Positions 1-64,000 of a DNA stretch of 64,000 bases are shown one piece after another. This DNA is from Paragordius varius (lineage: Eukaryota; Animalia; Nematomorpha): NCBI GenBank assembly GCA_964247055.1, contig OZ176055.1, positions 2,480,001-2,544,000 of the forward strand, given 5' to 3'. Both the position numbers and the translations under genes were made by a program. Numbering within the stretch: the stretch's first letter is position 1; each line of letters opens with the position of its first letter. The notes beneath the pieces are model-generated. The model made no database searches. It was given only the letters and a program-made list of their open reading frames with translations, and was not told where the DNA came from.

Positions 1-2
1 AA

Positions 3-597
3 TCTGCTGTCTTATTTAATGAGGATAATTCCCATGGAATGAAACGCACGGAAGTTGTTTGTAAAAATGTAAGTATCAAGTATATAACCTCTTTTGTGGT
101 TTTTCAAAGTTAGCGTAACTTTTGTGATTAGATTTTTTTATTTTTTGACCAAACTAAGCATTTTTTTAGCGAAGTACAACTCTTATTTTTTAAAAATAAT
201 TAAACTGTAGTCACCTATCTTAATTGTTATTTAGTATTTTCTTATTTTTTGAATTATTTAAACTTTAAATCTAAATTAGGTTAATGCTATTTTATAGCAC
301 AATTTTATATTATGCATATTAATAAATAGAATTTCATAAAAGATCTCGATATCCCTTTATTTATTATGAATGTTAAAACATTTTTAAGGCTTTTAAATTA
401 TTTTTTACCAAAGTTTTAGTCAATTATAATTAAGTGTCTTTAATATAAAAAATAATACATTTTTAATGACTTTTATCATAAATTTATAGTGTGGTTCTCA
501 TCTTGGACATATTTTTAATGATGGACCAACAGATACCGGAATGCGGTATTGCATCAACAGTGCGTGTCTTAAATTTTCGGACAAAAAAGAAAAATGA
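3..597 (+). CDS. MSRB: Methionine-R-sulfoxide reductase MsrB, last two exons (3-68, 490-597); 5' part lies outside the window
   Basis: The spliced translation [22 protein letters not shown]|[35 protein letters not shown] contains the MsrB motifs SHGMxRTEV, CxxC, HLGHxFxDGP and RYCINS. The intron 69-489 is GT..AG, phase 0. Confidence 0.95.
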
Positions 598-1299
598 ATT
601 CATAGGGTCGACAATTAGTTTAACGAAAATACATATGCTTATATTGACAACTAAATTGGATTAAATTATGCAATATATATTAAAATTTATATACATAGAC
701 CTTATTGTAGATGTACACAAATTTAAATTTGGCAAATTTATATCTTTACTCTAAATAAATTTCGTTAAATTATTTAATTTTTGTACGATAATTGGATGCC
801 TTTTAATTTAGGTTTTAGGAAATCTTGGATTAAGAAATATATATCTTTAAATATTTCGGGAAATTTGGAGATTTACAAAAATAGCGTCATGGCTAATAAC
901 GAAAGATCAAGATACAAAATAATTTTTTAATTTTAAATCATGAAGAATATAACTCAAAATTTTTTTAGATTTGTATGCATCTTTGTTGCTAATTTTACAT
1001 ATAAAACCCTTGATAAAATTTCTCTTGAAAATACCCAATCAATAGCTTAATTGCACTTGAAAAATTTGTATAGATACAAAAAAACATGTTTGTAACATTT
1101 TATTCACTTGGATTACTAGTTTTTCAAAATTTTTTAACCAATTTTTAAAATAATTTCTAAGTTAGCCAAAATGTGATTAAAAATCAATATTATATTTAAA
1201 AAAATATAAAGGATGCTCAGTATTTATTTAAACTAATTGTCTACTATAAAAATTAAACATATATTGTATCAAACAATATATATATAAGAATCAATTAAG

Positions 1300-1496
1300 T
1301 TAATATGTCATTTCACACTTTTCAACTGAAATATGGAGAGGTTTGCATGAAAACTCCTTACCCACAATCTTCATTGATCCAAGCACCATGGCTAAACTTT
1401 CTTTTAATGGCTCACTAAGCTTGAATGGACTGTTATTGTCACAATATCTCTTGTAATAAAATGCATATGAACATACATAAATTAAAAGTAGAATTG
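1300..1496 (-). CDS. Possible terminal exon of a small orphan protein (hydrophobic N-terminus, several Cys)
   Basis: 65 open codons after an AG acceptor: AILLLIYVCSYAFYYKRYCDNNSPFKLSEPLKESLAMVLGSMKIVGKEFSCKPLHISVEKCEMTY*. No start exon found and no homology recognised. Confidence 0.3.
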
Positions 1497-1637
1497 CTAT
1501 ACGTTTAAACTTTCAGATGTGTTACTGACACATTTATATATACTTTTCGTTTTACTAGAGATACTGTTTAGTGAAAGTTTAATATTTTTATACATGGTTT
1601 GTAAAATTAGGGCATACACTCCGGATTAATAAACATA

Positions 1638-1800
1638 CAGTGTGCATTTTGGTTCTTTCACTATATTAGGGCAATTTGCAACACAGTAGTGTAGAGAAAA
1701 AACGACAAAATGTTAAATAAACAATTTTTTTGATCTTTTTTCCTTACACTCCTGTGTTGGAAATGGCCCATGAAATAATCAACCATTAAAATGCATACTG
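1638..1800. mobile_element. Tc1/mariner-like MITE, family A (second copy 46615-46774)
   Basis: Termini CAGTGTGCATTTT..AAAATGCATACTG flanked by TA on both sides. Internal inverted arms gggcaatttgcaacacagtagtgt / acactcctgtgttggaaatggccc. A clearly similar copy lies at 46615-46774. Confidence 0.75.
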
Positions 1801-2754
1801 TATTTCAAATTTATGTTACCAACCAAAACATAAAGCGAAAATTATTTTCGCACCGGTTCCATTGTTTCTTGGTCAGAGGGCGGTTATATCAGTTATAACC
1901 GATAATCCAATTTTTCTAATGAATGTTAGCCTTAAAAACCAAGGTATACGCCAAAAAAATTTATTGTATGCCACTTATCGTTTAAAAGTTAATATATGTC
2001 GATTTAAAAGTTAACATTGTATTTGAAGGTATAGATTATAAAAATAATATTTCTTTCTCGTGATTCATTTGATTTTTTGCTTATTGCGAAAAATTGGAAT
2101 TATTATGGGAATGCATAAAAGTACTGCAATCGGTTTTGATTTATCAATTTCCCCTAGTGTTTCTCTGCTATTTTTTTACTGGTCAATCCTTTAAAAATAT
2201 TTTTTTCTCATATTCCACTGTATCATTGGAATTAAAGATTTTTTACCCGAAAACCATTCAAATTTTTACATGCTACAATTATTTTAAATTAATTATTTCT
2301 ATATAGCAATGTAAATATGGGTTTACATCCTCTATATGGGTAGTATCAATACAATGATATATGAAGCAAGTTTAATTAAAAGATGGTTTATTTTAAACCA
2401 GAAACACATGTCAAAAAATGAATGTTAAACACATAATTAAGCGTAATTTAAAGGAGAAAAGTAGCATTAAACTACGGATTTTGATCGTTTTTATTGCAAA
2501 AAATAAAATTAATAATTTTAATTTTTGTACTACTTCACTTACATTTAGTATCTGTTTTAATCCAGATTTTGTCTTTCAGTCCCAATATTTTTAGTAGCCA
2601 TCTATATATATATATATGATCATAAATATTGTATTATTAATCAAGCTTATCATTAATAAAAATTTTATATATAGTAGCGTATGGCATAAAACAATGTTAG
2701 TCGATAATAGAATAAAAAAATGTTTATTTTAAAAACAACCCTAGTTCCACAAAC

Positions 2755-3423
2755 TAGGGTTGTGCATTTGACTGCTTTTTCGAAAAAGTCCGGTCGGTCC
2801 ATGGTCATGACCACGGTCATGATCACTTTACTTATTTAAATACCATGTAATATTAAATTGTGAAAATAATGTTTGAACGACACTGGCGTTTTACTTGTCA
2901 TGTTTTTTCTTAAAAGTTTATATTTACAATATTTTCAATCAATAATCAAGAGAAAATTAATTTTGTCACATTCTTGTGACCTTCTTAATCTTCAAATTCA
3001 TAGCTTTTTTGGATCTTTCAAAAAAAATAAAACCTAATTTGTTTTACACTTTCTTTCATCATTGAAATATCCAATTATAAAATGTTTTTGCATTTTATTG
3101 GTTCATATATTATATATTTATATATATATATATATATATATAGATTAATCGCATGTTTTGCAAAATGCTTGATTGTTTTCAAAATAACTGGATATCCAAA
3201 TGCTAATGTTATAAGGATGCATGTTTAACAAATTTATATTGTTAAATAAGCTATCTAAATATTTAATTTATATTTTTTCAAAAGTAAATTAAAAAGCCAT
3301 GAAGTCTTACTATCTTCCTTAATTTACCAGCATTTTTTTACAAAAAACAGCTGTTTTTTAAATGACCATGGTCAAAAAATAAATAGTCACTGACCGGGTC
3401 ATGACTTGGTCAGCACAACCCTA
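2755..3423. mobile_element. hAT-type MITE, family B, copy 1
   Basis: TIR TAGGGTTGTGC..GCACAACCCTA; 8-bp flanks ccacaaac/gcacaaac (7/8 match); subterminal ggtcatga repeats; near-full-length similarity to 9627-10300. Confidence 0.85.
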
Positions 3424-3735
3424 GCACAAACACATATCCATATTACCCCATGGTTTTTCAAAAAAAAATTTAATCTTTTATTAAACTTTCTTTTATGCCA
3501 TATGTATACAACAAAAGTAACATTAATTTATTTACATTGGCTGATTTTATGGCTCGTTGTATCAGATCAATATTTCGGAATGTATCATTACATTCAATAT
3601 CTGGATAAATAAAAACCATTTAAAAATTTAAAAATATTTTTGAGCAAAAAATTACAGCGGCTTACTCTTCATAGGTAACAGTTCCAAGCCACAAGTTATT
3701 GCTAAATTAATGGTATATATATATATATATATATA

Positions 3736-4008
3736 TACCATTTACACTTCAAAATTCACCCTTAAATTCAAATTCGTCCTAAAAATAAAATGTGATTGGG
3801 TCTAATATAATTTGTCATTAATATGATTATTTCTTTATGGTATGGTCGATTATTTTTTCAATATTATGGTAATATTAACGAAATTTCATTTTTAAAAATA
3901 TAAAAAATATAAGTAGTTTTTTATTCGAAAACACTTAGTTTATTTAAGGATGATTTTGATTTGTTCAAGGGTGAATAAATTGTTCAAGGAATTTGAATGT
4001 ACATGGTA
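3736..4008. mobile_element. TA-flanked MITE, family C (other copies 45642-45819, ~51410-51676, 52175-52696, ~59965-60226)
   Basis: Termini TACCATTT..AAATGGTA with repeated cacccttgaacaattc / gggtgaatttgaa motifs. The copy at 52175-52696 has a perfect 29-bp TIR (taccatttgcacttcaagagtgtccttga). Copies often sit next to (TA)n. Confidence 0.75.
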
Positions 4009-4503
4009 TATATAAAGTAAAAGATCAAATCATGCGAACAAACGTAAAATAATTTTTTTTCTAAAAAATAACCATATTTTAAAAATTGTTTTTTTAATAT
4101 TACTTATCGTTTGGGTCGAACAAACAAGGAAATAGGGATGTAAATTGTTTTTGATTATATCATTTATATTGTAGTTATATAGTTTACATAAAAACATAAA
4201 AAATGTGTAGCAAGTAGTCTTTTAAATAAAACATTTGTCTTTATGTTTTTACATTTTGTCTGTATAATAAATATGTTTTTCTCAAAACAAACAAATAAAT
4301 TCAACTTACATGAAAGTTGAATTAAATCCAAAGTTTATTATTGGCAAGAGGCTATAAAAATAAATATTCAAATTATTACAATATATAGGTATAAATATCG
4401 CTGAAAATATTTTTAATGATACATAAGTATGGGGTGAACCTGAATTAAATATATTATAACAATATGATTTTAATTCGAAAATGATTTTATAAAAAAGCGG
4501 TTT

Positions 4504-4753
4504 TCATTTATGGGAGTTAGTATTAGTACCCGGTCTTATATTGGTTAAATTAACCAATTTGCTTTAAAGTTTCAAATATTTAATTAAAAATCACGAAAAA
4601 AAATATATTATACTCAACATCTGCTTGGTTGGTATATTTTTCAGTTGGGGTGTTTATTAAATCATATATGTTAGATAAAAAGCTTTGTGCATCAGGTTGT
4701 GGATTTATCTGCATATTTGTAATCATTATTATTGTGTAGAGCAATATTCTCAT
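4504..4753 (-). CDS. Possible two-exon short ORF (4753-4614, 4561-4504), or the tail of the M13-like gene
   Basis: ATG..GA|gt, a 52-nt intron, then ag|C..TGA gives MRILLYTIIMITNMQINPQPDAQSFLSNIYDLINTPTEKYTNQADVDKLVNLTNIRPGTNTNSHK*. No homology recognised. Confidence 0.25.
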
Positions 4754-5318
4754 AAAACATTAAAAAATTAATTGTCGTTTAATCTAAGTAGTTGAAATTT
4801 ACTCAATTAATGACATTCAAAATTAATATTTAAACGGCTAACAGAAACTTCATTACATTTTTGTTTTTTTGCACATATGACATTGGGTAATTTTGCACCA
4901 GCGCTTTATCTTGACTACTGTATTTATAGTTGTCTTAGTTAAATTTTATTAACAAACATTTTTTTCCCGTTTAAAAAATTTTATATTACTTCTATAATCT
5001 TAAATTATGGCAGCCCTAAAACATTGAAATAAACAGCTGATTTTAAAATCACCTAGAAATGTTTGCTGGTAAAATATAACCTGAAAGCTTTTTTAAGTTA
5101 ATTATTTTCATTTTACTAGCCCGTTGTCTTAGCAATCGAAAAAATTTAAGGAAAAAAATGTCGGCGAAAAAATTTGATTTGAAATGATGTTTTCTTACAT
5201 TTTGTAAAAAATATTAAAAGCATGCGCCTAAAAAAGAAAGCATATTTTAAACTTGGCCATATAATTGTTTAAGTTTTTAATCGCACTGGGATATGAAACT
5301 ACCCAGGTAAATTAGTAC

Positions 5319-8306
5319 CCTTTTCTATCATATTTATTTTTTTCGAGATCGAATGCGACGGCATATAATAACAAATCTAAAAATTGAATTCTGTGTGTTA
5401 TACATTTGCACTATATAAATTAGTGAACCATGGTTATAAAAAATATTACATAATAAATATTAGACATAATCATCATTCTATCATTTGGTAACTATTAAAG
5501 GACCATTTTCCCTTTTAATCGATTAAAACCAATCAATAAATCCAGATGGTATAATATAACAATATTGAATATATTTTACTGCTTTTACAATAAAAAATTC
5601 GTAAATAGAACGGAAAAATATGCTTTATTTGAAATTTATAAATATCTTTTATTCCAAAAATAAACCTATAAAGCACGCAAATATTTCATAAAAGTTATTA
5701 TGTCTTCCATGATACAAACGCTGTTGTAACTTAATGCGCTAAAATTCTAATTTTATCAAAACTATCATTATAATAGGTAAACGCCCATCCCATATATTAT
5801 TAACAGGTCACCCCGTTTTTTAAAAATAGGGGTGCTATTTATGTTGAAAAATTCATAATCAAGGTTAGAGAGGAGCAGCATACTGTATGTGTCTTCAAAC
5901 ATTATAAATTAAAAATATAAAATATAATACCAATTCTATAGCTTGGTGTGGTGGAACAAACATATTTGACAAAGTTTCTTTAAGCTAAAAAGTATGATAA
6001 ATATTTATTTTAGATACAGTTTATTATACCGATGTGTTTAGTTTGTCATATAGTTTTTCCAGCTGATTGGCATCAATATATTCCTTTGTTAGACTTGTAA
6101 GCTAAGTTAAACAAAAATTTAAAATTAAATCCATCAATTTACTGTAAAAATTAAAATTATATGGACAAAACGTAAAAATTAGAAAACCATTTTATCTAAA
6201 AAGCAACCATACTTTTTTAAATGATTTTTTTTCTACATAAATTACTAAATTAACAATTTCAAATTATACAATTAAGTGTATTAACTATTTACATCCCTAT
6301 TCTTTGAATCCAAATTATATATATTTAAAATCAATAAGACCTATAATTGTATTTAGGATAAATATTTGTCTTTTAGCTTTTATGTTTTGTCCTTTACTGT
6401 TATGGTCAGTTTATTATTGTTAATGATACCTTGTCGAAATTTGAATGGATCGAATTAATTATTAGATATGTATCTAACTCCACTTGTTCGGATAGGAGCA
6501 TATTAACGCACCTTGCCCTTAGGTTTGTGGAATTGAAATATTTTTGATCATCAATTAATGTTGATTGATGATCCATCCAAGATGGAGCTACATATGGCGC
6601 TAATTCGTTAGCCGTGTACAAGATCAAAAAATCTTTCAACATTCTATCCATAGTAAAAATTGAAATTATACGGACAAACGTAAAAATGAAAAGACAAATC
6701 TTTTTATCATAAGTCAACCATACTTTTTAAACCTTAATCATATATAATCCTTTAATAATATCGTAAATATATAATTGATTTTGTTACCAATTTTCATCTC
6801 TATTTTGTACTTTTTAGTTTAAGACAATTAGTTATATTTTAAAATTTAAAATTTTTCACTTTTTGTCCGTATAGAGGCTGGGGGGGATAGGGGAACTCAT
6901 ACAACGGGGGCCATAGTTAAAGAGGCGCCGGATTTTAAATTTTTTTATTTTTTTTAAAAAAATAGGTATTTAAAATGTATTATTTAGATATAAAAAAATC
7001 ACCCTTTTATGAAAGGTCATGTCCACGGTTTGAATTTTGAATTAATTTTTAAAATGCAAGGGGTTGCATGGAAGGGGAGGGGAGCCTGAAACGCAAGCTA
7101 TGCCGCTGCCGTATAATTTCAATTTTTACTAGATACCCTTCGTCACAATGAATTAAACTATACAATTTCCCGTTTTTAAAATAAATTCTTATTTGTCCAT
7201 TACTTTTTACTGTTTGAATAAAGGTTTCAAAATTTTTAAATGCATTTGCAAAATTGTTAAGTATAATTAATGCCTTTCAATCAGATTTAACACATAATTA
7301 ACATATCGGTTATGGCTTTATTTCAACATCTAACCATTAATAAAGGCAGGGAGCTGTTTAATTTACAGTCTTAAGCAGTTATTGAAAGCCGAACCACATG
7401 TAACCAGATAAAAGCAAATTTGACCAATTGTTTTGATTTTATAATGCTGTTGATAATGTAGATAATTATCAAATTTTAAAATTATATTTTTGGGCAGATT
7501 ATGACATGTTTAAAATTTTAACAGTTCTTACCAAATTACAGTTGCTTTAAGATAAGTTTAAGAGGGATTTTTAAAACATAATACGTTGTATTTTTTAGGA
7601 AGTAGGATCCAATAAAAGTGCCATATTCTTCAGTAAACTTGGAATTGTAATCAAAATATTTTATCCTATCCGCGCACACGAAACCATGTTTTTGCCAATT
7701 TTTTCTCATTACAGAATAGGCAATTTTCTGAATGCAAAAAATCAATAAATATATCAATGATAACACCCACATACTATGGATGGAAAATATCATAAATTAT
7801 TTTAATTAATTATAAGAAAAATGTGTCTTCAGAGCGGTCAAAAAAAATATTATGATAAAATATATATTTGAGATAAAAATTATAATGCTAATGATAGGTT
7901 TTGAGCTAGATACTTTTTAAAAAATAATTACATGTGCTAATTGCTTTGTATCAAAAAGTTGTTAATGCAAACTAGCTTAAAATAATTTTAATGAAGATGT
8001 TTTATATTCCAAACAATATTAAAATGTATCATTTACATTGAAGAAAAAACCAACATTTATATATCTTTTAGATGTGCTAAATCTCATCCTCCCAAATTGA
8101 ATATAAATTTTATTTGTTAAATATGTTTATAGAAATGTATTTTGATTATTTTTGTGAAATAAATTATATCATCTCAAAAAATTTTTATTTTGCATATTGT
8201 ATCCGTTAATTCGATTTTTTATACTGAAACATTGAGCTTGAAATGGAAACGTTTTGTTAATGACTCGTAAGCCCTAAAACCAAAACACCGTAAATATTTA
8301 ATTCAT

Positions 8307-8372
<66 letters not shown>

Positions 8373-11208
8373 GTATAATCAAGATATTCTTTTGGGTAAA
8401 TTATTTGTGTAAATTCTCACCTTATAAATCAACTTTGGATCATTAATTTTGGCTTCCTATATAAAAGAAAATATATATAAACAAATTAAATCAAAATATA
8501 TAAATTATTTAAAAATGCATCATAATTAAATTTATAGATCCTTAATTATAATAAAATAATAATACTTTCTCCCAATCATCTATGAAGCTTATATCAGTAC
8601 AATTTACGTCACCTTTGGGGTTCATATCAAGCGTTATCTAGAATTAAAAAATAATATGAATTTATAATTTTTCTGAAAAAATGAAGTAAAACCTTTTTTA
8701 TGCGTACTTTATATAAGAGTTTACTCTTTTTACACAAATTTAATTTTTACCCACATCATTAATAATTTTATATCCAATAAAATTTTTTGTGATATTTTAA
8801 AATTTTTTATAAAATATATTTTTGCACATGTCTGAAACAGTCGTTTTAAATCCTTAGTTATAATGGGGGGGAATTTAACCCACAAGATTTTTTTTTACGT
8901 TTTAATGCCAACCAATAATAGGAGATAATATTTTAAAATTTAAAATTAAGACTATTTCAGTTTCTTGTGCAATCCAATGTACCTCATAAAATGAGATTTA
9001 ACTATACTTACCAGCAAAATTCTTAACCATATTTATAAATATAAAGTATATACGTTTTCTGCTGAATCTTTGGCCATATTTGTGAACATTTCTTTCATAG
9101 CTGGCCAATTCTCTTTCATACCACCCATTTCGTAAAACAAACGTTCCATCATTTTGATTTCTCTTTCCATTTTCACTTTATCAATAGCTATGTAGAGATC
9201 CAACATCCCTGCACTTTTAATTATCAACTCTGAAGCGTTTGACTGTGTTGTTGTATTAACTTTTTCAGAGTAATCAAACACTATCGGAGCGACTAGAAAG
9301 TTATCACTCATTATCTCAACAATTATATCAGCATCTTTCGACTCAAAATTTTCTCCGTTAACATAGGGTTTTTTACTAAACGATCCATACTTGCTCGTTA
9401 TGCCTTGAATTATTTGAATGGCGAAAGTATCGTTTTTACTTTCTATAGCACCATGATAAGCTTTACAGGATTCATATATGTCTTTAATATTTTGAGCATA
9501 TTGATTGTTGGGTATTGGCTCTTTTTCTTATATTTACAGTGTTATATAAATTATCAAGACTGAAAAAGTAAATTGGAACACATGATATTACATTTTAGAA
9601 AACATGAATAAAAATTAGCTTTAAACTAGGGTTAGGAATTTGACTGCTTTTTCAAAAAAGTCCGGTCAGATTCAGTCAGACGATGGCCATGATCACGTCA
9701 TGATCACTTTACTTATTTAAATACCATGCTATATTGTGAAAATAGAACGACAATTGCGTTTTACTAATCTCATGTTTTTTCTTAAAAGTTTATATTTTAC
9801 AGTTAATATTTACAATATTTTCAATCGAATTCAATCAAGAATTTTATTTTAAAATAAATTTTGCCACATTTTTGTGGCTTTCTTAATTTTCAAATTCATA
9901 GCTTTTAATATTGGATATTTCAAATAAAATTTTATCTAATTTGTTTTACACTTTCTTTCATCATTGAAATATCCAATTAAAATGTTTTTGCATTTTATTG
10001 GTTCATATATATATAGAATAATCGCATGTTTTGCAAAATGCTTGTTTGTTTTTCAAAATAACTGGATATGCTAAATGCTAATGTTATAAGGATGCATGTC
10101 ATGTATAACAATTATATATTGTTAGATAAGCATATTTAAATATTTAATTCATATTTTTTAAAAGTAAATTAAAATGAAGTCTTTTTATCTTTCTTCCATT
10201 ACCAGAAATTATTTTTAAAACAGCTGTTTTTTAAATGACCATGGTCATAAAATAAATAGTCACTGACCTACCGGGTCATGACTTGGTCAGCACAACCCTA
10301 CTTTAAATTTATATTAGTTTAATACATTTTATTTTTTTATGTTATATTTCTAGGACAATCATTCAACAATAATTTTATTTAGAGGCACTGAGGCTCTGAT
10401 ATAAAAAATCTAAGCGTGATAAAAGCAAAAACGGGAAAATTAATTTTCAATTTTCGCTACCTTTTGAAATATTAAAAATCGTTTTCATTTATACCAAACA
10501 TTTTTTAATCCCAAAATATATATTATAATTGATATATAAAGCGTTGATAGAGTTTTCGGAAAAATACTGTATGCAATAATTATATAAAAAATTATATATT
10601 GATGTCACAATTTTGGCATCATGCAATTTTTAGATATAGTTAACAGAAATGAGGAGTCAAAATCATGGTTATTTTGTCGTGAAATATATATATTTGTTTA
10701 TTTAAAAATAATTTTTAATAAATCAATTATTTTTATAACAATTAACTATAAGTTTGAAAGCCGATTGTTGATATGTTAAGGATCACATAATCTGAAATGG
10801 GCCTACCGTTTATATAAAAAATTTATTCCGTTTTATCGAAATCTACATGCAAATTTAAATCAATAGGTTAATCTTGAATCCATGGATTGATTGTTAATAA
10901 ATTTAAATATATTAACTTATAATCACAGCATCGCAATCTTAATTTTTAAGGAGGTAAAATGATACCTAGTTGTTGGATGTACATTTGGTAATCAAGTGGA
11001 AGTTGCCCAGATTTTAATTGTGAAACATCATTGCAATAATTTTCGATAGCATCTTTGCAGTATAGCTCTAATATTTTAAATTACAGTTTTTCTTGTTAAA
11101 TTTTAACGATATAAAATAAGACTTACCTTTGGAAACTTTAGCGTCCAAAAAATCAGGAATTGATCCTGAAAACACAATCAGGATGGATAAAAACATAGTA
11201 AGTTGCAT
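5319..11208 (-). CDS. Secreted, divergent M13 (neprilysin-like) protein; probably non-catalytic and possibly partly pseudogenised
   Basis: Phase-compatible exons 11208-11127 (signal peptide MQLTMFLSILIVFSGSIPDFLDA), 11067-10966, 9526-9054 and 8637-8566, plus further blocks near 7730-7590, 6645-6430 and 5400-5319. M13-like patches: IKDIYESCK (cf. AKxLYxSC), LKDFLILYTANELAPYV (cf. LANYLxWR..L.PYL), RARCVNM (cf. RWxxCV), IIPSGFI (cf. IxFPAGIL), AFDLEKNKYDRKG (cf. GFDDxGRxYDKxG). The 3' exons could not all be joined in frame. Confidence 0.4.
6651..7131. mobile_element. Tc1-like MITE, family D (copies 46077-46356, ~49266-49515, partial ~53084), interrupted by a GC-rich insertion at 6874-7108
   Basis: Shared ends cagtaaaaattgaaattatacggacaaaacg / ttttgtccgtataatttcaatttttactg. 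The insert is flanked by the direct repeat ccgtata (6867-6873 and 7109-7115). Confidence 0.65.
9627..10300. mobile_element. hAT-type MITE, family B, copy 2 (intronic in the M13-like gene)
   Basis: Starts TAGGGTTAGG, ends GCACAACCCTA; 8-bp flanks ctttaaac/ctttaaat (7/8 match); colinear with 2755-3423. Confidence 0.85.
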
Positions 11209-12714
11209 ATTAAGAATAAATTTATAAAAATAAAAATTTATATTAAAACACTTTCTCTGGAGCTATATTATATATCACAAGTCTACTATACAACGTCATT
11301 TCACATCCTTATCTAGTCTTCTTTTTTGTCCAAAATCTCTGATAATATAATTGTAAAAAATTTGGATTTTAAGAATTATTATGATATTAACGCTAAATAA
11401 TTAAAAAACTAAAACAACAGGGAACATGGTAGATTATTGTATAATCTTTAGTGAATATAGCTTACGCATGTAATAAATTATGTTGAAATTTTTTTTAAAA
11501 AAAGGGCCTTTGGCCTTTTGTATCATTATATTAAATCATTTAGTTTCTGAAAACTCGTTTATAAATATTATATAAATTGTTTTAGGTGGAAGTGATGTGC
11601 TTAAATTTGGATGGATGTCATAAAATTTGTAAGACATGTTATTGCATGAGACTTATTTTCGAAAAAATATGCTACAATAGAATTGAAAAAATTCCTATAA
11701 TATCACCTAAAAAATTATTTATAATAAAGTTACCTAGAATACTGACTGCAAAAATCTTTGTAACATAAAATTACTTGTTTGTAAACTCTATTACACACTC
11801 TAGAGTTTTGCATCGAAAAATTTTAACTTGTTAATATTGTAAAGTTGTAAATAATTTTTAATGCAATTTTTATCATATATGAGACAAAAGGCTTTATTTT
11901 TTACAGTTTTTCAATTTCTATTGTTTTATATTGTGATAGATCCAAAACTCGATTAAACAAACAGCTAATTTAATGAGACATATCGATATTTTCAATCTAA
12001 TTTAATTAATTTCCATAATTTATATTTCTATTATCCTAATTTTTGAAAATAAAGAAAAAAATGGCGATAAAAAGTTTGGGATGTGTTTAATTTTAAGTTT
12101 TTTAAAATTTATTAACACTTCACATTTTCACACTTTTGTCCTTGATAACATATTGAGGTTATATCTAAGAGCTAGTCTTATAATTGAATTATTGTTTCAA
12201 AGTTATTTTAGTTGAAATTTAATTATCAAAAATTTTCTCCTGTAATAGATGTAAAATATTTTTTACAGTTTTGTAATTAGAATCTATGGGACAGCACCTA
12301 ACATCATTTGAATATATAGGTCATAATTGAGTAATATCAAATTTTTCCTGGTAAAATATAATCTAAATGATTAAAATTAATCATATTTTCTAACCATAAT
12401 ATACATTTGCCTATTGTGTAAGCGATTTGAAAAAATCCAAGAAAAACAATGGAGGCCAAAAAGATTAAAATGATGATTTACATTTATTTTTCGGTATTAT
12501 GGGCTAAAAAAACTTATTTTTTAATTCGTCTTAATACCTTAATCACTTTTTAAGATATATAAAGTTTAAATGGCTCTCTGATATTAACCCCATGTTTATG
12601 TGAATTGTGAAAAATGCATTTTTTTAATTTGGTCCAATATCTGTGCTTTTTAAAATATAAAATAACAAGATATAATAACCCCAAAAGATATTTAAGTCCT
12701 AATATTTAGGCACA

Positions 12715-13053
12715 TGTTATGTATAATAACTAAATTGTTTTTGTTTATTGTTATGTCTGATATTTCGGTTCCTATTCGGCTCACCAAACTACCGAGATCA
12801 TGGCCTACCCTAATCTTCGTATTTGTCCCCTGACAGATCTGATCTAAGAACATCTCACTCAAGTGGACCTTTCTACGACCGCTAAACACAGGCACAGAGC
12901 ATAATTGGTTTGGGTTTGCTGCTAGAAAACCCGTTTGATTAGCAGAAGCTAATTTCGCGATAGGCCATGATCTCGGTAGTTTGGTGAGCCGAATAAGAAC
13001 CGAAATATCAGACATAACAATAAACAAAAACAATTAAGTTATTATACATAACA
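12715..13053. repeat. 339-bp foldback occupying the 3' LTR slot (93-bp inverted arms, 153-bp spacer)
   Basis: 12715-12807 is the reverse complement of 12961-13053 at 91/93 positions. It follows the purine tract AGATAGGAGA(TA) on the minus strand. Confidence 0.92.
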
Positions 13054-13068
13054 TATCTCCTATCTAAT

Positions 13069-16000
13069 TTAAAAGTGATTTGTGTATCTGTCAGGGGCTT
13101 TTCGGTTTCTGGTAGGATAGCGTCTCTCGACTGGTACTTCGAGGCTTGGGGATTCTGCAATCTTATCGCCGTTGGGACTTTGCTGATTATTGTGGAAATC
13201 TTGACAAATATCCGGGGAAGGATTGGTATCATCATTATTAATATTGTCATCAATAGGAGGACCATGCAATGGGGTGGCTATGATATTATCAATATTATTC
13301 TGTTTCCGTTCCAATTCTTTAGGGTCGTCTAGCTTAAGTTCATCGGGACCTTCTTTTCGCCTTCTTAATTGATCCGTATGCTTTCGTAAAACCCTCCCTC
13401 TATCTAATAATCCAGTCCGCTCTACAACTTTTCCCTCTCGCCAACCGGCTTCCAACTCATTTTTTATAAACACTTTCTCACCTAAAACGAACTCACGTAT
13501 ATTATCTGAGGTACCATCGATATAATCCTTTGGTTTGCCTTTCATCCAGGACAGCGGTGTTGGTATATTTCGTTTTAGGAATAGTCGTGCAGGTGTCTCA
13601 TTTATACCATTGTGATGTGCTGATCTGTAAGCCCACAGTACCTGGTTTAACCGGCGTTCTGGATCTGCTACTTCAGAACACATATAATAGTGCATTTTCA
13701 ATGTTTGAATGACCCTTTCCACTAAACCATTTGTCCGAGGGTGGTATGGCGCAGAGGTTACATGTTTGATATTAGAGGAACTTAATATTCTTTCAAAATC
13801 ACCGGACTTAAATACGACGCATTATCAGTTACGATCATCTCTGGGGTGCCATATCGTGCAAACCAACCTTCTAAAACTTTCAAAATACTGATCGAGTTCA
13901 CTGTTTTAAGCTGTGCTACTTCACCCAACGGGTGCAGTGATCTATAAGTATGACCCAGTAAAGGTTATCTACGAGCCCCGCTATATAGAGATGCAATCGC
14001 TCCCAAACGTTGGTGTTCGGGTTCCATTTATAAGTCGGGCTTACTGCAATATTGAACCGTGACTTTTGACAATTTGAGCAGCCTTGCACCCATTTTTCGA
14101 TATCCTGGTTCAATTTCGGCCAAAACACACCACTCTTACCTAACGCTTTCATGGACTGTATACCAGGGTGACCTTTATGAAGATAGTTAAGAACATCAAC
14201 CCTCATGCTTTGAGGCACAATAAGGCGGTTACCTAAATATTGAAGGCCGTATGATTCTTCGATATCATTCCTCAGTGGTTTATAGGACTGCACCCCCGAA
14301 TGAGACCAATCATTAGTTTTTCGTGCTGCTTTAATCTGTTTACACGTCTCATCGCTCATAGTTTCCTTAAGCACCCTCTCCTTGTTTAAGTTTAACTCCT
14401 GACACCATAGCAACCGGACCTCCTGCGCTATATCCTCGTCATTGTCACACTCTTCAGTTATCTCAGTTGGTAGTCTTGATAGTGAATCTGCTAGGTTTTC
14501 GGTTCCCGGGTAGTACATTATGTTGAAGTCGAAAATGGATGTTTTTAAAATCCATCTTAGCAATTTACTATTGTTTAGCTCGCTTAATACACGTTGCTGC
14601 CCGAATAATTTGATAAGAGGTTTATGATCTGTTCTAATCTCAAATTTTCTACCATATAAAAATGTTTTAAATTTCTCTAGGGCCAATACAATGGCTTTTG
14701 CCTCTTTTTCTATAACCGAATAATTTTTCTCTGCCGGGGAACATTTTTTTGAAAAATATGCAATGGGTCGTTTACCTTCCGACGTTCTGTGCGACAAAAT
14801 GGCCCCAAACCCCTCCCCAGATGCATCCGTTTCTAGAATAAGGGGAAGTCTGGGGTTAAAAGGGAAAAGGCGGCTGTTATTCCCTATTAATAACTTCGCC
14901 CTTTCAAAAATATTTTGGTGTACCTCGGTCCAACACCATTTCTTTTTGGAACCAGCTAGCTGATGGAGTTCGTTAACAATTGTATTTAGAGAAGGTATAA
15001 ATCGTGAATGAAAGTTTAAGAGGCCCAAAAACGAACGGAGACTTGTTTTATCTTTAATGGGTGGACACTCGCGAATGGCTTTAATCTTACTGCTCGTTGG
15101 TTTTATACTTTTTTCTGATATAGTAAACCCCAAATATTCTACTTCCTGTTGAAAAAGCATTATTTTATCTTTTTTTTAATTTAAGACCCATTCGTTCTAA
15201 TCTTTCAAATACTTGTGTTAGGCTTCTATAATGCTCCTCATCCGTTTTCCCCGTAACAATTACATCATCTAAATAGACCGCTGTTCCCTTACAATCTCCT
15301 AATAGCTCATCCATGATTTGTTGGAAAAAACTAGGTGCGCACGACAGACCAAAAGGGATCCTAGTATATTTAAAAAACCCAAGAGGGGTGGATATTGTGA
15401 GAAGATTTTGAGATTCCGGATGCACTGGAATCTGAAGATAAGCATCTTTTAAATCTAATGTTGAAAACGTGTTACCATGTGAAATTTTGGAAATCAAATC
15501 ATCAAATGTGGGTATTATATATTGAGGTGTTTTAATGTATTTGTTTATTTAATATGTTTACTATAGGACTGGACCAACAAATTTTAGACTGCTTGGGGTC
15601 TACTGGTTCAATAATTTTTAAGGATACCAGCCTTTTGATCTCTTCACTTAATTTCTTTTGTAAGGCCAAGGGAACCCTTCTAGCCGGAAATACCCGTCCC
15701 CTACTATTGTTTTCTAAAAAATCTTTATGGGTTCCTCTTTCCAACAACCCAGTTTGATATCAAATAAAGACTTTATTGTAAATATCATTTGTGTGATATA
15801 ATTTATTAATATATAATTCGTTAGGCAATGGGATATTGAATAGCTGGATCCAATCCATGCCAAATATTAGAGGAAGATGTCTCTTCGTAATAAAGCATTT
15901 TGTTATCTTTTTTATTTTATTTAATTCAAGAGTTACAGTTGTCTCTCCTATTATGTGTAAAGGATTATTATCCTAAGTGTTTATGTTAAAATAAATGGGT

Positions 16001-16940
16001 TTTATTTTAGGCTTTCCTATTTTAACCCACGTGCTAAAATTTATTAAAGATATGTCGGCCCCCGTGTCGAATAACATTTCGACGTGGGTTGAGTTTATTT
16101 TTACATTTATTTTAGGTTTATTTACGATATTATTCACATACCTGTTTTTGCCAGCATATTTGTTTTGGCATTGGCTTCCGAAATGATTTCTACCCTGACA
16201 TTTGAAACATACCTTCCCAAACGCTGGGCAGCATCCGTATTTGTGGGCGCGACCGCATTTAAAACACGATTTTACGACAGGTTTGCGTCTTACCAGATAT
16301 ATTTCATTATTATTAATATTACCATCATTAAAAGTTTCATTATTATTATCATTAGTAATACCATTATTATTACCATTATTAATACTTTCATTATTATATA
16401 TTGCTCTCACTGAGTTCACTTCCAGGTGAGAATTTTCATACGCTAATGCCAAATTTAGAACCTTATTTAATCCCACTGTCGTTGTCTAATGCCTTTGGGT
16501 ACCTGTTCAGCAGTTCAGTCTCTAGTTTTTTCTCCTTCAACCCACATATAAACACGTCCCGTATTAATTCGTCAACGTTTCCTTTGAATTCGCATGCAGC
16601 GGCCATATTTTTGAGTCTTATAAAAAATTCCAAGAATCCTTCACCCGCTAATCGTTCCGCTCTAAAAAAATCGAATCGGGATAAAAAAGTATTTTTGGTT
16701 GGCTGAAATATTTTCACCCCAGCTTCATAAATCTCCTCCCAAATATATGTTTTCAATATTAACGGGGTAAAAGAATTGTTCCATTTTAGAAATGTTATCA
16801 ATACCGGATTGGGCAAGAAAGATGGCTTTAATATTTTCATTATTATCCTGTATTCCTTTAATTACTATTCTTCGTAAATATTTAATATATTCCGTAAAAT
16901 TATTATTGATTTTATAACTTTCAATACCTATTTTTTCCAT
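13069..16940 (-). pseudogene. Gypsy gag-pol, frameshifted
   Basis: Gag capsid-like (RLKNMAAACEF..IRDVFICG); twin zinc knuckles CFKCGRAHKYGCCPAFGKVCFKCQGRNHFGSQC; protease LFDTGAD; RT LDLKDAYLQ..RIPFGL..YLDDVIV; RNase H LETDAS..YSVIEKEA..TDHKPL; integrase HHCC, IVTDN, SAPYHPRTNGLVER. The first catalytic Asp is replaced (HLYIAG). Confidence 0.95.
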
Positions 16941-16985
16941 AATAATGAATACAACGTAATACAAAAAAAAATCGACCGCGTCAAA

Positions 16986-17312
16986 TGTAATAAGCGAAAA
17001 AAAAGGAATTTATTTTATATCATAAAAAACTATGTTCCATTATATATAGTTTTAGAGCGAGGTTGCATTTTTGCATAAGGTTAAATATTTCAATATTTAG
17101 ATGAAAGCATTCACAAGTTATATATTTGCACAAGGTTCAATATTACAGTATTTAGGTAAAAGCATTCACAACCAAGATAATATACATTTTTAGCGTAACA
17201 AGTACAAAGGTGTATTATGCACAAAGGTAAGGATATTATATTTTCATAAGGTAACTTAAATAAGATCAATTGAGTTAAGTTAACAAAAACAATTAAGTTA
17301 ATTTACATAACA
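16986..17312 (-). repeat. 5' LTR (327 bp) of the Gypsy element
   Basis: On the minus strand it runs TGTTAT..ATTACA with TATATATAA and AATAAA near its 3' end. It is followed immediately by PBS-like TTTGACGCGGTCG (16985-16973) and then gag. Confidence 0.85.
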
Positions 17313-18099
17313 GCACATTATGTAAAATATTTTTAAAAATTTACAATCGTTTCAGCGTAATCTCAAATCTATTGTCGACAATATTGTTTTCTGTAATTTA
17401 ATCACTACAAACACTAGTGACTTGATATGTCGCTGTTTCGGTAATTTTCATGTTTTCTGCTGTTTGTTAAGGACAAATTTTGTAGAAATTAAACGTTACA
17501 TGTTAATCTTGTTTACAATTTATAAATTAAAATTATAACAAAAACATTTTGTATAATGATTTATTACAAATTTAAGGATATTAGATAATCATCCACATTC
17601 TATATTTTAATTTGAAACAACCGATATTTTATTAGTTTTTACATGAAATGTTTTTATATATAAGGGAGGTAACACAGATGGCTTCGCGGGCCGCATTTTT
17701 GACTCATAAAATCCGGCGAGCCGCAAATATAAATATTTTCAACTCTAGGCGGATCTACTAAAATCTAAAACCCGCGAAAACCTGAAACTAACTTCTATAT
17801 TTTATTATTAAAAAAATATCTTATTAATATGACTAGATAGGCAATTTTTCGAAAAACAGTAGAAAAAAATTGCGGTACCTCGCCCACATGTACTGCTTTT
17901 AGATACTCAAAAAAAATTCTATAAATACATATATTAATTACCTTTTATTTATTCAAAAATTATTTTATTAATATAATATCCGCTGTAAAAATAACCACAT
18001 AATTTGTAAAGTATTTGTTCTTTTTGCGGTAAAATCTAGGATTGGCTTATTTTTAATTGGTTAATATATTATTCTGCTAGAATTATACATAAAATTTAG

Positions 18100-19263
18100 G
18101 ATTGCAGCCTTTCGCGTGGTGGAGAAACAATAAATCTCGGACTTCACACCGTAGGATTCAGGCTAATGGCTCTTTCTCTCAGGGCTTCCGCAAAAGAGGA
18201 CCTCAAAATTTAAAATTAACAAAATTAGTTTATGATATTTTAATAAACGTTGGATCAGGTTTCGAAATTCATTTTTTGTTATAATTATTATTAAATAAAA
18301 AATTAAGAAAACTGTTATATCCGTAACATATTATATGAAATATATTTATGGCATATTATTTCGAAATAACCTTTTTGTATTAAAATTGAAAATATACAGA
18401 TTTTCATACTCATTAGGTGGGAAGTATGATTAAATAGGTTTCTCAATATATTAATGGTCCTTTACAAGTCAAGCTGAATTAATAATTTGATTGTTCTTAT
18501 TTTAGAGGAATTAAAAACGGATGAAATTGGAAAAGAGGAATCATGATATATTAAAGAGGCGAGAAAACCTTGAAAAAGAGATTTCAATATCATCGAAAGA
18601 CAAAGAAGAATCGGTATGCTTAAACTGTGCGATTTCAATTTCCAATGAATTATATGTTAAATATTATTGTTAGAGCCTCTCTAATTTTTGTTTTTTTAAA
18701 ATTTCGAAAAAATTGCCTGCCACAAGAATTTGACTTTTGGATAATTCCCAGAAAAATCGGCTTTATTAACCGGTTGCGTTGTAATTAAAACCGTAACAAA
18801 TATCCCAAATTATTATTACTTATTCACTCGTGAGAGCGGTCATATGAGACATATATATCTTGCCATAGAATTTCATCTGCTGCTTTTATATTGTATTTTA
18901 ATTGATCTTTTTTATTTCTATCCTTACATATTAGGGTGACCTCTTAGCAATTTTTTTAAAAACCTAACCTAAATTTAGTCTGGGGTATTTTACCCAAATT
19001 TGATCGAAGTGTTAAAGCATAAGGGAAACGATAAAACGTTAAACATAAAAAATCTATGATTGATTTGATGAAGCTAAGCTTTCTATCAGCTCAGATGATA
19101 AATTTTAGTTATATTTTGTCTTTTTTTAAAAAATAATATATAAATATTTGTAGAATGCGCGAAATTGATATCTGTTATAGACGCGTATCAAAGTGATATT
19201 AACTTTTAATATAACTCGTTAAACCCAACACCATGAGAATTTTGATTCATTTATTTATCAGAA

Positions 19264-19323
<60 letters not shown>

Positions 19324-19397
19324 GCTTATAGTTGGTTTTTACCAGTCATCAAAAGTCTCTAAGAATGGTCGCGCAAAATAAAAATTTAATTAATTAA
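18100..19397 (+). CDS. Unknown small basic/coiled-coil protein, partial model (exons 18100-18258, 18506-18613, 19332-19397)
   Basis: GT-AG bounded open blocks LQPFAWWRNNKSRTSHRRIQANGSFSQGFRKRGPQNLKLTKLVYDILINVGS, then EELK-RMKLEKRNHDILKRRENLEKE (needs one A removed from an A5 run), then LVFTSHQKSLRMVAQNKNLIN*. The first exon is uncertain. Confidence 0.35.
19266..19317. repeat. (TA)n microsatellite (others near 3117, 3712, 8315-8372, 57356 and 59020)
   Basis: Directly visible TA dinucleotide runs. Confidence 0.95.
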
Positions 19398-21049
19398 AAA
19401 GATGCCATTGTAACTAATACATATGATATATAACTGTAAGATGGTGGTCATAGTATATGGGTTTGAAATATATAAAAATATTGTTATAATTTTTATTTAC
19501 CCGCTCAACCAGTTTAATGATCACTAAAGTTGCCTTCAGGTAAATAAAAATGAGAAAGTAATTATTGTTAGTGTATAATTGTTATATTTTGTGCACATTC
19601 CATGTAGATTCAAAAAATAATTGTAAAATAGCTTTGCTCTAATTTCAAAAATATAATTTGTAAATACGGTTAAAAAATGCCTTAGTTTGTGGTTTAAAGT
19701 TTACCTGGATCCTCAATATCTTTTAGCATCATACCAATTAACCACATCAAAACTTTCAACGAATATGTATTATAAAAAATATATTAATGGGTAATTAAAA
19801 CTTATTCTCTTCAGCAAAAAATGCATATATAATGATAGCAGTAATTACTGATTTTCTAATTAAACATACACATCTAATCTCTTCAATCGAAGCTATTATT
19901 GTATTTCGTTACATTACAGTCTAAATCCGATATAAAGCCCTAAATAACAATATTGCTTCTATACATAAATTCTTAGTCATTTTATATGGTTATCATGGTT
20001 TTGTACATACCTTAAAGCCAATTATTTTCACCAAACACATTTTAAATGCCTATCAAGCACCATTGGAAAAAGGTCACACTAAAATTTTTGCCTTCATATA
20101 GGAACTATCCATACCCATTGGCTCCACGAGTTTTTCGAAAACTTGCCTATTAGATGAATTATTTTTTTAGGCTACCCAACGCCTATTGGAAATATACGCT
20201 CAACAAAATTTTTGCGTTTATATACGGATTCGAAGCAATATTAATTCCTCATGTTCTAATGGTTTTTTGGAAAGTTGTTTTAAAGCCAAATTATGTCTCT
20301 ATGGTGACGCATTTTCCAGACATAAAACTCAATTTTTGCCTTTATGGGGGATATCTCAAATCCTTTATACACTTAATTGTTTGATAAGGTTTCTTTAAAT
20401 TTATCTACTGAGCAACGTTTTTTACTGCGCCCTATAAATTAGGTAGTGTGCCTTTGTAATAAGTGATATGTTAATTATACCTGATACAATTAACAATGAT
20501 AAATTGTTGGCGCTTTCGTCAGTTTAGGTTTAGAATAAAAATTGTAGATGATCTGTTTTGCGCGACGTATTTTGCTTTTATTATTTCTCAAGTCAAAAAA
20601 AATTATATGGTTCTAGAGGTCTTTATTTACAAGAGTGGTACTTAAAGAGCATCCCACGGGTTATGCGCGACTCTAAAGTGCTCATTTGTGACCCTGAATT
20701 ATGTAATATATTTATTTTTTTGTAAAAATATCTGCGAAGGTGTCAAACAGACATGAAGTGTTTATCGGTATTATATAGTGCACGGCCCTTGAGACAAGAT
20801 ATACATTTTTTCCGGCCCTTTAAAATTATTTGGGGAAATTCAAAATTTCTGAAAACGTAAAACGAACTCAAATCATACTGTGATATATTAATAGTTTAGT
20901 TTATCTACTCGGCCCTTTGTTAGGAAAAATTAAGGTGAACATATGCCATTCCTATCGAATTTTATACTCTATTGCAACCGTATCTAAAAAATTGTTACTA
21001 GAAAGCAACATTGTTTGATGTGCCTTTAAATACACAATTGAGGCGTGAT

Positions 21050-21230
21050 ATTATAGTAGGTAGGGCGCCGGACTCCTACACTATGTGCCTGAGTTTAAAC
21101 CCCGATACTACGCAATTTTTCTATCATCAGTGTCAGCCCTGGGCAGGCAAGTGTTAAAGCCTCTATACATGTCCGGATGCAATTTAAGTCCTTACCCTAA
21201 AAAGGAAAAAAAGATTCTAAACTGTATACA
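21050..21230. repeat. Dispersed ~180-bp repeat (second copy ~47620-47790)
   Basis: Shared tagtaggta.ggc.cggactc.taca..atg..gag..actacgcaatttttc..tcatca.tgtca..gccctgggca. Confidence 0.6.
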
Positions 21231-21719
21231 TATTAATAGACAATTTAGCCTCTACATAAAGACTAATTTTAATAAAATAGCTGGCCCTGTCACACTTCGC
21301 TGTGACGTGGTCTAACCGATATTATTCTTAATAATTTGCAAAAAATAGAGGTAAGGGAGATAAAAAAAATAAAAAAACGTATTTAATAAAAAGAATGCCT
21401 ATAATTATCTTTTACGGGTTTTTGCATAGGCTCAAATATTGTTTAATCGATACTGACTATATTTAAACTGTCCCTTATTAAAGCTAATATTCAACTATCA
21501 TTGGATTTAAGTTACGATTTTTATTTTACGAAATCATGGTTAAAAGTTTTATTTCTATTGTTTTCGCACAGCTGGGTTCAAGGGTTATAAAAAATAAATC
21601 ATTTGTGGCCCCTTTTCAAAGGAAAGAATGATATTATATAAATTCCCCAGAAATGTGTTAAATGGTTTCTTAATTTGAAAATTAGCTTCAAAACCAAGCC
21701 ATATAGTGTCTCAGTTTTA

Positions 21720-24250
21720 AACCGGCAGACCCCTATTCATAGACCTATGGAAAAAGCACTGAGTTAAATTCTTTGCCTTTATAGGGCAAATATTTGGAAT
21801 CATCTTTGATACCATCGTCTCATGGGTTATTTGAAAAAATACCTCAACAGTAAACAATCGTATATGATGGCGAATTTATAGGGCAAACGACTAATAAAAA
21901 ACGCCAGACTTTAATTTTTACCTTGTTACGGGTAATATCTCAAGCATTTAATGAGCTCATATGGCTTTATAAATTTTCCGTAATTTTGGTCCAAAACAAC
22001 GCAATTCGCAGTTTTTGGCGGGTGACTTTTACCTAGAGGCAAACGTAAAAAAAGCGTTTGGCAAAATTTTTGCCTTATATGGGGAATATCTGGAATTATC
22101 ATGGCTTCATGTTCTTATTAGTCTCAGAGGTTTCTAAAATTTGGCTCCAAAGGCATGCCGTTTCGATATGATATGCAGTTTTACGGTAGCCGTCTAACCA
22201 GGGAAGAAACAAAAAACGCTCGAAAAAAATCCATGCCTTAATTTGGCTAATACCTGGAATCATTGATTCCATATGCTCTCGTGGGATTTTCGAATAATTG
22301 CCTCAAAACCAAAAAATCATTCTATCGTGGCGCATTTTTTAGGGCAAGGGCCAAACTAATCTAAATTAAATTAAACCGCTCTACTTAAATTTTTGCCTTT
22401 TTACGGGTACAAGCCCTTATTTAACTCATATGACCATATAAGTTTTCTAAAATTTGCCTCTAAAGTGACGCTGTATCGATATGTGGCGCAATTATAAACG
22501 GGTAGTCCCCTACCCAGAGGCCAATATAAAAAAGACATTCGATAAAAATTGCCATTATAGGGGTATACGGGGATTCATCATCCAATACTTGTGTTCTAGT
22601 TTTTGGAACAATGGCTTCAAAACTAAATGATTCAATAATAGCGCATTTGTTAGGGCGTTAAGGGCCTAATTAACGGCCAATTTATAAAATCGGCCCCACT
22701 TAACTTTTTGCCTTTTTACGGGTAATATTTCAGGCCTTATTAAACTTATGTGGCCTGATTTCTGAAAAATAACTTCTAAAAAACGCAATTTTGATATGGT
22801 AGCGCAGCTGTTGGCGGGTAGCTCCCAACCCAAAGGCTGATACAAAAATACATTCGATAAAATTTCCATTATAGGGGTATACCTGAAATCATCATTTATT
22901 TATGTTCTTAATAAATTACGAAAATTGCTTCAAAACTAAAAAATCATTCTATAATGGCGCATTCAGGGCTAAAGCATAATTAACGGCTAATTTAAAAAAC
23001 CGCACTATCTAAATATTTAGATTGATAAGGGTAATATTTAAAGCACCTATTGAACTCATATAGCCTGATAGGTTTTCTGAATAGCCCCAAAAGCACGCTA
23101 TTTCGGACGAAGCAATTTTTAGCGGGTACTTAGCAGCCAATATAAAAAACTCACGACTAAAGTTGTTGACTTTTAACAGAAAATACCTGGGTCCTCATTA
23201 AATTATTACGGTCACCTTGAAAAAAAATAGATTTAAAGGGCCTAAATTAAAAAGCGAGCCGACTATGTTCGACGCAATCAAAAAAAGCAAAGCAAAATTA
23301 TATTTTTAATTAAAAGGCCTAACACGTTTTCCGGAAAATTGTCTCAAAGACAAGTTTTTGTGGACTTCTGTTTTCAAAAAACCCGTTTTTTACACGGTGT
23401 GGGCCCGAACTGGGGGCCTAATTCAAAAAAGGGCCCAGCTATTGTCGGGGCATTTATTAATTATTAATTTTTTCGACATTTGGATTTGAATGGGTCTACC
23501 GGTTTCCGGAAACAGATCAAAAAGCCAGAAAATTTTATTTTATAAATTATATAGATGACCATAAATAATGTTTTATTTATCCATATATTTTTTTAGAACC
23601 TATACATATGATAGATAAATTAATAATAAAACAATAAGCTAAAACGATTTTATGTTTAGAATCAATAAAGTCTAATTCATTTGATGTTTCGTTAAAATAT
23701 TGAGATAGACAATTATATTTGAAATGAGCATAATATATTTTTGATTTATAAGCAATGTTATGCGGCACGAGTTTTAAAAAAAATCACATAGTCTCATATT
23801 CTGAAATTTGGCTCCAAAGGCATGCTGTATCGATAGGATGGCGCAGTTGTAAGCGGGTAGCCCCTATCCAGAGGCCAATTTTAAAATGTGATTAGATAAA
23901 AAAATTTCCCTTTACACCAGGAATCATCATTCAATCCCAATAGTTTATGGAAGAATGGCCCCAAAACTAAATTATATTTCAATGATAGCGCATTTTCAGG
24001 GAGTAAAGGGCCTATTTAACGGCTAATCGAAAAATCCGATCAACTAAAAGTTTTGACTTTTTACGGGTAATATGTTAAGCAGATATTGAACTCATATTGC
24101 CTGATAGGTTTTTTGAAATTTAGCCACAAAAGCACGCTATTTCGATATGCTCGGGTAACTCCTTACTCAGCAGTATCATCAAAGAAACGCTTGACTAAAA
24201 TTTTTGCCTTTTAACAGGGAATAGGTGTAATCCTTATTGAATTTTTACGG
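21720..24250. repeat. Degenerate ~155-bp tandem satellite with alternating subunits; related pieces at ~20070-20400 and ~36350-36780
   Basis: The anchor aaaatttttgcctt recurs at about 21766, 21911, 22063, 22225, 22387, 22544, 22702, 22859, 23012 and 23160 (spacing 145-162 bp). gcgggtag..ccctacccagagg occurs roughly every second unit. Confidence 0.8.
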
Positions 24251-24660
24251 TTCATACCTTAGCGAAATATAGATTTAAAAAATTATTTCTGTGGTCTTTG
24301 TTTTTATGGAAAAAATGGTATATTACGGAGGTAGCGGGTAAAAAGAGGGCTTGAATTAAAAAAGAGAGCCAACTATGTTCGGCGCAATCGAAAATAAGTT
24401 AAAGAAAATCATATTTGAAATTAAATAATGGGACACGTTTTCCGGAAAATTGTCTCACACGATTTTTGTGGACTTCCGTTTTTTAAAAAACTCGTTGTTC
24501 ACACGGGGTGGGCCCAAACTGGGGGCCTATTTCGAAAAAAGGGCGAAGCTATTGTCGGGGCATTCATTAATGATTATATTTTTTCGATATTTGGATTAGA
24601 ATGGGTCTACCGTTTTTCCGGAAACAGTTCACAAAGCCACCACATTCCATTTTTATAAAT
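23170..24660 (-). mobile_element. Helitron-family modules (same family as 27838-29059), duplicated at ~35790-37210
   Basis: Reverse-complement matches to the ~450-530 bp 5' module (aaaaaagggcgaagctattgtcggggcatttattaatg..acagatcacaaagcc..ttttataaatatatagat). 23240-24660 is colinear with 35830-37205. Confidence 0.75.
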
Positions 24661-24956
24661 ATATATATTACCTTTTTCGCAGATTGAATACCCCCAAGTA
24701 GATTTTCGTTTTCCGGCGATTTGTGATAATCTAATTTACATGGATTATGGCTTATGAGGAAACCTATGTTTAAGGGAAAAGAATGAGTTTTTGAGGCTGT
24801 ATTTTTAAAATTATCAATTGATTGATAAGACTTTTACACGCGATCTATTGGATTTTATTTATCCATACATCTTTAAAAATACCGTAAATAAATTTTGGAA
24901 TGGCAAAACAAAGATTTAAAACAACCGAGAGACAGGACCGACAGATGTGTAACAAC

Positions 24957-25780
24957 TAGGGTTGTGCCCATTAGTCAATAACCTAGGGTCATGATCAAGG
25001 TCATGACCATGATTTTTTGTTTGATCATTTTTTTAATTTTACAATTTTTAGGAAAACAAAACCTTATATTATTTAAATATGTGTTATTTTGTTTTAAATA
25101 TGTGATACACATTTTTCACCCTAAATCATAATGTAATCAGCCTTGTGGAATTTTTTTGATAAAAAAAATCAAGTTGTATGCAAGAAATGCATTTACAATA
25201 TATATTTACATAAAAATCGAATGAGGAAACATCTGAAAAAAGTTCGTTAAACAAATTATAAGACAGAAGGTGATGGTCGAAAGCAAACTAAATATTTAAT
25301 TTTTTAAGTTAGTCTTAAAAATTTGCTTTCAAGAAGAATTAACCAGAAACTATAGCAGAATTTATTTTCACATTCTCAACTCTGAACATAATTGAAATTA
25401 AAGAACATTTTCGGAGTTTCATTCATAAAAAAACCGAATTATGATATTCCAAATAGAAAACAGATTTCCAATGAATTACTAGATTCCTGTTATGATATAA
25501 AAATAGAAGTTGATGGAATATATAAAACTAATATTTCATTAATAGTGACCATATAAATAGTTTCAATAAATTCCATATTTTCTTTTTAGTTTTAAAAGCT
25601 TTCTATGAGTCAAGTATGATATTAGGAAAGATCGTTAATTGTAGAAATTTAAATTATCAGTATTGATAAAAGTAGAGTTCAAAAAATTATACTTTACAAA
25701 AACCTTTTTTTTGTTAAGTATATAGGAATGTAGTTATTTATTATTGTCATTAACATATGGTATGACCTTAGTCCGACCTA
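24957..25780. mobile_element. hAT-type MITE related to family B, degenerate right end
   Basis: Starts TAGGGTTGTGC with ggtcatga repeats. The right end tatgaccttagtccgaccta resembles the inverted subterminal repeats. The TSD is poor. Confidence 0.5.
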
Positions 25781-26098
25781 GGTCAAACCCCCTTTTTTGG
25801 AAATGGGGGTTAAAATAAAACCCTAGTGGAGAATAAAACTTATAAAAATAAGCCTTTAATTTCCTTAATCTTATATCTATCAATAAGGATACGAAATAAT
25901 TATCAGAGATTTAAATTACAATATTCACAATTTTACTCGCTCATTCACATTATTGTTGGTTTGCTAATACAGTATTGTGTATTTCAAAACAAAGTTTTGC
26001 CTAATAATTTTTGTTTATATTAAGTTTTTTGTAATATAGTAATTTAGATATTTTTTAGATAATTTATTTTTAACTTTTTATATTGAACATAATTATAA

Positions 26099-29000
26099 TT
26101 AGTCTTTTCCCTGATATGTTGGCGGAATTGATGAGTCTAGATGGCTTTTGCTCAGGTAAGGAATAATTTCGTCTGCTGAATCTGTTAGTTAAGTATTAAA
26201 ATATAATCATCCACATTGTTTTGAATAAAATTAAAAATGTATTTCTTTGTTATAGGCGTAAAATACTAAATGTTTTAGCATATCAATAAATGCTAAAATC
26301 ACCTACAATACAACTATTTTCGCAGTAGATAATATGATAGTATAAATATTATAATAAATCTTTCATTTAAATTACTTTAATTTTCAATCTTTATTTTTAG
26401 AATCAAAACTAATTGTATTAGAATTTGACCATTTTGCTAATTTAAATATTTCAACACTATATTTGTTATTTTTGTTTGAGTCAATGAATAAAGAGTATGA
26501 CTAAATTCAAAAGTCAAAAATGAAAATGAAATTTTATATATAGTTTAAACATACCACTCGGTATGAGTTCTGAATTTTCAATTGCTCCTGCATTAGCTTG
26601 GCATGTGGCGGTTTTTTTCTTGTTTGTTTTGTTTTTGCAACTCCGAAAAAAAGCTGGTATGAATTTTTTTTCGCTGACTATGCTTTACATTTTGATCATC
26701 TGTGTCATTATTCAATAGAATATTCTGATCCGAAGGAGTTGGGATGGCGGTTTTGGTGGAGGTTTGGTTTTTAAGGGAAAATGTATGAAACTGTGAATTT
26801 AACTTTATAGTTTCTTTGAGCGAGTAAACCTTTTTTCCGACCGTTGATTGGGCTTTACCGATCAAATCGAAACCATCCTGTGTAGAGTGAGAATTGGCGG
26901 GTAACGAGGGAAGTTCTAAGGGGTTGGTCACTACAAACAAATACGGTAAAAATTAAATTTATCACGAGACAAAACTTTCAAAAATTATGAGTTTATTTAA
27001 CTTAAAAAACTAAAAGTAATTTTTTAGAATATCATATTTTTCAATCCTCCATTCAAACTTCCTTGATTTTAATTCCCTATTTGTGGAATCATAACTAGTT
27101 ATGTAGGGATTTGACCGTTTTAGTTTTATTATTTAGTTAAGTGTTTCATCATACTATTTAATATTTTTGTTTGAGTCAATAAATAAAGAGTATGACTAAA
27201 TTCAAAAGTCAAAAATAAAATGAAATTTTATATTATATAGTTTAAACATACCACTCGGTATGAGTTCTGAATTTTCAATTTGTCCTGCATTAGCTTGGCA
27301 TGTGGCGATTTTTTTCTTGTTTGTTTTGTTTTTGCAACTCCGAAAAAAAGCTGGTAGACTGAATTTTTTTCGCTTATGCTTTACATTTTGATCTTCTGTG
27401 TGATTATTAAATAGAATATCCTGATCCGAAGGAGTTGGGATGGCGGTTTGGGTGGTGGTTTGGTTGTTTTGCGGGGGGAATGTAATAAACTGTGAATTTA
27501 ACTTTTTAGTTTCTTTGAGCGAGTAAACCTTTTTTCCGACCGTTGATTGTCCGTTACCGATTAAATCGAAACCATCCTGTGTAGAGTGAGAATTAGCGGG
27601 TAATAAGGGAAGTTCAAAGGGGTTGGTCACTACAAACAAATACGGTTAAATTTATCACGAGACAAAACTTTCAAAATTTTTATTTAACTTACAAGACTAA
27701 AAGAAATTTTTTAGAATATCATATTTTTCCATCACTCATCAAACTTCCTTGATTTTAATTTCCTATTTGTGGAATCATAACTAGTTATGTTGGGATTTAA
27801 CCATTTTAGTTTTATTATTTAATTAAATATTTCATCATCTATATATTTATAAAAATGGAAAATGCTGGCTTTGTGATCTGGTACAGGAAAACCGGTAGAC
27901 CCATTCAAATCCAAACTTCGAAAAAATATAATCATTAATAAATGCCCCGACAATAGCTTCGCCCTTTTTTTCAAATAGGCCCCCAGTTCGGGCCTACCCC
28001 GTGTGAAAAACGGGTTTTTTGAAAACAGAAGTCCACAAAAATCGTGTCTTTGAGACAATTTTTCGGAAAACGTGTTGGACCATTCAATTTCAAATATGAT
28101 TTTTGTTTACTTATTTTCAATTGTGCTAAACATAGTCGAACCACTTTTTTGATTTAGGCCCTCTTTTTACCCGCTCCCCCCGTAAAATGCCACCTTTTTT
28201 AAAAAACAAAGTCCACAAAAATAATTTTTTAAATCGATTTTTCGCCCTAGGTATGAGACCGTAAAAATTCAATAAAGATTCCACGTATTCCATGTTAAAA
28301 GGCAAAAATTTTAGTCCACCGTTAATTTGATGATAGCTGCTGGGTAAGGAGCTACCCGCTAAAAACTGATTTTTCATATAACTTTGTGATCTGTTTCCGG
28401 AAAACCGGTGAAGCCATTCGAATCCAAACATCGAAAAAATATAATCATTAATGAATGCCCCGACAATAGCTTCGCCCTTTTTTGGAATTAGGTCCCCAGT
28501 TTGGGCCCACCCCGTGTGAAAAATGGGTTGAGTCAATTTTTTTGGAGAACGTGTTGGACCATTCAATTTCTATTATGATTTTTGTTTACTTATTTTCGAT
28601 TGCGCTAAACATAGTCGAGCCACATTTTTGATTTTAGCCCTCTTTTTACCCGCTCTCCCCGTAAAATGCCATTTTTTTCAAAAAAAATCCACAAAAATAA
28701 TTTTTTGATTGTATTTTTTTGCTCAAGGTATGAGACTCTAAAAATTCGAGAAGGTTTTTTCGTATTGCCTGTTAAAAGGCAATAATTTTAGTCAAGTGTT
28801 TCTTTGATGATAATGCTGAGTAAGGAGTATCTATCATACGTATAAATATTTTTTTAAATCTATTTTTCCCTCAAGTAAACAATCAATGTATGAATGCACC
28901 GTATTATAATTCCTATGAGATCATAGCTATTAAATAATGTTTCGAAATAATCCACATATGTGGATCATTTTATTGTCCCTTTTTTCAAATAACCCCCCCC

Positions 29001-31832
29001 CCCCCCCAGAAGTCCGAAGGACTTCCTCTGGCTGCGTAGCAGCACGAGATTTACGCCAGTACTATTTTATATTTTTGTTTGAGTCAATAAATAAAGAGTA
29101 TGATTAAATTTGATCTAGAATAAAAACTAACTTTTATATTATATAGTTTAATCATACCACTTGATAAGAGTTCCGAGTTTTCGATTGCTACTGCATTAGT
29201 TAGGCAAGTGGTGGTTTTTTTCTTGTTTGTTTTGTTTTTGCAACTCCGAAAAAGAGCTGTTAGACTAAATTTTTTTTGCTGATTATTTTCATTTTGATCT
29301 TCTGTTTCATTATTCAATAGAATGTCCTGACTCGAAGTAGTTGGGATGGCCGTTTTGGTGGTGGTTTGGTTGTTTTGCGGGGGGAATGTAATAAACTGTG
29401 GGTCAAACTTTTTATTTTCTTTGAGTGAGGATACCTTTTTTCCAACCGTTGATTGGTGGCTATCGCCGATCAGATCAAGGCCATCCTCTAAATTAAGTTT
29501 TGAAGAGGGGGGTGGGTGTAATGAGAAGAGTTCGGAGGGATTTGTAACTACAAACAGGTAAAGATTAAATTTGTGAAGCGATAAAACATTAAAAAATTTT
29601 TATAAGAATTTTGTTTCCATTAACTAAAACTAAAAATAATTTAAGTTATAATAAAATCATAACCCACCGTTATTATAAATTCTAATTTAACATTATATGT
29701 TAAAAATAAATAATATCTAAATCCGGCTCCTTGTAATTGACATCAAAAGGATTTGTTGAATAATGTTTCCCTTCATTTCCGATTACAAAAATAGCAGTTA
29801 TATAATGTTTATTTAGTTACATAAGTATTTGATCAAATTAAATTTTTAATGATTAACTCAATGTAAGCTCGACCAACATCCATTAGCTTGAAAATATTTT
29901 TTTAAATATGTTATGTACTTTTTCGATTTAAAAATGTTATTTATTCATTATGGAAATAAAAATACCTGAAGACTCGGACGGTTTATCAGAAGGATTTTCC
30001 GGAGGATTGACTAGTATTTTTGTATCTGATTGGCTATAAAATTTATAAACACATTCTGAAATTTCCTTAAGAATTAAACACAAGTAGTTTAAACCTATTT
30101 AGAGTTCGATAAAAACAAATTTTATCCAATTTCAACATCATATATGTATTACTGATGGTAAGACATATCATTTCATAAATCCAAATAACCTATTAAACAA
30201 CTCGAAAAATTAATCTTACCTTGAGTCCTCCTGTAATTCTTCCATCCTAACTCTTAAAAATATAAAACCGCTGCAAAAATGTTTATCACTCTTTCCGGAT
30301 TTAAGAACATATCTATTTTCCATTTCTGATTTACTAATAAGCTCAGTTAAATTAATTGATGTTGAGGCTGTGATATGTTGTACATTTTTTGATTTCCTAT
30401 TGAATAATTGCCAATGCTTTGGTTTGGCTTCCTACATTCAAAATATTAAATTAAAATAAAGGTTGTATTAATAATACCCTTCATGCTTATAAAGAAAGGC
30501 CAAATATGATTTTTGTTTTAAATTTTGGGATATAATTATTTTATCATTCATAAACAAAAGAGAGCAGTGGTACTAACCGCGGCCCACGGGTCACATGTGG
30601 CTATAAAAGTGCTTTATTATGGCTTTAAATTAATAATTTTTTTATAATTGGGTGCGTTCAGCATATTGAATTTTCCGTTGATTCGGTCAATTATAGAATT
30701 TTAATTTATCTGTAAAATCTGATTTTACATTGAAATTTTTGCTTCGATATTGATCATTCACATCTGACCTTATATATTCCAGTTAAAAAATATTAAAATA
30801 TGAATAAAGTTATCCGTATATCATATCGAGGCGGCATATTCAAAAACAAAGTGCATCAAGTGACATAGGATACGCCTTTTCTATTAACCAGATTTGTTTA
30901 AAATATTTTATAGTCTATATATAAATATATATTCATTCTGTGGAAGATTTCATAACAAAACATTTGTGTAAAACCCGCAAAAACCTTAAAGGCGTGTAAA
31001 ACTCTAAGAATATATTATCCGGAATAAAACAACCCATATTAATTAAAACTAGTTATAAAATATGTTTAAGCGTGGGGTAGCGTGTTAGTTGCTACAATGA
31101 AATCATTTCCAATTTAAAAGAATGTACGAGTAAATAAAAAACTTCTTCACTAGATACATCCTTTTACATAATTTATTTTAGTGTATTGATATTGGTGCTT
31201 ACCGTGAGGACTTGAAGATACCATTTGTGCTTCTTAAAAACGTGCGGATTTTTCTTATCACGTTTCAATTTTATGTCAAAAGTTAATTTTTCCTGGAAAG
31301 AAGAACGAAGGGCTGTGCGAGACTCAGAAGGCTCACAATATTTCCACTATATAAATGATAATTGTACAGTTAAAAATAAAACATAAATAGAAACATTATT
31401 TTTGTAAAAGACGACCATAATTTTTTAACTCTTTGATAAATAGTCCATATTAAAAAATAGGGAGAGTAAATTGTTACACTTAATTTATAATTATTTGAAT
31501 TAAATAGTTTATGTAGCAAAGCTCATATGGTTGTCTTTATGAAAAAATATGTTTTTAAGTTATACGTTTTGTCTATGTAATATCAATTTATATTTTGCAT
31601 GTTAGATAATAAAGTATGGCTTTCACATAAGTAGTTGATTAAAAAAAATATTTTACCGGAGTCGCGATTTTCCGTTCTTTCCTTTGCCAACTTAAACAAA
31701 TTTTGTCAGGCAGACTAAAAAATTAAATGCAAAACCTTACCAATCGTGATCATACACTAACATTAATCCTTGATAAAAAATTGTGAAACGATATAATACA
31801 GAATCTGTGCGTTTTTTAATGTTACGCCACAT
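26099..31832 (-). CDS. EHBP1-like NT-C2 domain protein with a triplicated exon (exons 31832-31741, 31714-31657, 31346-31203, 30431-30220, 30033-29966, [29547-29158 / 27629-27252 / 26930-26555], 26181-26099)
   Basis: The spliced N-terminus MWRNIKKRTDSVLYRFTIFYQGLMLVYDHDCLPDKICLSWQRKERK..FQEKLTFDIKLKRD..FKKHKWYLQVLTE..TASTSINLTELIS matches the recalled EHBP1 NT-C2 pattern (SVWKRLQR..KFQF..YQELM..WQPDKL.V.W.RR.RR; FEDKEWTF; LATSSINM). All junctions are GT-AG and phase-consistent. Confidence 0.85.
26420..29600. repeat. Tandem triplication of a ~685-bp exon-plus-intron unit; the third unit is interrupted by the Helitron
   Basis: Unit starts near 26420, 27104 and 27790; the ORF-track proteins at 26593, 27202 and 29084 are paralogous. 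Confidence 0.9.
27838..29059 (+). mobile_element. Non-autonomous Helitron, complete copy
   Basis: Inserted between A and T with no TSD; 5' TC; 3' hairpin GCTGC-GTA-GCAGC (29031-29043) 16 nt before a CCAG end (a CTAG variant). The empty site ttcatc-AT-actatt is preserved in the paralogous tandem unit near 27145-27158. Confidence 0.8.
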
Positions 31833-32754
31833 AGTAGTATGAATTCTATTTTTTTCCTAAAAGATGGTGTGGTTAATTGGAAATTTTGGGTTCGATTGAA
31901 TTGCCAATATCAAGATCACCAATTAGAAGTTTGTAGGGATATATAATTAAAGTCAGGCAGTGATCACACTCAAATAGAGTGGAATATAATACAAAAAATC
32001 ATTATCAAATTTGTTTATTTTTGTGATGGTAATTTTTATACTTATGATTATTAAAATAATTAATGAGATTATCGCTTAAACAATCAAAAGTAATATTATT
32101 AAATAGCTCATAAGATATACAGTCTTGTTGTAGTTACGTCACAAAATTTAAACTAATATTTCTTTGCTAAAATATTATTAAATCAATAAATTTTGCCATA
32201 TGGTATTTAAATAATATTTTAAAATAAAATCTTAATATTAATAAAATTTAAATTTATTGTTGTTGCAAAACTTATATTAAATTTGTTTTTAACCCAATAT
32301 ATTTTTTAAGTTATATATTTACCACCTGTTTTATTTGGAAAATGCTCTCAATTTATTAAGGTAAGTGGTAAATAGCGAAAGTAAAGTATTACTTTAAGAA
32401 TTTGTATTGAGTCAAATGCTTATTGGCTAATATTAATTAATTATATAAAAGTTATGTTTTTATAGTTATAACTTGTATAATAAATAATAGAATTGCAAAT
32501 TTGAATAAAAAACTCAATATATGATTTATAACGTATTATTAAAGTAAGGAAAAAGTTATATTTTTATTCATATATAATCAATTTTTTTGCCATCGAGTTT
32601 TTTGCATTCTAATATTTTTATCATTTTAACAGTAATTCTGAATTAAAAATTATGATTCTACCATTTTTTTTACATTTCGATTCGAATTGGTCTAAATACC
32701 CCAGACTAGAATTAAATAAATATTTTTTAGAAACTACTGAAGGTAACCGGTTTG

Positions 32755-35350
32755 TATAAAATAACAAAAATACAAATCGTAAAACTTGATAGATATTTAT
32801 TCGGTTTGTTACACTGTGCGCAAAAAAGGGGGTAAAAAATAAACAAACATGATTTTTATCTAGAAAAATAAGAAATCCCTTGGAAAAGGAGACCCCAAAA
32901 ATTTTTGGGCAAAAATGCGCCCCAAAATGGAAATATTCGATTTTTTCATTTTTGACTAGAAATAGATTTTTGTCCATATTTTAAAACTGAGCAAACATGA
33001 TAAAACTTTTATATATTATATAACCTAATATATTCTTAAGAAAAATAGATGAAATTATTTTAAAGTATCAATAATTTTTTTTATTCCACAAAAATAGAAA
33101 TTTGTAAATTTTATGACATTGTCAAAATATATTATAAAAAAATTAATTGTAAGAACTCCATATTGTAATTATTATCATTTAAGTTTATGACTTATATATA
33201 ACATACCAAAGAGTTGGTATATATAATAAACGCTATGTATCCTTTTAAGTCCCTCAAAAAATTTGTATTTTTTGAAAAATTTTCGCGATTTTTGTTGCAT
33301 TTTCCTCACATGCTTCTCACTGTTTCATAAATACAGTATCAGTATCAGTAATCCGCAATTTTCAAATGCGAATACTGAAAAAACCAATAAAACTTCAAGA
33401 TTATAAAATTCCCTTTACTTTGGATAAAAGTATATATATATTATTTAATAACATAGTTAAGAAATTCAATTGCAAATTGAATAATTACCTTTTCTGCTAT
33501 ATATGTGGAAGGTATCATCGCCCTACAAATTTGATTAAAATAACTGAACAAATAATTACCTATTACAACATGTGTTTTGCTGGGAAATTAGTTCATTACA
33601 AGGAAATATGAGCCCACAGCAAGGTAATTATACTAATTCCGGTGGAGGGCTACAGATCAGAATGAAGAACGGTTCTATCAAAGGCTCAAACATATAGAAA
33701 AAAACTATACTAGTTCCAATAGTTGGTGAATACTATTGGAATCACTTTATATCTGACTAATATATTCATTAGGGATAAATAAATTTAAATTCTAATATGT
33801 ATTTTAAGTGTTGTTGTTAGGTTAGACTTGAAGAAATGTTGCAGGAGCAATTTTTGCAAACGAAGTTTGTACTTGACAATATCTTGATAAGACCGAAACA
33901 TTTTTATTTAAAAATTTTGTAGAAACCTAATTAAATATTCTTATTGTAAAAGAATGCTAAAATTTTATCGAATAAAAATAAATCCATTTATGATCAGTTT
34001 TTCAATATATATAATTGTAATAATTGTTAGATTTATAATTTGGCAATAAAGTTTCTGGAAGTAGTTTATTCAATGTCAGAATAATTTTGGTGCAAGGAAA
34101 ATTCTATTTTGTAACTAAAATTATATGAAGAAAATACACGTGAATACAAATAGAATTTTATTTAAAAAGCTAAATATAGTGTATATAGCAAAAAAAGCTT
34201 TTTATATTTCCGATGCTGCTTTCTGTATATCAAGAGGTCTTTAATTAAATTTATTATCTATAGATTAAATAGTATATAAACATTTATCCAAAGTAATGTA
34301 ATGGGAATTTCATAATCTTGAAGTTTTATTGGTTTTTACAGTATTCGCATTTGAAAATTGCGGATTACTGATAATGATACTGTATTTATGAAACAGTGAG
34401 AAGCATGTGAGGAAAATGCAACAAAAATCGCGAAATTTTTCAAAAAATACAAATTTTTGAGGTATTTAAAAAGATACATAGCCTTTATTATATATACCAA
34501 CTCTTTGGTATGTTATATATAAGTCATAAACTTAAATAATAAAAACAATATGGAGTTTTTACAAATAATTTTTTATAATATATTTTGACAATGTCATAAA
34601 ATTTACGAATTTCTATTTTTGGGGAATAAAAAAAATTATTGATACTTTAAAATAATTTTATTTATTTTTCTTAAGAATATATAAGGTTTTATATAATATA
34701 TAAAAGTTTTATCATGTTTGCTCAATAAGTTTTAAAAATATGGACAAAAGTCTATTTCTATTCAAAAATGAAAAAATGGAATATTTCCATTTTGGGGAGC
34801 ATTTTTGCTAAAAAAATTTTTGTGGTCTTCTTTTCCAAGGGATTTCTTATTATTCTAGATAAAAATCATGTTTGTTTATTTTTTTGTGCGCACTGTGTTA
34901 TACTCTTTATATACTATTTTCAAGTGAACATAATTTGCATGATATCAAATAAAACAAATAAAATTTCAAGTAACTAATGGATATGTTATTTACATAGTAC
35001 AAAAATATAAAACAAGACAATGCAAATGACAAAAAAAACTCTATAATACATACAAAATATATCAAAATTTGCATTTTGGGTCCTGTACTAATTTACTTTT
35101 CTATTCAATTATATATGTCAAATTTTTAGAATTTGATGTGTTTTACATATCGTCGATCGTAAAGTCCCTTAAATGAATTGCCAAATATATTAAAATTATC
35201 TTAATTAAATTTAACACTTTTTATTTAATTACATTTCGATTGGCCAAGAATATCATGCAAATTATGTTCACTTGAAAATAGTATATAAAGAGTATAACAA
35301 ACCGAATAATTTCAAGTTTTACGATTTATACTTTTGTTACTTTTTACATT
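32755..35350. repeat. Older foldback element whose left arm was split by the Chapaev3 insertion
   Basis: Joining 32755-32811 to 34901-34950 gives a continuous reverse complement of ~35245-35350. Confidence 0.7.
32812..34897 (+). mobile_element. Degenerate Chapaev3-like (CMC superfamily) DNA transposon with ~640-bp inverted arms
   Basis: CAC..GTG termini (CACTGTGCGCA / CACAGTGCGCA) and a TTA TSD (32809-32811, 34898-34900). Arms are ~32812-33450 and ~34262-34897. The internal remnant NCKLNNYLFCYICG..IT..I..YY..F.GKL..*AH..VPIV..NH matches the recalled Chapaev N-terminal pattern CxNxxDxFCYICG..WAPH..PMxWREPxNH. Confidence 0.8.
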
Positions 35351-35789
35351 TGGTGGCCAAGAGGAGTAACGACTCGCGACCTTCGCGTTATATGCTTCTA
35401 TAATAAAAATTATATAAAAAAGCCAATAATCTAAATTAAATTTTGTTTTAAAAGTTCTATGTCAAACTACTTTGACGCCATTTTTATTTTACAACATTTT
35501 TGCAAAATATCGTGTTTATTTGATTCTAACGTTAAAATGATAGCAATTTTTATTTAAATTACATCTAACATTGATAAAAATGGAAAAAGTGGTTTATTTT
35601 GTATTATTCTTCAATTTTGCCAATGCACATATGTTATGTTGATTAAATTTTTACCTATGGGTTTTACATTAAAATAGGTCATTACAAGTATATTTAAATA
35701 AAAAGTTTTATATATTTCGGTTTGTTAACCTTATATGAGTGATAAATTTTGGCATGGTTTCGATTTCTTCCATATTTTTTAAAATATTT

Positions 35790-37210
35790 AATTTTAAACA
35801 GGCCTGGGATAACTACCCCAGTTTGAACACAAATAAAAAAGGCAGCCGACTATGTTCGGCGCAATCATAAAAAGCAAAGTAATATTTTAAATTAAAATCC
35901 CTAACAAGTTTTCCGGAAAATTGTCTCAAAGACAAGATTTTTGTGGACTTGTGTTTTCAAAAAAAAACCGTTTTATACACGAGGTGGGCACGAACTGGGG
36001 GCCTAATTCAAAAAAGGGCGAAGCTATTGTCGGGGCATATATTAATGATTATATTTTTTCGACATTTGGATTTGAATGGTTTTACCGGTTTTCCGGAAAC
36101 AGATCATACATTTTTATAAATATATAGATTACCATAAATAATGTTTTATTATCCATATATTCTTTTAATATCCAATACATAGGATAGATAAATAAACAAT
36201 AAACTAATACGATTTTATGTTTAAAATCAATAAAGTTTGATTGATCATTTGATTGTCTCGTTTAAATATTGAGATAGACAATTTTATTTGAAATGAGCAT
36301 AATATATTTTTGATATTAATTTTGTTATGCGGCACGAAGTTTTAAAATGATTCACAGTCTCATACTTATGATGGCGCAGTTGTAGGCGGGTAGCCCCCTA
36401 CCCAGAGGCCATAAAAATGTGATTAGATAAAGTTTTCCGCCTTTATACCTGAAATCATCATTCATTCCTAATAGTTAATGGAAGAATGGCTTCAAAACTA
36501 AATAATAGTTCAATGATAGCGCATTTTTTAGGGATTAAAGGGCGGGCTTACTAACGGCTAATTCGAAAAATCCGCTCGACTTAAATTTTTGACTTTTTAC
36601 GGGTAATACTTTAGGCAGCTATTGTACTGATATGGTCTGATAGGTTTTCTGATATTTAGCCTCAAAAGCGCGTTATTTCGATACGACGGGTGAGTTTTTC
36701 GCGGGTAGCTCCTTACCCAGCAGCTATCATCAAAGAAACGCTTGACTAAATTTTTGCCTTTTAACAGGGAATACGTGAAATCTTTATTGAATTTTTGAGG
36801 TTTCATACCTTGGGCGAAACAAAAAATTATTTTTGTGGACTTAGTTTTTTTGTAAAAAATGGCATTTTACGGGGGGGGGGGGGGGGGGGGTAAAAAGAGG
36901 GCCTAAATAAAAAAGGCGAGCCGACTATGTTCGGCGCAATCAAAAATAAGTAAAAAAATCATATATGAAATCGAAAGTTCCTCTCCGGAAAATTGTCTCA
37001 TAGACAAGATTTTTGGGGACTTCTGTTTTCAAAAAAACCCGTTTTTACGGGGTGGGCCCGAACTGAGGCCTAATTCAAAAAAGGGCGAAGCTATTGTCGG
37101 GGCATTTATTAATGATTATATTTTTTCGATGTTTGGATTTGATTGGGTCTACCCGTTTTCCTGTACCAGATCACAAAGCCAGCATTTTCCATTTTTATAA
37201 ATATAAAGAT
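35790..37210 (-). mobile_element. Helitron-family/satellite block, copy of 23240-24660
   Basis: Colinear similarity includes the spacer atagattaccataaataatg..gagatagacaatt and the satellite units. Confidence 0.75.
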
Positions 37211-37306
37211 AGATTGGACATATTTACAGTTAAAATCATTTAGCGTCAATTATCCCCCTGGCTAACAATTACTTTTTTTTAAAACCAAAATAATTATTTT
37301 TTAAAT

Positions 37307-40300
37307 TTATTTTGCATCAAATTTTTGAAAAAAACTCCACAAATTATTTATAACATAGGCATTTTCATTATCCTTTTGTATTATGATGTCCGGCATATTA
37401 ACATTATCATAAAATGTAGAGCTATTTGTTCCTTTTGATAATATGAAGGGGAATGTGTGTGCAAATTTTTCTGTAACCTAATGCATTTTTAAAGTAAGAT
37501 AATTAAAAAAATGCCAACATTTATTAAATGACCTAATAAATTACTAAATACAGTGAATTAGGAAAATTATTAAAATATTTAAAGATTTATCCAAAAAATA
37601 CTGTCAATACCAATTTTTTCAATATTTTATTATATTAAAATATGCATTATATCAAATAAAATTATTCCTTTAAACCCGAAAAATTCATAATTGTGAAATT
37701 TCATTGATAAAAAAATATTTTAGATTAATACTAAAAAAAATATAAACCATAGCATAATATTCCATCCATTTTTCCGGTTGTTTAGAATCAAACATAATTG
37801 TATCCATACAAAGTTTGGCGTTGTGAAACCTTTCTAAATCCCATTTACTATTTAAAATAAATAAAAAGTTATTTAAAATATTACAAATCAAAAATAATTT
37901 AATTGAAAATAATTATCAAATTTTTAAAATGTTAAAATTAAAAAATAAAATTAAAAATAACTTTGGTCGTAAAAGGGTTAAGCATGAATCCAGTGCATAA
38001 AACATATGGTATAACATCCATCTAATGATTTCGTTTTGATTCCCATTATCTACAGTTGTTGTGGTGCTATTTATTAATTTTTTTAGGTGAGAAAATGTTT
38101 CACGCTCTAATACTTGGTAATAACATAAATTAGTCGAGTTTAAAGGAAATATACAGTGTTCAAATGGTGACACATTTAATAGGGAAAAATTTTGCAAAGC
38201 TTTTTGACAAACGTCATTGATAAGCGTTGTAAAATATTGCGATTGAATACGTTCCAATCTTGTAAGCATGGCATAAATGTCAAAATTTTGTTGAGCCTTT
38301 TTAGGTTGGGTGGTTATGGTGTTAAAGAAATCTAATATTCCTTGTTTTGATAACAAGGACTCCAAATCTATTAGATAATATGATAATTAATATACAATTT
38401 TTTGCAATAAAATCGTTTTTTAAAAAAATTAAAGAGAAAAGTTGTTTTTAAATGAAAAGATATGTCAAATGGGTAATTGCTCTGTAATTTTCTGGATATC
38501 ACTTTTAATTTTAATGAAATATGTTGTAATCTATGTATCATTATTTTATAATTATTATAAAAAGGGGATAATTTTCTTTTTTACAATTAAATTATGTACA
38601 TTAGATTAATATTTTCTTGAATTAAAAAGACAATGCTCTATTAACAAAAAAAGCTACAATTGTTACCTATAACATATTCACATTTTTTGAAAATAAATGA
38701 ACAGTTTATGATAAATATCTCTCACCTTTTTTACAAACTTCAGGTAAAAATGTTAAATCATATTGATTCACATTAGGTATAATTTTTTTGGATGATTCCG
38801 TAATATTTGATGGATTTAGTTTAGGATCACAACATACATGACATTTGCAAGTGAAATAATATGATTGCCGTAGAGATGTTTGACGCATAATATATGGGGC
38901 CAAATATTGCGTATAATTTATAAAGATCTATGAAATAAATGCAAAAAAAGAATAAAAAATAGAATAAGGTAGACGGGCGATACATCCTTATTTTACGGGT
39001 ATTAATAATTATTATTTGATTAACTCTAGAGGGTCATATGTTGACTTTTTCATGCATTTTTTTTTTCATCTCTAATCAATTCCTTCCAATTATATAATCA
39101 AAGAATCAATAATTCCATTAATATTTACGGGATGTCGCTTTTGGAAAACAATTAATTAAAGCAGCTCAGAGCTGATAAATTTGCAATGAAACAAAATTCA
39201 TTTTGTCTAAGAGTCCGTTTTTCAGTTTTAAAATGGATTATTCTATTGCTAATGGTTCTGAATCGGGTTGCATTTTTATTAAAAAAATTTATAATCCCTT
39301 GCCGCAAATATGTAAATATATAAGCAAAAACCATGTATACGCGTTCAAATCTAAAATAAACTTTTATTAATCAAATAAAGAAGAAATTAAAAAAAAATAC
39401 CAATATGCCGAACCCTGGAAAATATTAATATTCATCAATTTGAAAAATATAAACCTTTTGATCAATCTCTTGAGAATTATCATCTTTGCTAAGTTCAATG
39501 TTTGAATTGAGCGTTATTCGTAAGTAGGGCCCAACGAAATCCCCAATTGCATTTGGATCACACGAATGATTAAAATAGGAACCTCTTACATTGATACAAA
39601 AATAAGGATATAAACTGGCTAGCATAAATTGTATTTATTAAACACGTGTGAGTGATTAATTAAATTTTATAAAAAAATTATAAGAAATATTAAAAGAAAT
39701 ATTTGAGTATCCTTTTTTAACCGTTTAGTTTCCGGTAAAAATTCGCAAAAACGGTAAAAATATATTTTAATTTTTTAAAACAAATCTTATTTTATTATAT
39801 AAAATGATTTAAACAATAAAATTATCAGTAAATAAAAAAATGGAAGCGTACTTACAATTATTAAGCCAAAAAACAATGAATCCGGTACCAAATTATTTTT
39901 GCGAAAAATTCCTTTAATATGAAACCATAATAAAATTGATTAATTCTTGTAATAAGTGTATGGTAAATAAATATAATTTGTATCAATTTTTAACTTATGG
40001 CATAATTTAAGCATACTTGATGTATATACCAATAGCAATGGGCTGTAAATCTTTGTCTGATATAGTGTATGTATTAATTAGTATCTAAGTTTTAAAAAGA
40101 TTAATTTAATAATTTCTTAACTCAAGGGAAAATATTATAAGATATCGTTTGTCATTGATCAAAATTAATGCAGTTAATTAATATTTGAGAAATTTAAGTT
40201 TTATCTAAACCAGAATAAAACGGACTGTTAAGTTGTTAAATTATGTCAAAATATATTGATAAAAAATTAGTAAAATTTGATGTAATAATTAAATAAAATT

Positions 40301-40933
40301 TTATTTTTATAACCTTTCCGTACAAACTTGGGAGGATGGAAACATATTTTTTAAATATATTGTAGGGTAAAAGTTTGCGAACAGCCATAATGTATATATC
40401 CATACATTCCTTTGTTTTTCCTTTTATATCATGCAGATGATCCATTAAAGAATCCAAGGCCCGATTATTAAATTTTGGACATACTATTTCAAGTTCTGGT
40501 GCAATGTAAGCATTTTGATTAATTGTGTCATGCTTTTCCTATGGAGATTTTTATTGTTAAATAATTATATAAAATATTAACGTTTAATTCTTGTTGTAAT
40601 AAAAGTTTTAATAAAATTAATAACCAAATAGTAGATTATACGACAGATAAGATGTACAGGAGTCGGTATAAGGTATCGATATTGCAAATCTACTTTGATA
40701 AAATTTTTACATTCATGTTTATGATGATCGTTCCAGTCATTTGCCTATAGTTTATGAAGATTAAGTACTTGACACGCTTTAGAACAATAAGCTGTGGTAA
40801 GGCAAGAATTGCACTTAAAAACTTTTTTCCTCTCTAGACAGTAAACACAATGGGTTTTGTAACATTCTTTTTGTAACACGTAGGCAATTGGCTTTTCAAT
40901 TAATACAATTGTTCCAATTGGTAATTTTATCAT
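37307..40933 (-). CDS. SMYD-family SET and MYND domain lysine methyltransferase (exons 40933-40769, 40744-40625, 40538-40314, 40084-40017, 39584-39455, 38927-38726, 38367-~37963, ~37850-37750, 37477-37307)
   Basis: MYND CVYC..CNSC..YCSKACQ|ANDWNDHHKHEC; SET INTYTI..IAIGIY, YFNHSCDPN, IFINY; post-SET YYFTCKCHVC. Junctions are phase-consistent. Confidence 0.92.
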
Positions 40934-40994
40934 CTCATTACAGGCCTTTCGTAAATTTTATAAATTTAAAAATTCAAATTTCACCTTTTCAAGT

Positions 40995-41354
40995 ATGTTA
41001 CTACCAGAGCAAAAAGAGGTACTGGAATGTAAGGAAAATGAAAACAATTTATTTTATATCAATCTTAGAAAAACGATTGCACAAGCAAATGAAAGAATCG
41101 ATAATCTCACCAATATACAAAATTTGTCTATGAAATCCGTTCAAAATGCTACCCAACTATTAAATCGGGTTAAGGAGTTTATACCAAAGGTTAAACAAGC
41201 AAATATGGAATTAAATAATTCTAATTTGGATTCATCATTCGACATAATTGATATGAAAAATGAAACAAAAACTATTACTAAAGATATTAAAGAACCTTAC
41301 ATAAATATGGATTTATATTTTGAAGATGTAACCAGAACTACTGATGCCAAATAA
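40995..41354 (+). CDS. NOPCHAP1: NOP protein chaperone 1-like (C12orf45/DUF4598)
   Basis: Intronless 119-aa ORF. LLNRVKEFIPKVKQANMEL..SFDII..EPYINMDL matches the recalled family signature LL.RV..FLP.M..AN..L..FNIE..IEMD. Confidence 0.65.
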   Translation: MLLPEQKEVLECKENENNLFYINLRKTIAQANERIDNLTNIQNLSMKSVQNATQLLNRVKEFIPKVKQANMELNNSNLDSSFDIIDMKNETKTITKDIKEPYINMDLYFEDVTRTTDAK

Positions 41355-42309
41355 ATGAAAATATAAATTTATTTGATTGTTTTTTTTTGGTGATCATCAT
41401 CTTTTATCCTATTTAATTTGATTAGCGAAATATTACTTTTAAAATAACAACCACAAACTAATATTTATTTTGATTTTTTAAATATATTATCCCCGAAACT
41501 TTTTTCTGTATTTGTGTACTCTTTCATAAGTGATCCATCGATATATGTTGGCGTAATTGAGATTTAATGAAAAACAACGCTTTTATATCTTGTGCCAATA
41601 AGCAAAGGTTTTATCTTTTCTAAGCGTATATGTTAGCATGAGCAAAAATCGGCTTGGAAAAACATTACTCTCAAACAAGGACTTAAATGGCTCGCGGGCC
41701 GCATTTTGCACTCAAAAAACTGTAATATGCACATACAATATAACAATATTTTACTTATTGCTAATTGGACAGAAAAATATAGAAAAATTGTGTAAGAAAT
41801 ATCAATTTTACTAAGATTTTGTATGCATATTTGTGCAATTTTTTCACGGGCAGCACATAAAGTTTCGAAGGGCCGCGTACCGTACACCTTTGCTTTAAAA
41901 TTTATACGGGATAATACGAAGCTCTACAAAATATGTGTATCAAAGCATTTGATTTACCATATATCTATTAAATATGAACTTTTTTGGTTTTTAGGTCTTT
42001 AAATTTTTTTTATCTTTGGTCGAATTCGAGTTTAAACTATCTATCATATAAAATTATGATATAGCCTCTTTTTATATATACTTTGGAAGCGAATTCGACA
42101 AAACAAGCCTTTATTTCCTGAGAAAACCTCATAAACAGAACGATAAAATCAATGGTGTCGAAAACAGGCGTCCAAAAAATTCGCTTTACAGCAATTGCCA
42201 ATGAATGACTAAAAGTTTTAATAGATTAATAACCTAAATGCAAAATATATTATCTGACTATAAAATTAGAGGCATATGTTAAACAATTCTGAAAAAGCGC
42301 AATTTTCAA

Positions 42310-45300
42310 ATGTTTATTTCAGTAACATCGGGTACTGGAAGAAGAAAATTATTAGGTTTCTGCTCGCATAATTTTACCAGATATAAATAAAAATACTCAA
42401 AAGAATAATTTTGATGATAATTTTTCTTTCAATAATTGTCTTAATAAGGCATCCTATATTGATTTGTATAACAAACTTCAAAATATACCCAAAGTAAACT
42501 AATATAAACATTTAGGAGCCTTCAAATCTCAATAGTAAAATAAAATATGATTCAGATTTATGGGCAGAAAAATATAGAGCCTCAGTATATTTGGATTTGC
42601 TAAGTTTGGAGGTAATGATATATTATTTTAGCCATATTCATCAAAATTATAGAATATTAACCGAAACATATTGCAATGGTTTCAAGCTTGGAATGGAAAA
42701 ATTTGTAGTATCCCTAAACCCGATGATTTAAATCATAGTAGCTACAACAATGCCAATCATATTATCGATTGTTACAAAAGTTATAACTCTGATTCAAACG
42801 GCAAAAAGAAATATATTCCACATCATGCATTTTTTCGACACTTTTATACCAAAAACGATAACTTCCATATAGTATATTCCTTATTTTTACTTCTATTTTT
42901 ATAGGATTTCGATGATAATGGATTACCTCGTAATAAGGTAGATTATTTTTTAAATTGTTGCGTTATTATTTTATTTTGGGTATTTTAAATTTCTAACCAT
43001 AAAGCCTCCAGAATAAATCATCGCTTTTAAATTGATTTTATTAAATGTTTAATATAATGATACGTTTTCTGGTATTCGTCTAAGGTTTAGATTATATTAT
43101 TGTTTTAAAAGGTATTTTGGAAAAATGAATCATAAAACATTGAGTATATATGTATACACATTGCATAAATATTTATAGATTTTAGTGATTTTTAAATAAA
43201 ATTACATAATTCCCAAATCTAATTCAAGAAAGCCTATTTATAATTAACAATTACTGTTAAATTGAAACTATATAAACATAAAAATCGAGAAAAATGGTTT
43301 GGCGGCTAAAAATATAAAATGAATTTATTTTATATTTTATTTGCAAATATCGCACACAAAAGGAAACGCCATGCTATATATATTATGTTTAACACTATTA
43401 TCGGTTTATAAGAGATATTTAAATCGAAAATGATTCTATAGAAAGACGCCTTAAAAAATAATAAGTATTAGATAAAAATTATTAATCTAGTAAAAATGTT
43501 GTCTTTTGTTTTGATAAATGTTTCTTTTTTTGCTTCAAACGATGATGTGTATGACATTTTTTCTGCAGGTCATAATTATTTGGGGTCCGCCCGGGATGGG
43601 TAAAAGTACTTTAGCTCATATTGTAGCTAAACAAGCCGGTTTCACGCCAATCGAAATAAATGCCAGGTTTTATTGAATTATATTTAAACTATTTCTGAAA
43701 TTTTGTTGATAAGATAAATATCGTTTTTTTGTAATTATTTGAATCAACTTTGTTATTTTCAGCTAGATTTACTTTAAACTACATATTATATGTTTTGAAA
43801 TGGCAAAATATTTCGTTTTTTATTTCTAAAAATTTGTGGAAAAATTTTTCTTTTTTTCGTAAGGAATACGAGCTTTTTATATTTAAATAAATTTGCTTAT
43901 TTTCAGTAGATTTAGTTTACATATCATGTTATGTAATAGTTAGATATTTCGTTTTTTAGACATATGTCTCTTAAATAACCAGGTTTTATGAAATATATTT
44001 TATCTATTTCTAAAAATTTGTTGAAAAATTAAATTTCGTTTAAAGAATACGAGCTTTTTAAATGCAAATAAATTTGCTTATTTTCAGCTAGATTTAGTTT
44101 TAACTTTATATCATAGGTTTTGGAATATCAAAATTAATAATATTTTGTTTTTTTATTTATGTGTCCTAAATAAAATTATTTTTTCGAAAAAAATTTAACT
44201 ATAATAGTTAAAATAATAGATCCCCTAAAAATCCTAATAATTCTCGTAAAATATATATATATATATCCTTCTGTATAATTTATTTTTTTTTCTTTAACTC
44301 CTACTTATAAAGTATTACGGAATCATTTTAATATATTAGACGCTAATTTTAAAGATTTGTTTGAATTTAATTTAGCGAGGAACGAAATGATGATAGTTTT
44401 AAAACTGTAATCCGTGATACCTTGGCAACGCACACAATTGAATCATTGAGCCAATTATCACTCAAGCCTAAATGTCTTATCCTAGATGAAATTGATGGGG
44501 CTTGTATTGTAATTTTTTTAAAAATGTTTTTTTTCAATTTTTTACACCTTTTTTTGGCAATTTATGACTTTATAGCTGTAAAACTAAAATATTGTGCACA
44601 TAACTCTTACTTTGAATAAGTAGATAGAGAAAAAATTGTAGATTGTGTTTATCGTTTTCGTTAAATTAAACACTCCAATTAAAGCAATCAACTAATTAAA
44701 CCTTGCTTTTGTTATAAAAATTTCATCTATCAAATTCATTGATTATAGGGCAAATTATCGCGTTCTTAACTGTTGTATATATCTTTTTTGAGCTAAAAAT
44801 AGTTTTTTAGTGTCTAACTACCTCAATCAATCATAAATACGAATCGTTTCAATCGAATGAGAAAACTTTTTTTAAAACTAAACGAAAGCATATATAAACC
44901 ATCCGATACTATAATATGAATCATATCAAACTTTTTTTATTTTTCATTTTATCTAATCATTATGACTTAATTGATATTATTTGCGTGAATCACGCCTAGA
45001 TCTACCCCTTATCTCAATCATATTTTCTGGGATTGGTGCTTGAAGGGTTTGTGGTTGTCCTGGTGTTTTTTCAAAATTATTTTTTACACCATTTTTCGTC
45101 TCCGTCGATATCATAACCGATTTTTTTCTACAATTATTCTCAGTATCTTTATTACTTTTCGGTTGTTCATTACCATTAGTTGTTTTTATAGTATCTTTGC
45201 GTTTTGTTTCAACAACCTTAGCTGCTGTAGTAGCTGTAATAGAAGTATCTATAATGTCAAACATTCGCTTAGGTTTTTGTCCTCGCCTCATATCATTGTA

Positions 45301-48300
45301 ATCTTGAAGGACGCAATTCCGCTTTACCTTAACGTTATCAGCCATTTTTTGTAGCGCTCGTGTCTGAATGCGTATCTGATCAGCTATTTGAGCACAATTT
45401 CGTGCAATGTAATGTACGTTGGTGAGCACTTCCTCACTAATGACTGACTCTTTTTGCATGATACCAAATTTGGGGTAATGGTTACTTGCATTCAAAGTAT
45501 TATTACTATATACACCTTACAGTCAAGGCATTATAAAAAATAAGAATAAGGATAAAGTTAAGTTTGATCGCTTTCAGAAATAATACTAACGTGACATTTT
45601 TATGATTTACCCATGATATGTATAGAAACATTATATATATATACCATTTACAGTTCGAATTCACCCTTGAACAATTCAAATTTAACTTTAAACAATTCAA
45701 AATCACCCTCTCATCCCAAAAAATTATGTGTTCTTATGAGTTATATTAGCCCGAAAACACATAATTATTTTTAGGGTGAATTCGAATCGTTCAAGGGTGA
45801 ATTTGAATGGTAAATGGTACATATGAAATGGCATTATAAAAATTAGTAATGCTAAATATATCTAAAGTAGAATAATAGGATTGGGGACGATCATGAGGGA
45901 GCCATTTTTATTTCATTAAAAATTGAAAATTTTTATGTTTTGTACTTGTAATATTTTATGAAAATAAGAGAAAAGTGGTGATACAGGGGATATATTCCCT
46001 ATAAAGTTTATTAAAGCTGCTATAAATTGATATTATAAAACGCTTAAGTATAAATAAAATTAGTTTTTGCAACATTCAGTAAATATTGAAATTATACGGA
46101 CAAAACGTGAAATTGTAAAGACAAATATTTTTTTCTAAAAGACAACCAAAACTTTAAATAATTAAATATAACTCCTTGTTTGTAACTGCAAAGTATAATA
46201 TAGAGATGTAGATTGGTAAAACAATCAATTATATATTTTACAAATTCATTTAAATGATTTTTATACGATAAATTAACGTTTAAAAAAGTATAGTTGTCTT
46301 TTGAAAAATAATTTACTTTATATTTTTACTCTTGTCCGCACATTCAGTTTTTACTGTATTATATTTGCATTTATGACACTTATTGATTGGATTATAGCCT
46401 TAAAATACTGCATTCATAAACGGTTAGACCCTTATATATTAGTAAAAATAAAATGCTAATTTTTAAAATTATTATTTTTACCCATTAGGAGTGTGAAATT
46501 TAGGTATGTTTTTCTTCGAATACGCAAAAAATGGTTATCAATATTATTACTCTACTCCATAAAAAGGAGTGATTTTTTATTATCTTTGCTAATAATCAAC
46601 TCAATTATCTCATTCAGTATGCTTTCATACTATAGTTGGGCAATTTGCAACACAGTAACGTTTGGAAAAACAACAAAATGTGTTAAATAAACTAGTTTTT
46701 CTTTTCTTTTTTCCATACACTACTGTGTTGCTAATCCCAGGAACCGTAATATTAAATCATTAAAATGCATACTGGATATCAGTTTATAAATGAATCTTAC
46801 CAGCATAAGATTTATATAGGACATCTTTGCTAGATTGGCCCTCACACCCCCCAACCCTCTTAATATGGAATCTTGCTGGTTCAATTCTCCTATTATTAAC
46901 ATTATTTGTTTTAATATTATTATTATTATTATTGCTAATATGCCGACATGGGAATTGATTGAATTGAGCATTAAAATATGCTGCTGGATTTACATATGTC
47001 TTATTTTGATTTGTTGCAAAGTTTATTGGATAATTAACAGGATTTTGTGGTGGCTGGTTTTGCTTTTGAGATTGAATGCTGTGAAAATTATTGGGATTTG
47101 GCATTTGATTGTTATGATTTGGACATCTATTATTATTATTCATGTTTGCATTATTGATTAAGGGTGGATAAAAATTGGGCAGATTTATTACAGGTAAGTT
47201 TGTAGCTGTCCCATAACTTGCAACATTCATATTTGATGGTGGAAAAAATGGACGATGATTATTTTCAAACATTTTATTATGTTATATATGTTGATTAAAA
47301 ACTTTGATGATTGTTGAATAAATTAAAATTATTTGATTTAAAAAAAACTTGTTATAATAGCTTACTATTTTCGATATGATTGTTGAAAAATGGTATGAAA
47401 AAATGTACTTTTAATATCTGAATAACTAAATTATTAGATTAAAATTTAAGAGCAAATTTTTTCGTACCATTAAGAAATATAACAAAAATCTGTAATTTTG
47501 ATTTTTATATTAAACTATCAATAGGTTTTAATGTTTGATTTATAAACTAGCCAGACTAACGTAGAATTTTTTTGCAATATATAATTTATAATTTTATAGA
47601 AAAATTTAAAGGTCATAATTATATAGTAGGTATGGCCCGGACTCTTACATTATGCCGAGTTCCAGATATCAACTACGCAATTTTTCCATATCATCACTGT
47701 CAATTAGCCCTGGGCACTCAGGCGAATGTTAAAGCATTCACAAGTCCAAATACAAGTCGGACTTACCCTTTAATCGAAAAAGGGAAAAACGACGTTATAA
47801 TCTTTTTTTATACTATGTTTTATTCATAAATTATTAGTCCGCCATCAATTATTTGGTTCGATTGATACTTAAATCTTCTAGAGCCAAAAATCACGGTGAG
47901 AATATAGACCCTAATTCCATGGATTATGAGGAAAGTCAGATGGAAAAGGGTAGCCATAAAACAAAATCAAAGCCATTCAAAGAGCATAAAAATAAACCTA
48001 AGAAAAAAGATTCATTAGATAGCGTTTTAGCTAAAAGACCCATTATATGTTTAGCAAATGACATGTAAATACCTTTATATTATTTAACATAAAAATTAAA
48101 ATAGAATACCTTTTTTTTCTAAATATCCGTTGTGGTTATGAAATACTTAATTAAAAGTTTTTAAAAGAAATAAGGATCAGTAAAATATAATTTGTTTTAA
48201 TGATAAAGTTAATAGTTTTATATTCTTAGTAACTATATATACATATCTCGTTTTCTGATTAAAAGAGCCAAAAAATATTTTCAAAATTTTTAAACACTCC

Positions 48301-51300
48301 TTTTGGTTTTAGTTATACGCCTGTGTTGAAAGAATTACGTGCCAGAAGTTTGTGTATCCATGTTAATGGGCCAGCCGAACATAGATTAAGGCAAAGGCTT
48401 TTAATGGTAGATATTAATTTTTTTAAAAAAATTAAAAATTATAATAATCAGTATTTCCAAAATAATAAGTTTTTGAGAAAATTTATAAACAAAATGATTT
48501 ATATCGTAAATTTTTGGTAACGTTAGGGCCTTTTTTCTAAAGGGGATATGTGAAAATTATATAATGGATAGTTTAACAAATAATTTACACGTTTTTGCCC
48601 TTTTTAAATAAATAAATTATGATTTTTAATTTAACGCTCTTAGATTTCCGAAATGCAGGAAATGGATAAATCTTTTGCAAATGAAAAATATATTAATCTG
48701 ATTTGCAACATGTTTGATAATGATATCCGTTCTTGTATTAATTTCCTACAGGTATAAAAATATTTTTTAAAGAAAAATTTGTTTTTGAAAAAATTTTTTT
48801 ACATGAAATAAACTATTATTTCAGTTATGTGTGAGAGTGTTTTCAAACAAGATACAATTAAAGGGTTTATTTAATTATACAAATTTTCTTTATACATATA
48901 AAATTAAAATATATATATATATATATTTTTGTTTTTATATTAAATACATCAGAATTCAAGGTTATAAATTTCTATATATATATATATATATATATTAGTT
49001 TGAGGGCAATACTTTGGATGAATACAATGACAATATATTCGATATTAGCCAATCACTTAAAGATAAAACTTTTAATATTAATGAACTGTTGAAGACAGTT
49101 TATGCCGATAATTGCGAATCTGAGTATTTATAATAAACTATCTATTTTTTCCCTATTTTCTTACTTTAATAGTTAAATTAATATTTTTATTAAATGATGG
49201 ATTTAATTTTTGAGTTTTGGTTTTAATTGATTTTTATTATCAAAAAATCTTTTTATATGAACATACAATAAAAATTGAATATATACGGACAAAACGTAAA
49301 AATATAAAGACAAATATTGTTTCCTAAAAAATAACCATAATTTTACGTAAACTATAACAATTATATGATATAATTTAGTCACATTGCTATTTCCATATTG
49401 TAATCCGAATCCATAAATAACTTAAATTAAATTTTAAAATGTATGGTTGTGTTTTAGAAAAAAATGTTTTTTTATATTTTTACGTTTTGTCCATATAATT
49501 TTAATTTTTACTCGAATATATGTTTTATCATTTTCTTCCCACAATACAAAATTCATCAAATTGTCAATTAATTTTAAAGTTTTGATGGTTAATTTACCGG
49601 TTAAAAAAATATTTTTTTATTGTGGTCTTAGATTTTGCAACCAACAGTTACATAATAATGCAGCCGGCGAAAATATCGATAAAATTGAGTCCGCATTGTT
49701 TCAAACATATTTGTCCCATCTAATGCAATTGGGGAATAATCCGAAAAAAGTATCGCTTGTGGTTAACACACCCAAAAATCTTTTGAAAAAGGTTTGAAAA
49801 TGAAAAAAAATATTTTATAATATATCAATAATGCTACAATAAAAATTTTATTTTTACAAATCTCAGCTAAGATGAGTTATTTTTTTACCTTTTTCAACTT
49901 AGTAGTTTATTATATGATTATTATTATTTTTAAAATAAAAAACTTTTTTGGAATTAAATTAAAAGATCGGAGGCATAAAAAATTATTTTTTTTGGAAATT
50001 TATGGTAGTTAATTTATTAAAAGACAAATCTGTAAAATTGAGCACACATTATAACACGTTAAAATAAATTTAATTTAGTTTTTATTTGAACTTAATATAG
50101 CTCTATTATATAGTAGAGTATAGCATGCAAATTTTCTTTCAGGTTAGATTTAAAAATAGCATTACTTTTTTAAACGAAACGAAATCTTATTCAATAACCG
50201 AACCAATACCGTTTTTAGTTTTCCAGTTTTTTTAATTTTTATACTATTTATTAAAAGGTATTATAATGCTTAAATTTGAAGAAAAATCTAAATAATAAAT
50301 GATATATTAAAATAATAATTTGAATTTTTGTAAAATTTATTAAGTTTTAGTTATATATTATTATTATTTTCTTTTGTTTTAGTTAATCCATTGAAAAACA
50401 TACTACCATGTATTGAAAATTTTGGATATAGTTTAATTTAATAAATTAAACTTATTTAAATAAAATATTCGTTTTCGTTGACAATATTCATAAGTTATAT
50501 ATGCCACTATTATATTGGAAATTTTATTCGGGTTTAAACGATAAATTTTTTTGAATAAAAATTTGAAATTTATTTTAATGACGCCTCTGGTTCAATATGT
50601 TTAACAATTTAAAAAATGGTATAAGGCGTGATAACAGATAAGGCGCTAGATTTTACATTGTTTTAATGGTTCGCTTAGAGTTTGAATATACTAAAAATGC
50701 ACAATTGTTCCATATTATTAACGATGAAAGTTTGTGCTCAATTCTACCGAACAAAAAAATTTGGCGCGCTGAAAGCTTGAGAGAAATTTTTTTATTTTTC
50801 CCATATCTCAAAAAAGAAAAAGTCCAGCTTTGTAGGATATTTATCCTTTCTTATAAATTTTGAAAGGATTAAGGTAAGGAATTTCTTATATCAGTATTAA
50901 AAAGCTAATACACTAAAACTATTTAATATCAATTTATTTCTGTAATATCTGTAGTCTCTTATGATATCCAATTATTTTGCCACGCATCAAGATTCGATGG
51001 CCACCTATGTTAAAAGGCAGCAAAATTATGCACTATACCCTTATCTTACGTTTTTACCATCGGCAATTTCCACCATAATAAATGCCGAAAATTATAAAAT
51101 GCATTCGAAAAAATCCGGAAAAATTGCTAAAAACCCAAATACGCAAGATTCGCAAAATGATATTTTGGACAATCAAAACATGAATAATATAAATGATTAT
51201 GAAATTAATGACAAAAAAGCATTGATAAATGAAATTAAATCCACCAATTTCTATCTAAAATGTGAAGATCAAAATTTAAACTCAACCAGTGTTTTAAGGT

Positions 51301-54300
51301 TGATGTCAAACAATGATAAATCATCTATATTTTATTCGTCCAAATCTGAGTTTCAGGTATTAAATTTTAGAAAATCATTTTTATTTTAAATGAAAAGGTG
51401 TTCTCAAATTAACCCTTTTGCAATTCAAATTTACACTCGAACAATTCAAATTTACCATAAAAAACAATTATGCGTTTTCGAACTAATACACCTCATTATT
51501 AATATGAAATATAACATTATGGCATAATTTATTATTTTTTCGGTATTATTTTCATTTTGAACAAAATTTTATTTTTTAAAAATATAATATAGGTAATTTT
51601 TTATTTTAAAAACATATAATTTATTAGAGGGTGAATTTAAAGTGTGTAAGGGTCAATTTGAATTGTAAATGGTATATAGTATCTCAAAATGTATAGAGAA
51701 ATGCTAGGAAAACTCAATTGCTAAATGTTTGCAATTCCATCCTCCTGCATTGTAATGTGCAACATGTAAGACCTTTTGTTAATGCCGAAATCCTTAGTCT
51801 CGATCTCATACCACATGTATGGTACATTATAAATCCTACGAAAAAGGGTGTTCGACAAGTATATAACAGTAATATACAATAAAATACGAAATTATGAAAA
51901 TTTAAAATTAAAAGACAACTTAATTATATATAAAAAACTTTAAGTTTATAACCTTTATGATTAGTATTTTCAACTATATTATATAAAGTGTGTGTTACCA
52001 ATATTTCGATCCCTTATTTTACCATCGCAAACGATAAGTTACATCAATTACATTACAACAAAATAAATGGGGTATAAAATGTAAGCTGTATTTTCAAATA
52101 AATATTTTAATTTTACATTTTTCTTTACAATTTAATTTATATAGATAAAATTTATTGTGTAAATAGATATTATATACCATTTGCACTTCAAGAGTGTCCT
52201 TGACTCTTCAAAATCCTTAAAATTTTTAAGTTGATTAACCATAATTTTTGCATTTAATTTTTTGTTTTATTATTTTTCTCTTTATTAGTTATATATTTAT
52301 TAATTTAAAAACAAAAATATCTATACAAAAACCAATTTTTTATTTCAAACTAATTATACAATTTAACAAAATTATTAACTTTTAAATGTTTTCAATGAAA
52401 AATAAATAATAATCCAGAAACTTATATATTTTTAATTTACGTGTTAAAATTTTATTAATACAAAAATATTTTTTTAAAAAGTAATACAAATACACAGTTT
52501 CTGAATGATTAAAAATGATATAGATCTAAAAGTTTATGTTAAATAAGGAAAATAGGTTAAAAAGGACGAAATAGATGAATGATATACGATTTAATTGATA
52601 AAAATTAAAAACAAAACATGAAGGTCAAAGGTCCAATTTGAAATATTCAAGGACCAACTTAAAGTTTTCAAGGACACTCTTGAAGTGCAAATGGTATATC
52701 GTAAAACATTAAATATAAAGAAAAATATTTTTTTCAAAAGATAACCATTCTTTTAAAACATTAAACAAAATGACTTTTATAAAAAACAATAAGGTTTAAA
52801 ACTGTACAGCGTTCTTTTTTAGAAAAATTAATGTCTTTAAATTTTTACGTTTCGGCCCAATTTTTACCGTATATTATTTTTAGGTTAATTATCAATTGCT
52901 AACACTGGAAGAAAAAAATGTTATTAATCAAACCGCATCTATCATGGTAGATTATGATTTGAATTACGTTAAGCGAAATTACATTGATACAATGTCAGAG
53001 TTGAAAGATTTAAATTTTTCAAACCTACATATAGAACCGTAAAATTTTTGAATTGCATAAATATATATATATATATATATATACAGTAAAAATTGAAATT
53101 ATACGGACAAAATGTACAAATATAAAGACAAATTTTTTTCAAACGACAACCATCCTTTTTTAAACCTTATTTATCCTATAAAAACATTTAATTACAATCG
53201 TAAAATACATAATTGATTGTGTTACCAATTTAAATATCTATATTATACTTTGTAGATAAACAATAAGTTGATATTTATAAAATTAGCACAAAAGAAAATA
53301 ATTAAATCACTTTTTCTTTAAATAATGCGGTTCATGAGACATGTATATTAATAAATGGGATCCTAACGAAACCTAGTGTCCACTATACGTAAAAAGTTAT
53401 ATAAAAAATTTTATCACAGGAAAATATTGGATCTCTTGCTATTTTACGTGCCTGATTCCGAAACGAAGAATACAACAATTTCAAAAAGCGACAATTCTTT
53501 TTACGACGATAATTACATTATAAATGATACAATTAAGCAATGTGAAATACCATACAATCTCAAAATTTTGATTCAACAACAAGTATATTATAGTAATGAT
53601 AGTTTTAAAACAATTTAATTGTAAAATATATGATTCCATCATAACTTTTTAAGATTTTTTTTGAATTAAACACATTATCAACGCATTTAAACACCATCAA
53701 TTGTTAATATCCATGCTCTTTATTTAGTTTAGTTAGAAAAAAATAATTATTTTTGTTAATTATCTTAAATATGCATTCTTTTGCTGGGTTTATGCCTATT
53801 TTTAACTATATCTATCGAGAATACATATAAAATTTGACATTTTAGCCAATATTTTTTTAAAGCATTCATATAATAAAATGTTTATTTGTTAGATCAACAC
53901 ATCTAAAATTCGTAAAATTTGTGTGGACAAGGAAAATAGACAACATGACAAGCAAACTGGGATTACCAAAGCGCTGAACAATTTTACAAAGCCAGCTCAA
54001 AAGTAATAAACCTATTTAAGATATTGTTCAAATTCAAAATTTTAACAAAAAAATGAATTTTAATTATTTTCGATCATATTTTATTTAAAATTATTTCTAT
54101 ACTATAACCTAAATTAATCTAATTCATTAATTATATTTAATTCCAACAGATTGGTTCCGCCACCAAAAACATTGACAGAAATATCAAAGAATATTAACGG
54201 TCAAATACTTCCTCTCGAAAAAAATCGCAAAAAACGAAAGGTTTACAATTTGGGCTAAAAAAATTTAAATTTTGAAAGAATACTTTTTTGATTAGGGTGG

Positions 54301-54860
54301 AATATAGGAGTAAAATTTGTAAAGTAAATATTCATATATAGAACCGCAATTATAAAAGAAAAAACCAACTTTTTATCCTTATTTTTTTGTATATAGCCAA
54401 TATGATTGAAGTTTTAAATACGGAGGGTTAAAGTATGTTGTACTTATTAGATAAGGTATTAAAAAATATAGTTAACTTTTGAGGTCTTTATCAAACTTTA
54501 ACTTTTGCCTTGTATGTTTTCCTATTTTTTTTAACTTGATTGTAAAACGAATAAATTTTTTATCAATTGTTAGAACACATTTGAAAATTATTTCATCAAA
54601 CCCAAAATTTCATCCCACATTAACGAAAACGATGAAGTTGATTCAATGGCATCTAAGATCCATAAAGGTAATTATTTGCCTAAAGTTAAAAGATAAGTAA
54701 ATTTTTATTTTCCAAATATTTTACGTCTCACCAATTATTTTGTTAACAAGGTCAAAATGGGTTTGAAAGGCCAAACATATATTATGTTTACCGTGATGGG
54801 TGCACCAATGCTGTTCGAAGGAATGTCAAAATACAGGAATTTATAAATTTTGATATTTAA
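42310..54860 (+). CDS. CHTF18: Chromosome transmission fidelity protein 18 (RFC-like clamp loader subunit), multi-exon; true start uncertain
   Basis: LWAEKY..YLDLLS|..NRNILQW; Walker [13 protein letters not shown] (43569-43667); Walker [12 protein letters not shown]|SAINYL; RPIICLAND; [10 protein letters not shown]; [12 protein letters not shown]; C-terminal [17 protein letters not shown], ending TAA at 54860. Confidence 0.93.
44977..47272 (-). CDS. Nested antisense orphan gene inside CHTF18 intron 44509-47837 (exons 47272-46801 and 45515-44977, ~336 aa)
   Basis: Two long ORFs (162 and 172 codons) in AT-rich intronic DNA. Donor GCTG|gtaaga (phase 1) and acceptor tgtaag|GT (phase 1) join them in frame. 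N/P/Q-rich N-terminal half, helical middle, basic tail. Confidence 0.6.
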
Positions 54861-55508
54861 TCTTACAAAATAAATTTATATAATTAATTATATATGATCG
54901 ATGAATTTGTATATATATATATATATTTTAATGTGGAGTGGCACATCTTTTATTCAGGCAAAAGTGAAAGAAATTGTTCTCCAAATTATATATTAAATTT
55001 TAAGGAAATTAAATTTTATTAGTGAATAAAAAATTGAATATTTGAGTTATTAGGTCGTGTACATTAGTTAAGTTATATTATGTAGGTTAAATTCAAAAGT
55101 TACCTCTTAATTATCTCTAGCAAAATCATAAAACAGGGCATACTTTAAAAAAAAAATTTATAAATCTGCAGGGATGTCAACCCTTTTTTTCCCGCAGGCT
55201 ACTTTTTAAAGAAAATTTTACGCTAGCACGTATGAATAAGTATTAAAAGATTCATTTATCAATTAATACAAATGATGCAAATATTTATGTATATTTACGG
55301 ATTGCGGTGGGTAGCACAAGCCATTTTAAAATAAATATTTTGAGGAAAAACACGCTAGTAGCAACCTTGGTTCTAAAAGATAGTGCAAATTCCACAATTT
55401 TAAAATATTATTACATATTTGTTTTCAAAATAATGAAATATTTCTAACCATTTCTTTTCTACTGTTATTATTTTTTGTTGTCCATAATTTAAGTTTTTCA
55501 TTATTTAA

Positions 55509-57288
55509 CTAATGATACTCAGACAAAAGATCATTTTCTGAAAGATAACTTTTTGGGAATTTTCGGGAGATGCAGGTGTAATTAAATAATTTATGAACAT
55601 CGCACCAATTTCTGGTTTTAATGTCATCCAATGAAAATGCCATTTTATTGAATTGCACCGTCCAGTCTTCCAAATAATCTTTACAGTTTGTATAAAACAA
55701 TTTTATATGGTGATATCTTGGCGATTTATTAAGCCTTTTTTTCTAAATTATTTTGCGGATGGTTAATGGTATAAAATTATTTTACCTTTCCTGACATCAG
55801 GTTACTAACTTCATGGCTACTTCGATTGCCGAAATTTTGTCACCTTTTATAAATTTAATAACATTTTGAAAGAGAGAAGCTTGATTATGTAGGAACTCTA
55901 ACCATATTTTTGATGAATCACTTTCAAAAAACTTTTCAGTTGTAGGACATTTGTCCTGTGATAAAAAATAGGATTTTAAAGGATCATACATTTTTAAAAT
56001 TCTTTCGATTGGCAGAAGAGTTAACCAACAAGTTTTACAATATCTAAGCATTTTTTGATATGAACTTCTGCATTTTTACAAAATTCCTTAAGCGTTTCAA
56101 CGCCTACCATGTATATATAAAAATAGGAATACATTTTAACAACTATATTTTCCACATCTAGGGGTAACAACAGCTGTTTAAATAGCGCTGTGTATTATAT
56201 GCCCTGCGCACCCAACGCCAATAATGTTTTGATTAAGATTATCTGCTAATTTGTAAAAAATATTTTTTATTCCCCTCCTTGCATTTCCACCGAAGTTCGT
56301 ATTGGTGTTGTCAGCGCAATATGCGATGATTTGTCTTTTAAATTTTTTTTCTAGAAAATTCATTATTGAAGTATGTCGGAATTTTTACCGGGTACAGAAA
56401 TAAAAAAAAATTAATTTTTACTCCGGTTTCTGGATCAAAATATCTTATTAAAGTAATAATTTTGTTTCTTTGGATGCATCAGAGTATAGCGATATGAAAT
56501 TAATTTTCAGAAAATCTTTTTGTATTTCAGAAAATGCATGTGGCGAAAGGACTTTTATACAATAGCTTCAGCCTTTGTACGGGCACATGTTAATTTTTTA
56601 TCGGATAAGGTACGAATCCTGTGAGGTACAATCCATAGATCTAAAGGACTGATTGTGATTAACGGCGTGAAAAGATAAAACGCCTTCGGCTAGTGCCGAA
56701 TTCTGTTCTCATCTCCAAAAGCGATTTTTAGATAAAATCGCTCATTTTGTGAGATGATGCCGCCATATCTTAACATTTTTTATGTTTCTGTGTTTCCATA
56801 TGTTTTGTAATATCATGCTTCCCGCCATGTGCTAGGGTGAATTCCCCCTCGCATAAAGAACATTTAACAAATGATTAATTCTTCGCGTTTTGGATAAAAG
56901 GAAGTTCTTTCATTAATTCATCGTTGAATTCACAACCTTTTTTTGTACTCATATTTTAAACTAATAGTAGTATAAAAAAATATATTATCTTAATTTTCGT
57001 AAACGTATAAGCTACCGATTTGTGGTAATGTCGGCAGTAAGAATAGAAGCAAAGTGTATGATCAATCGTTATAAATTCGAAAAAAATAAATACTTTTAGT
57101 TTGAAAATAAAAAATTTTAATTTAAAAGATAGATTTTAAAAATAATGATAAAAAAGATTAAAAAATAAATTTTTTATAAAAATATAATGTATTTTAAATT
57201 TTTTTTTTATCATGAAAAAGCGGGACATTTCAAAAACGTAGCGAGACGCGGGACAAAGTGTGAAAAAGCGGGACGTCTGGTCAGCCTA
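55509..57288 (-). mobile_element. hAT (Blackjack-like) transposon with degraded transposase (55509-56952)
   Basis: 5' TIR TAGGCTGACCAGACGTCCCG with repeated GTCCCG subterminal motifs; BED finger CSLCEGEFTLAHGGKHDITKHMETQKH; ADNTNTNFGG; GVGCAGHIIH; KTCWLTL..ERIL..YDPLKSYF. Multiple stops and frameshifts; no 3' TIR found. Confidence 0.88.
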
Positions 57289-57353
57289 GTTATATGTCAA
57301 AATTAACATTGAATTTTTGACCCTAAATTCGACACAACTATTTGTTTGCGCAA

Positions 57354-57388
<35 letters not shown>

Positions 57389-57920
57389 TTATATATAAAT
57401 GTAACAGTACATGAGTGTATAACCTTATATATATTATAGATATGTATATAGTTTATATAATGTGTAGACTGTATAATTTGGAATTTAATTAAATATAGCC
57501 TTAAGTCAACATTTTTTTCATTTAAAAATGTGTAAATATACCAGCAGCGTATGTAAAAAACAACCAAAATTGAAATTAAACATTTTCCCCTATGTTATTA
57601 ACATTAATTTTGTTTATTTAATTATGGACTAACATTATATTATACCATACGCGACTGTGCCATTTAACCCTTCGCAATCAATGTACATTTGTTACATCAT
57701 TATATTATCACGAGCAAGCTAATGAAACATCAATATTTTTAATCAAAAAATCATGTTCTATATATTTTAATTTTAGCAAATTTGGTTAATATGAATTGTT
57801 TTTTTATGGAATTTATCATTACAATGAATTTGTAATTATTATTTATAATGGAGATTCGATTAATAGCGTTTATTATAAAAAGTGTAAAGTAGTATAAAAA
57901 AGAGATTTTTCCCCAGAAAT

Positions 57921-59016
57921 ATGAAAAAAATCAACCCTTCCGATGACTCAGAAAGTCATGTGGCCTTAGCCAAAAATATAACGTTAATCAATGGTATAAA
58001 TATCATTGTGGGAAGTATAATTGGTTCAGGGATTTTTATAACACCCTCTTTTTGTATTCGATATGCCGGAAGTGTGGGAGGATCCATTCTTATTTGGCTA
58101 CTTTCGGGCTGCTTAGTTTTGTTTGGAGCTTTGAGTTTTGCGGAATTGGGTATATATTATCTAAAAAAATTGTTTTGTTATAATTGCGCTTCTTTTGTTA
58201 ACTAAAAATTTTGTAGAAAAATACTATGAGGAAGTAATATAATATTGGCCTAAAATATAAAAATCCCAACATATAAATATTTATGGCCTAATGGCAGGAG
58301 TGTTTAACATAGGGCCGTGCTAGGCTTTATGTTCAGCTCGCTAAGAACTTGGGAAAATTTGCAAAATATCTCTACAGTTACTTAAACTACTGATATTTGT
58401 CAAATGATGTTTCTGAATGATCAACCTCTCCAATTGGAAAGTACTGAGCCAAAAATGTTAAATTATGTAAACATCTTACAGATGTTTTAAATCTTATAAA
58501 CTATTAATGAATGCCAATATATATTTCAAATGCGCCCCAGGTTCTTGAGTCGAAAACGGCCGCGAAGCCATTTTTTGGACATCACTGCCTTATGGGGCCT
58601 TTATATCCGCTAACCATGTTTTTAATAAAACTAAACAATAGACATTGACATAGTTTTTTAAAAATAGCTTTAATAAAATATTTATGTTTTATTGCATAAT
58701 ATTGTAATTTAATTTTTAGGTACTACTATACCACAAAGTGGAGGAGAATACACGTATATACGGGTAGCTTTTGGCCCCTTTTTGGCTTTCCTATGCCTTT
58801 GGGTAAATATTCTTGTGGTACGACCGGTTCTTATAGCTATAACCCTCATAAGTTTTGGTGAATATATTTTTTCCCCATTTTTTACTTCCAACGCCATGTT
58901 GGGCCCGTCAAATATAATGGCAACAAGTGCAAATGAGCTTATAACACAAAATGCAAGTTATAGTATGGTAATACGGATTGCTCCTTTCCTAGGATTGTGT
59001 ATGATATTCTAAATTA

Positions 59017-59063
<47 letters not shown>

Positions 59064-62000
59064 TCCTAAATCAAAATCTCGAATTTCATAGATATATTTT
59101 GATTATTATCCAATTTTTTGAATATATTTTATCTAATTAATCTTTTTATATGCAAATAGTATTCCTAGTCGCTATAAATTGTTACAATGTAAAATGGGCC
59201 ACGAAACTCCAAGATGCCCTTACGGTTGCAAAGGTATTAGCCTTGATTGGGATTATCGTGATTGGATTCATACGAATTTTTCAGGGTTAATGTTTACTTT
59301 AATATATTTTAAAAACTTTACTTAAAACGAAAATAAAATTTTATTCATAGGCCATACCATGAGTTTCAAAAATCCGTTTGCTGATACGAATGATGTTAGA
59401 AAAATTTCTTTAGCATTTTACTCGGGACTCTTTTCATATGGCGGATGGTATAGTATTAATGGATAATTTAAAAAAATATATAATTAATTTTAAGAAAAAA
59501 AATATTATAAATTATATTTCGTTAGGAATTTTCTCAACATAATAACTGGCGAAATGAAAAATCCAAACAGGTAAGGTATCATTATTATATATTTTTTCGT
59601 TAAATTTAAAAGTAAAATAATTACAAAAAAATATATTTAATTGTCAAACATTGATAATGATATTTCGTCGCAAAAATTTTCCAAATTAATAAGTTAAAAA
59701 AATCAAAATTAATAAATAGATTTTAAAATCTTACCTATTTTCTGTATTAAAGGGTCAAAAATACTAATATATATATTTTTATTTAAACCTTTAGAGACTT
59801 ACCACTCTCTATTATCATTGGGATACCGATAGTAACCCTAATATACGTCCTGACAAACATAGCATATTTGGCCGTTTTAAGTCCCACTCAAATGAAACAA
59901 TCTACTATTGTCGCTTTCGTAAACATTTTATTGATATAATATTAACAATATAACTTATACACTTTAATTTACCCTTGAACAATAAAAATAAACCCTAAAT
60001 TATGTGTTTTTTAAGATTTAAAATTACCTTTATTTTTTAAATTTTTAAAAAAGTGAAATTTTTTTAAATTAAAATAGTGAAAAATTAATTAACTATGTCA
60101 TAAAGATATATTTCATATTAATTTAAAGTTATATTAGCCGGAAAATCATAATTTATATTTAGGGTGAATTTAATTTGTTCAAGGGTGATTCGGATTGTTT
60201 GAGGGTGAGTTTGAATAAATGGTATATATTATTAAATGGGGCATTTGTTAAAAAAATTGCCCCGTAGTTAGTGGTTTATATTCGTCAAAAACTATTAAAA
60301 TTTAATTTTCTATATATTTATTTATACGTAAGGATTTTGCAATCAATATAAGTCCATATTTGGCTTACATCATGCCTGTTTTAGCAGCTCTCTCAGCATT
60401 CGGATCGGCTAATGCCATACTTTTTACCAGCGGAAGGTATTAATAATTTATGTTTAGTGATTTAAAATTATATATTAGTTTATATACAAATTTTAATAGG
60501 TTTAGTTTTCAAAACTATCTTTTTTTAACGATTTTGAGTCGGCTGACATATTAAGGTCATTCCCGACAATGAATGCATTATATATATGTTAAAAATGATC
60601 ATGTTTATAGTTTAAAGGATTTTTTTGTCGCCCATAAATGATTTTGGTGTTTCTTTATATATTAAATTTTTTTTTAACAATTTTACGATAACTTTAAAAC
60701 AATATATGAATAAGGTAAGTTTACAAAATGGGATTGAAGCAAATTAGTACTAATTTCGATTCTTCAATGTGTTATTATGATAATAATTAATTTAATTATG
60801 TATGGCATGTTTGGTTTTAGAATTTTTTACATTGGGGCACAAAATGGACATTTGCCACGGAGTATTGCAATGATCAATGTAAAATATTTGACGCCGATAC
60901 CTGCTATTCTTTCACTGGTAATTAATAAATTAATTTTAAGCTTTATTAAAAGTTATATTACATAAATTACATTTTAATATCTTCAATCATGCATACAGGG
61001 ATTCATTGCAATGTTTTATATGACGGGCATAAACATTGATACACTCATTAAGTTTATGAGCTTTATTTTTTACACCTTCACCGCAATATGTATCCTTGCT
61101 CTTTTTTACCTGCGCTGGAAAAGACCTGATATCCCAAGACCCATCAAAGTGAGCACAATTAACCCATACAAGTTTAATTAAATATTACAGTGAAGATTGT
61201 TATTATGCAGATAAAAAACTAAAACACAATTTTTTCAAAAAGTTTATACCCTAAACCAGGGGTGTCCAAAACAAAAGGCTCTGCCGGCCGCATTTTTTAA
61301 TCAAAAAATAAAATATTTTACTATATTTTAAACGTAGGACTGTAAAATCCTTAATATATTTTAACATTTTTTGCTAGTTCATTGCCAAAATTTGGGATGA
61401 TTTATTCAAAAAAATTGTTAAAAAATCAATTTTACTTAAAAATCCTAAAATTTTGTAATTAAAATTTCTCACGGGTTGCAGAAATAGTTTGGAGGGCCGC
61501 GTGTTGGACATTCCTGCCCTAACTATACATAATTTTTTATAATAACTTATCGTTTGGGTTGTAAAATAAGAAATAGAGTTGTATATTGATAACACAGTTA
61601 TATAATTTATAACAGTCGTAACCACCAAAAAAATATAAAAGGCCACAACAATATCCTTCTTGAAGAATATAAATTATTTTCGACACGTGAATAGTATATA
61701 AAAAATATGACAATTTATTTAAAACGTGTCATAGAATAAATAAAATGTCCCAAACCGTTCGCGAATTTTATTTATTCTATGACACGTTTTAAATAAATTG
61801 TAATATCTTTCTTGTCTCAAGGGCCATAATACCGATAAAAATTTCATTGCTGATTGGCCTTTTTGCAGATGGTTATACTCAAAGTATACTAAAAAATTAT
61901 AAATATTTTAGAGCCATATAAAAGCCTAGAATGCGGCCTGGGGGTTTGAGTATCACTGATCTAAAATGTATCATGTATGAATAATAAGGGTTTAAAAATA

Positions 62001-62539
62001 TGGTTATCTTTTTTAAAAAAATATCTGTCAATTATTTTTTCGTTTTGTCTATATATAAATCAATCTTTACTGTATATTTGATGATGGAGATTTCTCAACA
62101 TTATACATTAAAATAAAATCCTATTCTGCCATTGAAAAGTTACACATTACTAATAAAATATTTATTTTAGTTCAATCCAATGGTTCATCTGGTATTCCTG
62201 TTTCCTTCTGCCTTTATACTGATCACATCCCTTGTATCAGATTATCGAGATATAGCGTTAGGGCTAATCATATTGTTGATTGGTAATTATTGAAATTAAA
62301 AACAATATTTTTAAACATTAATATTGATTTTATTTTTGAGTTGAGATAAAAAATTTAAAATTATGGGATTGATATTATAATTTAAGAGAACAATTTTAAA
62401 TTTAAATACCAATTTTATTAAAACCACAATAATTAAGCTTCAAACATTTTCACAGGTATCCCAGTATATATGTTGTTTATCAAACCGTCGACATCTAAAA
62501 AGTGTTGTTTTCGAGGCAAATCCTGCCAAAGTAGTTCAG
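57921..62539 (+). CDS. SLC7 (LAT / y+LAT / b0,+AT-type) amino-acid transporter light chain; final exon uncertain (possibly ~63241)
   Basis: IVGSIIGSGIFITP; GALSFAELG|TTIPQSGGEYTYI; FYSGLFSYGGW|NFLN.ITGEMKNPN|RDLP; AFGSAN; AQNGHLP; TPIPA; LRWKRPDIPRPIK; G|IPVY. Phase-consistent GT-AG introns. Confidence 0.95.
61257..61516. mobile_element. hAT-type MITE (CAGGGGTGTCCAA ends); related gggccgca-bearing fragments near 17660, 30565, 41640-41890, 58290 and 61900
   Basis: TIR caggggtgtccaa / ttggacattcctg; 8-bp flanks ccctaaac/ccctaact. Confidence 0.7.
61710..61801. repeat. Perfect 37-bp inverted repeat with an 18-nt loop, in an SLC7 intron
   Basis: acaatttatttaaaacgtgtcatagaataaataaaat and its exact reverse complement at 61765-61801. 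Confidence 0.9.
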
Positions 62540-64000
62540 GTATATTTTTAATAATATATTTATTTGCAACAATTATTTTAGAGATTAAATTATTTTAAAA
62601 TGGTAATTCTCGCCTTTAATATAACAATTACATTTTTTTGACATTATGTACTTAAATTTAAAAAATGAAATTGTTAATTAAAACAATTAAACAATGTGAA
62701 TAGTGTCCTTTAGATATTGATTTATATTAATTGTTAAAAAAAGCTTAATGGCAAATTTAAATAAAGTGTTATTGACTTATGTATAACATTGTCAAAGGAA
62801 TTTTTAACAAAATATTTTTTTTCGATATTGCTTATGACCAGCGAATTCATTTGCCGTAAAAATATGTATTTGATTACGACCTAGTTTTTATAATATTGAG
62901 ATAAAATCTTGAGCAAAAAGTGAAAATCAAGCACAATTGGATATAATTCAATTAATAATTAAAAAACTTGAGATATTATGGCTTATTATCATTTTAGCAA
63001 TAGCCTAAAATCATATAGTTAAGGTTTTTATAAAAACTCGGTTCAAAACATCGCGTTTTACTTTTAACCTACTTAAAAGACAAAAAAAATTTTATGAAAC
63101 CATAAAACAATTTTTTAATTATAGCTAAACTCACTATTAAAATTAACATTCATATTATATGTAGTATAAAAACCAAAAATTATTTTCATGTTTTGTCATC
63201 TTGTTTATGAGTGTATTTAAAATTTACTGTTTTATTTTAGAGTCTTAAATGAGCGAGATAAATTAAATAAATTGATACAAAATAAGAACTACAATAGTGA
63301 AAAACCCAAAATCCGTATATATCCTAGAAAAATATTAATTTGTTAAAACCAACCTGTTACAGGTATTTGTATGGATTGTTGGTTGTTCTATTTTAATTTT
63401 ATTTTGCATAGTATATACATTTTCCCGCTCATATAAGATTAAAAAAACAGTATAAATTTACACTCATAAACCAAATGAAAAAAATAAATAGATAAAAAAA
63501 TATTTTTGATATATATTTTTACTGAATAAAATATTAATTTTAGTAATTTAATAGTGGGTTTAGCTAGTAATAATTAAAGAAAATATTTTAATACAATTTC
63601 ATAGAAAAATTTTGTCTTTTAAATATGTTAAAAGAAAAAGATTTTTTCATCTAATTCAATAAAAACCATAACTATATGATTTTAGGCTAATTATATATTT
63701 AAAATATCTCCTTGAATTACATAATATCTCAAGTTTTTCTCATTATTTTGTGAATTAACCTTAATTTTCACTTGCCCAATTTTGATTATCTCATAATATT
63801 GAACTAAATCGTCAACAAATAAAATATTTTGCGGCAAATGAATTCGCTTGTCATAAGCTATCTCATGAAAAAAATATTTTTGTTAAAAAAATAAACCCTT
63901 TTGCACACAGTGTAATATTTGTTTAAGTTTATAATTAATGTATTTATTATTAATTAATTTTAGAAAGTTTGACAATCTTTTTGCAAAAATTGCTAATGAT

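Follow-up and report, generated by a model that had tools for sequence, protein, structure and literature searches.

Template switching from LTR elements has been documented both to cellular mRNA (PMC5131818) and to viral RNA, and EVEs have the same polarity as neighbouring LTR elements (10.1101/127498). The latter source cites Geuking et al. 2009 and Cotton et al. 2016 for the proposal that LTR retrotransposons capture EVEs through copy-choice and, in what it presents on Aedes, such capture is inferred genome-wide. RNA-virus capture by LTR retrotransposons has so far mostly been inferred from EVEs that lie beside LTR fragments in rearranged clusters. In the LTR-mediated retroposition of mRNA, switches by the reverse transcriptase (RT) give a chimeric cDNA in the particle that is inserted with a target-site duplication (TSD); these chimeras keep both LTRs, replace the internal ORF and have their parent genes in the genome (PMC5131818). 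Self-priming by RT has also been documented, in vitro, for minus-strand strong-stop DNA, which snaps back and is extended to its own 5' end in a reaction called a dead end (PMC6088434), and Ty1 integrase performs concerted integration with U3-only donors, U3 being preferred (PMC8487063). Finally, Ginger1 and Ginger2 combine TGT.../...ACA ends and TIRs of 40-270 bp with a Gypsy-type integrase and TSDs of 4-5 bp; they lack RT, transpose as DNA and form families (PMC2836005).

Here, we describe a Ty3/Gypsy copy of Paragordius varius in which a palindrome with an RNA-virus core occupies the position of the 3' LTR. The window analysed is a stretch of 64,000 nucleotides (GCA_964247055.1, contig OZ176055.1, positions 2,480,001 to 2,544,000 of the forward strand), and all positions without a contig label refer to it. 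The inserted unit, 12715-17312, lies on the minus strand with GCACA at both borders. The Ty3/Gypsy pol order of protease, RT, RNase H and integrase is present, with a weak and frameshifted integrase core, as are a PBS after the 5' LTR, a PPT, TG...CA ends and a 5-bp TSD. Two direct LTRs are absent, the copy having one LTR and 31 bases of a second. The family qualifies as Ty3/Gypsy and this copy is an aberrant member of it, with a coding region broken by many stops and frameshifts. The features of the locus are as follows.

12710-12714, no strand: left copy of the TSD, GCACA (a single GCGCA at the paralogous empty site)
12715-12745, plus strand: outer arm, part 1, inverted U3 bases 1-31 and right-hand end of the insertion (30/31 to the family LTR start)
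12746-12807, plus strand: outer arm, part 2, inverted copy of the 62-63 bases in the inner arm that are not LTR (one mismatch, 12772)
12808-12960, minus strand: loop, predicted orthomyxo/quaranja-like nucleoprotein fragment (homology 12821-12958; protein and profile searches)
12961-13022, minus strand: non-LTR part of the inner arm, 42% GC, possibly nucleoprotein codons (marginal profile alignment)
13023-13053, minus strand: first 31 bases of the 3' LTR (U3) in their normal place after the PPT (31/31 to other copies)
13054-13065, minus strand: PPT AGATAGGAGATA (identical in six other copies, right before the LTR start)
13072-14098, minus strand: integrase core and C-terminal region in three frames (rve_3, E 4.6e-5, below the Pfam cut-off)
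13916-15160, minus strand: RNase H and integrase zinc-binding domain (PF17917, 5.8e-32; PF17921, 3.7e-15)
15165-15497, minus strand: reverse transcriptase fragment (PF00078, 8e-22)
15973-16476, minus strand: Gag zinc knuckle and aspartic protease (PF00077, 1.8e-5; zf-CCHC, 0.003)
16972-16983, minus strand: PBS TGACGCGGTCGA, with TGGCGCGGTCGA in four other copies (family comparison)
16986-17312, minus strand: complete, ordinary 5' LTR (98% to LTRs on C5 and C7 over 327 bases)
17313-17317, no strand: right copy of the TSD, GCACA (empty paralogous site)

The palindrome (12715-13053) measures 339 bp, compared to 327 bp for the 5' LTR. Its two 94-nt arms (12714-12807 and 12961-13054) form an inverted repeat with 98% complementarity, separated by 153 nt and mismatched at two positions, 12732 and 12772. 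Folded as single-stranded DNA, the 339 nt reach -115 kcal/mol (z = -22 versus shuffles). Following the PPT there are only U3 bases 1-31, then 63 + 153 bases foreign to the genome, and then the reverse complement of the 63 + 31 bases, which ends exactly at U3 base 1. The LTR start beside the PPT (13023-13053) agrees with that at 17282-17312 in 29/31 bases, and the inverted copy stands at 12715-12745. These data bear out an initial annotation of the locus, which had described a foldback of nearly LTR length with 93-bp arms (here placed at 12715-12807 and 12961-13053) in the 3' LTR slot, 31-bp terminal inverted repeats with a third copy of the terminus beside the PPT, and a normal-looking 5' LTR. 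Of the microsimilarity that the template-switch model expects at switch points, only suggestive motifs were seen, TGTTATGT recurring 3 bases past the junction and AACTTAA being repeated around base 31. Separately, 12 nt of the loop (12827-12838) have an inverted match at 13086-13097, with dissimilar flanks.

The loop of the palindrome was traced to a virus. The loop would encode approximately 46 aa of an orthomyxo/quaranja-like nucleoprotein in the same sense as the element: a phmmer search of 1.84 billion proteins gave a best E of 8.8e-7, and a 17-member profile of the family (A3) scored 54.8 bits on the loop alone, with an E of 3.7e-13 in a search of the own genome. The profile of this nucleoprotein family matches the nucleoprotein of Thogoto virus (E 4e-7), and influenza nucleoproteins also match. 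Consistent with this, a predicted model of a family member matched insect orthomyxo-related nucleocapsids with E down to 3.8e-20, and its fold matches in the PDB were orthomyxovirus nucleoproteins only. On homology and predicted fold, we therefore assign the loop to the nucleoprotein gene of an orthomyxo-like virus, of which it is a fragment. For the 63 non-LTR bases of the arm, an origin in the same gene, approximately 33 codons upstream of the loop's part, has marginal standing. Translated, the inner arm falls on profile positions 203-213, in line with the loop, and a score as high was reached by 22 of 500 shuffles; extending the loop by one or the other arm gains only about 1 bit against the profile, and when the arms were taken alone the inner one was marginal and the outer one gave no alignment to the profile.

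This viral family surfaced only in an exhaustive protein search. Searches for a source of the 277-bp core gave blank or chance-level results in the element, the window and 13 related loci, across the whole genome by DNA, pattern and protein, in Rfam, tRNA scans and Pfam, and in phage and plasmid collections, as did exact words of the core in metagenome and viral contigs. Smith-Waterman alignments to the LTR, the internal region and the LTRs of 17 diverged subfamilies were at chance level. The possibility that the core is a diverged LTR of a sister family was ruled out by the genome searches and by the LTR alignments of diverged subfamilies. Since the non-LTR core corresponds to a fragment of an orthomyxo-like nucleoprotein gene, the unit is a retrotransposon-virus chimera and not a rearranged LTR.

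We then considered the target site. A diverged paralogous empty site lies 80 kb away (G000:C6:2411600-2412500), where both flanks are contiguous, at 76% and 83%, and a single GCGCA (G000:C6:2412091-2412095) stands between the homologues of the two flanks. It follows that GCACA, which the initial annotation had taken as a perfect TSD, is a true one, and that the whole of 12715-17312 is inserted DNA. Of the 5-bp duplications in other family copies, five are perfect and one matches at 4/5.

The unit is probably one retrotransposition product of an ordinary Ty3/Gypsy element, its cDNA having become chimeric with an orthomyxo/quaranja-like viral RNA inside the particle. The strand forming the right end would have begun by plus-strand priming at the PPT, because this is the only known process that gives a DNA end at U3 base 1. 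After 31 nt, RT would have left its template for viral RNA, with a second switch within or between viral strands, and would then have copied back over the first 94 nt of its own or a sister strand and run off at base 1. The new 3' end, complementary to U3 bases 1-31, could pair with the U3 start of a genomic RNA and from there prime a minus strand that runs across the full element, with normal plus-strand strong-stop DNA completing the 5' LTR. Either end of such a product would be a U3 terminus (TGT.../...ACA), and its insertion may have been a concerted integrase reaction. The order of the steps between leaving the template and minus-strand extension is not fixed by the sequence. Lacking R and U5 at its 3' end, the copy would have been unable to transpose again, and it has decayed since. 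Against this pathway, it calls for at least three template switches and the help of normal strong-stop DNA, all of which we infer, and it leaves the near equality of 339 and 327 bp as a coincidence; the marginal viral assignment of the arm's 63 bases, an inner arm-PPT junction taken from the assembly alone and a 5' LTR start that departs from the inner copy at 2 of 31 bases, where 0.7 is expected, also weigh on it. Of three options that the initial annotation had offered, the best supported is that integrase inserted an aberrant cDNA bearing U3-type sequence at its two ends, given the 5-bp TSDs in the family, the empty site and the arm end at U3 base 1, although the viral core had been missed.

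Compared to LTR-captured EVEs, the locus likewise joins RNA-virus sequence to Ty3/Gypsy in the same polarity as a germ-line insertion. Here, however, the whole product is kept with its TSD, and the viral piece takes the place of the 3' LTR from base 32 on, whereas theirs lies between retrotransposon sequences. It is also palindromic, with a right end that equals the inverted U3 start, which points to entry via the PPT-primed plus strand rather than minus-strand copy-choice. Chimeric particle cDNA made by RT switches and inserted with a TSD is shared with mRNA retroposition; in contrast to those chimeras, the 3' LTR is lost and the donor is viral and absent from the genome. The fold-back of nascent DNA and its extension to its own 5' end would be as in strong-stop snap-back, but would have taken place on the plus-strand start and given an integrated product. 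The type of ends, the integrase and the TSD are shared with Ginger, yet the locus is a lone copy that has gag-pol together with a single LTR, a PBS and a PPT. Literature searches turned up no published natural example in which an LTR element had integrated with U3/U3 ends.

A second option of the initial annotation was replacement after insertion, in which a normal element was present at GCACA and its 3' LTR, from base 32 on, was later swapped for viral-derived palindromic DNA during break repair. Palindromes and filler DNA can arise at repaired breaks, and the 339 bp come close to the 327 bp of the LTR; however, the replacement would have to stop exactly at the last base before the TSD and recreate the exact inverted U3 start, and RNA-virus sequence requires reverse transcription anyway. 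The age of the arms also speaks against it. The copy has 52 private substitutions in approximately 4290 aligned bases (1.2%), from which two 94-nt arms identical at insertion are expected to differ at approximately 2.3 positions; the two mismatches seen indicate that arm divergence fits the insertion age, leaving the arms as diverged as the insertion is old. We consider such a replacement unlikely.

Alternatively, a U3-ended snap-back DNA of 339 bp could have integrated first at GCACA, the body being added by homologous recombination of a one-LTR circle or cDNA at the 31-bp U3. A single crossover inside the 31 bp would give the exact structure and would explain the 2/31 differences between the 5' LTR start and the inner copy, which are rather above the 0.7 expected. 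This sequence of events is nevertheless improbable: it combines two rare events over a homology of only 31 bp, and a snap-back hairpin has one duplex end and would require full double-stranding first. In addition, no free-standing 339-bp unit was found in the genome, where the initial annotation had proposed looking for foldbacks with their own TSD. Ginger and MITE elements are recognized by multiple copies, each delimited by the inverted repeats and with its own TSD; the 339-bp unit is unique, and its own flanks are GCACA and TATCT.

Long-read and amplified libraries can produce fold-back chimeras, and the inner junction (13053/13054) is supported by the assembly alone, since the 31-mer there is common to all copies and k-mer unitigs cannot bridge it. 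An assembly or amplification chimera is nonetheless very unlikely. Logan unitigs (X2/X3 and, separately, X4) cover 12281-12744, 12623-12773, 12779-12989 and 12841-12972 with zero mismatches, the X4 sequence spanning 12623-12773. Thus, two samples of different studies join the outer arm (12715-12745) to the unique flank, and in both, depth over the flank-arm junction and the loop equals that of the unique, single-copy flank. Both arm-specific variants (12732 A, 12772 C) are present in the unitigs, as is the loop joined to 29 nt of arm on either side. Two arm mismatches and a matching TSD would not be expected of a chimera. Together, the TSD, the host flanks and the single-copy depth establish that the nucleoprotein fragment is integrated in host DNA and is not free virus or contamination.

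The remaining option, that a whole Gypsy lineage replicates through inverted or split termini, was examined by family comparison. At least 13 other LTR pairs of the family are all direct, with a spacing of approximately 4.3 kb (approximately 1.9 kb in one), and a normal LTR follows the PPT in 15/15 close relatives. In six full copies, the alignment to this unit starts at LTR base 1 and stops at base 31 of the 3' LTR (the natural copy L026 served as a coordinate ruler only), and the 110 Mb genome holds no second copy of the palindrome core. Two inverted LTR-start pairs elsewhere (C2:14185161/14186110 and C4:12076381/12076783) are most readily explained by nested insertion and later deletion. 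DIRS elements, whose ends are likewise inverted rather than direct, have a tyrosine recombinase, an internal complementary region and no TSD. None of these three features applies to the Gypsy copy, whose domain matches included no tyrosine recombinase and were integrase-type only, and whose TSD is true. A DIRS-like lineage with a DDE integrase has in its favour only the structure of this one copy, and with at least 13 relatives bearing direct LTRs it is refuted for this family. The copy is a single, old, broken member of an ordinary family and not a new kind of element; its structure is a one-off.

The value of this dead copy is therefore that of a mechanistic fossil, not of a new element class. 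One event is kept whole, with its TSD, an empty paralogous site, an exactly placed switch 31 nt beyond the PPT and a copy-back to U3 base 1, and it gives a concrete, testable pathway that would start from plus-strand priming. On the retrotransposition reading, integrase was able to use two U3 ends in vivo, and a newly made insertion may already contain a hairpin whose core derives from a virus. A more general proposal is that Gypsy particles in this genome capture RNA-virus sequence mainly at the PPT-primed plus-strand start, that integrase can insert U3-ended snap-back viral DNAs and that EVEs commonly arise in this way; we regard this as doubtful. If it were true, transcripts started in the 5' LTR would reach a 94-bp hairpin, with a stem that may be partly viral, as a ready-made hairpin-RNA locus, and the same route could provide starting material for integrase elements that have inverted termini, Ginger among them.

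Finally, a second locus, on C2, carries a cassette in which Gypsy RT/RNase H is combined with a laminin-EGF ORF of the host and with the N-terminal part of a nucleoprotein of the same family. We count the cassette as support for the plausibility of Gypsy-nucleoprotein joining, and it also fits the idea of plus-strand capture. It is arranged in zigzag inverted repeats of 456-770 nt with 97-99% identity.

The Ty3/Gypsy copy on the minus strand at 12715-17312 (window positions unless a contig is named) is a retrotransposon-virus chimera. Events of this kind are known, but this one is unusual in form and unusually complete: its 3' LTR is replaced, it contains a snap-back, and both of its ends are U3. 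Repeat finding and inspection of the sequence bore out in every detail the structure described in the initial annotation, in which a 339-bp palindrome (12715-13053) fills the 3' LTR slot. The repeat finder returned inverted arms at 12714-12807 and 12961-13054 (94 nt, 98% complementary, separated by 153 nt), with two mismatches, at positions 12732 and 12772. In addition, 17282-17312 is matched directly by 13023-13053 (29/31 nt) and in inverted orientation by 12715-12745, and GCACA is present at both 12710-12714 and 17313-17317. Folded as single-stranded DNA, the 339-nt palindrome reached -115 kcal/mol (z = -22). The other features of the element are as follows.

17312-16986, minus strand: 5' LTR
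16983-16972, minus strand: PBS
Between PBS and PPT, minus strand: gag zinc knuckle and protease, followed by RT, RNase H and the integrase zinc domain
After the integrase zinc domain and before the PPT, minus strand: integrase core, split over three frames
13065-13054, minus strand: PPT

The ORFs are disrupted by numerous stops and frameshifts. A 55-bp tandem repeat (84% identical) lies within the 5' LTR at 17062-17171.

A single diverged paralogue of the right flank lies 80 kb upstream, in inverted orientation. This locus, L061 (G000:C6:2411600-2412500), is 76% identical to the left flank and 83% identical to the right, with C6:2411776-2412388 aligning to 12415-12714 and 17313-17612. The two flank matches adjoin with no gap and share exactly five bases, one GCGCA at C6:2412091-2412095. 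L061 is an old inverted paralogue of the insertion surroundings and provides the empty site: its single GCGCA between contiguous flank matches shows GCACA to be a true target-site duplication, and 12715-17312, including the palindrome, to be inserted DNA throughout. Five-base-pair duplications also flank the six other full copies (L024-L029), five of them perfect, including one segmental-duplicate pair, and one matching at 4/5. Positions 12515-12588 hold a short (~73 bp) dispersed repeat that has at least 97 candidate genomic copies (78-91% identical) and stops more than 120 bp short of the insertion.

The window spans G000:C6:2480001-2544000 in a genome assembly of 110.6 Mb, 44 contigs and ~25% GC. 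The palindrome is supported by Logan unitigs from samples X2/X3 and, independently, from X4, which belongs to a separate study. Without a single mismatch, unitigs run from unique sequence on the left into the outer arm at 12281-12744 and 12623-12773 and cover the loop plus 29 nt of either arm at 12779-12989 and 12841-12972; both outer-arm variants are present. Unitig depth over the palindrome matches the depth over unique flanking sequence (447 versus 531, 200 versus 199, and 2.6 versus 2.2). An assembly chimera is contradicted by these mismatch-free unitigs at unique-flank depth in two sample sets; the join between inner arm and PPT is supported by the assembly only, since the 31-nt LTR start is common to all copies and 31-mers cannot bridge it.

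We also examined the relatives of the element. Homology of the six full copies to it extends from LTR base 1 through the first 31 bases of the 3' LTR and ends there. They carry direct LTRs, the two in each copy ~96-99.4% alike. Genome-wide, at least 13 LTR pairs lie ~4.3 kb apart (one ~1.9 kb), all direct, and a normal LTR follows the PPT in 15 of 15 close relatives; diverged subfamilies have the same LTR start. A whole-genome search revealed no second copy of the 277-bp palindrome core, and the free-standing foldbacks that the initial annotation proposed to look for were absent, with no free 339-bp unit in the genome. The suggestion of a lineage replicating with inverted or split termini is therefore contradicted, given that the relatives' LTRs are direct and the core is single-copy.

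Among 72 LTR starts surveyed, only two other facing pairs were found. The pair at C2:14185161/14186110 was considered as a second snap-back and rejected; it lies in a scrambled cluster of the element's family (C2:14184735-14186110; L043 6735-8111), ordered as a reversed pol piece, a forward 3' end with a full LTR, and reversed gag, leader and 5' LTR, and is best explained by a nested insertion and a later deletion. The pair at C4:12076381/12076783, in a related subfamily (C4:12076381-12080666; L062 3381-7666; 81-84% identical), places a 70-bp forward LTR start head-to-head with a reversed 3' LTR and pol, followed by forward pol and LTR, and is probably also a nested insertion with deletion. 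Two full copies, C7:2897783-2902355 (L025) and C7:2947767-2952340 (L024), lie 50 kb apart, are 99.7% identical, share flanks and duplication, and both have a 3' LTR shorter by ~65 bp, which points to a segmental duplication and not two transpositions. Of the LTR starts in this family group, 56 are on the forward and 16 on the reverse strand of the contigs, and clusters at C7 5.6-6.1 Mb hold several of them.

DNA searches, Rfam, tRNA scans, Pfam, and phage and plasmid collections gave no source for the palindrome core, and metagenome and viral contigs held no exact-word match. An element-sense reading frame is open across the entire palindrome, and an exhaustive phmmer search of 1.84 billion representatives with this ORF returned six proteins at E <= 0.001, four of which (P0001, P0002, P0005 and P0006) form one family. 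The best match (E 8.8e-7, 52% identity) covers residues 21-66, corresponding to the loop. The five-sequence alignment of this family has 15 columns without variation, concentrated in KL-x2-ANQT and then Q-x2-S-x-PVF-x-G-x-R, with single residues nearby. Further relatives appear in beetle, bee and moth genomes as "hypothetical proteins" or are lone ORFs on 1-2.4-kb transcriptome and metagenome contigs. A 17-member family profile, A3, matched the Thogoto virus nucleoprotein (E 4e-7) and influenza B nucleoprotein (0.003), and recovered the window in a search of its own genome (E 3.7e-13); the loop alone scored 54.8 bits. One family member was modelled with AlphaFold (pLDDT 66); the model matched only orthomyxovirus nucleoproteins in the PDB, and in BFVD it matched insect orthomyxo-related and quaranja-like virus nucleocapsids (E down to 3.8e-20). 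Taken together, the A3 sequence matches and the fold matches identify the loop (12821-12958, minus strand) as a piece of an orthomyxo-like nucleoprotein gene that runs in the element's polarity.

GC content is 42% in the arm's 63 non-LTR bases, as in the loop (44%), against 24% in the LTR. In inner-arm orientation their translation aligns with A3 positions 203-213, collinear with the loop's 247-292, at a score equalled by 22 of 500 shuffles; in outer-arm orientation they gave no alignment to A3, and adding either arm to the loop raised its score by ~1 bit. These bases are probably also viral, from ~33 codons upstream of the loop, an assignment that is not secure. Loop positions 12827-12838 match element positions 13086-13097 exactly, in inverted orientation, over 12 nt (CCCCTGACAGAT / ATCTGTCAGGGG). 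The element positions lie 33-44 nt before the LTR start, and the flanks of the match are unrelated (BLAST E 0.056, search within the element).

In a seven-copy alignment used for distances only, the element carries 52 private substitutions in ~4290 aligned bases (1.2%), and the other copies 4-23. Arms identical at insertion would be expected to differ at about 2 x 1.2% x 94 = 2.3 positions; two differences are observed, so the palindrome dates back as far as the insertion does.

Foreign sequence begins exactly after U3 base 31, the left LTR is normal, and the palindrome closes with the 63 + 31 bases repeated in inverted orientation, stopping flush at U3 base 1. PPT priming leaves a DNA 5' end at U3 base 1 as its signature, so the strand that provides the right terminus with its 5' end would have begun as plus-strand DNA. 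In one possible order of switches, it may then have left its template for viral RNA after 31 nt, switched again within or between viral strands, copied back across its first 94 nt and run off at base 1. The new 3' end, complementary to U3 1-31, could pair with genomic RNA, standing in for a strong-stop DNA, and be extended through the element; a plus-strand strong-stop DNA of the normal kind would complete the 5' LTR, and the U3 terminus at both ends would permit concerted insertion by integrase. Each step has precedent: self-priming by reverse transcriptase is documented (PMC6088434), animal LTR elements switch to cellular mRNAs (PMC5131818), LTR elements capture viral RNA with shared polarity (10.1101/127498), and Ty1 integrase performs concerted integration with U3-only donors and prefers U3 over U5 (PMC8487063). 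An AACTTAA repeat stands on each side of U3 base 31, and in the relative L046 (G000:C7:4972568-4972630) LTR bases 14-31 (18 bp) are tandemly duplicated between two AACTTAA repeats, at the spot where the element switches to foreign sequence; the repeats and this duplication make the site seem prone to slippage.

The earlier proposal that integrase inserted an aberrant cDNA with two U3 ends was broadly right, as reflected in the true duplication and the inverted copy flush at U3 base 1. It is possible that a small U3-ended snap-back inserted first and gained the body later through recombination in the 31 bp, although this requires two rare events and no free unit exists. Replacement of the 3' LTR after insertion is unlikely, as it requires an exact inverted U3 start to be placed exactly against the duplication.

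Finally, A3 gave a second match at G000:C2:6212220-6212702 (E 5.8e-22), covering the N-terminal part of the nucleoprotein (profile positions 21-172). It belongs to a GC-rich chimeric retro-cassette of a different Gypsy family (C2:6206929-6212744; L066 3929-9745; L064 1435-2025), whose RT and RNase H share 50-55% protein identity with those of the element. The cassette contains the following.

Two copies of a segment that, on inspection of the sequence, resembles an LTR end with a PBS after it
An RT-RNase H fragment
An ORF of 423 aa that contains laminin EGF domains
Repeated segments (456-770 nt, 97-99%) that alternate in orientation and overlap the start of the nucleoprotein ORF

This second locus shows that promiscuous switching with copy-back on this nucleoprotein gene occurred more than once in the genome.

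Follow-up and report, generated by a model that had tools for sequence, protein, structure and literature searches.

On the minus strand of the window, the 64-kb stretch of DNA analysed here, which probably comes from a horsehair worm, a short gene runs from an ATG at 31832 to a stop at 26099. Exon 1 (31741–31832; ATG at 31832–31830; MWRNIKKRTDSVLYRF...) is open from the ATG to a donor TG/gtaagg, the slash marking the exon boundary, and has a GC content of 30% vs about 20% in the introns. An unspliced reading runs into an immediate TAA; removal of a 26-nt GT-AG intron (31715–31740; gtaagg...ttttag), placed by the reading frame, would join exon 1 in frame to exon 2 (31657–31714; ..LPDKICLSWQRKERKIATP), and the two exons together make 150 nt, or 50 codons. 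They are followed by exon 3 (31203–31346; 48 codons; acceptor tatatag/, donor ACG/gtaagc), by exon 4 (30220–30431), which is predicted to encode the C-terminal half of an NT-C2-like domain, and by exon 5 (29966–30033; QSDTKILVNPPENPSDKPSESS), which ends in a phase-1 donor and carries the motifs NPPE and NPSD. Three homologous exons come next: copy A (29158–29547, 390 nt), copy B (27252–27629, 378 nt) and copy C (26555–26930, 376 nt). The reading frame is open in A and B and shifted in C. The terminal exon (26099–26181; ..DSADEIIPYLSKSHLDSSIPPTYQGKD before the stop) has a phase-1 acceptor, is open in phase 1 to a TAA with no GT inside before it, and is followed by an AATAAA at 26068–26063. With one copy included the predicted product is 348 aa long; with A and B together it is 474 aa.

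All splice sites are GT-AG. The intron between A and B measures 1528 nt and that between B and C 321 nt. The A–B intron contains, at 27850–29045, two units in tandem of an interspersed repeat of very high copy number. Read depth there reaches millions vs hundreds alongside, and the insertion of the units accounts for the 1906-nt spacing of A and B. The same repeat is also present in the window at 24152–24655, 36693–37197, 23237–23541 and 35847–36106.

Re-reading of the sequence confirmed the three duplicated exons of the initial annotation in their coordinates, lengths and splice strings. A, B and C have in common the acceptor ...tttgtag/T and the donor ...AGTG/gtatg, are in phase 1 at both ends, and begin VTNPSE, VTNPFE and VTNPLE, respectively, with a G supplied by the exon 5 donor. 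With lengths that are multiples of 3, A and B can be combined in any way without loss of frame; copy C, at 376 nt, is not symmetric in effect. The similarity among the copies is far beyond chance: in blastn, A matches B at 84% over 330 nt (E 9e-102), and the units containing B and C match at 89% over 728 nt, the repeated unit taking in about 310 nt of intron besides the exon. A blastn search of the 64-kb window returned these three copies only. A search with an A+B profile against 1.84 billion representatives retrieved no relative of the duplicated exon, nor the window's own protein; its sole match (E 9e-5) was an unrelated T-rich mucin-like repeat protein. As this genome is probably not represented among those sequences, the lack of relatives carries little weight.

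Tandem exon duplication is reportedly a source of alternative or repeated exons. The locus resembles such cases in its homologous neighbouring exons of near-equal length, with a common phase and kept splice sites, and in the copying of part of the intron together with the exon. It differs from them in that one copy is already broken, and in having exons whose lengths, as multiples of 3, leave exclusivity unenforced by frame. As it stands, the case is a tandem exon duplication of the ordinary sort, from a genome about which little is known.

The duplication that separates A from B is, by its divergence, old. Identity between the two is 81% in the exon vs 57% in the upstream intron, with dS 0.46, dN 0.16 and dN/dS 0.35. 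Two indels distinguish them (9 and 3 nt), both multiples of 3, and neither copy contains a stop. The dN/dS value and the restriction to multiple-of-3 indels suggest that both lineages were coding for most of that time; had the B lineage been neutral throughout, a dN/dS of 0.5 or more would be expected. Two blocks, of 44 and 39 nt, are perfectly identical between A and B, and may reflect gene conversion, in which case the dating and the dN/dS values would both be less sharp.

The B–C duplication is, by the same kind of evidence, young. The two exons are about 91% identical (90.7%), against 94% for the intron upstream and 92% for that downstream, with a dN/dS of about 1.2. Copy B has had no indel since they separated, and C has had all four (-3, +3, +1 and -3). 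The extra A that had been held responsible for the loss of frame in C does break it, at an A8 run (26664–26671, minus strand; T8 on the plus strand) where B has A7; it is one of four indels relative to B, though the sole frame-breaker. From the A8 run (26671–26664) the shifted frame of C meets a TAA at 26595–26593, 38 nt before the donor, so that C, if spliced in, would end the protein early; past the shift, it is the other frame that still reads ..FFRSCKNKTNKKKTATCQANAGAIENSELIPS. Seven of the 10 polarised substitutions of C, together with a 3-nt deletion, lie in codons 41–58, within the 44-nt block of perfect A–B identity. A short-read contig (26610–26797) carries the A8 run without a gap, the read support for the run being this one haplotype contig, and an allele with A7 may exist as well. 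The initial annotation had offered either a sequencing error or a poison exon as the explanation of C. Decay of a young duplicate fits better than both, because the contig keeps the extra A, three more indels are present and changes are clustered in the block that A and B have best conserved. Copy C is thus, most probably, in decay rather than the product of an assembly error. Copy B has itself accumulated seven non-synonymous vs one synonymous change since the split, about as many substitutions as C. On these counts it bears no sign of constraint over this period and could already be unused.

We next consider what kind of protein the gene may encode. Exon 4 aligns to positions 75–140 of the 143 positions of the Pfam family NT-C2 (PF10358) with an E-value of 0.023 and 14.8 bits, below the 25.2-bit cut-off. 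In the ESM Atlas, its nearest clusters are C2 domains at 0.85–0.88, which is a weak lead only. Exons 1 and 3 alone had no Pfam match, a PDB sequence search with exon 4 returned nothing, and an NCBIfam search returned nothing relevant. Structure prediction for the exon peptide, from an alignment of only two rows, gave no confident fold (pLDDT 50, pTM 0.12), and the tail looks like a carrier of motifs in this model. On the minus strand from 26100 to about 17300, inspection by eye of frames of at least 45 codons showed no CH or bMERB domain, a scan that small exons could escape. The product ends ..PPTYQGKD and has no CaaX box.

To the eye, the N-terminal sequence is presumably closer to EHBP1 than to proteins of the EEIG1/FAM102 type. 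The latter, the other branch of PF10358, have NT-C2 as their only domain, and the gene resembles them in having a putative NT-C2 head and a low-complexity tail with no further domain. EHBP1 consists of NT-C2, NPF motifs, a CH domain, a bMERB domain and a CaaX box (PMC7442826). The gene is like EHBP1 in that its product likely has NT-C2 at the very N-terminus, ahead of a stretch that is probably disordered and carries an NPF-type motif. It differs from EHBP1 in product length (about 350–470 aa vs 1231 aa), in NPF content (one vs five) and in showing neither a CH nor a bMERB domain, nor a CaaX box, in the sequence inspected. Given the weak NT-C2 match and the missing C-terminal features, the gene is at most EHBP1-like rather than a complete EHBP1.

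The motifs at the start of the three copies differ by a single codon, TCC in A, TTT in B and TTA in C, within a series of NPx-acidic motifs (NPPE, NPSD, NP[S/F/L]E). An NPF core is found in copy B only, with NPPE, NPSD, NPSE and NPLE nearby; copy B reads NPFELPLL, the core being followed by a single E. Three NPx[DE] motifs were found vs 0.16 expected (P 3e-4), for a motif that was defined after it had been seen. Under parsimony the ancestral residue at the S/F/L position is ambiguous, as any ancestor requires three changes.

The history that we consider most plausible consists of two tandem duplications in the tail of a short gene with a putative NT-C2 head, each copying a unit of about 0.7 kb (a symmetric phase-1 exon together with about 310 nt of intron). 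From the first, old duplication A would have come on one side and the common ancestor of B and C on the other, coding being retained in each lineage. The second, recent one would have split B from C; afterwards C would have gained the +1 homopolymer slip, three more indels and clustered changes in the block that is otherwise best kept. Since both A and B are multiples of 3 with a common phase and equal splice sites, the spliceosome could include both, making the tail one module longer, or skip either. No mechanism that would forbid joint inclusion was seen in frame, intron length, incompatible spliceosomes or RNA pairing; a search for docking and selector sequences returned only low-complexity AT-rich pairs with 70–85% complementarity, among which a weak site could escape. 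As nothing in the anatomy enforces exclusion, joint inclusion of A and B, or their use as cassettes, appears more likely than strict mutual exclusion. For the reading as a whole, in which A and B are coding and used jointly or as cassettes and C is a decaying pseudo-exon, we consider the chances about even.

Other readings of the same exons were weighed against this one. That only A is used, with B and C lying silent in one long last intron and B not yet hit by a stop or frameshift, would agree with the excess of non-synonymous changes in B, with its count of changes close to that of C, and with a B–C identity that is not higher in the exon than in the introns. This reading seems unlikely to us: the A–B dN/dS and indel pattern argue that the B lineage was mostly coding, B retains both blocks identical to A along with intact splice sites, and all four recent indels fall in C, which has a probability of about 0.06 if they were equally likely in B and C. 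We regard it as very unlikely that C is still used, its frame restored by removal of a candidate 25-nt GT..AG segment (26678–26654, GTCAGC...ACCAG) as a tiny intron. This segment spans the indel patch and the A8 run, and is the only GT..AG segment of 18–60 nt in C whose removal fully opens the exon; the gene is also predicted to have another intron of similar size, of 26 nt. Yet its donor GTCAGC is weak, no T-rich tract precedes the AG, one such candidate is about the chance expectation in a 376-nt exon, and C bears other signs of decay. Finally, either the triplication or the extra A could be an artefact of assembly. The read evidence comes from four runs resembling short DNA contigs, without splice joints; a search of sequencing runs returned none recorded as RNA that contains the locus, and the runs of the same species label guessed to be RNA contain none of its sequence words. 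No single contig bridges a whole unit, which leaves the order of the copies without independent read support, and homopolymer errors are common in long-read assemblies. Against this, A, C and both flanking parts of B are each matched by copy-specific short-read contigs of at least 95% identity (two samples, two studies), the copies differ pairwise by 9–19% and cannot be collapsed alleles, and the extra A is seen gap-free in short reads, so that we consider an artefact extremely improbable.

A further reading takes A and B, and perhaps also C, to be alternative exons, exclusive or cassettes, in which the NPF of B would be the on state and the NPS and NPL of the other copies the off state, tuning binding to partners of the EHD/RME-1 type. 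The equal phase and splice sites, and the fact that any combination of A and B is in frame, would permit it. The NPF motif lies within the NPx[DE] cluster, and TNPF fits the S/T-NPF core. The general premise of the initial annotation was borne out by the literature: the binding of EHBP1 to EH domains goes through NPF, and EHD binding is favoured where acidic residues follow the motif (PMC7442826, PMC13282721), in agreement with the acidic residue that follows NPF in B. However, EHD-selective ligands carry a cluster of acidic residues after the NPF core (PMC13282721) and B has one. EHBP1 of fly and nematode has no NPF motifs (PMC3255984), and therefore a link to EH domains cannot be assumed in this clade. 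Moreover, no frame, steric or RNA-pairing mechanism for exclusivity is apparent, the ancestral state of the S/F/L residue cannot be polarised, and in a tail with so much N, P and F one NPF could be there by chance. We consider alternative use of this kind rather improbable, and an EH-ligand switch, as read from the sequence, is speculation. A broader and still less probable idea is that horsehair worms have lineage-specific short adaptors, with an EHBP1-type NT-C2 head and no CH or bMERB domain, whose tails grow and shrink as a single symmetric phase-1 exon, with a TNPx-acidic motif at its start, is amplified repeatedly. Splicing or copy turnover would then set the number of working NPF ligands, the EH link being one that was lost in fly and nematode EHBP1.

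Should A and B both be used, as in the history of two duplications that we favour, the locus would be a clean and datable case in which exon duplication extends the tail of a protein by a module while a third copy is decaying. Should they be used alternatively, the choice of exon would switch a short linear motif, NPF, in a phylum for which functional data are very scarce. The main practical value lies in annotation, where miscalls are easily made for the gene itself, for its 26-nt intron and for the broken copy C. Tiny introns were also scanned for in the neighbouring SMYD-like gene, which yielded candidates and no firm set. Downstream of the gene, at about 17300, lies a Gypsy element.

Region 26000-30200 on the minus strand contains three homologous segments with common borders, the tail exons referred to here as copies A, B and C. 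Copy A (29547-29158, 390 nt) opens with VTNPSE, copy B (27629-27252, 378 nt) with VTNPFE and copy C (26930-26555, 376 nt) with VTNPLE, the translations starting with the G left from the donor of exon 30033-29966, and all three share the acceptor tttgtag/ and the donor GTG/gtatg (slash, splice site). Borders, lengths, splice strings and opening residues were all found on reading the sequence as the initial annotation had given them. A and B are open end to end. The third copy, described as out of frame through one extra A, does shift at a run of eight A (A8, 26671-26664) and then meets TAA at 26595-26593, 38 nt short of its donor; beyond the shift, the alternative frame gives ..FFRSCKNKTNKKKTATCQANAGAIENSELIPS, almost identical to B, so the break in C is young. 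A and B match at 84% over 330 nt (E 9e-102), and units B and C (a copy with its adjoining intron) at 89% over 728 nt, similarity far above chance level. Each unit comprises the exon together with ~310 nt of intron (repeat families D5, D7, D11 and D12), and there is no fourth copy within the window. The tandem exon triplication is real, an event of a well-known kind, with two copies plausibly functional and one decaying. Copy spacing is 1906 nt for A-B versus 697 nt for B-C, because two tandem units of ~500 nt, belonging to a very high-copy interspersed repeat, occupy ~27850-29045 (read depth in the millions versus hundreds alongside). Further copies of this repeat lie in the window on both strands (24152-24655, 36693-37197, 23237-23541 and 35847-36106), and a G13 tract at ~29000 adjoins the 27850-29045 units.

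Four sequencing runs were compared with the locus over 26000-31900 as Logan contigs, which appear to derive from short DNA reads. Copy-specific contigs with an identity of at least 95% come from two studies, one represented by two samples and the other by one, and fall on A (run X1, record 5; run X3, record 19), upstream of B (X3, record 17), on the B-C intron (X1, record 4) and on C (X1, record 3; run X4, records 26 and 27), each record being one contig of a run. A read check of the A8 run, as the initial annotation had proposed, finds the extra A in a short-read contig: X1 record 3 aligns ungapped over 26610-26797, with a single mismatch, and therefore carries A8. Neighbouring contigs are about twice as deep and variants abound at the locus, so A7 may exist as an allele alongside A8. 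No contig among the four runs bridges a whole unit over 26000-31900, so the copy order is without independent read confirmation. Single-base differences and short indels are frequent in the contigs over this region, often with roughly half the depth; insertions of 10 nt behind 30106 and of TAT behind 26536 are examples, and polymorphism at the locus is strong. Run X3 bears another species label (organism B, another study) and contains parts of the locus at an identity of at least 95%; its label and those of other runs may denote one species or very closely related species.

Substitution rates among the copies, another of the suggested analyses, were obtained from Nei-Gojobori counts. Between A and B, dS is 0.46, dN 0.16 and dN/dS 0.35, with two indels of 9 and 3 nt; identity is 81% in the exon and 57%, barely alignable, in the 200 nt upstream. 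Free drift of the B lineage since the A-B split would predict a dN/dS of at least 0.5 and frame-keeping indels by luck. Because the ratio lies below 0.5 and the indels keep the frame, copy A and the common B/C ancestor were both coding for most of the time since the split. For B and C, dS is 0.078 and dN/dS 1.2, and exon identity (90.7%) is no higher than that of the adjoining introns (93.6% and 92%). With A as outgroup, B has gained 7 non-synonymous and 1 synonymous changes since the B/C split and C 8 and 2, and all four indel events since then (-3, +3, +1, -3) are in C. Codons 41-58 take 7 of the 10 substitutions in C as well as its 3-nt deletion, and lie within a 44-nt block of perfect A-B identity. 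This block and another of 39 nt stand without silent differences against a background of 19% divergence (longest block, P 0.004; 0 of 20,000 shuffles attained the two-block sum), a pattern suggestive of either gene conversion or RNA-level constraint; one of the two (TTTTTCGGAGTTGCAAAAACAAAACAAACAAGAAAAAAA) is identical in A, B and C. In our reading, C probably arose recently from B and is decaying. B is intact, and the counts lend no support to recent constraint on it since the last duplication.

The locus is absent from runs on record as RNA, and runs guessed to be RNA under the same species label contain 0 of its words, so that we infer exon usage. The reading frame is kept with A only, B only, A and B together, or neither. 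Given that the lengths of A and B are multiples of 3, that the introns measure 1528 and 321 nt, that all sites are GT-AG and that docking/selector RNA pairing was nowhere convincing, nothing in the anatomy seems to enforce exclusivity of A versus B. Because exclusivity appears unenforced, inclusion of A and B together, or their use as cassettes, is ranked first as the likelier arrangement, ahead of strict exclusion of one by the other, ranked second. Use of A alone comes third but is a serious rival, favoured by B being without sign of recent constraint. The indel patch and the A8 run of C both lie within a 25-nt GT..AG segment (26678-26654, minus strand; GTCAGC...ACCAG). It is the sole such segment whose removal makes C fully open; this candidate has a weak donor, and one such segment is about the chance expectation.

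The upstream gene model was assembled by eye and is a single consistent one on the minus strand: exon 1 (31832-31741, ATG at 31832), exon 2 (31714-31657), exon 3 (31346-31203, 144 nt), exon 4 (30431-30220) and exon 5 (30033-29966), the copies being followed by a terminal exon (26181-26099) that ends ..QGKD and TAA, with AATAAA at 26068-26063. Phases are consistent along the whole model, exons 1 and 2 totalling 150 nt, exon 3 144 nt, and exons 4 and 5 280 nt, which leads to phase 1. The in-frame join of exons 1 and 2 requires a 26-nt GT-AG intron (31740-31715, gtaagg..ttttag), versus 186-1528 nt for the other introns of this gene, and GC is 30-43% in exons versus 20-28% in introns. Exon 4 alone aligns with Pfam NT-C2 (PF10358) at profile positions 75-140 of 143 with an E of 0.023, under the family cut-off; the ~98 residues upstream fit its place in the profile, and its Atlas look-alikes are C2 domains with scores at lead level only. 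Inspection by eye of minus-strand ORFs of at least 45 codons, from the terminal exon down to the Gypsy element at ~17300, revealed no CH or bMERB frame, and the predicted product, of 348 aa if only A is included and 474 aa if A and B both are, has no CaaX box at its ..QGKD end. The gene would thus encode a short NT-C2-headed protein that covers no more than the N-terminal third of an EHBP1 and has an overall build like that of NT-C2-only proteins. A neighbouring gene at ~37900-41000 (minus strand) carries a MYND-type zinc finger (..CVYCLERKKVFKCNSCLTTAYCSKACQ) and a SET motif (..NHSCDPN) and by eye looks like a SMYD-type methyltransferase; candidate 24-nt introns occur in it, for example 40768-40745.

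The initial annotation had proposed that the copies switch an EH-domain ligand (NPS/NPF/NPL). Its background holds: five NPF motifs occur in human EHBP1 (PMC7442826), and the EH domains of EHD proteins favour NPF with acidic residues behind it, usually in clusters like NPFEEEEED (PMC13282721). Fly and nematode EHBP1 are without NPF motifs (PMC3255984), and whereas EHD ligands typically carry an acidic cluster, only one E comes after NPF in copy B. The S/F/L codon (TCC, TTT, TTA) needs three changes whatever the ancestor, so the ancestral residue is not inferable. These three points argue against a ready transfer of the EH-ligand role to the NT-C2-headed gene, and the proposed motif switch is weakly motivated. 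Structure prediction yields no fold for the exon peptide (pLDDT 50; alignment of two rows), which is weak evidence, as is its lack of relatives among 1.84 billion representatives, a library that also missed the window's own protein. Across the junction of exon 5 and the copies (29966-30033 and the first copy codons, minus strand), an NPx-acidic cluster reads VNPPENPSDKPSESS followed by VTNP[S/F/L]E. It holds three independent NPx[D/E] motifs (NPPE, NPSD and NP[S/F/L]E) in ~35 residues versus 0.16 expected by shuffling, with a P of 3e-4 that is post hoc since the motif was defined after being seen, and would speak in favour of some motif function.
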